NCBI GenBank assembly: GCA_009103225.1
Contig: RHPI01000732.1
Coordinates: forward strand, 170,482-234,481
DNA: 64,000 nt
From: Chlorokybus atmophyticus
Taxonomy: Eukaryota; Plantae; Mesostigma and Chlorokybus algae
Reading direction: 5' to 3'
Below, piece by piece: positions 1-64,000 of this stretch. The notes beneath the pieces were generated by a model. That model was not told the DNA's origin. It worked only from the letters and a program-made list of their open reading frames with translations, and did not search any database. The position numbers and the translations under genes were made by a program. Position 1 is the stretch's first letter. Each line of letters starts with the position of its first letter.

Positions 1-209
1 CCATCTGGGTCGGCGTGGTCAACCCCTTCCCTGTCATCATCCGCCCGCACATATGGTGGAAGACCATACGCGAGATTGTCACCATCGTACGCATGCACAA
101 CGCATTCAAGTCGGGCCTCATGACTTATGGCATGATGAAGGCCGTCAAGAAGCCGAATGCCTCCTCTCAGGCAAGCCAAGCGCGGCAGTTAGAACCTCTA
201 GCAGTCTAG
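1..209 (+). CDS. 3' end (last exon) of a cyanobacterial-type MPBQ/MSBQ methyltransferase (tocopherol/plastoquinone synthesis); 5' part outside window
   Basis: Translation IWVGVVNPFPVIIRPHIWWKTIREIVTIVRMHNAFKSGLMTYGMMKAVKK resembles the C-terminus of sll0418-type MPBQ methyltransferases (IW.G..DP...W.K..REI.T...M..AF..GL..YGM); stop TAG 207-209. Confidence 0.72.
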   Translation, partial: IWVGVVNPFPVIIRPHIWWKTIREIVTIVRMHNAFKSGLMTYGMMKAVKKPNASSQASQARQLEPLAV

Positions 210-528
210 GCAGAGTAGTGGTTTCATTGTACCTGTTTATGAGTAGTACTTTGGTAAGTGCATGATGTAGACCACAGCATATGAAGCGTCAGAGAGCCTG
301 TGGTTGATAATGTATGTGCCATTCTGTGCATTTCAGTCACCGAATGCCTTAATGCGTTGATACACTCGAACTGGGCAACTGATTTTGCGGCTGGAGGTTC
401 TGTTGAGGTCTTCAAGGGCCGGCAGCCATGTTGGTGTGCTGCACATGCGTTGATGCTGTACGCTGCAATGGTACAGCTGTACGAAGTGTTCCCTTCAAAC
501 TATATGCCTGTGTTTTTTGTAACTAGTG

Positions 529-775
529 CTGACTGTTGTAATGCATGTCACCAGTCAGATACCCTGAAGTGAAGCGCGTATACTGAACCGGGCAAAACAT
601 TTATTTTGTGCTGACTATTCTGACTGTTGTAATGCATGTCACCAGTCAGATACCCTGAAGTGAAGCGCGTATACTGAACCGGGCAAAACATTTATTTTGT
701 GCTGACTATTCTAATACATGTCACCAGTCAGATACCCTGGGTTTAAGCGCGGATTCTGAGACGTGCAAAACGTTC
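529..775. repeat. 91-bp tandem repeat, two identical copies plus a degenerate third
   Basis: ctgactgttgtaatgcatgtcaccagtcagataccctgaagtgaagcgcgtatactgaaccgggcaaaacatttattttgtgctgactatt starts at 529 and again at 620; a diverged copy starts at about 711. Confidence 0.95.
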
Positions 776-1033
776 ATGTACAAAACTTTACATAGTCCTT
801 GGTGTGAAGTTGCAGCCTTAGTACAGGCCACGTGTGCTGGCAGATGGCCTTCATCTCGGCTAGTATGCGCGCTATGGTAACCACGTCAAGAACCTAGATA
901 ACAACAGCCGCTTTTCAGTACTTCCATTGATGTACGCAATTATGCTGCGATCGCAGCCAGCTCTGCCAGTCAAATCTTCTTGCGCAAGCATAGCATCTGT
1001 AAGTTATACTTGGCACAGATTACCATATATCAG

Positions 1034-4000
1034 TCAGAACCCTGGTGCAGCCTTCAAGTGTACAAGCTTTCTTCGCTTACGAGGCTTCATCGCCTGTTCA
1101 CTTCTCTGCTCATGACCCGTTCCCGGCTCTAGCAAAAAGTCAGTGACTTGCTCCATTGCTTGACTTGGTTGTGGAGCTCGACTGGTTGGAGTCGCCTCAA
1201 TGGCCGTTGTAACTGGTGCTGCAGGAGATGCAGTAGCCGGTGCATCTTCTGAAAGCATGTCTGAAAGTCTCATTGCAGCCGGCTTTGGGAGTGAGCTGTT
1301 GGCTGACGTGTTGTGCGCCGATGAACCAGACAGCTGTGATATGTCTTGCTGGCTGCTTGTCAAACTAGCCGAAGACGGTATGAGCCACTCATCGCGTTGA
1401 TTTCCATCGAGCATCGTTTCTTCTCCTGTCTGAGCTTCGCCAGCATCATGCGCGCTTGCAGAAAGTGAGTCACATGTTGCCCACGCTACATCGCCATCTG
1501 CAAAGGCCTGCTGCAACTCCTTGCACGCATCTTCATCAACACCATCTTCAACAGCATTCAAGTTGCCATGCACGGCTACATCGGCGACCAGTTGCAACTC
1601 CAGACAGGTCTGCTGCAACCCCTCGCGTATATCTTCAGCTATACCTTCTTTGTCAACGACCTCTTCATCAGCATTTTTATCCCCATGCGCGGCTACATCT
1701 GCACCCAGTTGCAACTCCTCACACACAACTACCAAATCCACTTCTCGATCATCGACCATCTTTGCGTCAGCGCTTCTGTTGGAAGGTGCAGCTGTGTCTG
1801 CAACCGGTTGCGACACTGAGTTCGGCACATCCCATATCCACTGCTGCACGCGCAAGGGTTCCAAAGTCTGACTGCTTGTTGAAGCCTCTTGACTTTGTGC
1901 GCTTGTCAAGACAGCTCGCACGTGATCGCTATATGCACTGTCGGGACAGATGTACTCTGCGCAACGTGCTTTCAACTCCAACAACCGCCTGTCATCTGCA
2001 GTATGCCACTGTTTTGTTGACCAACATAAGCATGCAATAAGAGTGCAAAGACCAACATATGAACCAGCAATCTCATGGGTTCACTTACCGTCAGTACTTG
2101 GACTGGCAATGCGGCTTGGATCGAACTGCTTTCGCGGCCACCACAATCGGCGCTCACTCCAGACACGCTCAACAGCAGCTGTATTCTGCCTAAGTGAAGC
2201 CAACACGCAACAGGTGGGTCTAATTGCCAACATGCCAAGGGCACAGAAAAGGCATTGAACTGCAAAGCAACTGCTTACTCCTTCTCCTCAACACTCGAAT
2301 GCTCTGTGCCGTGTAGCTCTTCTAGCACATCCCGCAGCTTTTGCCATGTTTTTTCAGCCCCCGGAGCAACGTCCAGATACATCGCCAGCTGCTCCAACAA
2401 GTCCCTGGAGTTGCAAACGCCTGCCCAAAGTAGTTGCTTATGAGCTGCTCGCCCTTGCAAGCAACATTGATAAGCACGCGTAGCTTCCATAAGCTTTCCA
2501 CATCTTCAGTGTCAAGAGACCTATAGACTTTATACATATGCACCGGCAAAGCTCACCTTTGTTGTGCAGCGCCATGATTGCTAGTATCGCTTCCTGAGAC
2601 GACGGCTCTTGCGCAAGCAACTTGATGTAACTATGGAGGCGTGCGCGAGCATCCTGGTGGTCTGATCTGGTTTGTTTCTTTGGCATGTGAACATAAAGTC
2701 TGTCCACAGCAGCCAGCACGTCAGTATACCAGCTGCAAACAGCTGGCAGTATGCATGATTGCATAACACTCGCTTAGCAGCGAGCCTGCTGTAGAGAGAT
2801 GTACGTGCAAGCATTTAGAAAGCACTGCCTCGACCAGTCGATGTAGACAACAATATAGTAATGGACAGCTTAAGGATGCACCGACCTGTGAATGTCTACA
2901 TCTTGCGTGCGCTTGCGCACTTCCTGAAGAATCTTGCGCGCAGCACGCTTGCGTCCCAAAGCAAAGTTGACCTACATACCGACTCTATCAGTCCAGGAGC
3001 GTGCATCAGGTGCGTATAACAGACTGTGACCTCGTTGAAACAACAGGCAAAGTAAAATTACTGTCACATACTCTAGCATGGTAGTAAGCGAGTTGTGTAG
3101 AATCAGGCAGGAGCTTGGATGCTGCGTCAAAGTACCTCAAAGCCTGCATGCTGGCTGTCTTGACCTAGACGCAAGCACCCCAAGTCAGTTGAAGCCTTTC
3201 CTTTCAAGGCAAGCACAACACACTTGAGTAAGCCCACCTTGGTGCGCACATCGTAATCAAGCACTGGCATGAACAAACTCTGTAAGCAATCAGTGCCACT
3301 CGTGCCTTCTGTATCTTCCTGATCGCTGTCATCTGTAACAAAAAGAATGCACAACACTATCAGCAAGCACTCCAACATACAGTTTGGGAGAAGCTGACCG
3401 TCCCAGCAAGTTCTGACATAGGGGCTGTTACCGGTATCGTCATCGCTCTGTGACTCTGCCTCAACTATGGCATCTGTATCAACCATGCGTTGCTCATCCC
3501 TTTCAGCTCTTGCCGGTTTCTGAGTCAACTGGTGTTCACTGCCACCACCCATATTTTGGTCACTCGCAATAGGAGACCCCTCTACTTCTTGATGCTCACT
3601 CCTGGCTTCATGTATTACATGCAGGGCTTTCATGGTCAGGTCCGCACCATCCAGTTGCTCTGCTGCATAAGGCGCAGGAGTTGGCAATGATTGTTGCTTG
3701 CCTTCGCTGTCGCTGTCACTTGAAACTGAACGGTTTCCGCTGCCGTTTGGCAAAGTGCTCACCACTTGAACCTGAGGGGTGACTTCATTATGTCCGGAGG
3801 AATCCATTACTTCTTTTACGGCCAGCGCCCAGCTGCGGTAACTCAGCATTGCCAAGTGCGTGATCAAACTCGCAGACTTTTCATAGGTCCTCCTTGTCAG
3901 AGACTCAGTAAGCGCCCTGCATAGCCAAGGGGGTTCACTGTGCAGCTGTATCCAACACTTGCTTCATTGCCATGCGCGGAACATGTTTGCATCAAGTGCG

Positions 4001-5340
4001 TACTCCTGTATGGCGTCAATAGCGCGCTGAAGTCGGACTTCGTGCCTGCTTTGCGCGTCCTCGTTCCAGATGGTTTGCAGTGCCCATTCTATCAGCCACA
4101 GCGGCTTGCCGCCCTGATGATGCAGCAAGGGAGGTTACCGCACAGCCACTGAAACCTACAATTAGCGTGCAGTCAGAACATGTTGCACGCGCACATGCAG
4201 AGATTGCATGGTATGCTGTGCATTGAAGCAATGGGTCTGTTAAACAAGCACAAAGCACAAGTAGTGCTACCTCTGGCAGCTGAGAGTTCCAGTAGCCTTC
4301 TCTTCCAGACATCCACAAGTGGGTTCGAAACGTCTTTGCGCGAAAACTGTCAAACGCCGCAGGGCATTGAAGCAAGAGCTCGGATATGAACTGCAACACA
4401 CATCAACGCCACGAGACAATTCATGAGCACACCAACTAGTGTAAGTACAACTACAGTACAAGACAACATGCAGCAATGCGTGCATGAACCTGAATACGCA
4501 GTGCAGTGAAGCTCCATGCGTCGCGGTGGGCTTCCTTTTTGCCACGCAATGGAGTGATCTGCATGAGTACAGCAAGCACACGCGCAGCACGCTGCCACTC
4601 ACGCGCCAGCAACAAGTCTCTGATCAGCATGTGAAGGCGCTTCAAGTGTCCGTGCTGCACATGCTTAAGCGCCTGCCAGCACACAAAGCACACATTCGTC
4701 ACTTGATACTTGCAACCATAAGAGCATGATTTGCAGCACTAACACTAACAGTTCAGTAGCATCCAAACAAGTGTTGACCATACTTGCACTCACTGTCAAA
4801 AGTGGCATAATGTTATGTCACGAGCACTACCAGCCGTCATCTATTGCGAGTAACAGTTACGAGCACACATAACAACCACATACTGACTGCCACCCATGTC
4901 AACTATGGAACAACTGTACTTAGCTGAGTGACTCGTGCGGTTTGCCAGCATGATCACACACATGCCTGCCACTGATTGCTATACAGCTAGCTGAACAGTG
5001 CATGGCAGCTGTTGATATAAGCTCAAGGAGCAAAGTTCGTTCCTCAGGCACTGAAACATGCAGCTACAGACAGTACCAGGCACGTATACCTATGCTAAAG
5101 TAGTTACTGCAGCAGTTCTCAGTCTCAAACACGACATAACAGCTGGCAGCAGCAGCAATAGCAATGGAACTGCAACACAGTACAGAACAGAGCAACCCCA
5201 ACCTTGAAGTCAACTGCGTCAGCCCTTCGCTGATTCCAGAACTCCTTATCCGCCACCGCACGAGTATACAGGTCAAGGCTGTCCATCCCGGCATCGCGGC
5301 CCACCGCCACTACCTCCTGCGCCGCTCCCGCCGTCGCCAT
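1034..5340 (-). CDS. Multi-exon gene, probable RNA polymerase I SL1/core-factor subunit (RRN11/TAF1A-like) with long acidic low-complexity regions
   Basis: Start MATAGAAQEV at 5340. Exon near 4500-4680 reads HLKRLHMLIRDLLLAREWQRAARVLAVLMQ, like the Rrn11/TAF1A helix motif (L..LLH..L....W..A...L..L). Further exons near 4270-4390, 3130-3860, 2570-2650, 2280-2420 and a terminal exon 1034-~1950. Exact exon borders not all resolved. Confidence 0.5.
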
Positions 5341-5730
5341 GTCGCCCACCTCACTGCCAATGTGTGCAGAATGATTTGCCACTCTCTTGCCCTAACCTGC
5401 CCGCGATATAGTCGCACGCAATGCCGATATCAGATTATGCATATATCACGTTCTGACTGGATATACATGTGGTCAGACGACATCTGTTGCTTGGAAGCGG
5501 TCTACGGGAAGTTGTGTTCTTGTGGAGCCTTTTTATCCGTTCTGGTCGAGTTGGGCCAATGGGGTCAAAGCGAACGCTGAGGATTGGTGCCCGGGCGCGG
5601 GTTTTGAGCGGGGATCGCAGCGCGCGTGCCGGCGCTGTGATTTGATCTCTGCACTGGTTGATTGGCGCATTTGTGCTGGGTTTGAGCTTAGCGTCGGTGG
5701 TGTCGGTGTTGTTGTTGGTCGTCGGTAACC

Positions 5731-6646
5731 ATGGCGGCGGCGGTTGGACTCTGCGGCAGTGGCCTAGCCACCCGGAGCGTCTCTGGTACGTACAGCTTGC
5801 TTGTGTGCGCGCATATTGATAGTCGCTCATATGGAGAAACCAATGCATAACCAATGGGGTGTACTGGAGCGTGCTGTGTGACAGCTGGCTTGCAGCTTGA
5901 ATTCACCAGTGTGCAATGCTTGATTGCCTGTTTTGGTGATGATGCAGCTTCGGCTCCCCGTGCCGGCATCAAGGGCGTGCCTCTGCGGTCGTCCCGCCTC
6001 TCGGCGCCCGTCCGCAATAACTCCCGCGTCGCCACCTGCATGTAAGCACGATTGACCTGGTGCAAACTTGTACACCATCCACTTGCAGTGTTCTCACATT
6101 GAGTACTTGATCAGGGCCTTCCCCTCCAACTGGCTCCGCAAGGACTCCCTTGTCCCCGTGCTGGCTACCGTTGGCTGGGTGCTGCCTTCCTCCATCCCCA
6201 TCTACGGAAGTAAGCAACGGCAGCTGCTAACGCTGCCTCCCTTTGTAATGTGACATCAGAGGTTGGTGTAACACTACTCCAGGACTGCAAGATCTGTGGC
6301 TAAAGTATGCTCTATGTTTACAGACACCGGCGACAGCTTGACCGGCCTCTTCTTCAGCCGTATTGGCCCGCTCCTTGGCCAGTTCCCCGCCCCACCCGCC
6401 ATTGATGATCCTTTCTGGTGAGTGCTGTTTCGGTGATACACGGACAATATTCACTTACTGCATGGACAGTCATTCTCATGCTCATGTTGGGTCTAACAGA
6501 AAATGATTACTTGTACCCAATCCGTAAAGCTCTCTGACCAATTCTATTGCAGGACCCTGGGTTTCTTGTGGCACCTTGGTCTTTTCGCCTGCCTGACCCT
6601 GGGCCAGATCGGCGTCCAGGCCCGCAAGGAGGGCTACTTTGATTAG
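5731..6646 (+). CDS. psaO: Photosystem I subunit O (5 exons: 5731-5785, 5948-6041, 6115-6209, 6324-6417, 6553-6646)
   Basis: Phase-consistent GT-AG splicing gives a transit peptide plus AFPSNWLRKDSLVPVLATVGWVLPSSIPIYGNTGDSLTGLFFSRIGPLLGQFPAPPAIDDPFWTLGFLWHLGLFACLTLGQIGVQARKEGYFD*, the PsaO signature. Confidence 0.97.
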
Positions 6647-8086
6647 ATACACCACTTTATACCCCATGTACCCAGCAACCTTGTGTGAAATATACCAACT
6701 GTATCTTTGTTGATCGGGCGGTGATGCATTGTTTTTGTCTATGGGCATCTTGTGTCCATGTGTCTGCTTTCAGCTTGACCTCGATCAAGAATGTGCACTC
6801 CTGCCTGATTGTTGCTGGATGATTCTGTAAGTATGGTGCATGAAGTATGGTGCACTGTAGCGATAGGTTTGCAGTTGTATGGCGAGCCGCCATTGGCGAG
6901 CAGGTTGTAATCTTGTGTTGTGTAGGATATGCGCGAGACAATCGGTGACGTGCATGATGCAAGTAGCATAGCATACCAACCAGCATGCAAATACAATCTC
7001 ATACACCTCCACCTGGCTATATTTACTGCCTGCTTTCTGTCACGCTACCCTACTTAAACCTCCCCGTCAGGCATGCATACATGCGCATTGTTGGTGGATT
7101 ACGTGTGCAACACGAGCAGCAGCGCCAACCACGGTAGTCCAGGAGCGGCGTAACAGCATCAGGCACCATGTAGCCCACCCCCTCTCCCTCCATCTCCCCC
7201 CCTCTCTCCCTCTCCGTCTGTCCCTCCTCCTCCTTCCCCACTTCTTCGTCCCCCGCTCTGCCTGCTCTCTCTCCTCCGCCTCCCCCTCCCCCTCCTCCTG
7301 CTGTCACTGCGCCGTTGCCTCGTCAGCAACCCTTGTCTCTGCTTATCTGGCAGGGCCCCTCTGCCCTGCCTCTCGCTCTGCTGGCTTGCAGTGCGGCACT
7401 GCAGCATAGGGCACTGCACTGTGTAGCTCTCGCGGTTAGGTGGTGCTGGTGGGGTCGGGTGGTGGGTTTGGGGAGGTTAAGCTGATGTGTTCCAGCCAAC
7501 ATCCGCGTTACCTCAATGGTGATTCAACATTTGTGCAATGCGTCGCGTCCTTCACAGGCACTATTAATGTTCGGCTAGCAGATGCTGGACTTCATGTAAA
7601 GTTTAGTAGAACAACACAATCAAGCAAGGCCTGTCGCTGAACATCACATTTCCTGTTGTAAGGTGACAGCGAGACAGCAATCACAACAAATGTATCGCAA
7701 ATGGACATTCAATGTCTACACTGAGCAAAGTGTACCCACACAAGAAACACATTGCTATGCCGGAGCATATGCCCGGCGTTCAACGGCATTGCAGCCATGC
7801 TTACTGCATGCAATGCTCCAGCAGAGGCTTTCAGCCATTGGCAACATGCACGGCTTCAAATGCACTGCATGACAAGTAATCAATGTTGCACAAAATGATT
7901 CCGTGCACATGCCAGCAGCAGAACGGCTGCACAAATGCCGCCACCAACCATTGTGTAAGGCAATAAGTACCAACATGTTGATCTGCAAACTGGCATTTTG
8001 CCATAGCGCAGCACTTCACCTGATAATTGCTACCCTTAAGAATCAGTTCACTAAATCTCAAACAATTGTAGTCATCCTGCCCCTTA

Positions 8087-11000
8087 TCAGCTGTCGCCAG
8101 CTCTATGGGGTTCCCTGTACTCCGCATTGGGAAACGCGCCCGAGGCAGACGGGAAGTGTCTCAGCAACCACGTGCGCACGTCGCCCAGCTCTGCCGGACT
8201 CACTTCGTGCGCAACCCTGCCAAAACAGCCGCCCTCAATACAATCAAGCGGCTGTGACTCACGCACAATGCGCTCATAGGCATGTCATGTCTCAGTTGCT
8301 CCCAACATGCAAGCTGTGCATAGAATATGACACAAGAAGCTGTATGTATGAGGTTTCAGTCAACCTTTCAGAAGTAGTTGTTGGCTTTTTTGTGTGGTGT
8401 GGTGGGGGTGGGGGAGGGGTGNNNNNNNNNNNNNNNNNNNNNNNNNNNNNNNNNNNNNNNNNNNNNNNNNNNNNNNNNNNNNNNNNNNNNNNNNNNNNNN
8501 NNNNNNNNNNNNNNNNNNNNNNNNNNNNNNNNNNNNNNNNNNNNNNNNNNNNNNNNNNNNNNNNNNNNNNNNNNNNNNNNNNNNNNNNNNNNNNNNNNNN
8601 NNNNNNNNNNNNNNNNNNNNNNNNNNNNNNNNNNNNNNNNNNNNNNNNNNNNNNNNNNNNNNNNNNNNNGGGGGGGGCATCATCATCATGTTCATAACAG
8701 TTGCGTACCCTCTATAGGCTTTGTACTGCACATCTTGGTAGCCTGCAGTTTCAAGCACTTGCTTGCTCATGGCACCAAACGTGGCAGGAACCAGGAAGTC
8801 ATCTGCAAAGGGAGATACATATTGACAAAATTGCTAAGGCTACCTTGTACAGTTCCGTGAACGCGCCAGTTGCAATGTTGCATGAGTTGCTGCAGTGCAG
8901 ACGGATCTGCACGTGATGAATGCACATGCACACGAGCATACCTTGTCCGTGAAAAAGTGCTATTGGCATGTTGGCCTTCCCCGCGATTGGCTGAGGCACG
9001 TCCCTGGCCACAGCATGCATCACCATGATGCGAGCCCACATGAGGACACTTGCAACGTGCACTTATGAACCAATCGACCAACATGTGCATGCGTGCGCCA
9101 CTTACAGCAAGTACACATCGACAGCAAGGGAAGTGTGTACAGCGTGTCAATTGACGCTCAAACAGTTTTGCAGAGTCCACACCTGAAGCCTGGCAGCCAC
9201 GAGCTGATGGCCGCAGCGGCGCCAACAGGAGCAACTAGCTTGCCGCCGGCCGCTTTGGTTGCAACGTACAGCGCGAGCGCACCTCCCATGCTGAAGCCGC
9301 CCACCCCGATAGACGACTCAGGCACGCCCGCTACAAGATGGATGCATGCATATGCATGGTGAGCAACATGTGGCATACACCACACATAGAGGCGCACACA
9401 CGCGCATGCGCACACCTTGTTGGCGCACATGGTATCCAACATGCATGCAAACGCTTTTTGCTGTGTCTATCACAGCAACAGCAGCGTGCGCGTGCGCGCG
9501 CACACACACACACACACACACACATGTATGTGCAAGTGTGCATGGAATGTGTTGGAACAAGCAACAATGCAGACGATGTCACGAGCCAAACATAATGTGT
9601 GATATTTACCGGCGGCCTCTTGGCGGAGGAGGTCAGCAATGTAGAGTGCGGCAGCGTCCATGCCGGGGGTGTCCTCTATGGCGTTGGGGCTGATGCCGAA
9701 GATGTCAAACCACGCCGTGCACGGCGCCCCGCCGTTGATTGTCACGGGACGCACGGGCGCCGTAGGCAGTATCCACTTCACCTGCGTGAAGTGGATAACA
9801 CAATCTCCATCGTTGTCGAGTTACAGAGACACACATACACGTACACTCAGCAGGCTTCTCCTTGATTTGCTCTTATACCACTTGTATGGCGCTTTGCTAC
9901 AGAAATCACAAGGTAGGGAAACTGTCCACAATGGCCAAACTCACAACACTTACATGTGGCATTGCGAGCATGTCTGCAATCGGCGTCCACCTGCAACAAT
10001 GACAACCGTTCATCGGTTTCTTTGTCACGGCAATGTTGTTCACACGACGTTGCAACCAAATAGCAATAACATGCACTCACCCTGCGGCTGTGTCGCCAAG
10101 GCCATGACACCACACTATCGATGCGGTGTGTTGCACAGTTGGCTTGATTACAACCGTCTCCATCGCAGGAGTCCCTGCGGTAGTTCACACGCAAACAGTT
10201 CACACGCATGTGATGGTCGTATCAGCTTGCGAAGATGTGCAACCTCACGCGCAAGCATACATGCGTATAGCCACGCACACCCATATGCAACCATATGCAT
10301 GCACACGCCACAGATGCAATCTTCAGGCTGCTACAACAGTGGAACGTACCGTAAATTGCTGCCATGCTGGCTGCGGTGGTGCTCAAGCGCTTCACTTCAG
10401 CTTTGCGATTTGATAATGTTGATGCTGTGCTCGTTGTCTTCTGGCCCAAACCGGGCCAGCCCGAGCGCGTCGCGCAAGATGAGAGTGTAGGGTGCTGCTT
10501 TGTGAGAGGGCGCAGCCGTGAGCAGGCGTTGAACGCCACTGAAGATGTCAATATCAATGGCATCGGAGAACACCTGCGCAAAAGACAAAAGAGACATGGT
10601 TATTTAACCTGTGGTGCTCATAGGATTTGAGGCGTATGCTATGCAGTTCAGTGCAACCAACTGGTTCACAAGGCAAGAAAAGCAACGTCTATATAGGTAA
10701 ACTGATGTATTGAATTCGTTTCTTACACGTCTTGAAAGAAAGTTGCGACTGTCGCAGTCTGCAAACATGCAGCTTAAGCCACTCAAACTTCGTGTTGATA
10801 GCTTACACAACACGGCTGCGCGATGCGCAATCGCTACTAATGTAGGTAAATGATACGTAGATTGACAAATCAACAGGCAACAGCAAGCTGCCTAACAGAT
10901 AGCTGGCTATACTGAAACAGTGAAGCTCAGAGCAAGCTGGCTGTCAGCCAGCTTGCTCTGGACTTCACTGCTTCAGTTCAGCACGCTCAGAGCTTCACTG

Positions 11001-11157
11001 CTTCATCACAGACAAGCTACGTGCGCATGCAGGACATGCGCCAGTAGACCGAAGCAAATTAGGGAAAGCTCCCTATTCATTTGGAGCTGAGCATACCAGA
11101 GCAACCTCCACCCCCAACCCAAGCTTGCGACCAGACATGCACGCGCGCAACTTACAT
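8087..11157 (-). CDS. Acyl-protein thioesterase / phospholipase-carboxylesterase (alpha/beta hydrolase) with N-terminal targeting-like extension
   Basis: Exons give HTASIVWCHGLGDTAAG, KWILPTAPVRPVTINGGAPCTAWFDI, GGFSMGGALAL (nucleophile GxSxG), PIALFHGQDDFLVP (Asp) and YRGVAHEVSPAELGDV (His); stop TGA at 8089-8087. The last intron contains the N gap. Confidence 0.92.
8422..8669. other. Assembly gap (N run) flanked by G-rich sequence
   Basis: Run of N between poly-G-rich flanks. Confidence 0.99.
10911..10977. repeat. Near-perfect inverted repeat (about 33-bp arms, 1-nt loop) in intron 1 of the thioesterase gene
   Basis: actgaaacagtgaagctcagagcaagctggctg-t-cagccagcttgctctggacttcactgcttcagt; 3 mismatched positions; a partial third arm copy (ctcagagcttcactgcttca) follows at about 10986-11005. 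Confidence 0.9.
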
Positions 11158-12071
11158 GCGCAGAAGGGAGATGCTTTTACAATGAAGCTGGTAGTCAACT
11201 GTGCCAACTCCAGCTACCGCTCTGCTCGCCGCCCCCGCCGCCGCCGCCCACAACAACAACAACAACCGCAACTAAACCAGCGCTGACAAGCGCTGGTACG
11301 CTCGTGCTTGGCCTGGAAGCTATAGCTGCGCTGCTCAAGCTTGTTGCAGTGGTTGTTCAGCAGGTGGCGAGATTGGCAGCTGTGTCGTCCTGGTCGTTGT
11401 GGTTGTCGTGGTGTTCCCCACCGCCACTGTTGCCTAAAAGAACCACAGCCACAACTTGATCAGGTGAGCAGGCGAAGCATTAGCCGTGGGACGGCGGCGG
11501 CGGCGGCGGCGGCGGCGGTGACATCAGCGAGGGCGGTGGGGCGCCTGGCTGTCGTGCTCGTGCCCAAGGCCCTGAGCTGGTCGTTGAGGTACATGGCGTT
11601 GTGGGTTTGCTTTGCGCCGTGCAGTGTCGTGCAGCATTGGCAGCAGCCAGCTGGCATGTTGCGTGCAGATAGCAAGCCAACGACACTGGATCCGTTTACT
11701 TGATTGTACACCTGATTGCTCATATTGTAGATCAGACCCAGTTGATGTGACGCTGTATGTGTGAGTGTGCCACGCGCATTGGCCCAGCAAACTGCTGACT
11801 GCTCACTTTGACAACAGCTACAAGGTCGATGGTCTTGCATGCATGTAAGCATGGATGCATGTATGACACAATGCAGGCGTCTACGAAGGGTCACCAACTG
11901 GACACAGAAAGCAACCAACGAACGCATGCGATGTGAATGGTAGCCAACCTGAAGCAGTAGAGTGATCAGCACATACTGATCAACTATATTGGATCACCAT
12001 GGCAGCGAGCGATCCACATATGTTGTGTCAATAATGCAGATTGTGGGTGAGCGAAAGGCAAACCAGCGGTC

Positions 12072-15000
12072 ATGTCCGCCCTGCTCGCCACCTCTTGCTG
12101 GCTGTCACCTCCACCCACAGCAAGACAAGGTACACCCCAACAATATGATGTTTTATGTTGCTGCTGATCAGTCCTGCCAGTCCACGTAAACATATCTCTC
12201 AACATGCCAAAACGCATATGCTGTTTCAGGCCGCAGAGCCACTACACGCGCAAAGAGCGAGTCACCCAACCCAAACACGCCCACACAAGTTGCCGCAAAG
12301 GCGTTGCAGCGTGTTGCCAAAGGCTTGAGTGCGGCGTTGCTCGCTGGCATCATCACTTTTCATCCCAACATCAGCGCCAGTGAAGCGGCGGAGTTGAAGG
12401 CACTGAACGCGTATGCGTGCGAGGACACTTCCATCTATTACAAGCCTGCAGCTGGCTTGACCGGCCCGGCACTCAAGCGTGCTTTGCATGAGATCATCAA
12501 AGACCACAAAGTGTTCACTTATGACCAGGTGAGCAGGTGAGCAGGGGCTGAGTTGAGGTTGTTGTGTTGTTGGTCGTTTGTACCCCGAACTTGACATGGC
12601 TGCGTGTGGGTTTATCAAGCATATCTGTAAGCATGCTGTCTGTGAGTATGCTGTCTACTGCATGCGTAAGCCCAACACCTCAACTGTATGTTGATATGGC
12701 GTCAGCTTCAACTTGTGACATTAGTATGTGTTGGTTACCATATACAGATTTGTAATTACAGAATAAACTTGAACTAAGTCTTGTTCACCTTATGGTGTTG
12801 AGAATCTGTGGGTTTTTCATGTGTGTGAGATGTCATGTGCAACACTGCCAATACAAATTGCGTAGAGCTACGTGGTGTGACAATGAATTGCACATGTTGA
12901 GACACTGGTCGCATGCTGTCATTTGGGACAGGACTAAGCATGTGGGCATGGTTGCAGGCTTGGGCGGCGCTAGGTTTGCTAGATGCCGGCGATGAAGCCA
13001 ACCCCACAACTTCACCCAATGTGTAAGCATGCACGCACGCACATACGCACGTGCATGCTGGTTGGCGCACTCTCACACAGGCCAACTTGCGCGCGCATGC
13101 AACACACGCCTTGAAGTTCATTTTGCGAGCGGATATATATTTTGTGCATCAGTCATTGATACAAACCACTGCAAGTTTGCACACAACCATCAGGTCATAT
13201 GCGCTGTTGTTTGTTATCACCACACACAAGTTTCCATCGCTGACAGGCTAGAGATTTACTCCAGAAGGCAGGCTCCCAAATCGCTGCAGGGCAATCCACA
13301 AGGCTGGAACCGTACGTAAGCATGTTTCACGACTCTGCTCTCATCATTGTGCTTGTTAACTGAACGTGGTGCCGGTAATAGCCTTATGTGTTTGTGCGTC
13401 ACACGCCGTGCACTGAGCATTTGGGTGCACAGGTGAACACCTTTGGCCAAGGTCGTTTGGCCTGCATCAGAAAGAGCCGAATTTTTCCGACCTGTACAAC
13501 TTGAGGCCTGCAGATGTAAATGGTGAGTAGTAGATAGTATCATGCTGGTGTTGCCTTGAATAACGCTTATCCAATTATCAGACACGCTCACGTGCACACA
13601 CACAGACACATTGGTGTATCAGTAGCACTTCCAGTAGTGGTGGTGTTGACGTATGGGATGTGCACCATGCAGTAAACTCTTCGCGTGGCAACAAGTTCTA
13701 CGATGAGTGTCAGGTCGGCGTGAACCAGTGCATACAGCCTGCCAACATCGAGGCTGCTGCTGACACCACCGCCGACACGTACTCCTGGGCGCCACCCATA
13801 GAGGTGATGATGAACATGACATTCATGTTGGCATTGACTGCTGTCTGCATGTTCTGTCAATCAATGGCAATAGCAATTGCTTATGATTGCTCAACGCTTT
13901 CAACATGTCTGTGTCACTGCAACACGCGTACACAGCTGTCATGTGTGCGTCGATGTATACAGTTGCGCTGTGTATGTGTGACATACACATGTGACTGCGA
14001 CACGCACGCACGCACGTACATACAATGCGCACTCTTGCATGTACCAATTCGTTTCGCACACATATAACCTACCTTGCCACACAGGTTCGGGGTGACATTG
14101 CCCGCTCGATGTTCTACATGGCCACGCGTTACGACGGTTCCGAGGGTCCAGAAGCGTTGGATTTGGAACTATCAGAAGTGCCAAACCCATCACGCGGTCG
14201 CTTCGGCCGTCTCAGCACGCTTTTGAAGTGGCACGCGGAGGATCCCGTCGATGAACACGAGCGGATGCGCAACGAACGCGTGTGCCGGCTGTTCCAACAC
14301 AACCGCAACCCGTTCATTGATCACCCGGAGTTTGTCACGCAGATCGATTGGAAGTCTGCACCGATGGTGGACCCGAAGCCAATACCGTATAAACCAACCT
14401 CGCCCGAACCGCCTGTGATAGAGCAACCCAACAACAACAGCAGCAACAAACCCAACATGCTCAACATGACTGGACTCGCCGTTGACCCGTGGATCAACGA
14501 GTTTCATTATGACAATGTTGGCGCCGATGAGAACGAGTTTGTTGAAGTTGCGGTGCCTTCCGGTGTCGACCCCTCCAACGTGACGGTTTATTTATACAAC
14601 GGTTCAGATGGAACCGCTTACAAGACTCTGCGACTAAACTCTGCGCCTTTCACGAAGCAGCAAAGTGTTGGGAATGTGGTTATGTACTCTGCGGTGTTGG
14701 GCACGAATACCATTCAGAACGGGAGTCCCGATGGCATTGCAATATCGGTGAAAAATGCAGCGAGTGAGAGGCTTGTGCAGTTTCTCTCCTATGAAGGAGT
14801 GTTTGCGGGGTCGGGAGGCGTTGCGGGAGGCATCAAGTCTGTGGACATCGGTGTTGAGGTGAGTACGTGTGTACGTTGTGTGTGAATGCACATGTGTCTC
14901 CTTCTCTTTTGGTTGATTGCTTTATGCATGATGACGTCCGTAAACAGGCATGCTCGTACATACATCTATTATGCATGAGCGGAACTTTGCATGAAGGCTG

Positions 15001-15316
15001 TATCATATTTCGTTGCACCTATCATGTTCAGAGGGTATTAGCTGTTGTCCTCCACAACACATCAAATGTTTTCGCTGTGCTTATGGTTCATACTTTGTGC
15101 AACTTTTGTATGTATATGCACGCTTGTGTTTACTTATATGTCCGTGTGCGCGTGTGTTTACATGTGTGTGGTTGACAGGAGAACAACGACACCCCCAAAG
15201 GCAAATCGCTCGGTTTGGTTGGGAGAGGCTCTGCATATAGCGACTTCCGTTGGAAAGCCATGGTGGCCTCACCTGGAGCTCAGAATGCAGAGCAGCAGAT
15301 TGTCATGGTGAGTTGA
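12072..15316 (+). CDS. Endonuclease I (EndA/Vvn/Bsn family, His-Me finger) fused to a C-terminal lamin-tail-like (LTD) domain
   Basis: Spliced exons give YACEDTSIYY, GWNREHLWPRSFG, DLYNLRPADVNVNSSRGNK, VRGDIARSMFYMATRY, LLKWHAEDPVDEHERMRNERVCRLFQHNRNPFIDHPE, then WINEFHYDNVGADENEFVEV...LYNGSDG...VQFLSYEG; last exon 15179-15316. Confidence 0.92.
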
Positions 15317-16429
15317 ACTCATCATCATGCACGTATGCCCAAGTAACATCTTTTTGAGCATCCATTCAAATGTCCAACATGGCTAGTATCTATCCGCTTG
15401 GTTGCCAACTCTGACCAATACAATATTACATGCATGTATGCATGCGGTGCAAGGTTTGTCGGCTTGTTGCCTACAGCTTGAATTGCATGGTTGTTACAAG
15501 CGGTTGTTGTTGTAAGTCTGGCGATGTGCAAACGGTGTGTGGAAGGCAGCATTGAGGTGTTTAAATTATGTGCCGATGGTTGGTTCAGTGGAAGGTACAT
15601 GCTGAGTTGTGGTTTAGTTGATAGATGGTTATGAGTAAGTTTTGTAGACAATATTGCCTACTATTTATTTTGCTTGCACACAAACACTGAACTCTGGGTG
15701 TTTGCAGAAGAACTGATGAAGTCGATGGCAGCAGTGCAGCTGAGGCTTCATAGCAACACAGTTTTGGCGCAATAGTGTAGAGTGGGCACATACTCGGTGG
15801 TCAGAGACCACACACACAATTGACTTCTTTGCGGATTTGAATAACATTGAGCAGGGAATTGGCTGCTAGACCGTTTGCATGAGAACATTATAAACATCAG
15901 CTTGCAGGTGGCCGCAATTTGTGCTGCAAACTTGGTTGTTGCAGATGGGGATGGGGAGCCATGACCACCAGGTGTAAAGGGTGTCGCCTGTGCATATCGT
16001 AGGAGCGCATTGACACCATATGAACCCCATTGACTACATCAGTCCACACCACACAGTGCTACTAATGTGAGTGGCGTCCGGATGTCGCAATTAGCAATCG
16101 AGAGTGACTCAACGACACAAGTGCCCTGCTTATGAAAAGCCCCGCATCATGCCTGCATTTGAATTTGTTCACTATCGTACTTTTTCCAACTTGAAGCATG
16201 CCCTCTGTGTCCTCAGTATCCTGTTAGCAGAGTTAACTTTATCGCTGATGCTGGCTGTTGAGCAGCACAAGCATCTGTTCTGTGCAACGCAACTACTGCT
16301 CTGCTGCTAAACAATTCAGCTTCAAACTTGTACCTTTGCCTTTGTTATGAACATCGCAAACAATAAATCACAAGCTACCTAACTGTGTTGTACTCACAAG
16401 CCCACTTTGCTTTATTGGTGTCTGTGTCT

Positions 16430-17980
16430 CTACAGGAAGTCGCTCACTCCCTTGGCTACAATGGCGGCCCGCTGGGTTGCGAGGTTAGCGTCAATCTCCT
16501 CGCCGCGCTTCCTCGCAGCCTCAGAGGCTGCGGGCAACTCCTTCATCATCTCTGATCCGCAATACAGCAACGCCATTGCTGCAGTCCACAGTAGAATGTA
16601 CAAGGGCTGCGCGACACAAGGACACGCAATAGGTGAAAATCAGTGCTTAGGCAAACCATGACTGCAACTGTCATCAACACCAGAAGTAGTACTACATGAC
16701 TGAACATGATGTCAGCAAGAGGGTTGCTGACATTCAAACTTAGTCCTAGATGCTTGCATGCACAGTGCGCCACATGCTCAATTCATTCAAAGCAGCGCTT
16801 GGGCATGTTACTAGCTTGCTGCAATGACAATGTAGGGTGTTTCCTTGTTTGTGCAATGATGCACATTGCACTGATAAACAAACACCACAATGGCTTTGTG
16901 CATGAAGTTTACCTCAACGTTGAGCCAGAGTGCGACAATTAATCCTTCAGGGAAAGTCCAGGCAAGAACGCCTAAGAGAGGGAGCACCCATCAGCCATGG
17001 GACAGCGGACACGACACTGAACGGGTGAGCACATTTTGCAAAGAAACAAACAGATAGACACGCATACTTCCCAATGTCCACATCAACAGCTGGACACGAA
17101 ACACATAGAAGCCTCACCTTGGAAACCGCTGGGCCAACCAGCCTGCCTCAGGCCTTCTTCGCTGTACTCCTTCCACTTCTCAATCCCTGCAGTCGTTACC
17201 AGCCTTAGACCCAAAGACACAGGTCATGCAGCCTAGAATGATAGAGTATACGTATAGGTCGAAGTACAACAAAACGTAAAATAAAGACATTCTGCCGACA
17301 ACACGACACGACAAGCCCACTTGAACAAAGAGTAAAGATCGAATGAAACAACACTACAAAGACTCCAAAAGCAGCACTAGCAGAAATGCTCATGCTCACC
17401 CTCTTCCGACTTCTTGAAGGTGTGATGCTCATCCTCGTGCCCCCAGTCGAAGTCCTCCCTGTCGGCGCCGCGCGTGGCGAAAGGCTCCATGCGGTCGCCA
17501 TGGTCGTCCGCAGCACGCACCACAAGCGACCTCTGGAGCCTTGCTGGCTTGCCGGCCAAAACACGACTCCTACATGAAAGACAAATAAACACTTACAATC
17601 AACAGCCATCATTAAGCAGCTTTACACGCTATAAGCACTCTGTTTTCTTTTGCACTGTGCACTGGCTCACAAGCACTGGACCACAAGAAACTGACACTGC
17701 TTAACAGAAAAGGAACAGAGCGAACTCTTCTCTGCGAGTCAGTGCAGGGACAAGCTACGTGAACTACAGAATGATATTGAAGTACAGAGGCTCAGGTGCT
17801 TTGTGCTCTATGCGTTGCTTTTCTTGTCTAGTGCCTTTGAGTGCATTTACTCGTCCCCAAGTGAGTGCAACTCGGTCCCAACCTGGCATACCTTGCAAGG
17901 GGCGACCGGCGACGCAGCACCGCGGAAGCGGCGGTGGAGACGGACGTCACCTGGCAGCAGAGCACGGACGACGACGCCAT
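16430..17980 (-). CDS. Small orphan protein (about 150 aa) with chloroplast transit peptide-like N-terminus
   Basis: Four phase-consistent exons give MASSVLCCQVTSVSTAASAVLRRRSPLARSRVLAGKPARLQRSLVVRA-ADDHGDRMEPFATRGADREDFDWGHEDEHHTFKKSEEGIEKWKEYSEEGLRQAGWPSGFQEMMKELPAASEAARKRGEEIDANLATQRAAIVAKGVSDFL*. Confidence 0.7.
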
Positions 17981-18199
17981 GGTAAACACTGCGGCCAACC
18001 CCACCACCACCGCCGCCGCTGTCGCCAACGCTAGCCACAGACACTTTTTCCCTCTAACCCTAAGCCGCGGATATCAACCATCCCGTCAAGAAGGCTGCAC
18101 GTTAGATGTTTGAGGTCAAGTCTGGTTTCGGAAGTGAAGTGGTGGGTTTTTAATCAGGTTGAGGGTGTGAGCGGCGATGTGGTTGAGGGTGTGAGCGGC

Positions 18200-20240
18200 A
18201 TGGGTGAGCGGCGGGGGCGGCGTGTCAGGGAGGCTGAGAGGGTGCAGAGTCATGCGGAGGCATCTTCATCCTCCTGGCCTGATTGGGCTGGGGGCCTGCC
18301 GGAGGACGTCATGCTGCTGGTGCTGGAGCGGCTGACGCCGCATGGGGTGGCGGCGGCGGCCGGGGTCTGCCGCTCATGGCGACGAGTGGCGTGGCCCTAT
18401 CGCCAGGGCAGAGTGTTCTACCTGTGGGGCGTAAACTTTTTGCATGGCACGGGCGGCGTCAGACGCAACGCTGAAAAGGCACTCCACTCCTTGTTGAAGG
18501 TGTGCTTGGTGGTTGTTTTCGACGCGAGCCTGAAGTTTGCGTTGCTTAACTGTTGAATTGCAAATCTTGATTTGCATACCATTGCCGGTCGCTATGATCC
18601 AAAGCTTGTGACTCATGCGAGACTGCTAAGTGACAGCATCAGCTTACTGTCTCTGTGTTCTTCTGACCAGTCTGCTGCACAAGCATACCCATCTCAGTAT
18701 GCCAGTATCGGTGCATGGTTGAGTACTTCGTTTACGACAAGCTCACACTACATCACCCGAATTGCGTGACCAGTTTGTTGACTTGTATTTGGCGCGTTGC
18801 AATAACCGTTGTATAGCGATTACTGTGCTTTCTTTGGCAGCGGTAACTTAGCTTGGTTTTTGGCTGGCAGGCTGCTAAACTGGGCAATATACCAGCTATG
18901 GTAGAAGCAGGCGTGCTGCTGTGGAAAGCTGACCGTAGGTACTGGCACTATAGCTACCTTGCTGGGCATCAGGGCAACAGCTTGCTGTCCAGGGTTTTGT
19001 TGCACGTACGTAGTTATGTGGCGTCAGGATCGTGCACTTCACGTGTTTGCAACATGCACGGGAATGGTGGCCCTTTTGTTATACGAGTTGAGTTGTTTTC
19101 TTCCTCAGCGTCAGTAATCCACGCTCAAATAAGTGTCAAGTCCAGGCCATCAGTGTGCGCCACACCCGTATCCGAAGCATGTGTACTGATGTTTATGCCA
19201 TTATATGTCCAGAGCAGAGGCAACAGAGTGGTATGAAAAGGCTGCAGAGATTGGAGATGCGCGCGCCTCCTGCAATCTGGGTCTTGCCCACTTGGCAGGT
19301 ATTGTGCACAGTCAACTGCAAGGTTTGTTAGTGTAATGTGGGCGGGAAGTGTAAAAGTGTTCAGTAAGTGCATGAATATGATGTTTGGCAACTGTTTTGT
19401 GCTGCTTCAATCTGATGTCCTTGCCAGATGGCCGCGCTGGTGAGGCTGTTCCGCATTTGTCTGAGGCAGCGGCACTGGGCAATGCACGAGCGCAGTACAG
19501 CTTGGCACTGTGTTTGCATCGCGGACAAGGAACAGAAAGAGACATTACAGCAGCGGTAAGGCAGCTTGCATGGATAATGCAGGGGGCATCACCCAACTGA
19601 CATGGGGTGAAGGGGGCCAAGTTGGCATTCTGCATATATACACATATGACATATAGTGCACCTGTGCGGTTGGACATTTCAACTCGTGATAGACAGGCTT
19701 AGTCACTTTGTCCCTGATTGACTGCTGTCCTGTGGTGTCTGCAGGTACGATGGTACTCTGCGGCAGCGCGAGGCGGCAATGCGCGTGCAATGTACAACCT
19801 AGCTCTATCCTATGCTGAAGGGGAGGGGGGCCTTGCGAGGGATCTGCGCAAGTGGCGCTATTGGCTGACACAAGCTGCTAATTGTGGCCATGCACTCGCC
19901 CAGCATGCACTCGGCCAAGAATTACTCAGGGTGCGTTCAGGCATGTTAGTAACACAAGTGCGGCTGTGTTATGAGTAGTAGCAGCGGCAGCCTCAGCAAG
20001 TATCCTGTATCAGTTGTGATGTATCCTCCAGTATGAGCGTTGTACAGCAACACCATTGACAGTTGCAAGCAGGGGGGTGACGGCAAGCAGGCTCTGCTGT
20101 ACCTCAAGCTAGCTGCCAAAGGGGGCTGCGCAGAGGCGGTTGGAGAGCATGACGCGCTCAAGCGCAGGCTGTCGGAGTCAACATGTGCTGACGTAGAGCG
20201 ACTGGCATTGCGTTGGAGAATAAAAAAGGACAAATGCTGA
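18200..20240 (+). CDS. F-box protein with Sel1-like repeats (plant At1g70590-type)
   Basis: F-box LPEDVMLLVLERL...AAAAGVCRSWRRV, followed by Sel1 repeats (GNARAQYSLALCLHRGQG, GNARAMYNLALSYAEGEG, GHALAQHALG, ALLYLKLAAKGG); stop at 20238-20240. Confidence 0.9.
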
Positions 20241-22049
20241 CAAGGAAATGGACAGCAGTGGCGCAACAACTGTATTCGGAAGGGTGCACATATGCATAGC
20301 AGTAGTTGCTCCGCAATCGTTTGCTGATCATGTAATAATAGTGCAAATATTGTACAGTAAGTTATAGTAAATCATATTTAAACAAAGGCAGCGTGGGCGC
20401 CTACGTGCGTACTTAGTTGAGACAGTCAGCAACAGGTTACCGAACATAGGACTGGGCCAAGCCTCTTACAGATAGTAGACAGAAATGACATCACTATGGG
20501 TTGGCGAGCTTGTTGCAGCTCGCACCCATCCAAACCCCACCTGTTCACGCACGGCGAGCGTACTGACCCGGGGGCAACTGCAGCCGTCAGTCATATGTCT
20601 GAAATTGTAACTTATTGTAGTAAGTTTAATAGAACAAGGACAAAGGGTCTGGTAGGTTGTTCATGGGTGTTTCATATTGGCATAAGCTCAACTGAGTTAA
20701 TCACACAAAAAGTTTTCCAAAGTATGTTGTTATACACCATTCACAATGAACGCCGTTAAGATCCCCATATTTACAAGCAGCAAGTGTTTTACCATATCAT
20801 CATATTACGAGGCATTCTTCTGGGGCTGCTCGAAACCATCAAGAACAGCACAAGCATAATGACGTGTACAAGCACACGTATATCGCATGCAACTATACCA
20901 GATGTGCAACTATACCAGATGTGAATAAACAAAATGCGGGGGCAATGGACTATGATAATATCGTAGTATATAGGATTGGACATAACCACAATGCATAAAA
21001 GCATGAAGCACAGTGTCTTATATTAAAAATCCCAGTTTAAAACTTCCACAGTGTTGAAACGCATACAGTCAAATTCTAAGATCAGCACTAATCAACTTTG
21101 TTAATGTATCCATTGCTTTTCGCTTGTCGAAGCTGCTGCTTATGGTATACAAGTGTGTTTTCACGTGGTTATATGGAGTTGTAACATGAATGAGATGCAA
21201 CCTTAACCTTATTTATGTTCAGGAAGAAATGATGTCTAGCAAAAAAAACCCCTTGCGAATACGCAAACAATGCAATCGCGACCTTTGCCAGCATAATGTA
21301 AATGAAAAATTAACTTTAGCATGACATGTGATATGCAAAGCGAAGGTAGCATACCTTTGCATATTACGATAATCGGCACAGCAATATGCATTGTGCAATG
21401 GTATTTATTGCTTTTCCTTCACATCAGCGTAATAACATATTGAAACACTATGTCATGAAGAGTCTGATTATGACACAATTTCTCACAGCGATTTCGCTAT
21501 AAGTTTAATTTGATTGTGTGAATTGTTAACAGCTTCTTCCACAACTTTTCAAGTTCAATGACTCTGACATGTTAAAGATACTGTTATCGAAGTTATGAAA
21601 ACCGAGCTACACAACCTTCACCTATGGTGTGCAACTTGCAATGGCATATGGGGAGCGGAGATAACTTACTTCGTGAAAACCATTTGCAGCAAGTATCAAC
21701 TATTTAGTAATTCTTGGATGAGTCCCAAGGCTCCTCCAAAAAGTAAGGCTCACTCTAGGAAAAGGTTCCTCTCCAAGCCAAAGGAGTCCTTGAAGTGAGG
21801 CGCCTTCATGACGATCGGTTTCCCCGTCAGCCCCGCCCTTTCCTAAAGCGGTAACTTCAGCTCCTGTCGCGTCGTTGAGCCCAACAGAACCCATGCGTGC
21901 CTCTGGGCTAAGCGGCGCTCAGTGCCTCCTGTTGATGTTGTCGTTGTTGGTGGTAGTAGTAGTGCTGGACGGCCAGGCTGGGAGGCAGCTGGATGGTCGC
22001 CGCTGCCGCCCACCCGGGCGTCCTGCTTGTTGCGTTCCGGGGCGTGGAC

Positions 22050-24511
22050 ATGGACAAGAGCTTGCGCCGGCGAGGGAACCTTAAGGAGGATTGGCACCAG
22101 GTCTGAGAAACAAACAGCAGCACGCCTTGACTTCTGTCCAACTCTTTATGTGTTGGACAGAAGCTGTCAACATGGCTCATTTGACTGCGGTCCGACAGCT
22201 GGCTGACATGCATGCCCCCTCTCTCAGGAGGTGCATGACGACAGCAGTTCTTCCAAAGGCAAGCTGCTCAGCAGTGCAACAGCAGGTTAGCAGTTTCTGC
22301 TAAGCTCATGCATGATGGACTGAGCTTTTCACACTGCAAAGCATGCCAACTTTCCATGCTGTTTCGCACTGGCTAGTCGTTATACTTGGCAGCTGGAGCT
22401 CAGCTGCTTAGCTAGCTGCTGGGCAGGCCTGTGGCAAACAGCCTTTTGCTTCTTGTTTTCCCTCGGCAGCTTCACATGGCACGCAAGCTTGTAGCTAAAG
22501 TTGAACGTGGCAACCAGGTCGAAGCTTGCGTACCAATGGTCTATGTTGCTGCACTGTTGCAGGTGTAAAAGCTGGCTCGACTGTCGCCCCGCAGACACTA
22601 ACGGTAAGATTTTGGCCAAGTAGCTCGTCCGCTTTCAAGGTTTGTGTCTTTGTGACCAAGGAAGCAGTTGTTGTGCCTCTTGGTGCGATTCTGTGTGGGA
22701 GTCGGTCATCACAGCTACGGCAGTGTTGTGTTTATGTGTCTGGGTTGTCCTGTCAAGACCGTATGCAAAACATGCTTTTGAAGCATTCGTTGCATACCAG
22801 CGGCTGCGTGCATTAAGTCAGCACTGTTACCCAGTATCCTGCATACACATATGCCATATACATGCTCACACCAAACGTGTATCAGCACGTGCTTGCACAC
22901 GAGCACGCAGCCACGCACCTGGGCATGTGCGTTCACCCCCCACCCAACACGCACGCCGTGCTCGCACCTACATGTGCACACGTGCGCGCGTGCACACACA
23001 CGCACTTACAATGTGTCATACTCACACAGGACGCTCCCTGTTCTACAAGCAGTGCGCGGCGCGATGGAGATGAGAGGACAGATGACGATGCCTGGAGCTT
23101 CTCTGCATGGGCGGACCAGTTGAGCAGAGCGGTCAACGACCTGTTCTCGGGAGAGACGCAATCACCGCATGAAGCACCAAGCGCATCCACCGTGGTAACA
23201 TCGTCATAACTGTCTAACTTTGCATGTGTCCAACCTAAGGCATTTGACAAGATGTGCTTGAAAGAAAGCACAGAGAGATGTTGTCATTGTGGTTGTCTAC
23301 GCAGCAATGACTCCTGCACTGATCTTGATTGATTGATGTCGATCATACTGCTAGCAATTACATGCGACCTTCTTTGTGGCTACTTGCCTGGCATGCAGCG
23401 GACAGCGCAAGCATCTGTTTACATGCGTGCGCTCAGTGCGAGCCACAAGGTGTTGGCTCGCACTGAGCGCACTCATGTTCTTTCTAGCACACTATGCATG
23501 ACGATGCTTCACAATTCCCAAAGTCACGTTTGGTCTTCTTAACAGACAACAACAGCTTGTCACTATCATCTGTTAACATCGCACGGTTTTGCAGCCAGAC
23601 ACTGGCCAATGGCAAGGCACATGGCAAGCGCTCGAGTCTCCAATCTCACACAGAAGCCAACTGGTTTCAAGTGACTTGTCAGTTGCAGCTCCCTTAAAGC
23701 AGGTACTCTCACTGCAATGCATTGTGAGTCACGCGCACGTGGACATCCGCACAAACCTACAGACACCCATAGACACACGCACGTGCGCGCACGTTCAGTG
23801 GGTGCTTACAAAGAAGTTGCAGGCTGAGCACCGATGGGCTGCTAGAATTATGTCACTAGAGCAGAGGCTGGAACAGCGCCAAATACAAGTGAGTAGCGGG
23901 CTTCAATAATACTATCTGACACTGGGTGTTTTGAGTAACCAGTCCCAAACATGTAGACTGTTGGAAACGCAGTTGGAAGATGCCAATGGCAGGCTTGCTT
24001 GGCTGGAACAAGAGAACAGTCAGCTGCGCAGCGACTGTCCACGCGACCCTGCCAGCGATGCAGCAAATGGGCAGGTACATGAGACTCTATGCATACCTTG
24101 TGCTGGTGTCTGGCATGGCTCACATGCATCAAGAACCACACACGCACATGCACAAAGAAATACCAAGCTGCAAGCATATGAGTCCTTGCGCACACGTATG
24201 CGTCGCATGCAATGCCACTCAGTCCTGACTATGCTGCATCCACACACTTTGGCTTGCATGCTGTGTCATCAACCCTTTTACCTGAACAGGTTGATGCTTT
24301 GCTGGGTGAGAATGCAAGTCTCAAAGTCGAAAACAACAGACTGCAGAGAGAGATAGGCAGGTTGGAGGCGCTCGTGCGCTACCACGAGGCCTTGCTTGAG
24401 GCGACACCTACGTCGTCCGCACAACCCCAAATCAGCGCATTCGATGACATGCTCACAGCAATACTGCACCAGTCGGCTGCGGAAGTAACGTATGAAGGGC
24501 AGTTCCTTTGA
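22050..24511 (+). CDS. Multi-exon coiled-coil protein of unknown function
   Basis: Start MDKSLRRRGNLKEDWHQ (22050-22100); later exons WSFSAWADQLSRAVNDLF, RIMSLEQRLEQRQ, LLETQLEDANGRLAWLEQENSQL, VDALLGENASLKVENNRLQREIGRLEALVRYHE. The last segment loosely resembles a plant coiled-coil family (LETLLAEKARLA.EN..Y.REN..LREIVEYHQ). Middle exons uncertain. Confidence 0.6.
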
Positions 24512-26135
24512 CATGTGCACACGCTACTCGCTAAAACCGGTGCACTCTGACAAGTTTCCTTTGCAATTTTATGTTTGTTTATTGTATAGTGCGCTTCTTT
24601 CTGGTTTGTTAGTTGTATAGTGCGCAATGATGCGGAACCTGTCTGCTTTACCAGTTACAACTGCAGGTTACAGCATGCTTCACTCTCGTGCACACGCGGG
24701 GTTTATGTTTCTTTCCTTGATGCCATCAACACTGCAGCTGGCAACACACGCGTGCTGATATTGAGCAAATGCATGCATGTATGTCTGATGGGGATTGAAG
24801 GCAGTAGTCACAGTAGTTACGTGTGGCTAGTGTAGGTAGACCCCGGTGGTAAATAGATATTGCATGATGATGAGCTTCGTGAACAATGCATGTGTCATGC
24901 ATGTGTCATGTATCATGATCACTTGCTTTTCCCGTACACAGCAAGCAGCATGGCACAGCGTGACAGCATTCTGTGTACTTTGGGCGCTTGTGTATGTACA
25001 GAATCCAACGCAATGTGTCTCAGCTTGCAACCACGTGCGCAATTATGACTCGAATAAAAGGGTACCATTTGCTGTGTTCTGATTGACAACTTGACGGGGT
25101 GCCAACGTACTCGTGCACCTCGACCACTCACAACTGCAAACGAAAGGGTACATGTGACTGTTACATGCCGTGTGTTACTGTGTGCTTGCGCACACGCGCA
25201 TGAGTACAAAAAATCGAAGGTGTTAATGCAAGCATGCAGTTTGCAGCCAGCTGTCCTTGCTACATGTCGGGCATGCTCATGCACCAGTCATGGTAGTTGT
25301 ACTAGCGCAACAACTATGCTCACAACCCACTTTAGTTTCACATATCCAACCACCACCGGGCCACGCACCTATGCTATCACACTACCACTACTCCACCCCG
25401 TTAGACATGCATACATGCATTTCAAGTCCGTCACCTGCACGCAGGTGTTTGTGCTTGCAAGTATGCACGTCCGTGCGCATGTGTGTGTGTGTGTGTACGT
25501 GTCTTGATATCATACTTGCCCGTGTCCAAGCACAGGAATGGGCATACCCCTCTCGCATCTTCTGTACATACGAGTGCACATGCCGAACACTTAATTGTAA
25601 GCCGTCTGCCGAGATGAGCCCAGGCAGCCAGTGGATACGACACAAGATTGTTTGCGTTACCTACGCCGAGCACGTACGTCCCGTTGTTCATCGCAACATG
25701 CTCCGCATGTTGACCTGTAAAGCTTCCTAGCCATTCACTTACATGACCTACAACCAAGACTAACACATTTTCGAGTCCTATTATGTCATCAAGCTACGCA
25801 CGCGCGCGCATAATTGTGTGCTTACTTGCAATGTACACACGTATGCGCACATGCTCAGCGTGCGGAGTTGCTGTATCAAGCTGTGTCATGTGAGCTTGCC
25901 CGAGGGTCTTGTTGAAAGGTCGAAACTGGAGGTAGTCCATGTTGGGTCCTGCTGCTGCTGCCCATCACTCCATGCGATTCCTGTCTTGCACTCAACATAA
26001 TCAGCTAGCCATTGCTGCACATAGTCACATATGAGATACATACCCACAACGCAATTTGCTTGCATCCCATCACAAGCAGTGTCTTTCACCCAGATGAACG
26101 CAGTATTTTTGTCATATCTAGGGGCGCGACATTCA

Positions 26136-27617
26136 TTAGTGCCCGGTGACTCTGTACATGCCGTTGAAGATAAGTTCGTCTTTGCAAAAATGCGACTTGT
26201 CGATGGCGTAGGTGGCGTGTTGAGATCCTGACCTCTCATGCGTGCTCATGCGTGTGCAGGGTGTTCCAACCACATACACAGTGGCAAGTTGCTGTGTTGG
26301 TAACTGTGTACAAAAGAACGAGGGAATTGTGTACGTAGCCCATATGATGGCGCATTCAACCTGCGACAGATTGCCAAGCAACTTTGTGTGATGTGACATT
26401 CTTGTAAATAGTATTGTGGAGTGTGACGTGTAGAGAGTATATAGTGGAAAAATGCGCAGAGCATCTGTGTCTACCAGCGTTTCATTTTCATACACTTCTC
26501 CAACATGTTGAGCTTTTGTGTGCTTGCACAATATGCTCTCTATCGATGTGCGCGTATGTCACATGTGTGTTTCAAAGAATGCATAATGCACCAAGTGCTT
26601 TGCACACCGTGCAATCGCGCTCCCTCGCATGTGCATGCGAGGCTCTCGTAACCAACTGGTCCTATGCGCTCATGGCATTTTAGACTCATGTCCAAGCTTT
26701 ACTGGCTGCTGCGCTCGGCACACGGCACAGTTTGTCTCAACAATTCTAGTAATGCAGCTGCTCTGCAGCTCAGCAAAACGCATAGCTCGCAACTTACCGC
26801 ACGGCACCTCTTAACAGCAGTTGCATCAGAGGTGCAATGCTATTGTTACAATTACAATCTTTCGCTGCTATACACTGGTATACGCAGGTGCAGTCATGTT
26901 GTCCTGCACGCTTTGCAAACTCATCAGATTTATTGCACACGCGCCAATAGAGGTATGGTGGTGGTCAAGGCCTATACGTTAGATGGCATCCACGTGCTAA
27001 ATGAGTGCAGACAGCCAGAGGGTCAAACCATAATGGTTGCGCTTATATAAATGGGTCTAGATACTATTTATGTAATGGTACCTGCACTAACCTAAGGATG
27101 CCTAATTATCAACATATGTACACGCGTGGTGGGCCCACACTCTCGCCCACACCACTATACACAGCATCAGGGTCCTGCTTGTCTATCATTCACTATCCGT
27201 GAAATTTTCACCATTTCTCATGCGTCTACGGGCATCCCGCAGACCTATAATAGCTATGCACGATTCCTCTTTTTCTATGGCCTCGATGTCTTCACGGAGC
27301 TTGCGGATGCGCCTACCGAACGGCAAGACATGCTTGCGGTTCCATTTGGCAAACCATTCCGGAATCTCCTTGTTATCTGTTGGTAAGGGCACAAATGGCA
27401 CATGAGGCTACTACTACTAGTACATGTGCAATCAGTATGCTGCAGGGCCGTATACATTTGCCATATCCCATGCATCATCTCATGCAGATCTCATGCAAAC
27501 TTTGAATCACTGTTCTCACTCCAAGAGCATGTATAATGCGTGGGCACAAGGGCACTGACCTGCATCCTGTTGACTTTTGTTAAAGGCGTCATTGTAGGCG
27601 TCATTATTGTTGGATGC
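26136..27617 (-). CDS. Orphan multi-exon gene, partial model (5' end unresolved, possibly up to about 28100)
   Basis: Exons 27617-27560 and 27376-~27193 join in phase (ASNNNDAYNDAFNKSQQDADNKEIPEWFAKWNRKHVLPFGRRIRKLREDIEAIEKEE...). Terminal exon 26227-26136 (SQHATYAIDKSHFCKDELIFNGMYRVTGH*) has strong C/G-ending codon bias. Confidence 0.4.
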
Positions 27618-29047
27618 CTAACATGCCAATCCACGACCCTTGGAGTGTGTACTTAGCGAAGTAAAGATTGCATTGGCATGCAAAGTGCGTATGTGTGTGT
27701 GGATGCTTGTGAAGCGCCGATCGATGCTTGGATTGGATGCACAGTGAGTGAACGAGTTGTCAGCTATCGATGCTGCGAAAGCTGAAGCTGCCAAGCAGCT
27801 TCATGCGCCAAGTGTAGACATCTGCTGCGGCAGCGCTGGTAGTTGCCGCCGCCTCAAAGCTCTTCTGCATGCAGCTGGGGTGAGACGCTTGGATGTGGAG
27901 AGACATATGCAAGCCAATAACTGCAATAGGACAAAGAGAGACTTGGAGTAACCCAAACACACAAGATTAATACATATGACAGGCCAGCACAGAAGAGAGA
28001 GCCAAAAGCTTGCCTTACACTCACCGCGCAGCAGCTAAAGGGGGCAAGAAAGCCCGTTTCTCCTTGCTCTTGTCCTACTCCTCCTCCTTCTCCTCCGCCA
28101 GCCGCTCAGCTGCACCACGCCGCGCAGTGCAATGCAGCCTAGGCACGCTAAAAGCTAGAGTTTCACACTTTGAGCCGCGCAAGAGCGCCGGTAGGATGGA
28201 TGCTTGTTCTCGTGTGTCGCATTGTAGAGTACACCGTTTAATAAACACACAGAGCATCTGTGTCTAGCAATGTTGTTATTCTCACATCATGTGCTCCGAA
28301 TAGTTGTTGCTGTTGAGCTAGCGCTACACTACGTGCTCTCTATCCATGCGCATGTGTGTGCCCATGCATGCGTGCGTGTCTTGTGCGCGTAGCACATGAT
28401 CCTATACGCTGTTTGCACTCTGCACTAATGTGTAACTGGCAATCTATGCAATTACAATTGTGTTGTACTTTCCTGTAAATGAGCCATGACCTAATTTCAT
28501 AACACCATCTATGGCACAAGCAGTCACAAAAGCTTGCGGTAAACTTTGCACTATTACGTGCAGATCACAGTCACTTGTACTTCTGCAAGCTTGGTCACAA
28601 CAGCGCACACACCAGTGCTGTAAACCACCATCCAGCATGCTATAAAGGTGTCAGGGGGACAGATGCCGTGACAAGCACTGCTTTAAGCAGCAGACTATCC
28701 GGGCTGAATCACAACAGAAGCAAGACTTAATTTGCTAAAAATGAGCCCGACAGTGTCGTGACACTTCTTTGTTGTCACACAAACCCACCCATGTACAATG
28801 CAAAGTAGCGAGAAAGAGACGGTGATTTACACAAGCATTGCACCCCTGATGCTTGTGTTGAGGTTGTGAGCCTGATCTGAACTCAAGAGCAGCTGCAGTA
28901 CCGGTGTGCACTGAGCATGCAGCAGTCTACACAAGCCACATCAAAGTCTACACCGCGCTGCTCAAAGCAATGTACAGGAGCTCAGCTTACAAAAAGCAAG
29001 CATAACCCACGAGCCGCAGGCATCTTTATTGGTTGTACATGAAGTCT

Positions 29048-30234
29048 TCACTTGTAGACCATGTCTTGTTTGGGTGGCACAACAAGCTCCGCATTCTTCT
29101 GTTGTTGCAGTTTAGCGATGGCGAGCTCTACGTGAGCCCCGCGCAGCTTCAGCTCGCGTGCGTCCTGGCACACCGCACAGGGGCCGCACAGGTAGTACGC
29201 GCAGAAGTCGTTGGTGGCGCTGCCGGGAAGGCCGTACTTGGCACGCAGCTTCTGACGGTAATGGCAGGCGTACAGCGCCGCCAATGGCACACGAGGAATG
29301 CCAATGCCCGCCCCTATCATGTCACTGCAAGCATACACACGCATGTGAAACACGTCACGTTTTGCTAGATAACAACAACGTGTGTGACGTGTGTGCGCTT
29401 ATTTGTTGGGCGGTACCAACTCACAGGTGCTGCATTAAGACTCTTGCACTTTCTCCTCTCACATGGACCCGTTGATGCTGATAATACAGCGTGCACAACC
29501 AGCACAACATACACGCAACATGCACACGAGCAGCGCATTACCCTAGTACGGAGAGGCCGCACAGGGCGGAGCCTGCGAGTGCGGGGTGGGTCGAGTCGAG
29601 CATCTCGGCGTTGCGGCCAAATTGGATGCATGGGAAAAATGCTGTGAGGAAGCAGGGGCCGTATCCGTCCGCGCGGCAGTCAAATAGACCTGTACGGCCA
29701 AGAAAAACAAGATCATTGTTGCGGGTTTGCGCACCACTGCTGGCCTTTACAGCTGCAATATTTAACACTGGCTGGCGCAATTGTAGACTGTAGGCTGGTT
29801 ATGTGCATACGAGCGCGCTCGTCACAGGTCAGGTCGGTGTCCTTGTGCATGTGCACATGTGCGTGTGAACATGAGCGTGCCTGCGTGCGTGCGAATGTGC
29901 GTCTAGCCATGAAGTGGTGTCTGCTGTTTGTGCACTGTCAAATCAACACCAACGTCTGGACTAGATGGCTAGAATTGTAACTGCAGACAGCCTCAACGCA
30001 AGCGAACATCCAAGCAAGCAAGCAAGCCTAAGCAGCATCTCAAACACCAACTATGTGGCACACATCGGCCATACCTGTTGACCAGACGCCGTACGGAGCG
30101 GCGGTGACCCCGTTCTTCAGGGCTTCCGTCACATCCAGCAGCGGCTCCATCGCCGCCGCCGCCGCGTCCGTGGGCTTCTCCACAGTCTGGCCCCCCACCA
30201 TCCAAACGTCGGGCTGCGCCTGCTTCACGTCCAT
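29048..30234 (-). CDS. PLAC8 family Cys-rich protein (PCR/FWL/CNR-like), 3 exons
   Basis: WSTGLFDCRADGYGPCFLTAFFPCIQFGRNAE ... YACHYRQKLRAKYGLPGSATNDFCAYYLCGPCAVCQDAREL are the PLAC8 motifs; introns join in phase. Confidence 0.93.
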
Positions 30235-30933
30235 GGCCGCCTTCTCCTCCGCCTCCGCCTCCTCCTCCTTGTCCCTGCCGCTGGCTTGCGCAGCAAAGAC
30301 TACTACTGACGAGCGCACGCTGAGCTGATGGCACGTCACTGATGGCGCGTGCGGGAACTCGTGACGTTATACCTGTGAGAGCGGCTTCCCCTTTCCACAT
30401 TATGAGACTCGCCCTCAGCGTAAGAATACAACCTGATTTGGTCATGAAACACAAGATGACCGAGCGTTTTACGGCCAATAGGTGGGTTGAGAGATTGAGA
30501 TTGAGAGACTACTTTCAAACGTCAAGCGCGTGAAGCAAAGGCTTGCAACTGAAGGTGAGAGTACTCTTGTGATGAGAAAACACCTCAATTTTAACACAAA
30601 TTGTGTTCACTACTTTCGTATGATACAATTGTCAAGCAACAATCATGTTATAATTACGATAACATAACGTGTTGTGCGTTTCTCATGTTGCGAATTAGCA
30701 TGCTCATACTGACTTTCATGTATAAGCAAACACCCACACTTGCATAACCGGTTTTGCAATGGCACTGCAGAATTTGCATTTTGTTACCAATGTGTAATTG
30801 ATGCGAGACGTCACTTTCCTGATGGTAAAAACCCATCAGCAGGCAAGCAATTGGGAACGGTGATAATCGTAATACTCATTGACACGCATAAGTTACCGCT
30901 TGTTCATAGGTTAGGGGCAGGTGGAAGGGGGGG

Positions 30934-31138
30934 NNNNNNNNNNNNNNNNNNNNNNNNNNNNNNNNNNNNNNNNNNNNNNNNNNNNNNNNNNNNNNNNNNN
31001 NNNNNNNNNNNNNNNNNNNNNNNNNNNNNNNNNNNNNNNNNNNNNNNNNNNNNNNNNNNNNNNNNNNNNNNNNNNNNNNNNNNNNNNNNNNNNNNNNNNN
31101 NNNNNNNNNNNNNNNNNNNNNNNNNNNNNNNNNNNNNN
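30934..31138. other. Assembly gap (N run)
   Basis: Run of N with a G-rich left flank. Confidence 0.99.
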
Positions 31139-31243
31139 TTTCTTGTTAATAGCTGCTTTGGCAAATCACAGGAGTATGTTAGGCAGTATGTTAAGCAGTT
31201 ACCCCGGGTACCAGTTAGCGTTAGTTGGACGCTGACCATGGTA
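31139..31243 (+). repeat. 105-bp sequence identical to 41863-41967
   Basis: tttcttgttaatagctgctttggcaaatcacaggagtatg...ggacgctgaccatggta occurs at both places; this copy starts at the gap edge. Confidence 0.95.
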
Positions 31244-32412
31244 CCCCCCCACTGTGCGGCGTGGCACGCCGCCCATGATGACCGACGCGGCGTCTCTGCA
31301 CTCCCCCACACATCCACACTGCGTCCAGCCATGTTCACACCCGCCGCCAGCGCCGCGTTCATCGTTCGTTTTGATCGTTGAATCGTACATGTTAGGCTTG
31401 AGCGCACCAAAGCAATTTTGACTACATAGGAATAAGTTGTGCTTCATGTTGCGTCACGCAGACACGGTGTCTGTGACGCATATGACAGCCCGGTTCAAGG
31501 CATGTTGTGTGCTTGCAGCACCAAGGCAACAATGCTGCAATGCCTAAAGACTAAGCTCCCCGCTATCATGAAAGTGTGCAGTGCATATGTGGCGTTATAC
31601 AAAGCCACACACGCACTGCACACTTTCATGATAGGCGCCACTACTGCGTGCATGGAGCCCTCTCATGTATTGCACGAAGATGTGCCAGCAGTTGTGGTAC
31701 ATCTTTGCTTTGCTTTGCATAGGAGTCCAACCTGGTCCATCTTATAATAAGTGCTAATTGCATTGTTGCGCGCATACCAGAGGTTTGCAGTGATTGCTAT
31801 ATACTTTGGCGCAGCACCAAATAATCACATGGGGCCACGTGCTCACTCTCCACTGCGACCTACCTGATGTCGAAGCTGGACATGGATGCATGTGACATGC
31901 ATGCGTCTACAAGTACTTGCAAGGTGGCTCAAGTACATGTGCAATGCACCTAAGCAAAGCCACAGACGGCAGTGCCATAGTGGGAAATAACAGGACAGGC
32001 AGCCATTTGGAGCAACTGCACGACGACACATGTACACGACCATGTACAAGGAGTGAATACATGTGCACACGTGTGCTGGAAAGCATAGTATACAGTGTTT
32101 GGACATGTTGCGAGCACAACGCTTAATGCTGCCAGACAAGAGCACAGTATGCGAAGAGCAGAGCGGTAACAAGCGCATGGATCTGCCCTTTAGCCACCTT
32201 TATCGCCTTTGTGTGCCAACAATGTGGAGGCATCTGGCATTGGCCTCGCTGCATGAACAGCAAGAAGGGGATGGTACCCGCAACAGCGTTACATAACGAG
32301 CAAGCTCCCAACAACTACCGATGTGTCGGTGAAGGTTGAACTGACCAAATTGATTCTCAAAGCAATAGGAATACAGGAGAGGACCACTGAGTTGGCTCGG
32401 TGGGAGGTGTGA
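31153..32412 (+). CDS. Candidate exons of a gene truncated by the gap; structure unresolved
   Basis: Coding-like frames with splice sites: 31153-~31377, ~32100-32166, and overlapping frames at 32194-32412 (FVCQQCGGIWHWPRC or RYITSKLPTTTDVSVKVELTKLILKAIG). Converges on the gene ending at 32427. Confidence 0.3.
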
Positions 32413-32426
32413 CAGCAAAAGGGTAC

Positions 32427-35400
32427 TCAGCTGTACGGGAAGGTGACATACACGCAACAAGGCAGCGTATTGACAAGCTCTGGCAGAGCCAGGTAAGACA
32501 GGCAGACTGGTGGGTTATATGTTAAGCGCAACTTGATCTCAAGGATTGGTATACTGCAAGAGGAGGAGACAAAGAGAGCAACATCATGACGAACCCTCAT
32601 TAACCACTAGCAAATTGATGGCTTGCGCCATCAAGCTGTTAGCATTTCACCACGTACTCCCCTTTACTAGTGAACGTCACCCAGGCGAACCACCCGCCCT
32701 GTTTCTTCCATGTCTTGAAGCAGTCAAAGCCTTGATGCACAAAAGCAATGCGGACTTCTTGCGATGCTGCATGTGGCAATGAGAGAGAGACCCGGCGCAA
32801 GATCTTGCGACCAGAAGTAATGATAGGGCACTTGTTGTCATCGCCATGGAGGTACATAAAAGTTGCCTTGCACGTTTCTGTGGCAACTAACATTTTGCGA
32901 ATGCTGGGCTCAGCAAACAGTGTGTTGGCAAAAGGAGGGCGCGCAAACATTAGCGCGGGATGCAGCATCGCCACTGGTAGGCCCCCCTCGCAGGCCTCCT
33001 CTGCTCATCAGTGACATTGGGAAGAGCATCAATGGCAGCAAAGGGAATGGGAGTTGGGACGCGTGACAAGAAGAACATGTCTTGTCTTCCGCAGCGACGC
33101 TCAACTCGTGTGCGTTGTGCTTTGTGATGGAGTCCGAGCTGAAGCAACCGTCTCGCTTGTTTCTCAAGACCAGCTCCAAACTTGGCGTGGAGTCTGCAAC
33201 CACCTATACAGAGCCCAGCACATGGAGCCGTTGCGTGTAAACGCTGCTGGGCACGGATAGTGGTGCGACATCCTCCACGTTGCTGCTGATTTCGCTGTTT
33301 GCACTGCTGAAATCCATGCACTTCTGCGCAAGCCTCCTGCTGGAGAACAAGACTGGCTGAAACCTTGCCAGATACTGCACGTCAGATCAAGCATGTCAAC
33401 AAAGCCTGACAGTTCACGCGTTACACGACATGCTCACTAACAAGGATACGAGCAAACCTTACCATTGCATGCAGCCACTTGTCGAGATCATGGGGATTGC
33501 CCGTCCCAGCACTCTTGAGCACTTCAGCGGTAAAGTTGTACAGCTCCTTCACCAGCGCGTAGTCTTCTTTTGTACACAGCACCTCAATACCCTTGTGGCC
33601 ATATCTCTGCCGCATGCACACGGTCTCACCCGCTCCCCGCATGGCCATCTGACGCAGATCGCTAGAAGCGCGCGCGTTTGTCATGTACAGCAATGCATGC
33701 GTCAACACTCTTTGAGACGATCGCACGGACACGCACCATTTCAACACTCGAGCCCCAACATGACAACCGGTCTTTCAAGACCGCATGTCCACCCACTGAA
33801 TGGCTTCACCAACTGACACTTTACTGGTTTGTGTTGGTTGCACGGAAATGTCACTCCATGGCTCCCGCTTGCTCGCTTTGAATTGAACACCCGTTGCTGA
33901 CACCACCAAACAAATAGCACTCTTCAAAAACGCAGCAACGAAGTCACCAATGTTGTAGTTGTTGACGCGTTCCACAGCATTGATGAATGGTGTCACGCTG
34001 ATCTGCATGAGGCGGCCAAGCTTTGCACGCGACTGCATGTTGTGCACCAGGCCTTGCTCGTCAGATTGGCGATGAGCTTTGCGTGGCGTGCTGTGCGTAG
34101 CAATTTCATCTTTGCAAATCTCTGCAGAAATGCTTGGCCCTGCAAGTGAGAAGTACAAGTCAATTACAATTGCAATTCAATAAAGATGCACAAGTGTCAC
34201 AAACACCAAGCCTGGCGCACACGCATGCACACATAGACATGACAATAACCCTTCACTTGCTGACCTTGGTGCTCTGCACGCCGTACATGGTCTCTGCGTT
34301 CATGTCAATCTCATTCAAGTGTGGCCCAGCGGGCTCAGGCGGGCAGCGCAAAGCCGCGCATGTAGCGTAACCACGTTGTTCCAATAACTGGGGATCCGCG
34401 ATGATGGCCCTAAAACCGCATGTCCACATCCAATGCAACATAACAGTCGTCATGTGTGTTGCACTTATCTGCACAAGGGATCGGATGCCAGAAACTTTCA
34501 GCAGGGTGCGCGGTGCCATGCCTGGACCAACAGCACCTATCATGCAGTACAGTGCCTGCTCGCGTTTGGTAACTTGACAAAACCAATTGCCAGGTGGTTG
34601 CACTTCGCTGACATCTGCATGGGCTGGATTGTCCACATTGACAGAGGATGTCCAGACAGCGTCCGCCTCGTCAAGAACCAACACAACCTGCGTGCAATCC
34701 TGCTTGTGCAGGAACTGCGCCAGCTTCTCCAGGGGGGCTGGCTGCCTTGGATGGGATCAGAACAAGCCGCTTGCCACAACTGAAGTCGCTGATGCAGCTG
34801 GTCATAACTTCCCAGTCACTTTGTCTACCGGTGAGGTATGCCACCCTCATATACGGCTTCAGCAGGTTTTCAAGGTTGGTCCTCAACGTGCTGACATCTT
34901 GATACATGTCGCCAACTGCCAACACAACTGGCTTGCGCATAAAGGACGCTGACAGCGCAACTCCAGCAGCAAATGCGGTTTTGTTGCTCTGTTCTGTTGA
35001 CATTACCACATGAGAACCTGGGTTCTCCACACACCTGCACATCATGACATGTTCAGAAGAACAGAATTCAAAGTGGATTAAGCTTTCAAAGCATGCTTCT
35101 ACAAGCCTTGCTAGCATGCATATCATGTTGCTGGCTGTGCCTATGTATTCCTTCACCTCGGGAAGTGATATTTTTGAAGTTGATCAGGCTTTCCAAGCTT
35201 GTCCTTGACTTGCGGTGAACAACTTCACCTGTCAATGCAGCATGAAGCTGCCTGAAGGCGTCCTGTGTCATGGCTTCATGCATCGATAACAGTGCTGGAT
35301 TCTTGTTGGCATCCAACACGTAGCAGTCTTCAGGTCTGCTGTCCGCAGGCTCAGCGTCTGCCTCATCATCAACGACGTCATCGGCAACATCACTACCCTG

Positions 35401-36431
35401 AACGTCGCTTTCCGTGTACCTGCCAACCTCGCCAATTGTGTCCTCTTCTGACGCGGTGTCGTCATCCCATGTGGTAGCTTCAGAATCTTGTTCAGATTCC
35501 TGTTCACTTGGCACCGCAGGCAGATCTGGTGTTTATGATCTGCGCTGAGGTGGAACTGCATTGCCAGCTGACGCCCATCGGTTGTGGCGTTGCTGCAACA
35601 ACATCTGGGGGCTGCCAAAGACAGATCACACTTGGTCATGCTGGACTTGTTGCTGGATATGCAATGCTGATGCATGTTTGACAGTTCCGGTGTACCTTTT
35701 CAAGGTCGCTGATCTCCTTCTGCAGCTGACGAATCAACTCCTCTCTTTTGCTTATCTCATAATCTGATCACAAACGAGCCAATGGGTTATTTGGGTAAGG
35801 CTTGTGCCACAACAAAGCAGCAGTGCTGCAATGCAAAGTCACAAATGATGATGATCAGATTGAGGTAGTAGCTTGCTTTTAGATGAGTATCTCCCTCCGT
35901 TCACATGCGCATATTGCAGTCACAACCATAGCAACAGCAACAAGATTGACAGCAACGGCAATCGCAACCACATTAACAACAACGACACCACCACACATAA
36001 ATAAGCAATTGCAGGCACCACTACGATACCAGTGCTTGCATGTTCGATTGCATGCACAAGCGCACACAGAAGTTTGTGTGTTGCACACCTGAATTCACAG
36101 CAGGCTTGGCCTCCTCCGTCTCCGTCTCCGTTTCTGTCTTCTCGTCCTCCTCCGCCTCCTTCACCTGCCCATGTCCACCATGGTTGCCAGGCAGGCTGTA
36201 CTGCCTCATGTAGGCCAACGCTCCCGGCACGCTCGCACGCTGTACTGGCCTGTGTGGCTTAGGCCGCCTGTCTCCGCCCAAGGGCTGGTACACAGGTTGC
36301 ATGCTTTCCCTCTTGTTGTTGTTGTTGTTGTTGTCGTTGTTGCGGCGCCTCTTTGGGTAGACAAACTTCATGAAGGCCGCAGGCAGCCCCGCGTCCTTCT
36401 CCCTCTGAGTCCAATCCCCTGGCCGCTTCAT
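32427..36431 (-). pseudogene. Intron-containing, apparently disrupted superfamily-2 helicase-like gene with acidic N-terminus (Z1-associated ATPase-like)
   Basis: Ordered motifs: HVVMSTEQSNKT (Walker A-like, ~34977-35010), VLVLDEAD (34661-34684), LVQISAT (motif III, ~34457-34477), LMQISVTP, CVSVRSSQRVLTH...DLRQMAMRGAG (motif V/VI-like, ~33640-33745). Clear GT-AG introns at ~34265-34140 and ~35150-35020. Frame breaks at 34732-34737, 33775-33777, 33204-33206 and ~32982-32987. Confidence 0.55.
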
Positions 36432-37686
36432 GCTACTATGGGGGTTATTGCTAGCTCCGGTAACACTGCCAGTATGCTAGCAGTACTTGCAACAAAAGCA
36501 CCGCCTCAACAAAAGACAAAACACAGATGCCACTGAGCAGGCAGCACACAGCGCTACAACACCTTGGTTGCTTACTCCGGGCTACGTACCGTTGTATAGA
36601 ATACACAAGTACAGATGGTGAGTCTGCTGCAATTGAGCAACGACGGACGTCTGCTTGCACTGCTTGACAAGCAATGATACGTGCACATTAATGCAGCCTT
36701 GACGATGACAATGTGCGTTAGAGTTTGAACCACTACATATGTCACTGCATATGATGTGACGTCGGTGTTGTCAGTCTGTTGTCAGTCTGTATGCTGTAGT
36801 TGGTGCTTGCTTGCAGACAGGCAGGCAGCTGGCTTTCGCTTTACATCCTGTATAACATGCAGCTCACCTTAACAATCATGATGTTGGCACTGGCCGCCGC
36901 TGCCGCTCGCCCAGTTGGCTGGCTCCGCGAAGGTATACCTTCCTTACTCAACAGTAAGCGGTGGCAATCAGCCCGCAGCTACAAGGCGGGTACGTGCCAC
37001 ACAGCACCGGCAGTTTGTGAGGTAGCAGTACGCCGCTGCTGAGCAGGCAAGAGCAAGGGAGGCCTACTTACTGCTGGCCTCTCTCTCATATTGCTTGTCT
37101 GTGCATGCACACCTCCCACAGGATCAGGAGTACAAGTGAGTACGCGCAGCCCGTGAGGAAAGAGTAATGATGCACTGACAAAAGGCCTGCTGCTTGCATG
37201 TCTATCTGGATGCTACACAAAGCCTGAACATTAGTCATTTGCTAAAATTTGTGTACATTACCTCATCCGCTTCCTTACCCTCCTGATCTGCGCCTCTCCC
37301 TTAATCGAGACCAGCTAAGAAGAAACAACTCCAGGCGCAGCACGCCGGAAATGCGCACTCGCACCCGTTTGGTCACTTAAGCCCAGAGAAACTGGGACGC
37401 GTCTGTATGCAAGAGTCTCTGCAGCAGTGCAAAGCCTTGCTGCATGTGCCATGCCGCAGGGGAGCTTAGCATCTCCTTCTGGCAATTTTTGTTGCACACA
37501 TAGTTGGATACTTGAAGGCTGTTCACTGGCACGGGGCCTGATGTCCATCGTGTAACTGTCTACAGGCCTGCACAAGTCATGCTTCGCTTGTTTGTCTGCA
37601 TTGCTGGGTATTGTCATTGACCACAATGAAGGCGCTTGCTCAAGACATGATGCACAGGAAAAGCATGCTAGCTCCATATCACGCTC

Positions 37687-40600
37687 TCAACTATGACGCC
37701 GCTTGGCATCCGAAAGAATCCTTTCTGCTGTCAACTTAGCACCAATCAAGACCAGAGGCACACCATTGCCCGGTCGTGTTGATGCACCAACAAAATACAG
37801 TCCCTGCACCAAGGTGTAGTCAGCAAAGCGCAACGGCTCCTCACACAGAGTGAAACTGACCGGCCTGTAAACACAATGCATGCACCTGCATGGATGTGTC
37901 TGCAACAGGGGGGCGGAAATGTGCCAGTTGGAAGAAGCCATGAGCAAGTCCGAATGCTGCGCCATGCTGCAGATTATACCTGCACAACCACACAATTTCT
38001 ATGTGTGTTGCGTAAGCTCCTACTATGTGCTTTATGACGGTGCAGCCAGCAAGACAGCCAGGCATCGGCAGCAAACTCCACGGCCAAATGACAGGGCCAT
38101 AGTCAAACAAGGCCTGCAATCGAGCCGACTTACATGTCTTGCCAGTTTGTTGGCGTGTAGACAAACTCATTTGTCATGTGCGAGCTGATGTCACCAACAC
38201 CAGCCTCCTTGAAACGCCTGATCACTGCCACTCGTGCAGCCGACACCAGCTCTACAGGGAGAGTGTAAGATCAGTTCGCTGTACGTACGCATCCGCAACA
38301 CCCATCACCAACCTGCATCTACATCAGGCGTGCCAGCTATGCGTTGGTTCTGCAGATTCGCCACAGGCACAAGCACAGTGATGGCGTCGCAGCCTGCGAA
38401 ATGAGCACAATGTCTCAGTGCTGACATGGCGCAAGCAAGTACATTACACAGTCTGTGCTTTTCCAGGTGACACAGCTGGGTTCATACCAACAGCGTCGCA
38501 ATGCGCAAATACTTGGCACTGGGTGTTCACCTGCAGGAGCGGCAGTTGGATCAGTGCGTGCAGGGGCGTGAACGTAGAAGTTGGGTCTTTCACACAGGCT
38601 GCGTGGGTCTGATGCTCTGTTCCAGCTCTTCTCATACTCGTCTGAGAGGAAGATAGAGTGGTGTAGCAGGCCATCTAACCTGACATCTAAGGCCCTGTGC
38701 GTACAGTGTGCAATCTCACCACCGCTTACATCTTTAAGGTGACGTGCAAAATTTCGACTTCACAAACGGTGAATCATGTTCCCAACTGGAGGCATTGTGA
38801 CGACAGATGGCAGCTAACACATGAGGCACATTGCACTTGCCAATTGAAGCTAATGATGCTGGCAGAGTACTCCAGGCCTTGAAGGCGACTTGCCTTCGCT
38901 GCTGCTCCATCAATAAGCTTGTCATAAGCATACCTGCAGTAGGCCGCTCGTAAGTTGGCAAACAGCCACGACCTGCATACTCATGTATATATGACGGACC
39001 GCAAAATACAACACAGCTTGTGTACAGCACTTACGGTACATCAGCATTTGTGACAACAACGTCAGAAGCAATGCGCCTGCCATCCGCAAGTGTCACACCC
39101 GTCACGCAGTTGCCTTCAATGTCTGCAGTCGCCAACAAGTTGTGTTTTCAAGCATTAACATCACAAACAACAAACTACTTATACCTATGCGCACAACCTC
39201 TGCACCGCGTTCCACGCTAACGCCTACAGTTTGGATGGATTGCAGCAGAGCATCGCGCACTGCGCCAAAGCCGCCAAGTGGGTAGTGAATACCGTCGATT
39301 AACTCTGTTGCTGCTAAGAGACTGCAGCAAAATTGCGGTAGTTATGCATGTGGGCAAGCAAGAACGCCTGCCACCTCCATGCGCAAAAGATACCCACAGC
39401 CGAAACCCAGACTCACAAGTAGCATCAACCACCCGACTACATAGTGAGGGCCAATCTCTGTGCTTGAGTTGCTACCTGAACACGCCAGGGGCATTGTAGG
39501 GGCTGAGACCAACATACAGGTCTTGGAAGGTGAAGAGCGCGCGCAGCCGAGGATCCTTGAAGTAGTTACCGACTTGCGCATGGTGCTGCCCCAGCAGCTC
39601 CAATGGACTCAACCTGGCATGACCATGGACTATTACTGATGGTGTCCAGCATAATGTTATTCTTATTGTTATTCAAACTCACACAAGCTAGCACAAGATA
39701 ACAGCCGAGAGAAGTTGTTGGCAATGCAAAGCAATGATGTCAAGCACCTCATTTGCAGTACCTTTTCAGTAGAGGTAGCAGACGGAAGGGGTTCAGGTAA
39801 TCCATGATTGACGTGAAGTCGCGCTCAATGAAGTTTGCCAGCCCCGCGTCCAGAGCTTCCTTGTATGTAACAGTATCAATGGAAACGCCAGCAATCACAT
39901 GAAATAGGCAGTGCTGGTTGACCGCATATCAAATCAGCAAGCTATGTTTTACATGCGCACCTTCGCAGCAGACAAAAACCGCAGATAAGCAGCGGAGGCG
40001 CCTGGTTCAAACCTCTCAAGCTGCCTTGACATCTCAGCAACATCGGATGTGAGGTCGATGCTGGTGGGTTCTTGTCCAGCGAAGAACACGCGATATGCCG
40101 CAGGTTGAACGCGTTTGATGGCCACTTTTCCATCCAGAGACTCGCCCAACGCCTCAAAAGCCTCCCTGTACTTGTCTGGGAGCAGCAATAGACTTGGACC
40201 TGTATCGAATCGATACCCGGGTGGAGACTCCACTGACTGCATGCGCCCTCCAACCTTTTGAAGACACACATATGTGCAAACGATTGCACGTGCGGTGTGC
40301 CAGCTAGCAATGAAACAGAGCTTGCACGAGACGCTGCTCCAAAGCAATGCCTCTAGCGACTCCAAGCAAGATAATGAGAAGATTCTACCAACGCACAATG
40401 GAATGGATGTATGCAACTGCTTGCAAACCGTCGCGCAATTCGCTGCACGTGAGCGCAGCAACTTATGGCATCAACTACTGGTCAATGCTGCACGTACCTG
40501 TTCGTTCTTTTCAAACACAGTCACCTTAAAACCAGCACGCGCCAGTCTCCCAGCGACTGCGAGTCCGCCCACGCCGCCGCCAATGACGACAGCACGCGTG

Positions 40601-40722
40601 CTGTGAGCTTGACAGCATGTCGTGCGACCAACGACCAAACTTTTTGGTCTCCTAGCAGCGTTTTGAAAAGTTGATAGTAATGGCAGGGTCAGCCGCAGCG
40701 CCAATGGTGTAGTGCTTGCCAT
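37687..40722 (-). CDS. crtI: CrtI-type (bacterial/fungal-type) phytoene desaturase family flavoprotein with plastid transit peptide
   Basis: Presequence then [37 protein letters not shown] (dinucleotide fold), GYRFDTGPSLLLLP, YFKDPRLRALFTFQDLYVGLSPYNAPGVFSLL, GIHYPLGGFGAV, DVVVTNADVP, FYVHAPARTDPTAAP, GAAFGLAH, GLYFVGASTRPGNGVPLVLIGAKLTAERI; stop at 37689-37687. Confidence 0.88.
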
Positions 40723-41539
40723 GAAGCTGCTCAGGGGCTGGCGCTAGTCTGGGCAACAAGCAGCACAGAGGAGCTTGACATATGCACTGCTTACTTCCTT
40801 GACAACTTGACGCAAGATTTCAATGTCAACAGCAATCTAGGTAGACGACTAAGCACAACCCTGAATGCAAGAGCAGTGTGCGTTTGCGTACTTGCATGTG
40901 CAGGCTTTGGTCAAGTTCTTGCATGTAATCAAGCAGCGGCTGAATACAGGAAGCAAGTCGGCAGGTAAGGCACAACGTGTTCAGCATGTCCTGTTACAAG
41001 CGCTTGCTTGTATAGTCTAGAGCAAAACAGCTCCGCCTTGCAAAACATACCACCAGACCAGTCAAGCGCCATACAGGCTGTGCAGCGACGTGCAAGCTGA
41101 AGCAAGCGCCGCAGACGCCGTCTGCCAAACGGTGACGTAACGCAGTGACGCAACTCGCGCTTTCCCGTTACGCCTGCCGTTAGGTGAGACATGTACGTTA
41201 GCTGCTCCGTGAACAATCAGGGCCTTTGTACAACTACAAACGGCAGGCTGATAATGACATACTCTAAATTACGCTTTGGAGCAGCGGCGGCAGCCTGCGG
41301 CGGCATAGCTGGCGGTGCAGGTGGCGGGGTCGACGGCGTTGCTCTGTCGTGGGCAGCTTTGCTTTGCAGACAGCATCGTGGAGAGAAGTACAGTGCACTG
41401 GGCTCATAGTCCTGTGACGCCGGGATCTGCAGGAGAAAACCTTTTGCGGAGCTGTGGTGCGCTATCTGTCGTGAAGGTGGAGGCTGCTAGGGTCTCAGCC
41501 GCTCCTGCTCCTCGGCCGCCTACTGGCCGAGGAGCACGC

Positions 41540-44500
41540 ATGGAGCTGAACATAGTTAGGATTATGCCTGAACGTGCTATCGGTGTAGACGCCGTAGCGG
41601 ACGTTCTAGAGGCGGGTCCTCCCAGCCCCATGGAGTACGGAGAGCTGTATGCTAGCATTCCGCTGGACCCGTCTGTGCGCTATTCCAAGTGAGTAGTGTG
41701 TGCATGGTTTTCTTGACGCAAAACGTCATGAACAAGAGAAAGTTACAGGGCGGTCAGCAAGCTTTGGGGAACGGTATGCAACTTGTTTATTGTCACTAAT
41801 AAGTTCATTTGACTGCCTGCACGCTGCAGTATTTTGACTACACCAGTTGTGCACTGTGCATTTTTCTTGTTAATAGCTGCTTTGGCAAATCACAGGAGTA
41901 TGTTAGGCAGTATGTTAAGCAGTTACCCCGGGTACCAGTTAGCGTTAGTTGGACGCTGACCATGGTAAAGAGTAGTCATGCAGTTGGCTACATTCTGTTG
42001 GTTTGAAGGTATGCCTGGCATACAGCACATATGGCATCCTCTTAACGTTAAACATGTTCTCAGGTTGCACCACGAGATACTGGCCCTATGTGAGAGGTTG
42101 CGCCCCACTAAGGATGAGCTGGAAAGGCGAGTTCAAGCTTTTCATGCAGTTCGTGCAACTGCAAGGGAGTTGTGGCCAACTGCACAGGTATGATGACGTT
42201 CACGATTGTTGACTCCTGACAGCTGGAGTATGCCTATGTTCAATGTTGCTCAGTTTCTCGCGCTACTTGTAGCGCTCAAGTTAATCTGCTATTCATTACG
42301 ATGCTCAGTGTTTTGCAACTCGTTGCTGTGCTGCTCCCCCTCCGCATAAGGTTGTAGCCACAGCTCGCATAACAATTACGTACACATCCACTCATGTTCA
42401 CCAAGGTGTCAGTTGCGTACTTCACATTCGCTGATTTGCACAGCTTGCAGTAGATGGACATGCGCGTTTATTTGGAAGCTCTTTGATAGCGCTTATTTGC
42501 AGGTGTCACTGTTCGGGTCGTGCGCGACTGGTTTGGATGTACCTGGCAGTGACATTGATATCGCCATTCTGCACGAAGATGAGCCCAGCACCAGCACTAG
42601 CTCTGCGCCCAGCAACCCACGCAGTGCTTTTCGGGACGGTGGAGAGGGATCCTCAAGGGGCCGCAAGGCTGCTGCACCTGCTGTAAAACGCCAGTTGAAC
42701 TTGTTGACTGCTGCGCTGAAGAAGCGGGGTTTGTTGCGGGAAGTTGAAAAAATAGCCCATGCCAAGGTATGTTTACATGATGATGATTACCCTCCCTCCC
42801 CCCCCCGCCGCGCGCACGGGGGGGCGACAGTACACACAGCCAACACACAACAGCCAAGGCGTCCCTACTGCAGTACTATGTTGGCATCATCATGTTCGTG
42901 TAAGGTGATACGAAGTTAGCAGCTGTGATGTTGACACTAAGCTGGGTGCAGGTGCCATTGTTGAAGTGTGTGCAAAAAAATGGAGTTATATGCGACATTG
43001 CCTTCAATGCCAACAACGGCCCACTTGCTGTGCCTTTTGTTCGTGAGCAATTACGGCGGTACATGTTCTTGCGGCCACTGCTGGTTGTCTTGAAACTATT
43101 TTTGGACGAAAGAGGCTTGAACCGCGTGTTCACTGGTGGAGTGGGAAGCTACTGCTTGTTGAACATGGTGATTAGTCACCTTCAGGTGCGTATCTTGTTG
43201 TGGCATTATGCCCTTGAATCTTGTGCATGAAAGTGATGCTTGGGCTACTTGCAGATGGTGGCCGCAGCCAAAATCAGTGATTTGGGCTACTTGTTGATGG
43301 GCTTTCTTGAGCGCTACGGCAGAAGGTTTGACTATAACAGTGCAACGATTTCCATAAGGGCTGCCTGCTACTTTTCCAAGGTATATGTTTGGCTTCTTGT
43401 TTCGCTTCTTGTATTGACTTTGTTAGCTGCGTGCTGGCTACCATCAGGGCAACTGGACACACATGCACTGAGACTCCCACTCTGTCTGCAGGCAAAGCTT
43501 GGTTGGCTGGATAACAACCGGCCAGACCTGTTGAGTGTGGAGGACCCACAGGCCCCTGGTGAGTTGGCGATCCACAGTAGCAGTGCACGTACTGAACCAC
43601 TTCGGTAGTGTGGTTTGTGGCTCACTGATTGTTGCTTTTCAGATGTGGACATTGGAAAGGGCTCGTTCAAGATAAATGTTGTCCGCGATGCCTTTGACCA
43701 GGCTTACATGGCACTGCACAGAGTCGGCAATTGCTTCATGGAAGGCAGCGTCTTATGTCACATGCTGAAGGTATGTCAAAGTGTGTACTGTACAACTTGC
43801 ATGCCCAGGGTTGTCATGCGCATGCATGTGAGAAGGCTGTTTTGCGCCGCGAGCATTCTATAACTTGGTTGAACTTGTGTTGTACCCACATTGCCCGGGC
43901 ACCTTGTCAAGTTGTTGATTATTGTTGCATACGGCCAGGTTGAGCGAGCAGTTCAGCGGCTACCACCCGAGTTGGTGCGCCTTGATTCCAGCGTCTTTGG
44001 CAAGAACAAGAAGCGGCCGCACCCAGCCGACACCAGCCCGAACGCGGCAGGTCAACCTCCAGCTAAACGCCGGAAGAAAGGCAAGGGGGCTGCAGCAGGG
44101 CCCAAGCATGTGGAGAATGGCATCAAAGTAGGGAAGAAGAAGAAGCACAAGCAGCAGCAAAAGCAGCAGCGAGCCGGACAGCTACAGCATTGGCCGCGTT
44201 CGACAGAGCCAGAGCGCATTTTGCCAGAATGGGAGGGTCGTGCGGGGGCCAAGTTCACCATGGGAAGTGGGGGAGGCGCCGGTGTTGGGAAGCAGAAGAA
44301 ACCCAAGAAGCGACGAGCTATGACTCGCAGTCAGAAGAAGGCGCAGCGCAGCACACATGAGTTCAAGGGCAGGTCACCAGCACGCGACCACGGCAAGCAA
44401 TTGCTTGTTGCGTTTCATGACCTGTAGCCCCTCTACCAGTACTAGTCTTATCCGTCAGTAGTACCTGCTAGTATTACAACTAGTCCAACATTCTTTGGCC

Positions 44501-44881
44501 TCAGCGCCAGTGCTGCTATACATTCTTGCCATTGAGTGGTGCCTGCTCCCTGTATGTCTTACATCTTGTGGCAGTCAGCTGCAGTGTTGCTGCGCAGGTC
44601 CACGGAAGCAAGTAACCCATAGCAGACAACCCCAGTCGAGGCCATCGCGCTCGCACATGTCTGGCAGGGGCAGGAAGCACGCTACCACAGCTGGCACCAG
44701 CTCAAGCCTAACTGCCAACTCGCGGGTGGCAACCCAGCGACAGAATGTCAAATACAACAAACAGCAAGTGACTGATGTGAAGTTGCAGCGTGTGAAAAGA
44801 AAAGACATCAATGGCAGCAACGACCATCACGGTCAGAAAGCACAACTCCGGTGGTCAAGCATGCTTCTGGCGTGGCCTTGA
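41540..44881 (+). CDS. TRF4/TRF5-like non-canonical poly(A) polymerase (nucleotidyltransferase + PAP-associated domain) with basic tail; ends at 44427, or at 44881 if a GC-AG intron is used
   Basis: KLHHEILALCERLRPT, VSLFGSCATGLDVPGSDIDIAIL (GS and DxD), AKVPLLKCV, CDIAFN, LRPLLVVLKLFL..RGLNRVFTGGVGSYCL, DLGYLLMGFLERYG, LSVEDPQAP..DIGKGSF. Confidence 0.93.
41863..41967 (+). repeat. Second copy of the 105-bp sequence, inside intron 1 of the TRF4-like gene
   Basis: Identical to 31139-31243; contains a strong acceptor (tttttcttgttaatag) and a donor (ATG|gtaaag). Confidence 0.95.
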
Positions 44882-45122
44882 AAGCCGCTGGCAAGGGAAA
44901 AGCCAAGAGCCATAAAGTATACAAAACAAGCAGATATCAACGCAGCGGACAGTGCAAATGCAGAGCATCCAAAGTTCATGGCAAGCATTGGCTTTGTTTT
45001 GAATGCTTGCATACAGTAGAATTAACTAGTACAGCAACATCGTCATACAAAGCTACACACTGTCAGCCATGCCTATCACACTGCACCAGTAAATTCACAC
45101 GCACGCAAGCACGCCTACACAT

Positions 45123-45419
45123 CTACATGGCTGCAGCCGCCAGCACAGCGCCCGCTTCCGACGTTGGCACTGCCGTCTGGACTGGACCCCAGCCAGTTAC
45201 GGCCGCCACGACCACCGCCGCACGCTCCAGGATGGTGATGCCCTGAGCACGCTGCAGCGCGCAAGCCACGCGCTGCCGGTACAGAGCCAAGTAGCCCGCT
45301 AGCCTGCGCAAGGGCAAGTCACGCGCAGCCAGCGCCCTCCTGACGCACATGTCGATGACGTCGTGAAAACTCTGGCCCAAGCATACTTTGTCGATGGAAA
45401 CCTTATGCTTTGCAGCCAA
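45123..45419 (-). mobile_element. Fragment of the C-terminal restriction-like endonuclease region of an RLE-type non-LTR retrotransposon
   Basis: SIDKVCLGQSFHDVI...YLALYRQRVACALQRAQGITILERA resembles the terminal helix of RLE retroelements (F..E..G..G...QR.S.ALQR.NA..IL); no upstream RT seen. Confidence 0.45.
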
Positions 45420-47407
45420 GGAGCAGGTTTAAAGGCACAACAGTAGCTCTCAAGTTGTGAAACAGCTTAAGAAAGGCGCAGCACATGGTGGGAAAGTTAA
45501 GATTGCTTCATTACAGAGCCCACCACGCAGCAGGCAGCGGCAAGAACCAGGACCAGCCAGTAATTGAAGGCCGGATGTGTGTGTTGTTTCGCATTTATAT
45601 ATGGAGATATGCGATAACCCATTGTGATGTAAGGAGATACTGCATTGCGGCAAACCTAACCAGGGGATTCCATCCTCAAGTTGTGTAGAGACAGTGCGGA
45701 GCAAGACGATGCACTGTGGATCACCTTTGTAAGTTGTGGTTGACGCTGAGCAATTAGTTTTCAATTGATGTGCACAGGTCGTGCTGATACCATACAAACA
45801 ACATGTCATCATACATGTGATAAATGCCATGGGCTCTACATGTCGCGTTGCAGCATATTTGCTTGTGAATATGTGAATGGTGATTAACGAATAGCATACC
45901 TCTTGTATGCTTGTGTGTGTGCTTGCGGATTGCGGGCATTACATTGCATGCTATGCATTGGACCTACCGATCATCCTATACCTTGTAAATATTTTAAAAA
46001 AGAATGCGTCAACAATATTGTACAGACTGGGCCAAGTGTTGGCACGGTGTCATTTGATTGTGCACCCCTGGCTTCGTGCACATGCACGTGTTGTCATTCT
46101 CAACAGCAATAGCAAACAATCCAAGTTGAGGGGTCGGAAATAAAACAAAATAAGTGGGTTGTGGTCGGTACATACATTTTCCACCCCCCTCTTGACACGA
46201 GCGTTACTACTGTAACACTTGAACTATCCTTGTGACAGCGCTTACTTAGTTATTTTGTATGCACATGCATAACCCCGCATCCAATTGCTACATCAACTGA
46301 ATGGTCACCTTACAGGGGGAGCTACTTAGCTTCAATCAACCCTTTCTCAAGGCCTTGTTGTGTCTCTTCATGTTCGCAGCTGGACTCGGCCCATACATAG
46401 GCATGAAGACTTGCACAACTCAATCAAGGCATTCCGTGCTACTTATTGTACTCAAGTGGCATACGCATGCAACAGCTCTAAACAAGCTGGCGTACATTGC
46501 CAGAAGACTCATCAAGTGACGAGGTTTGAGTCGCATTGGCAATCCGCTTCATCACACGTAGCATAGATTGGGTTCCTTGTCATACCGCTCTTGTCACCTG
46601 CTTGTTACTCAAACAACATGAGACAGTGATACGAGATGCATCATTACTCGACAATGGGTTCGACATTGTGCCTATCTTCTCGCAGGGTCACACGGCCTCG
46701 CCTATTGCATACATTGCAAAGTTGGAGTATGCACATGTATTGTCACGCCCATAAGGCTGACCAACTTTCAGAATCGTTCTTTGTCCCTTACTTATGACAG
46801 TAAGATGAGACTCAGTGGGGACTCATTCCTTTTCAGCAAGTGTAGTGCCTATGGGGTATGCTCTCACGTAGGTTTGCTCTTGAGCCTATGAGGGCCTTGA
46901 GTAAGGATAAACTACACAAGGCATTGATGATGGCTACATAGCTGATCCATGCATATGGCATGTGAGCCTTTATTATTGTACTGCGAGTTGCCACAGGAAG
47001 TGACAATCAGAAGATTGTGAGCCAAGATTGGCAAAGCACTGTATGTGTACGGTGATCGTGCGATTTGCCATTGATGTGACAGTCGTAAGGCAAGTTGTGC
47101 ATGTGGGCAATCCGCAAGAACATTTGTGTCACACCCCTAACGGTTAGGGGAGCCTAAGATTGTAATTCCAAGGTAGGATTGTTACTCCCATGAGAACTCG
47201 AGGTGGTTCAATACTCTTTACATGGAGTTTACTATTTATTTATAATAGTGATTTATTTATTGGTTCCGATGTTGGAACAAGGTTAGCGCATAATGACAAG
47301 GTCTGTGTGGCGTTGGACATCTTGTGTGCCAGGTCGGGAGCGCAGCATATGGTATAAATACTAAATTGCATCCTAGAGTAGGGATCGTTTCAGTATTGAT
47401 CAAGACA

Positions 47408-47607
<200 letters not shown>

Positions 47608-47881
47608 NTCCCCCTCATCCCTCATGGGGTGCGGTGTTTTGGTGTTGTGCACGTGTGCACGTAGGTATGTTGGGCGTGCGTGTGTGCCTTGGGCTGGAGC
47701 TGAGTAGAGAGGCCGGTAATCATCCACTTCTCCCTTGGTGCTGACCTGCAACTTCCCTTGCAAGGTGTTGCACCGGAGACGCTAGTGGGACTTCCATCTG
47801 TAAATCCGTGGTGCTTGTGCCTACGTTTGCTAACCCGATCAGCAGATAAGCAAGTGGTATCGTTACATGTATACTCAACTT

Positions 47882-48197
47882 TGTAACGGAGTGCTACCGC
47901 GTTCCCCGCCCTTACTAAATGAGAAATAAGGGTCCCAACGGGATAAACACGGCCATTAAAGTCGTATTAGGGCTTTTATAGGCCCAAATAAGGTGTTATG
48001 TTATGTAACACCGATATCGGCTTGAGACACGAGTCTCAAGTCGATATCGGCCGCATGGTGGCGCTGCTAATGCAGCGACCGCCATAGCCAGGGGATCTTT
48101 CGATCCCCTGGCTGCCAGCGGCGGCGGCGGCGACGTGATTGGGGTGGTGGTGTTGGAGTAGGGGATTAAAGGGGGCGGTAGCACCCCCCTTCTTACA
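47882..48197 (+). repeat. 5' LTR
   Basis: tgtaacgg...cccccttcttaca; aligns with 54253-54613. Confidence 0.93.
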
Positions 48198-48199
48198 TT

Positions 48200-48211
48200 T
48201 GGTATCGGAGC
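48200..48211 (+). promoter_or_regulatory. Primer binding site, tRNA-iMet type
   Basis: TGGTATCGGAGC 2 nt after the 5' LTR; one change from canonical TGGTATCAGAGC. Confidence 0.85.
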
Positions 48212-48987
48212 GAGGGCGTGGGGGCCTGGGGGGGCGGCGACGGCTTTGGCGGCGGCGGGGCGCAGAGGCGGCATTCGGCACTGCTCAGTGCCGCTGCCAG
48301 GCCGGCGGCCTGACAGCGGCGGCAGCGGCGGCAGCTAGCAGCCGCTACCCATTAGGGTGGGTAGTGGTAGTTGTTAGCTAGTTGTTGTTGTTGTTTAATT
48401 GTATAGTTGTATAGTTGCTGTTGTTGGTGTAGCCTAGCCTAGCCTTGCCTTGCCTTGCTTGCTTAGCCTAGTCTAGCTTGCCTGCCCTAGCTGTAAGGGG
48501 GGGTTGTGGTTGTTTACACTTCTCCCACCCCAAGAAAGTAGTCTAATGCCAACTTGGGCTGTTTTGGCCGCCATTCAGTGCGGTAGGGCCGCTAGATTCA
48601 TTTTGGACGGTCGATATCAAACCCTCAACTCACAACTTGTTGATATCGGCCTGCAGGGCTGAGCCAACGAGAGTTTGGCACCTTTTGTGTCATTTACAAT
48701 TGTGAGTTGAGCAGGGTTGTATAAGGTGAAAACTTTAAGTTGTAGCTTGTGAACCGTCGCGTGCATTCGCGTGTCGTTTGTTTACAAGCGAGTGTCTTGT
48801 TGAGAGGTGTTGGGCAGTTATTTTACGTGCTGTTAAACCCAAGTATAGCACTTTAAAATCAGCGAGAAAGAAACAACAAATTTTGACACTTTTAAAGTGC
48901 ACAACTCGTGTGCTTGTGCACTCGTGCACTTGTAAACTTCTTGACGGCTTGTCTCCTTGGGCAGATGTCTCACCAAGGAGAGGAGGG

Positions 48988-50390
48988 ATGTATCCCGTTC
49001 CTGAGGATTTATCCTATGAGCCATCAAGTGATGAGGAAGTGAAGCACTCAGAAACGAGTGGTAGTTACAGTGTCAGTGAAGAGGAAGAAGCCAAGTCCAA
49101 GAGTGGTGAAGCTTCTTCAAAGAAGTCCTCTCCTGATGACCAACCTATGGACGCTCAGAGCATCATCGGCGCGGCCATAGCGAAGTACGCATCAGAGCGT
49201 GAAGCTCTTCTTGCTGCACACCCCCAACTTCGCAAGGAAGTGTGGGATGAGTGGGCGCAGCAAGTGCGTGATGCATATGACACGGACTTTGCGGCAATCC
49301 CGCGCGCAAGCAAGAAGATGGTGATTCGCATGATCGAGCAAAAGTTGACGCGTAATGTACCGCAACTCATGCGCACAAATCCAGCAGTGGCCACTCTCAT
49401 GGCCACTTATGTCAAACCAGGCCCGTATCCAGGCCAGAGGATGGCGTTTGAGGCTTTCACCTTATTGATGGTGGAAACTCAGAAGCGGTGCCTCTTCTGG
49501 TACTTAGGGCCTGAGCTGAAGGAGAAGTTAGCTCGAGAAGAGCGCTTGACTGCACGCCTCGGTGCTATGCAGTCCGAGTTGGTGGCATTACGCCAGCAGG
49601 TGGCAGGGGCTACTACTACTGTAGTAGGGACATCAAATGGCCTTGCCGTCACAACGCTGAACAAGCCCAAGAAGTTTAAGCCCAATGGGGCTGTGAACAT
49701 TCATGATTGGGTGGTGAATGAAAAGCGCTACTTGGCTGCACTTCAGCGACCAGTTAGTGCATACATCTGTTGCTGAGTTGCTCATGCCACCTGACGCTTT
49801 GGCCGAGTGGGCGCGTCAAACAGAGGATGGTGCTTCCAACACTGTGGAGGCATCGTTTCAGTTCTTGGTGGAGCGCTATGGTGGCATGGACCCGGCTACT
49901 GCTGCTCGCAACAAGCTTACCAAGCTGCGACCAAATGGTCGGGCGGCTTCAGTGTACTTGCGCGAGTTTCAGGCACTTGTTGGCCGTGTCAACAGTGGCT
50001 CATGCCCTTGGACAAGGCTGAGCAGTTTGACCAGTACAAGGGCGGCTTGGATGCGCGCTTGCGCGACCAGTGCTGTACAACACGTCGACGGGGCAACCGT
50101 GGGTTCCCGCGGACCTCGCAACCTTGCAGAGGTTGAGTGTGCATCTGTTCAACGACGATGCTGCGGCTGTGCAGGACAAGTCACAGGTGGTGGCTTCAGT
50201 CAAGCCACATGGGGGAGGGGGGAAGCGGTTCCCTCCACAAAGTGCGCATGCGGCGAAAAGGCCAAAACCTCATACGCACCTGCGAGTGGTGCTACGCCTA
50301 TTGCAGCACGCGCCTGTTACGTGTGCCATCAGCCACATTGCGAAGAACTGCCCAACTAAGGGAAAGGGCAAGGCCAAGAAGGTTGAATAG
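48988..50390 (+). pseudogene. gag: gag of the chromovirus (frameshifted, with degenerate CCHC knuckle)
   Basis: ORF from ATG 48988 to 49776, then fragments (FLVERYGGMDPATAARNKLTKL; ACYVCHQPH/IAKNCP). Confidence 0.8.
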
Positions 50391-50789
50391 GATTACGTCG
50401 TGACTCATGTACCTTCATCTAGTGGCTAGTTGCTAGTATTACAGCAAACTGGTTTGATAAATTGTCTCGTGTACATGTAATGACACATGCATGGCAAGCA
50501 CATGATAAGCTGCCACTTTTTGATGGTGAAAAAGTGGATGACCAGGCTTGTGTGCTAGTGCATGTAGAATTTAACATGCTAAGAGAAGTTTTGCGCACAT
50601 TGTGTGAATTATAAAATAAACACACGACACTGAGTGTGGTTGTCATGGTGCCCAAGTATCATGGACCATGGCTAAAGCATACTCGGGGCGGAACTGTGTT
50701 GAAACACTTCACAAAGCGTGAGACGGTAACAGTGCGGTTGTCAGCAATATTGATTAACCCACGCATTAATCACGGAATCTTGGCTACCT

Positions 50790-53700
50790 TTTAAGGGCGA
50801 GTAGTACCTTTATTGTGAACCTTCACAGGCAAGGCACAGAGTGTTACTAGCTCGTTTTTGGTTGACACCGGGGCAACGCATAATTTCGTCGAAGATAAAT
50901 GGGTTATGCGCAATAAGATAGCGTGTAAACCCTCAGCCTTCTCAGCTGCTGGTGCTGGGGGTATGTTATCGGTAAAAGGTGAAATCAAGTTGAAAGTCAA
51001 GATTGGTAAATATTAAGCCGATTTAACTTTCATCGTAGTACCCATTAACATAGTTGGTGTTGATGTGGTATTTGGCCAAGAATGGCAAAATCAAGTGTCT
51101 ATGACATTGGATACTGCTGCACGGCTGTGCACAGTAAAGAAGGGGCGTAAGCGCATCACTTTGTCCGTGCAGGGGTCGCATAGCTTGGAATACAAGCAAA
51201 CGGACCCTGCATTACTTACGGCGCTTCAAGTGAATCGTGCATTACGTAAAAACACACCTGCTTTTCTAATGCACCTGACGTCGAGTGATGATGTAGTGCC
51301 TGGTAATACGGAAGGTGTGGCGGACATTATTGAGAAGTTTTACGACGTATTCTCAGATGAATTGCCGGGCTTGCCCCCTGATCGAGGTGTTGGACCCACA
51401 ATACCTTTAATTTATACAGGTTGAGCCCTAATGAGAGGGGGGAAATGGAAACACTGATAAAAGAGTCATTGAAAAAGGGATTGATTGAACCAAGTTCTTC
51501 ACCCTTTGGCGCAACCATATTGTTTGTTTGTATAAAAAAGAATGGGAAGTTGCGCATGTGTGTGGATTACTGTGCTCTAAACAAGATCACGGTAAATAAC
51601 ATTTACCCGTTGCCAAGGATTGATGATGTGTTTGACGAGTTGTCAGGGAACGCGTACTTTAGTACGCTAGACTTGACAAGCGGCTATCATCAAATCCGGA
51701 TTCATCCTTCGGATGTCTATAAGACAGCATTTATGACACCTACGGGCCATTATCAATACAAAATGTTACCTTTGGAATTGACTAATGCACCCGCTGTGTT
51801 TCAGAAGGAAATTAATTAAAATTTCGGTGATATGCTTGGTCAACATGTCATGACATACTTGGATGACATCATTGTCTTTAGTAGAACAAAGGAAGAACAT
51901 AGGCAACACTTGGAAGCGCTGTTTGCAAGATTGCGCAAGCATCGTTTGTTGGCAAATCTCATCTAGTGTGATTTTTGTAAAACGGAGTTGCCCTTCCTTG
52001 GTCACACTTGTGAGTGGTGCGGGTATCAAACCTGACCCTCGCAAAGTGCAGATTGTGACAGAGAGGCCCCAACCTCAGAGTGTCCATCACCTAAGGTCGT
52101 TTCTGGGGTTGGCAAACTACTACTTTTGCAAGTTCATGATGGGGTACTCGACAGTTGTCATGCCTTTGACCAAACTGTTGCGTAAAGATGCCCTGTTTAC
52201 TTGGACAACAGCACAAGAAGCTGCTATGCAAAAGGTGAAGTTGGCTTTAACAACAGCGCCGGTGTTAGCACTGCCAAATTGGGACAAACACTTCACAGTG
52301 GTCAGTGACGCATCAACACTTGGGTGTGGTGCGGTCTTATTGCAAGATGGTAGACCTTGTCCTTATGAGTAGGAATTTCACTCCTGCAGAGGTGAACTAC
52401 ACTACGACAAAGCAAGAACTATTGGGTATAGTTCATGCTCTTAAGACATGGAGATGTTACTACAGGGTGTTCAGTTCACTGTTGTGATTGATCACAACCC
52501 ATTGGTGTATTTCTCGACACAGCAGAACTTGTCGAGACGGCAAGCGCGCTGGAATGAGTTTTTATCCAGGTTTACCTTCGATTGAGTGTATCGGCCGGGC
52601 AGAACCAATGTGGCTGACCCTTTGAGTCGCTGCCCGTCATTACTGGCGGTGATGCGCGCGCAGTTACTCGCGACACGCAGCACATTGTCTCCCGATGATA
52701 AGTTTGTGCAAACTGTTGTATGGGCGTACACTTTAGAGCCGTGGTTCCAATGCAGACAACTTACAAAAGTTTGACAAACGTGACAATCTGTATTACATGA
52801 GCAACAGTTTGGTGATACCTGATCATGCTGAACTGCGTGTAAAATGCATAGTGGATATACACGATCCACCGTATGCTGGGCACTTTGGTAGTCGCAAGAC
52901 CACTAAGGCAGCGCAACAGTTGTATTGGTGGCCATCGTTGCCTGCTGATGTGAAGCGGTATGTGGACACGTGTGACAAATGTCAACGTGACAAACCGTTA
53001 CGTCAAAAGCTCGCTGGGCTACTGCGGCCGTTACCAGTTCCTGACAGCAAGTGGGAAAGTGTGAGTATGGACCTTATCACTGAGCTGCTTAACACAGCGT
53101 TGGGTCATACTGCGGTTGCAGTGTTTGTGGATCGTTTGATCAAAATGGTTCACATTGTTCCTTACCGTACGGAGATAGGCTCACGTGATCTAACGATGGT
53201 TTTTGTCGCGTCAGTGTTCAAGTTGCATGGCTTGCCTCGCAACATTGTCTCTGGCCGTGACCCGAGGTTTGTGGCTCAGTTTTGGAAGTCGCTATGCAAC
53301 TTCCTGCAGATACAGCAGCACATGAGTACCGCTTATCATCCGCAGACTGATGGTCAAACTGAACGCGCCAATCAAGTGATTGAGGAAACCATTCGGCATT
53401 ATGTGAGTCCGAATCAGTCCGATTGGGAAATTTATCTTCCAATGGCTGAGTTCGCGATTAACAATGCATGGCAAGAGTGTGCAAGAAACTCCGTTTTTCT
53501 TAAATTACGGAGTGCATTCATAAAGTCCTTGGAGTAGTAAATTGCCGGTCTAACGACTTGACTCGCGTGCCTGCAGCGCGCGAGATGGCTGCGGCCATGC
53601 AAGACAGGTTAGCGTTGGCAAAGAGCTGTCTGCGCGCAGCGCATGACAGACACAAAGCCCAGACGGATAAGCATTGTAGGCAGGCCAACTATGATGTGGG

Positions 53701-54129
53701 CAATTCGGTGCTTTTGAGCACCAAAACATATCTATCAAGGGAGTGGGTACCCGAAAGTTTTCCCCTTGCTGGATAGGCCCCTTTAAAGTGGTTGATCGGG
53801 TCGGCACTCACGCGTATCGTTTGGAGTTACCACAATCCATACGTATACATAACGTGTTTCATGCGAGTGTACTGAAACCGTACCGTTCAGACGGTCGGGT
53901 TCAACCTCCTCCACCCTCTGTCGCAGTGGATGGCAATGATACTTTCGAGTATGAGGTGGAAGCAATCCTGAGTCATCGTAAGCCCCAACGCAGACGCGCG
54001 CCGACTTACTTGGTAAAATGGAAAGGGTATGGTGTTGAACACAACACGTGGGAACCTGAAAGGAATCTTACCAACCGTCAAGAGATTCTTCGGGCGTACT
54101 GGAGTGATGTGTCCGCACGCGGACGGTAA
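50790..54129 (+). pseudogene. pol: pol of the chromovirus: protease, RT, RNaseH, integrase, chromodomain (interrupted)
   Basis: ORF fragments 51421-51819, 51863-52372, 52797-53537 and 53743-54129 (YEVEAILSHR...YLVKWKGYGVEHNTWEPERNL). Confidence 0.95.
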
Positions 54130-54239
54130 AAGGGTGCTGGCAGACATCTGTACCGCTTCGGCCTTGATTTTTGTCTCACTCAGGTTTTCGGTGCTCACGG
54201 TGGAACCTTGCTAACCCTTTAATGAGGACATTGATACCT

Positions 54240-54252
54240 AAGTAGGGGGGAA
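54240..54252 (+). promoter_or_regulatory. Polypurine tract
   Basis: aagtaggggggaa immediately before the 3' LTR TG at 54253. Confidence 0.85.
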
Positions 54253-54613
54253 TGTAACGGGATGCTACCGATATGCGGTTCCCCGCCCTTATTTAATAAG
54301 AAATAAGGGTCCCAACGGGGTAAACACAGCCATTAGAGTCGTATCAGGGTCTTTATAGGCCCTAATAAGGTGTTATGCTATGTACCACTGATATCGACTT
54401 GAGACTCATGTCTCAAGTCCATATCGGCCGCATGGCGGTGCTGCTAACGCAGCGACCGCCATAGCTAGGGGATCTCTATCTTTCGATCCCCTGGCTGCCA
54501 GGGGATCGAAAGATAAAGATCCCCTGACTGCCAGCGGCGGCGGCGGCGACGTGGCTGTGGTGATGGTGTTGGGGTAGGGGATCAAAGGGGGCGGTAGCAA
54601 CCCCCTTCTAACA
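54253..54613 (+). repeat. 3' LTR (longer than the 5' LTR because of an internal inverted duplication)
   Basis: tgtaacgg...cccccttctaaca; extra sequence at about 54468-54524. Confidence 0.93.
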
Positions 54614-55299
54614 GACTTACGCAGCTTGTGAATCCCCTTGTTCGTCGACATACTGGTTTCATTGAGTAGCGCTACACTTTATGATTGCGGGCTTTAACTT
54701 GAGATCAGATCACGTTTTTAGGGTATGGTATACACGACAGAGGGGTCATATATATATATATGCGTGTGTGTTTGTGTAATAACAATAACAAAGCAAGCAA
54801 GCAAGCATATTATCCATAAAACGAAACAATTAAACCAATTACTTAAAACCACACCACACGTCTACATGTGAATATGTTACCATGTTAAAAACTTGATTGA
54901 GTGAAATTACACCGCATATAAAACAAATGCACATTATTGTAATGGATTACATTACATATGAATAAGCATGATCATGTATCTCATTATAATAATTAAGAAT
55001 CATGCATATAATCGATGCATAGATGGTGCAATACATATTTCACCGATTTGATGCGTGCAACAACGCCCAAAAGCTGTGAGTGTTGACTCAACACTCCCAT
55101 CACTGCTAGGACTCCCCAACTTGGGAGGCTGTGTAAGTTACACAGTGTAACATGTCGTTTATGATCATGGGCTTTTTCAAGTCCCAAACACGTTCCTTCA
55201 ATTATTCCCGACTCACATCTAGCACAAGTCAGGACTAACTGCGATCAAGACACGCATTCCAGACCTCGGTTAGTGGGGTGGAAGGCGCCGTGCAGCAGG

Positions 55300-56588
55300 A
55301 TGGCGGCTGCGGCGGTGGCGGTGGGGTCGGCCAGGAGGGGGCTGTTGAAGTTGTTGCTTCCAAGCAGCAGCAGCGGATCTTGCAGACTGTACGCCGCCGC
55401 CGCCGGTCCCACCGGCAGCTTGACAGACCCAACGGTGACAGGCGGCCTGGCCGGCGGTGACTCCACGTCAGGCCCGCCGCCGGAAGTGGCAGAAGATTCC
55501 GTCAAAGAAAGGAAAGGCTTGCTGGACGCTCACACAGCCAAATGGATGCAGGTGCTTCGCGAATGGCTAGGTGTACAGTGCTGTGACCATCTCTAGTTGT
55601 AATGAGTCATCACCCATATCATCAACAGTATGGTTGCCTCCCTCCACAACTGTATGTTGCTCGTTAACATTGTGATTTTCCTCTCATAGCCTTGCTGTGC
55701 TCTGCTGTGTGCATGCGTGCTGGAGGTCAAGTCAACGTACGTCAGCTCGCAACGTACATGAGCGCTACCAAGTCGCGAGTAACAGCGTATGCAAGTTGTC
55801 GAAACTTACTTCAATCCCAATTGTGTCCCAAACCGTAATTGAAAACCAGACCCCAATCCCAGCATCAGATGTGACGACACTAGCAGACGCATGCAGCTCC
55901 AAGTTGTCCTAGTTTTCGCTTTCCAAGCAGTGTTTTTTTTTGACAAACGCACCATATTATTTATGTTTGAGTCTAATTGTTGAGCAGTAGACCATTGGCG
56001 TTTGATAGCTGATGTGCATGCTGTCATGCTGCTGTTTGCTGGTTATAGTTCCTGGTCATGCTTTTCCAAAACAAGTGTGTGGCCTGTCATCGTATACATG
56101 TTGTTGTGGTGCACAGCTCTTGAAATATGCAATGCATTAGGAACTCAACTTTGTCGTACGCCCTCAGCTGTACGCCAAGTATTCGTCAAGCAACCTGCAG
56201 TTCGTGACCTGTTGTTGCTATGTAAGTGTGCTTAGTAACCGCTGCCACTGCGTCCCTCAGAACACGTCTCTAAAGTCGCCCATGGAGAGGATTTGGGCTG
56301 CGCCTCCCATCAAAGTGCATGGAATGATTGCTGCTTGCGAAGGCGGTAAGGAATGCAACCCCTGCCTGCAGTGACAAGCCGTTGTTGTTGTTGTTGCTGC
56401 TGCTGCTGCTGCTACTGCATATGCACTATATGATCCATACGTAGTAAAGCGTAAAGCGTTTGCTTGCATTGTCAGGTACTGATCCAGCTGTGGGTCATCC
56501 TCTGGAGTTTATTCAGCTTTTGCCAGGCCAAGAAGCCATCTGTAAGTATTGCGGGCTGCGGTATTTCCCCGATACCCATGCACATTAG
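55300..56588 (+). CDS. NDUFS6: Mitochondrial complex I 13-kDa zinc-finger subunit (3 exons: 55300-55551, 56270-~56345, 56476-56588)
   Basis: Mitochondrial-type presequence then DAHTAKWMQNTSLKSPMERIWAAPPIKVHGMIAACEGGTDPAVGHPLEFIQLLPGQEAICKYCGLRY, matching plant NDUFS6 (HTAKWMQD..KKSPMELI.EVPPIKV.GRIVACEG...GHP.EFI...CKYCGLRY). Confidence 0.96.
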
Positions 56589-57192
56589 TGTAGCACGCAC
56601 GCTGTAGTATTATGTCATTTGTAGGAATTCTTCAAGATGAGCTTCTGAGATGCGGTCTCTTGTGCGACATTTGCCGTGAGTATTGCAACACTTGCGTGCA
56701 TGGCAGTATATCTTCTGTCATTGCATTGCCGCAGTCCATTGGCATAACATGGCGACTTCGCCTGGGAACAGCATGCAAGAGGCCAATTCTGCGACTCAAG
56801 AAAGTGTACACAAATGCATATGCTCACAGTGCATACTGACCAGTCAGCATGAATGAGTTGCCATATCCGTACCAACTTGCTATTCACAGCTGACGCATTG
56901 AGTTAGCACTGGCAGCAAATGTTGCAAAATTAGTATGGGGAACACGCACAAATTCTCATGCGTATATGAGGCAGCAAATGCAAAAGTATCCACAAGGCTG
57001 TGACATACTTCCAATCAGCATTGACCAAGTTAGCAGAACAACGATTCAAAGTGAAAATTGATAAACTTAACACCAACAAAGCACGCCAACAGCATGTTCA
57101 AACAATGAACATGCGCAAGAAGAACTAACAGGAATCAACAGGAATTTCCGACAAGCAGAAACTGCCATGAGGCAATGGCCTGGCAACAGCAA

Positions 57193-59682
57193 TCACGGCA
57201 ACACGTTGGGCGCCTGCCACGCTGTAGCACAATACCTCCAATCCGCTTCAATCTCCAATGCATACTCATCCGCAACGCGCCAAACAGTCTCAGCAAACTC
57301 GTCTTCATGGCCTGCCCACACAATACATCAGCTTCAACGATGCACAGACATGATGAGGCAAGTTTGGCTGCAAGGCTCGCAATTGAAGTAGTGAACACCC
57401 AAGTTGTTACATAAGATCATGTTGCAATCGCAACTACTTTGCCCGTATAACAATCACTTCACCAGCGGTCAAGTTGAGAAACTCGTTGCGGAATGTGCCA
57501 AGCCCCATTTTTGGTTCGGTGTCGCGCTGGGCGTACAGTTGCGTGGAAGCGAGTATGGTGCACATCTGTTCCGAAAGCTGGATGAACTCCTTGGCGTCTT
57601 CCAGCAGGAAACGCCTCTCATCCTTCTTGATGTCATCGGCAAGCAGCGGGTAGGACGCTTTGAAGGGGGAACGCTCTCTGACCGAGTAGTAACCGTCGGG
57701 AAGGCTGAAGTAACCAAGGAAGCGATCCGGTTCTGGAACTAGCGCCTGATACACCGCAGCATGCCGCTCACCGTCATTCTTGAAAGTGTTCAGGAGCTCA
57801 ACACGCTTCTTTGTGGAAAGGTAGCCGAAGCCAACCGGAGGCGATTGTCGTTTGGCATCCAGGATGCGGGTTGCATTTTCAACGCCTTCAAGCAATATAT
57901 AGTACCTACAGGTTGACACAACCATTGCAGCACCATTGCTTGAGTTGTGCCGAAACAAGTTGTATACATACAACATGCGTACACGCAAGGACACACGGCT
58001 CTAGCTTGTGTTGGTTGTACCTGGGTGTGCCAAGGCTGCCAGTGCCAGCAAGCCAGCGCTTGGCAACATCAAGGACATGCCATGACTGTGATGGGTCGAA
58101 TGCCAGCGTGCGGTTGGCAAGTGTTGTTCTGTACGCAAACATGCTTGCTTCAATCATCATACGCTCAGTAGTGTCGCGAGCCAGCGGAGAGAGCTTTCCC
58201 TTGATGTGCCTGAATCTGATAAGAAAAGACATCTGAGTAACAATGATGTGCAAACAAGGACATGTGACTCCAACTCAATCCAGTCATGCACCAATCTACC
58301 TGCGCCTGCCCTTGGTGTCTAATTCCGTCCACTTATCCAACATGGCCTGCCTTGTTGAAGTAATTGCCACATACTCTGTCCACAACGATAACGGTCCCTT
58401 CATGTTGGCAGCCGTGAACACTGCATCCTCAGGGCCTCTGTACCTTCTCACCTGAGCAAGCCGCAAGCACAGTTAATAGTGCATTGCTTTGCAGTATACA
58501 ACTGATACTGAATCTAGTATGTGCATTAACTTGAGATTGTGCTCACCGCTTCTGCATATGACAAAGCGCAGGCACGTATGGCCGTCTTGTGTGCAGCAGC
58601 GCCAAGGGCAGTGGCATTTGTAGCATCGTTGTGACGGGCGATTAGCACGAGAGATGCTACAAGCCGCCACAAGTCGTACTGGTAGTCGCCTACCATGCCC
58701 TCATCAAAGTCATTAGGGATGAACACAATCCTGCCCGACGCATCTGCAGCAACCTGTCAAACGGCATGTCAAGACCAGGAAGGTGCTTTGCATACATGTG
58801 TGATCAACATCCATGCGGCAGACACACATGCAAGCATTTGTGTTTGTGCGGTTGCGCGGGCATGTGCATGACACACATGCATGCACATACCCCAAAGTTG
58901 TAGGCATGTGCATCGCCAGTGAGCCATGTCTTTGTTTCGGGGCTGCCGAAACGATCCAACCGCCAGTCACCACTGCAAATTAACCCAAATCAAACAAGCT
59001 GACCCGCACAGATGTGCACAGGCTATGGTCTGGCCAGTGGCAGTAGAAATATATCAGGCAGCGCACCTGAAATCTCCCCAGTAAAGGTGACATGTCCCTG
59101 CAGATCAACGGTCGTTAGCCTTCTGAACATACATGCTGTGCATAACTCTTGTTGACATGAAATTTGCACGTGCAAACACAGTGGATATGGCGCGAACCAG
59201 GTTGGATGGACGATTGCACAAACCTCTGAATAAAGCAAATGCGGTTGGAGCCATGGCTTCAAATTTCTTAATCCGGATGCCAGGTTTGAGCTGACTGTTC
59301 CATCTGTAAACTTCTGCCAAAACCTGCAGAAGTTTAAGATCAGCTGCGAGTAAGACTGCAACTCTTTACACATTTCACGACAGTAGCATATGTGGATCAA
59401 TACGACACACAGCCATAACACTAGCTTCTACACCTACTCAGATGACAACACGCACATGTTTACTTTTTCCGCTCTTCTGTTGTCAGCTGTCTTCAGTGGG
59501 TTTCCGTCAGCTGAGTAGTCGCTTATGAAGGAAGGGAACTTCTCGGCATTCTGCGCCGCATACAGGCACGACCACGACACCTCATGCTTCTTGTGATGGT
59601 GCGCAAGAAGTGACAATGATGATGCAGCTGAGATGGCAACAAATGTCGCCAGCGATGAGACAGCACACAATCCCAGTAGCAT
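57193..59682 (-). CDS. DUF2252 family (protein-kinase-like fold) protein with N-terminal signal peptide/anchor, multi-exon
   Basis: Exons give KFEAMAPTAFALFRGTCHLYWGDF, TKTWLTGDAHAYNFG (58891-58917), IVFIPNDFDEG...DLWRLVASL (58700-58714), DVAKRWLAGTGSLGTPRYYILLEG, RILDAKRQ, YSVRERSPFK, FAETVWRVADEYALEIEADW; N-terminus MLLGLCAVSSLATFVAISAASSLSLLA. Confidence 0.88.
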
Positions 59683-60297
59683 GAGCAGCCTTGGTGTCCG
59701 CCCGCGCCTGTACCCACAATCACCAAGTGTTGGGATATGGCAATGCATGACTCATGCCGTGTAAGCTTTAGCGCAGACTATCGGCAGTTTCTGGCGGCTT
59801 GCCTGACCAAACACGACAGCATCACGAATGAACGAACACATCAAAGCACTGCAAACAGGCTGGTGCGGGCAAGAACCATGGGTACAGTGACACTGAGCAA
59901 AGAGCGTGTCTGCATTTACAATGACGTTAGTTAGCACCCAGTACTGCTTTTACGTGAGCACGTAGCGTCTTGCCTAGCATGAGCACAGCAACTTTACTGT
60001 CGAATGCAAGAACGTAGCGTTTGTGTGCAGTGGCCTGCTGTTGCATTGCATCCAGGTGAGCTTACACCTGACCTTGCTGGCTTCTCTAGAAACGGGTCAT
60101 CCAGCAGCGGTGTCGTCAGCGACTCCATCCTTCTATTTCTCTCAGACAAACTTCAGGCTTACCAAATTGCAGTCACGGGCAATGCTGCTGCCTGCTCAAC
60201 ACACAGTGCCCCACTGCATGTCTATGCGCGCCGACAGCCAGTCAGGTGTCAAGCTGAGGTCGGCAATGCCTGCGACCAGAGCAACCCTACGAGCTTC

Positions 60298-60877
60298 ATG
60301 GCTGCCGCCGCCGCCGCCGCCGCCACCATCGCCACGTGGCAGAACAACCGACGCTTCAGTACTGAGATCAAATCCTCATTACGGTCAGTCCTCATTGCAC
60401 CTCTTGTAGTTCTACCTCACACAGGACCCAGTGTGAACAACTGGCTCATCTACCTGATCATCAGGTCCTGATGAAGTCAAGCATGAACACTGCGGCAAAA
60501 TTGACTTCAAGCTCTTGGGTCCCAAATGGAGCCAGGTGCAACGAATTTTATCTTGTATTGGGACCCTTTTGCTGATGTGGCGAACGCTCATCATTGAAGT
60601 GTGCAAACGGCTTTTTATAGCGTGCTGTTCCCGCGCAAAAAGGGCGGGAAGCTGCAGCAGGCGTTTTATATAAGGCTGCTTGGGCCCGCTGCTCGCAGGC
60701 AGCAGCCTGGCTGAGCAGCTTGAGCTTAGCAGCGCTGTGGACGGCCGCAGCAAGGTGTGGAGAGGCTTGGCAGTTGTTGGCGTGGTGAGCTGTTGCATTG
60801 CTCAAGCTGGTTGTGAAGCTTACGGACAAGCGCAAGCTCAAGCGCAGGCGCAGGTGCAAGGGCAAGCCAAAAGTTGA
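60298..60877 (+). CDS. Candidate small spliced gene between DUF2252 and the lactamase-like gene; unresolved
   Basis: ATG GCT (GCC)n start typical of this genome (MAAAAAAAATIATWQNNRRFSTEIKSSLR), strong donor gtcagt at about 60385, possible downstream exons 60425-60534 and ~60703-60877; the first intron would be unusually short (about 40 nt). Confidence 0.25.
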
Positions 60878-61473
60878 GCTCCAGCGCTAGCTATCTGCCT
60901 TGCCTGGTCAAGCGTCAGCTTAGCCAACAGGCGGAAAGGAGGCTGTGGCAGGGGCAAGCAGCATACGAGAAGCTGCTTGTTGTCTAGTTGCAAGCTGTTT
61001 CGAGCTGCGCAAGCTCGCTGGCTACCGTGCATTGTCGTTGAGCGGTGCTGCTTGACGTCGGATCCAGCTCAGGCGACAGCCATCGGCGATGACGAGCTGT
61101 GAGTTTGCGTGGTGACTGCATTGAAGGTGAGAAATTAGTCTGGATCAAGGTTCCTGGACTAGTGCCTTTAGTGGATCGCAGCAGTTTGGGCATGCTAGTA
61201 TTGTTAAGACTTAACTTGCAAGGTCGGCATGAGCCTGTTGGTTGCATAGGCCCTCGTGTCCAGCTGCCAATGCTTAACGTTAACTGACAATGCGCCAGTT
61301 TGATCATGAAAATGGTACTCTTTCTGCTATGACAGTAGTGGCTTCTGACATGACAGGTTTGCAGGTCTTATTGCTCGCCTTGGTCCGCACATTCGTTGAA
61401 AGCAAGGAAGAGGAGTCTTATCCTACCTGAGAGGAAGGCTGCATTTCGACCTTAGCTTGGTTGTGTTGACATT

Positions 61474-63786
61474 ATGGCGAGCAAGAGGCGGCACATCACA
61501 CGCGACCCCATTGCCAGCATTTGTGCAGCGATCAACTCTACCGTCTTTGACTTACCAGCACTCAGCCAGGCGGTGTCTCAGGCGTCTCACACCAGCTCAA
61601 TTGCGAGGCCAAGAGAGCCTCTTGGCGACCCCATTCTGCGCTTGCACAGAGCTGTCAAGGCCTTTGCTTCACATGTGAAGCTTCCACCCATTGCATTACT
61701 TGCTGCCCCGCGGACTCATGCTCCAGTGGTAGTCTCAGTGCAACAGTATGAAGTTCGAGCCGGTATTGCAACAGCTCCTGTGAGGCCACCACCACATGTA
61801 GCAAAGCCAGCTAAGGCGCCTACTGCTGTCGCTCCTCCTCCCCCTCAGCCAGTGAGAACCGGGCCGGAGCCAGTGCCATCCAAGCCCGAGACATCGTCGT
61901 GTGGCACATCAGACCCTTGGAAGGCATTCTGCTGGCTGCCACCTAAGCATCTGCTTCCACCCGTGCGAGTGCGCAAGCTTCGGCGAGCGCTGTGGCAGCT
62001 GGCAAAGAAGCATAGCGGGTCAGTGCTAAGTGGTTGGCCGGTGATGGGTGTGCAATGCATTGGATTGCCTGGCTATGAAGCTGAATTGCATGTGTGGTAG
62101 TGTGTGGGATGGATCACGTGCAATGTCTGCATTCAGGGTAAACTCATCAACTGTTTGCCAATCAGACACATGCGCGTTGGAGCTTGCATTATACATCTTT
62201 CTTCTGGAGAGCAGAGCAGTGTTGATGGGAAACGCCGCTATCCTCTTGCTAGCGTTGTAAAGACAGCACTGCTCGTAGAAGCTGCCAGGCAGCTGCAGCA
62301 GTCACAGGTAATGCATGCGCGCCAATTCACATCTGTTGGAAGCAGTTCGTGCAATCATGAATGTTGCCAACCGACATGTATGCAGGCACGTGGATGGGGG
62401 TTGTCATTGCGGACACCCATCACCATCACAGAGGATATCAAGTGCATTGGAGCAGGTACGTCGCATGCACAGTAATGTAGTATTTGCTGCTGCCAAGCGT
62501 GCATAAGCTTGCATGCACTGTTTTTGACAAGGCAAGCCTTGGCTTGCAGGCAAATTGCAGAAGGCACGGCATGGCACTCCTATCACACTGGGCGAGTGCA
62601 TAGAGTTGATGATTACGGTATCAGACAACACTGCCTCAGACCTTGTGCTGCGAGAAGTGCGCCTGCACAAAGTGCGACAGATGTGCAGAGACCTTGGCCT
62701 GCACATGACAGACATCTACTTGTCCCAGCGTCAGGTATTGACAAAACAGTTGCATTGTTACAGAACTCATGCATGCTTGCATGTCAAGCTGTAAGCTGCT
62801 TCTTTGTTCATGTTTTTGTGTGCATGCAGGCATATCTGGTAGCGCTTGGACGAGCCCCTGGGGCCAAGGGGCGCGGCTTCCTTGCGCGATGGCTGGGTAT
62901 GTCTACAGGAGAGCGAATTGAGTTGGCAGAGGCTGCTGAGCGTGAGAACGCCGGGGTGCGCTTGAACGCTTTTCAGAACATGGAGAAGAACTCCTTCAAA
63001 GTCCAGAAGGTAGACACAGAAATGCGGAATGCAGGCATCTGTGATGCGCTTCCTATCTGCATGCATGATGTGAGCCTTAAACCTTCCATTGTTGCAGACC
63101 AGAAGTGCCACAGCACATCAGCATGACTTGGATTTGGTTGCTGCCATTGACAACCATGCATCTCCATACGATACGGCTCGCCTGCTGGAGCTTCTTGGAC
63201 AAAACAGGGTGCGTGGCCTCAACGGCGAGTGGAGCGAGTACTGCCTCGCTGTTCTTGGTCGCCAGAGGTAAGAGTGTGTTTGTGCTCACATAATGTGTGC
63301 CTATCAAAACCAAGCGTTATAGATATGGTTGTGCATGTTGGAGTCAGCCCTTGCCAACCGGGCAGTTGTGCAACAGGTATGGCAAGAGGAGGTTCTTGGC
63401 ACTGCTGCCAGCTGGTACTCCTATATACCACAAGACCGGCAGCATTTCTGGTGTGGTGAACGACGCAGGCATTATTGACATTGGATCGAAGGCGAATCGC
63501 GTGGCTGTGGCTGCCCTCATAAGCAATGTTCAGCATGTAAGCAGTTTCCTGAAGTTGTGCTTTGCATGTGCTTTACATTTGCACAGCAACAAACAACACG
63601 TATGATAATGCTGGGTAAACTTTTGCTGCGTTTACTGCTTTGACTGTCTAACATGGAGCTGCCCCTTTGTAGGGACGCGAAGCTGAGGCGGAGCAAGTCA
63701 TCGCAAGAATTGCCCGACTGGCATGGGAGGCTTACGCCCCGAGCCACCTGCGCGATGCACCCGCAGCATTTCCCATTGCAGCTTGA
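61474..63786 (+). CDS. Class A beta-lactamase-fold / PBP-A-like serine hydrolase (Beta-lactamase2 family) with long Pro/Ala/Ser-rich N-terminal extension, multi-exon
   Basis: RVGACIIHLSSGE...DGKRRYPLASVVK (SxxK at 62251-62262), MITVSDNTASD (SDN at 62621-62629), DNHASPYDTARLL, LPAGTPIYHKTGS..GVVNDAGII (KTG at 63432-63440), terminal helix EAEQVIARIARLAWEAY; stop TGA 63784-63786. Confidence 0.92.
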
Positions 63787-64000
63787 ATTTGCAGCTGAAG
63801 CTGCAGCTGAAGTTCAAGTCCAAGTTTTGAGTAGCAAGCAGCAGGTCTCTGTGCGCTTTAAAGCGCAAGTCATCTGCTGCAGTTCGCCAGTTGACCTGCC
63901 GTGGTGGCCGGCGCGCAGGCTACCACCACGTACAGTTTTGTACCGTTGGTAGGGATGCGTTGCATTCAGTTGTGGGCTAGTGCAGGGTGGCATGTGTAGC

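What the first reader, a model, noticed from the sequence alone, without database searches (positions are those of the whole stretch)
57193..63786. Divergent pair of bacterial-type resistance-enzyme folds: DUF2252 kinase-like gene and class A beta-lactamase-like gene
Seen: two adjacent intron-rich genes transcribed away from each other with about 1.8 kb between start codons, both with intact catalytic motifs and N-terminal targeting-like extensions. Established: DUF2252 belongs to the protein-kinase-like clan that includes aminoglycoside and choline kinases, and class A lactamase-fold proteins are penicillin-recognising serine hydrolases; both families are mainly bacterial. Inference: a co-regulated, horizontally acquired and intron-domesticated islet acting on bacterial-type small molecules or peptidoglycan fragments, either for detoxification in soil communities or for plastid wall turnover.
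Basis: partly seen in the sequence, partly recalled or inferred. Interest (0 to 1): 0.75.

Follow-up and report, generated by a model that had tools for sequence, protein, structure and literature searches.

The report
Two adjacent bacterial-type algal genes, unrelated origins
Two real, intron-containing genes of the alga Chlorokybus atmophyticus, a kinase-like DUF2252 gene and a penicillin-binding-type lactamase-fold gene, sit head to head, but they entered the lineage separately, so this is a chance neighbourhood and not a co-acquired gene island.

Summary
The window is Chlorokybus atmophyticus nuclear DNA. It carries a 9-exon DUF2252 gene (minus strand, 59748-57193, 537 aa, JGI Chlat1 8845). 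It also carries an 8-exon class-A-lactamase-fold gene (plus strand, 61474-63786, 521 aa, Chlat1 8846). Their start codons are 1,725 bp apart, all introns are GT-AG, and both proteins have N-terminal extensions.

The "co-acquired islet" reading is not supported.
- DUF2252 has orthologues in Klebsormidium, Mesotaenium and Spirogloea. Together they form a clade that mirrors the species tree (support 96/91), so the gene predates the streptophyte radiation.
- The lactamase-fold gene is the only eukaryotic member found of a bacterial subfamily seen in Eremiobacterota, Armatimonadota and related MAGs. Best identity is 45%, on a long branch. This suggests a separate, lineage-specific transfer.
- None of 160 bacterial or metagenomic loci carrying lactamase-fold relatives has a DUF2252 gene within 10 kb.

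The lactamase-fold protein keeps SxxK, SDN and KTG. It has Ala where class A enzymes have Glu166, and a 60-70-residue helical Omega-loop insert with an invariant Glu. Its closest solved structures are PBP-A and LRA-5. It is therefore more likely a DD-peptidase-like penicillin-binding hydrolase than a beta-lactamase.

DUF2252 keeps every family-invariant residue of a lobe-permuted kinase-like fold; its substrate is unknown. Co-regulation and cellular targeting remain untested. Other first readers of this scan had already noted the lactamase gene on this same stretch.

The parts
57193..59748 (-). DUF2252 gene (JGI Chlat1 8845, Chrsp91S08155; 537 aa). Nine exons: 59748-59464, 59323-59224, 59097-59067, 58972-58891, 58753-58547, 58451-58300, 58215-58021, 57905-57463, 57311-57193.
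   Evidence: PF10009 scores 196 bits, E 1.4e-57, for the public protein P0001. tblastn of P0001 onto the window reproduces the exons. All introns are GT-AG and the CDS is 1614 nt.
59464..59748 (-). Exon 1 of DUF2252. It encodes the N-terminal extension of about 80 aa, which has no bacterial counterpart. An Arg-rich stretch is followed by a hydrophobic segment at residues 21-39, resembling a signal peptide or signal anchor.
   Evidence: Kyte-Doolittle 19-mer maximum of 2.4 at residue 21. pLDDT is below 50 for residues 1-79. The Pfam match starts at residue 115.
58897..58914 (-). Catalytic-loop-like motif of DUF2252, D159-x-H161-x-x-N164 (G-D-A-H-A-Y-N-F-G).
   Evidence: D159, H161 and N164 are at least 90% conserved in 100 family members. 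There is a weak APH-profile match over residues 151-202.
58703..58711 (-). Metal-binding D181-F-D183 motif (N-D-F-D-E) of DUF2252.
   Evidence: These columns are invariant in alignment A3.
57851..58046 (-). N-lobe-like part of DUF2252: the glycine-rich G343-T-G-S-L-G348 motif (58046-58029) and the invariant K369 (57853-57851). It lies after the catalytic motifs in the chain, which indicates a permuted lobe order.
   Evidence: Invariant columns in A3. Model residues 301-431 align to the N-lobes of APH-type small-molecule kinases, Z 5-6. [quoted passage not shown]
59749..61473 (.). Head-to-head spacer of 1,725 bp between the two start codons, a candidate shared promoter region.
   Evidence: None of the five ORFs tested has a Pfam match above its cut-off. 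The two genes carry consecutive JGI ids (8845, 8846) and consecutive EukProt ids (P008715, P008716). Transcription was not testable.
61474..63786 (+). Class-A-lactamase-fold / PBP-A-like gene (JGI Chlat1 8846, Chrsp91S08184; 521 aa). Eight exons: 61474-62018, 62166-62307, 62386-62455, 62550-62734, 62830-63009, 63098-63267, 63377-63536, 63673-63786.
   Evidence: PF13354 scores 131 bits, E 4e-38, for the public protein P0348. tblastn maps the exons. All introns are GT-AG and the CDS is 1566 nt. The exons are colinear with bacterial homologues.
61474..61940 (+). N-terminal extension of the lactamase-fold protein, about 155 aa. The start is Ser/Thr/Ala-rich and basic, followed by a Pro-rich linker. 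It stands where bacterial homologues have a signal peptide.
   Evidence: pLDDT is mostly below 60 up to about residue 155. BLASTP alignments to bacterial homologues start at residues 134-185.
62251..62262 (+). S211-V-V-K214: the SxxK motif with the acylation nucleophile.
   Evidence: Invariant in 97 family members.
62621..62629 (+). S277-D-N279: the SDN motif.
   Evidence: Invariant.
62830..63130 (+). Expanded Omega-loop region: exon 5 plus the start of exon 6, residues 315-about 392. It forms five predicted helices. Ala315 occupies the Glu166-equivalent position. Invariant E366 is at 62983-62985 and S369 is also invariant.
   Evidence: Residues 314-392 are unaligned to LRA-5 and PBP-A, where 9 residues stand instead. 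E366 and S369 are invariant and Q363 is at least 90% conserved. Helices have pLDDT mostly above 90.
63432..63440 (+). K450-T-G452: the KTG motif.
   Evidence: Invariant.

Best explanation
These are two ordinary, expressed-looking nuclear genes of Chlorokybus atmophyticus. They lie head to head, but they have separate evolutionary histories and probably separate functions.

(1) The DUF2252 gene encodes a protein-kinase-like enzyme whose lobes are in permuted order. It keeps the catalytic Asp/Asn loop, the D-F-D metal site, a glycine-rich loop and the invariant Lys. It most likely transfers phosphate from ATP to a still unknown, probably small-molecule, substrate. It belongs to a streptophyte-algal orthologue group (Chlorokybus, Klebsormidium, Mesotaenium, Spirogloea). 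That group descends from one ancient acquisition, presumably from bacteria, made before these lineages split.

(2) The lactamase-fold gene belongs to an uncharacterised bacterial subfamily of PBP-A/LRA-5-like class-A-fold serine hydrolases. The subfamily carries a 60-70-residue helical expansion of the Omega loop. The protein should be acylated at Ser211 by D-Ala-D-Ala-type peptides or by beta-lactams. Because it lacks the canonical Glu166, it is expected to act as a DD-peptidase or penicillin-binding hydrolase and not as an efficient beta-lactamase. It looks like a separate, Chlorokybus-lineage transfer from soil-type bacteria, followed by intron gain and replacement of the signal peptide by a new N-terminus.

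Shown here: the gene models, family membership, motif retention, the trees, and the absence of linkage in bacteria. Inferred: enzymatic activities, direction of transfer, and cellular location. Adjacency is best explained by chance or by secondary rearrangement. A shared bidirectional promoter is possible but untested.
For: - Organism and gene identity.
- Exon models.
- DUF2252 orthologues: Mesotaenium ME000296S05103 and Klebsormidium KFL_000690070, Spirogloea SM000031S11520.
- Careful IQ-TREE (LG+C20) gives (Chlorokybus,(Klebsormidium,(Mesotaenium,Spirogloea))) with support 96/91, 100/98 and 98/86. FastTree on 124 rows agrees.
- Lactamase-fold gene: every listed hit other than the query's own record is unnamed or carries a bacterial name (one an archaeal MAG), and none has a EukProt source. 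The best is 45% identical. The protein is a long branch inside an all-prokaryotic tree.
- Nearest solved relatives are LRA-5 and PBP-A by sequence (E about 1e-16). By fold they are 4ewf, LRA-5 and PBP-A (TM 0.84-0.90).
- The NCBIfam class A equivalog scores 99.9 bits against a cut-off of 200.
- PBP-A is a DD-carboxy/endopeptidase, and class A enzymes differ from it by the catalytic Omega-loop Glu (PMC11189452).
- No DUF2252 gene in 160 loci, 2.14 Mb.
- Kinase-like evidence for DUF2252.
Against: - Both Chlorokybus proteins sit on long branches (1.5 and 1.2 changes per site), so their placements carry some risk of attraction artefacts.
- Absence of other eukaryotic lactamase-fold orthologues rests on one word-seeded search that lists only the best 120 hits. 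It cannot see unsampled algae, such as other Chlorokybus species.
- The 160 bacterial loci are a sample, and many belong to neighbouring subfamilies.
- An invariant Glu366 in the insert could restore a deacylation base, so true beta-lactamase activity is not excluded.
- Two bacterial-type enzyme genes sharing a 1.7-kb spacer is still a coincidence that co-regulation could make meaningful.
Confidence: 0.72

Rival explanations
1. The two genes arrived together as one bacterial fragment, were intronised, and now act as a co-regulated module on bacterial small molecules or peptidoglycan fragments.
For: Both families are mainly bacterial. The genes are head to head with only 1,725 bp between start codons, and no supported gene lies between them. 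Their composition and intron sizes are similar.
Against: DUF2252 is shared with three other streptophyte algae in a species-tree-like clade, whereas the lactamase-fold gene is not seen in them. The nearest bacterial relatives of the two genes differ in kind: cyanobacteria and proteobacteria for one, Eremiobacterota and Armatimonadota-type MAGs for the other. No DUF2252 gene is found in 160 bacterial loci. The N-termini are of different types.
Confidence: 0.05
2. The genes have independent origins but are now functionally coupled. The shared spacer is a bidirectional promoter, and the two enzymes work in one process. One example is handling of muropeptides or amino sugars, with a kinase-like enzyme phosphorylating a sugar released after peptide trimming.
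For: The head-to-head spacing is short and holds no supported gene. The best structural match of the DUF2252 N-lobe is N-acetylhexosamine 1-kinase, though weak at Z 5.9. Streptophyte algae encode the full peptidoglycan synthesis set (PMC7455551).
Against: There are no expression data. The structural match is weak and covers one lobe only. The other streptophytes that have DUF2252 show no partner lactamase-fold gene. The N-terminal signals differ.
Confidence: 0.13
3. The lactamase-fold protein is imported into the plastid and remodels the plastid peptidoglycan layer, as a recruited non-cyanobacterial DD-peptidase.
For: It is PBP-A-like in fold and motifs. PBP-A is a DD-peptidase (PMC11189452). 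The bacterial signal peptide is replaced by a Ser/Thr/Ala-rich, basic N-terminus with no hydrophobic signal. Peptidoglycan genes are present in all streptophyte algae (PMC7455551).
Against: The gene is not of cyanobacterial type and is not shared with other peptidoglycan-bearing streptophytes, so it is not part of the conserved machinery. No targeting predictor was available. Bacterial gene neighbourhoods give no peptidoglycan link.
Confidence: 0.2
4. The lactamase-fold gene is ancient in green algae and was lost everywhere else sampled; it is not a recent transfer.
For: The branch is very long (1.2 changes per site) and no close bacterial donor is seen (best 45% identity). The gene is fully ameliorated and has seven introns.
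Against: This requires many independent losses. No other eukaryote appears among the listed hits.
Confidence: 0.15
5. Bacterial contamination or misassembly.
For: Both protein families are bacterial.
Against: There are fifteen GT-AG introns of 78-151 nt. GC is similar to the rest of the window. The flanks are eukaryotic: an LTR retrotransposon and a zf-CHCC gene upstream.
Confidence: 0.01

Closest known systems
PBP-A of Thermosynechococcus elongatus (Tll2115; PDB 2j7v, 2j8y, 2j9o)
   Same: Class-A-lactamase fold (TM 0.88-0.90 on the target). SxxK, SDN and KTG are present. There is no Glu at the Omega-loop position. Sequence match E about 1e-16. PBP-A is a DD-carboxy/endopeptidase (PMC11189452).
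   Different: Only about 21% identity. The Chlorokybus protein and its bacterial subfamily carry a 60-70-residue helical insert in place of the short Omega loop, with an invariant Glu366. Its relatives are not cyanobacterial. It is a eukaryotic nuclear gene with introns and a long N-terminal extension.
LRA-5, a class A beta-lactamase 'precursor' from an Alaskan soil metagenome (PDB 8eo5-8eo7)
   Same: Best sequence match among solved structures (E 5e-17). Like LRA-5, it lacks Glu166; the entry titles name a V166E mutant.
   Different: 23-24% identity. LRA-5 has a normal-length Omega loop.
True class A beta-lactamases (TEM, CTX-M, PER, TLA and others)
   Same: The fold and the three acylation motifs.
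   Different: Glu166 is absent at the canonical site. The NCBIfam equivalog score of 99.9 bits is far below the cut-off of 200.
Pfam DUF2252 (PF10009; COG4320), an uncharacterised lobe-permuted member of the protein-kinase-like clan
   Same: Full-length match of 196 bits. All invariant residues are kept.
   Different: It is eukaryotic and intron-containing, with an N-terminal hydrophobic extension. It is about 40% identical to the nearest bacterial members.
APH-type small-molecule kinases (NahK 4ocj, homoserine kinase II 2ppq, fructosamine-3-kinase 3jr1, macrolide and aminoglycoside phosphotransferases)
   Same: The N-lobe fold of these enzymes aligns to model residues 301-431 (Z 4-6). There is a weak APH profile match over the catalytic loop.
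   Different: Lobe order is reversed. There is no whole-domain match (Foldseek found nothing at E<=0.001). The substrate is unknown.

Membership tests
Pfam DUF2252 (PF10009) | Profile score above the gathering cut-off over most of the model | tested here: met
   196 bits against a cut-off of 22.3; profile positions 9-387 of 392.
Pfam DUF2252 (PF10009) | Family-invariant residues (D-F-D, G-x-G-S-x-G, K, S-x-R and others) | tested here: met
   All 23 invariant columns of a 100-sequence alignment are present in P0001.
Protein-kinase-like fold with permuted lobes | N-lobe-like domain placed after the catalytic-loop motifs in the chain | tested here: inconclusive
   VIA-align matches residues 301-431 to kinase N-lobes at Z 5-6 only. 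Foldseek gave no significant hit. The permutation is stated in PMC9758233 and a 2026 preprint.
Protein-kinase-like fold with permuted lobes | ATP-dependent phosphotransfer activity | not testable with these tools
   No member is reported as characterised in the five papers that mention DUF2252.
Class A beta-lactamase (true, hydrolysing) | SxxK, SDN and KTG motifs | tested here: met
   S211/K214, S277-D-N279 and K450-T-G452.
Class A beta-lactamase (true, hydrolysing) | Glu166 general base in a short Omega loop | tested here: not met
   R313 aligns to R164 of LRA-5, and two residues later stands Ala315. Seventy-nine residues replace the 9-residue stretch.
Class A beta-lactamase (true, hydrolysing) | NCBIfam bla_class_A equivalog cut-off | tested here: not met
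   99.9 bits against a cut-off of 200.
PBP-A-like penicillin-binding DD-peptidases | Class A fold without the Omega-loop glutamate | tested here: met
   PMC11189452 for the family trait.
PBP-A-like penicillin-binding DD-peptidases | DD-carboxypeptidase/endopeptidase activity on muropeptides | not testable with these tools
   Needs an enzyme assay.
PBP-A-like penicillin-binding DD-peptidases | Close sequence kinship with the cyanobacterial family | tested here: not met
   About 21% identity to PBP-A. The nearest relatives are Eremiobacterota, Armatimonadota and unnamed MAG proteins.
Co-transferred gene islet (operon-derived HGT pair) | The same pair is linked in candidate donor bacteria | tested here: not met
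   tblastn with seven DUF2252 proteins found nothing in 160 loci, 2.14 Mb.
Co-transferred gene islet (operon-derived HGT pair) | Both genes have the same taxonomic distribution and history | tested here: not met
   DUF2252 is in four streptophyte algae. The lactamase-fold gene was found in Chlorokybus only.

The most novel reading that the evidence does not exclude
The two neighbours have become a lineage-specific module for handling bacterial-type wall fragments. The PBP-A-like enzyme, with an Omega-insert glutamate as a new catalytic base, trims D-Ala-containing peptides in or around the plastid. The lobe-permuted DUF2252 kinase phosphorylates a released amino sugar, and both are driven from one bidirectional promoter. 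This would give DUF2252 its first function. It would also show a non-cyanobacterial enzyme recruited to an organelle wall.
Probability: 0.05. Interest if true: 0.75.

Novelty: new member of a known kind. Interest (0 to 1): 0.33.

Why it matters
The result turns an attractive 'resistance islet' story into two separate, more modest facts.

First, DUF2252, an uncharacterised and almost purely bacterial kinase-like family, has a vertically inherited orthologue group across streptophyte algae. That gives a eukaryotic handle on an unknown enzyme.

Second, Chlorokybus carries what appears to be the only eukaryotic member of an uncharacterised PBP-A-like subfamily with an enlarged Omega region and an invariant glutamate in it. 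This subfamily is relevant to how penicillin-binding peptidases and class A beta-lactamases interconvert.

Neither fact changes current views of algal gene transfer, which is already known to have contributed bacterial enzymes to streptophytes.

Tried and rejected
- A 124-row mixture-model tree did not finish in two runs. It was replaced by FastTree on all rows and by quick and careful IQ-TREE runs on 38 rows.
- Foldseek with the DUF2252 model gave no hit at E<=0.001. A sequence search of the PDB gave nothing either.
- NCBIfam has no model for DUF2252.
- My first exon-2 acceptor for the lactamase gene (near 62137) and the long version of exon 7 (from 63323) were rejected. The phase is wrong for the first, and both the bacterial homologues and the public model support 62166 and 63377.
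This does not disprove a gene.
- Bacterial neighbours of lactamase-fold relatives vary: an LRR protein and a histidine kinase in one locus, a Bmp-type ABC transporter in another. They give no functional lead.
- The ESM Atlas only confirmed the two Pfam families in bacterial or archaeal clusters.
- No tRNA or Rfam match occurs in the window.
Exons were searched singly by reference, and all full-length work used the public records P0001 and P0348 that those searches returned.

Full report
**What is there**

The window is nuclear DNA of the streptophyte alga Chlorokybus atmophyticus. A search with one exon of the minus-strand gene (window 57464-57904) against 1.84 billion representative proteins returned a 537-aa protein that is 100% identical over that exon. 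Its source name is jgi/Chlat1/8845/Chrsp91S08155, EukProt Chlorokybus_atmophyticus_P008715. A profile made of two bacterial homologues plus the plus-strand exons entered as separate rows (alignment A1) returned jgi/Chlat1/8846/Chrsp91S08184, 521 aa, EukProt P008716.

Exons were searched one by one by reference, that joined step was left out, and all full-length analyses use these two public records (P0001, P0348).

**Gene models**

tblastn of P0001 and P0348 onto the window and a splice-site check give the following.
- DUF2252 is on the minus strand with 9 exons (59748-57193, CDS 1614 nt).
- The lactamase-fold gene is on the plus strand with 8 exons (61474-63786, CDS 1566 nt).
- All 15 introns are GT-AG and 78-151 nt long, with GC 0.46.
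- Exon GC3 is 0.58 and 0.56, and window GC is 0.51.
- The start codons are 1,725 bp apart.

Exon-wise Pfam hits and full-length scores confirm the families: PF10009 at 196 bits and PF13354 at 131 bits. Upstream of the DUF2252 3' end lie ORFs that read as a Ty3/gypsy-type retrotransposon. A zf-CHCC exon also lies there (PF10276, E 8.5e-11). With the introns, this rules out bacterial contamination.

**DUF2252**

The nearest relatives are only about 40% identical. Most are bacterial or metagenomic, but three are streptophyte algae:
- Spirogloea muscicola SM000031S11520
- Mesotaenium endlicherianum ME000296S05103
- Klebsormidium nitens KFL_000690070

FastTree on 124 rows puts Chlorokybus with Spirogloea and Mesotaenium (support 97). 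A careful IQ-TREE run (LG+C20, 38 rows) gives (Chlorokybus,(Klebsormidium,(Mesotaenium,Spirogloea))) with ultrafast bootstrap/SH-aLRT of 96/91, 100/98 and 98/86. The quick run agrees. This is the species branching order, so the simplest reading is one acquisition before the streptophyte radiation followed by vertical descent. The Chlorokybus branch is long (1.5), which leaves some risk. The bacterial sister group is not resolved (84/87 for a Xenococcus/Electrothrix pair).

In a 100-sequence alignment, all 23 invariant columns are kept in the Chlorokybus protein. These include D181-F-D183, G343-x-G-S-x-G348, K369 and S425-x-R427, together with the near-invariant D159-x-H161-x-x-N164. The AlphaFold model is confident from residue ~90 (mean pLDDT 85). 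Foldseek finds no PDB match at E<=0.001. VIA-align matches residues 301-431 to the N-lobes of APH-type small-molecule kinases at Z 4-6. Examples are N-acetylhexosamine 1-kinase, homoserine kinase II, fructosamine-3-kinase and macrolide or aminoglycoside phosphotransferases. This places the N-lobe after the catalytic motifs. That order agrees with the published remark that DUF2252 has flipped N and C lobes within the Pfam kinase clan (PMC9758233; bioRxiv 10.64898/2026.09.18.752743). None of the five papers that mention the family reports a function. The first ~80 residues have no bacterial counterpart and contain an Arg-rich stretch followed by a hydrophobic 19-mer (KD 2.4). The Klebsormidium orthologue instead has a long Ser/Thr-rich, acid-free N-terminus, and Spirogloea has none, so targeting is not conserved.

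**Lactamase-fold gene**

A scan of 185,579 prokaryotic genomes with exon 4 gave 80 loci. Only a few match several exons, notably a rumen bacterium (L002) and a Candidatus Xenobia MAG (L039). Their ORFs are colinear with all window exons, including exon 5.

A search with the L002 protein, and then with the profile, found several hundred relatives. Named ones are Eremiobacterota/Vulcanimicrobiota, Armatimonadota, Xenobia, UBP9, Candidatus Bruticola and one archaeal MAG. Apart from P0348, no listed hit has a EukProt source or a eukaryote name. The best identity to P0348 is 45%, to an unnamed metagenomic protein. In the tree P0348 is a long branch (1.2) without a resolved sister inside this prokaryotic family.

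Among solved structures the closest by sequence are LRA-5 (8eo5/8eo7) and PBP-A (2j7v/2j9o) at E about 1e-16. By fold they are 4ewf, LRA-5 and PBP-A, with TM 0.84-0.90 on the target.

In a 97-sequence alignment the invariant residues are S211, K214, S277-D-N279 and K450-T-G452. Also invariant are R313, E366, S369, N393, R436 and H449. R313 aligns to R164 of LRA-5, and N393 aligns to the residue that follows the Omega loop. Between them the alga has 79 residues where LRA-5 has 9. The residue two positions after R313 is Ala315, so the canonical Glu166 is missing, as it is in PBP-A and LRA-5.

The insert is modelled as five helices at high confidence. It carries Q363, E366 and S369 at i, i+3, i+6, which is one face of a helix. 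I infer that this face is functional. Whether E366 reaches the active site could not be measured, because the model coordinates are not exposed.

The NCBIfam class A equivalog scores 99.9 bits against a cut-off of 200. PBP-A is a DD-carboxy/endopeptidase, and class A enzymes differ from it by the catalytic Omega-loop glutamate (PMC11189452). I therefore read the algal protein as a penicillin-binding, DD-peptidase-like hydrolase and not as a resistance-type lactamase.

Bacterial relatives start with signal peptides. The algal protein instead has a ~155-aa extension without a hydrophobic signal. This extension is Ser/Thr/Ala-rich, basic and then Pro-rich. It is compatible with an organelle transit peptide but not diagnostic of one.

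**Is it an islet?**

Three tests speak against co-acquisition.
- The two genes have different distributions: four streptophytes versus Chlorokybus alone.
- Their bacterial relatives are of different kinds.
- No DUF2252 gene lies within 10 kb of any of 80 genomic and 80 metagenomic lactamase-fold loci. In total 2.14 Mb was searched by tblastn with seven DUF2252 proteins.

Bacterial neighbourhoods of the lactamase-fold genes are heterogeneous. The spacer holds no ORF with family support, and the two genes have consecutive ids in two annotations. A shared promoter therefore remains possible, but expression data were not available. Since no lactamase-fold orthologue was detected in those algae, the pair cannot be conserved there unless the search missed it.

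**Plastid-wall idea**

All streptophyte algae are reported to encode the ten core peptidoglycan enzymes (PMC7455551), so a substrate may exist. However, this gene is neither cyanobacterial in type nor shared with other wall-bearing streptophytes. I give the idea about 0.2.

**Verdict**

- Both genes are already in public annotations.
- The new points are the streptophyte-wide DUF2252 orthologue group and the apparently unique eukaryotic member of an Omega-expanded PBP-A-like subfamily.
- Interest is modest.

Noticed in passing
window 48778-54129 (+): A run of long ORFs reads as a Ty3/gypsy-type LTR retrotransposon: gag-like, reverse transcriptase, integrase and a C-terminal chromodomain-like ORF. 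It was identified from motifs in the translations only, with no profile search.
   Followed up: no
window 47257-47763: A long (CA/TG)n microsatellite contains an unknown base (X in the translation). It may be an assembly gap.
   Followed up: no
window 56460-56585 (+), perhaps with 55273-55596: An exon encodes a zf-CHCC zinc-finger domain (PF10276, E 8.5e-11). This domain is known from NDUFS6-type mitochondrial proteins. It is an ordinary eukaryotic neighbour gene.
   Followed up: partly
window 60298-60877 (+) and 60826-60860: The spacer contains a GCC repeat that would encode poly-Ala, and a CAAGCG/CAGGCG repeat that would encode an Ala-Gln run.
   Followed up: partly
protein P0173 (Trichoplax adhaerens TRIADDRAFT_56771): The Trichoplax DUF2252 protein groups with the gammaproteobacterium Endothiovibrio (95/91) and not with the algal clade. 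This suggests a separate transfer or symbiont-derived sequence.
   Followed up: partly
protein P0375 (Klebsormidium nitens KFL_000690070, 688 aa): The Klebsormidium DUF2252 orthologue has a long Ser/Thr-rich, acid-free N-terminus (15 S+T and 0 D+E in the first 60 aa). Chlorokybus has a hydrophobic anchor and Spirogloea has no extension. Location may differ between lineages, or some gene models may be wrong.
   Followed up: partly
protein P0121 (Moorena producens DUF2252): Some bacterial DUF2252 proteins start with a lipoprotein-like signal (hydrophobic stretch followed by Cys). Part of the family may work outside the cytoplasm, which would be odd for an ATP-dependent kinase.
   Followed up: no
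locus L133 5783-7794: A GC-rich (71%) metagenomic contig carries two tandem lactamase-fold genes of this family.
   Followed up: partly
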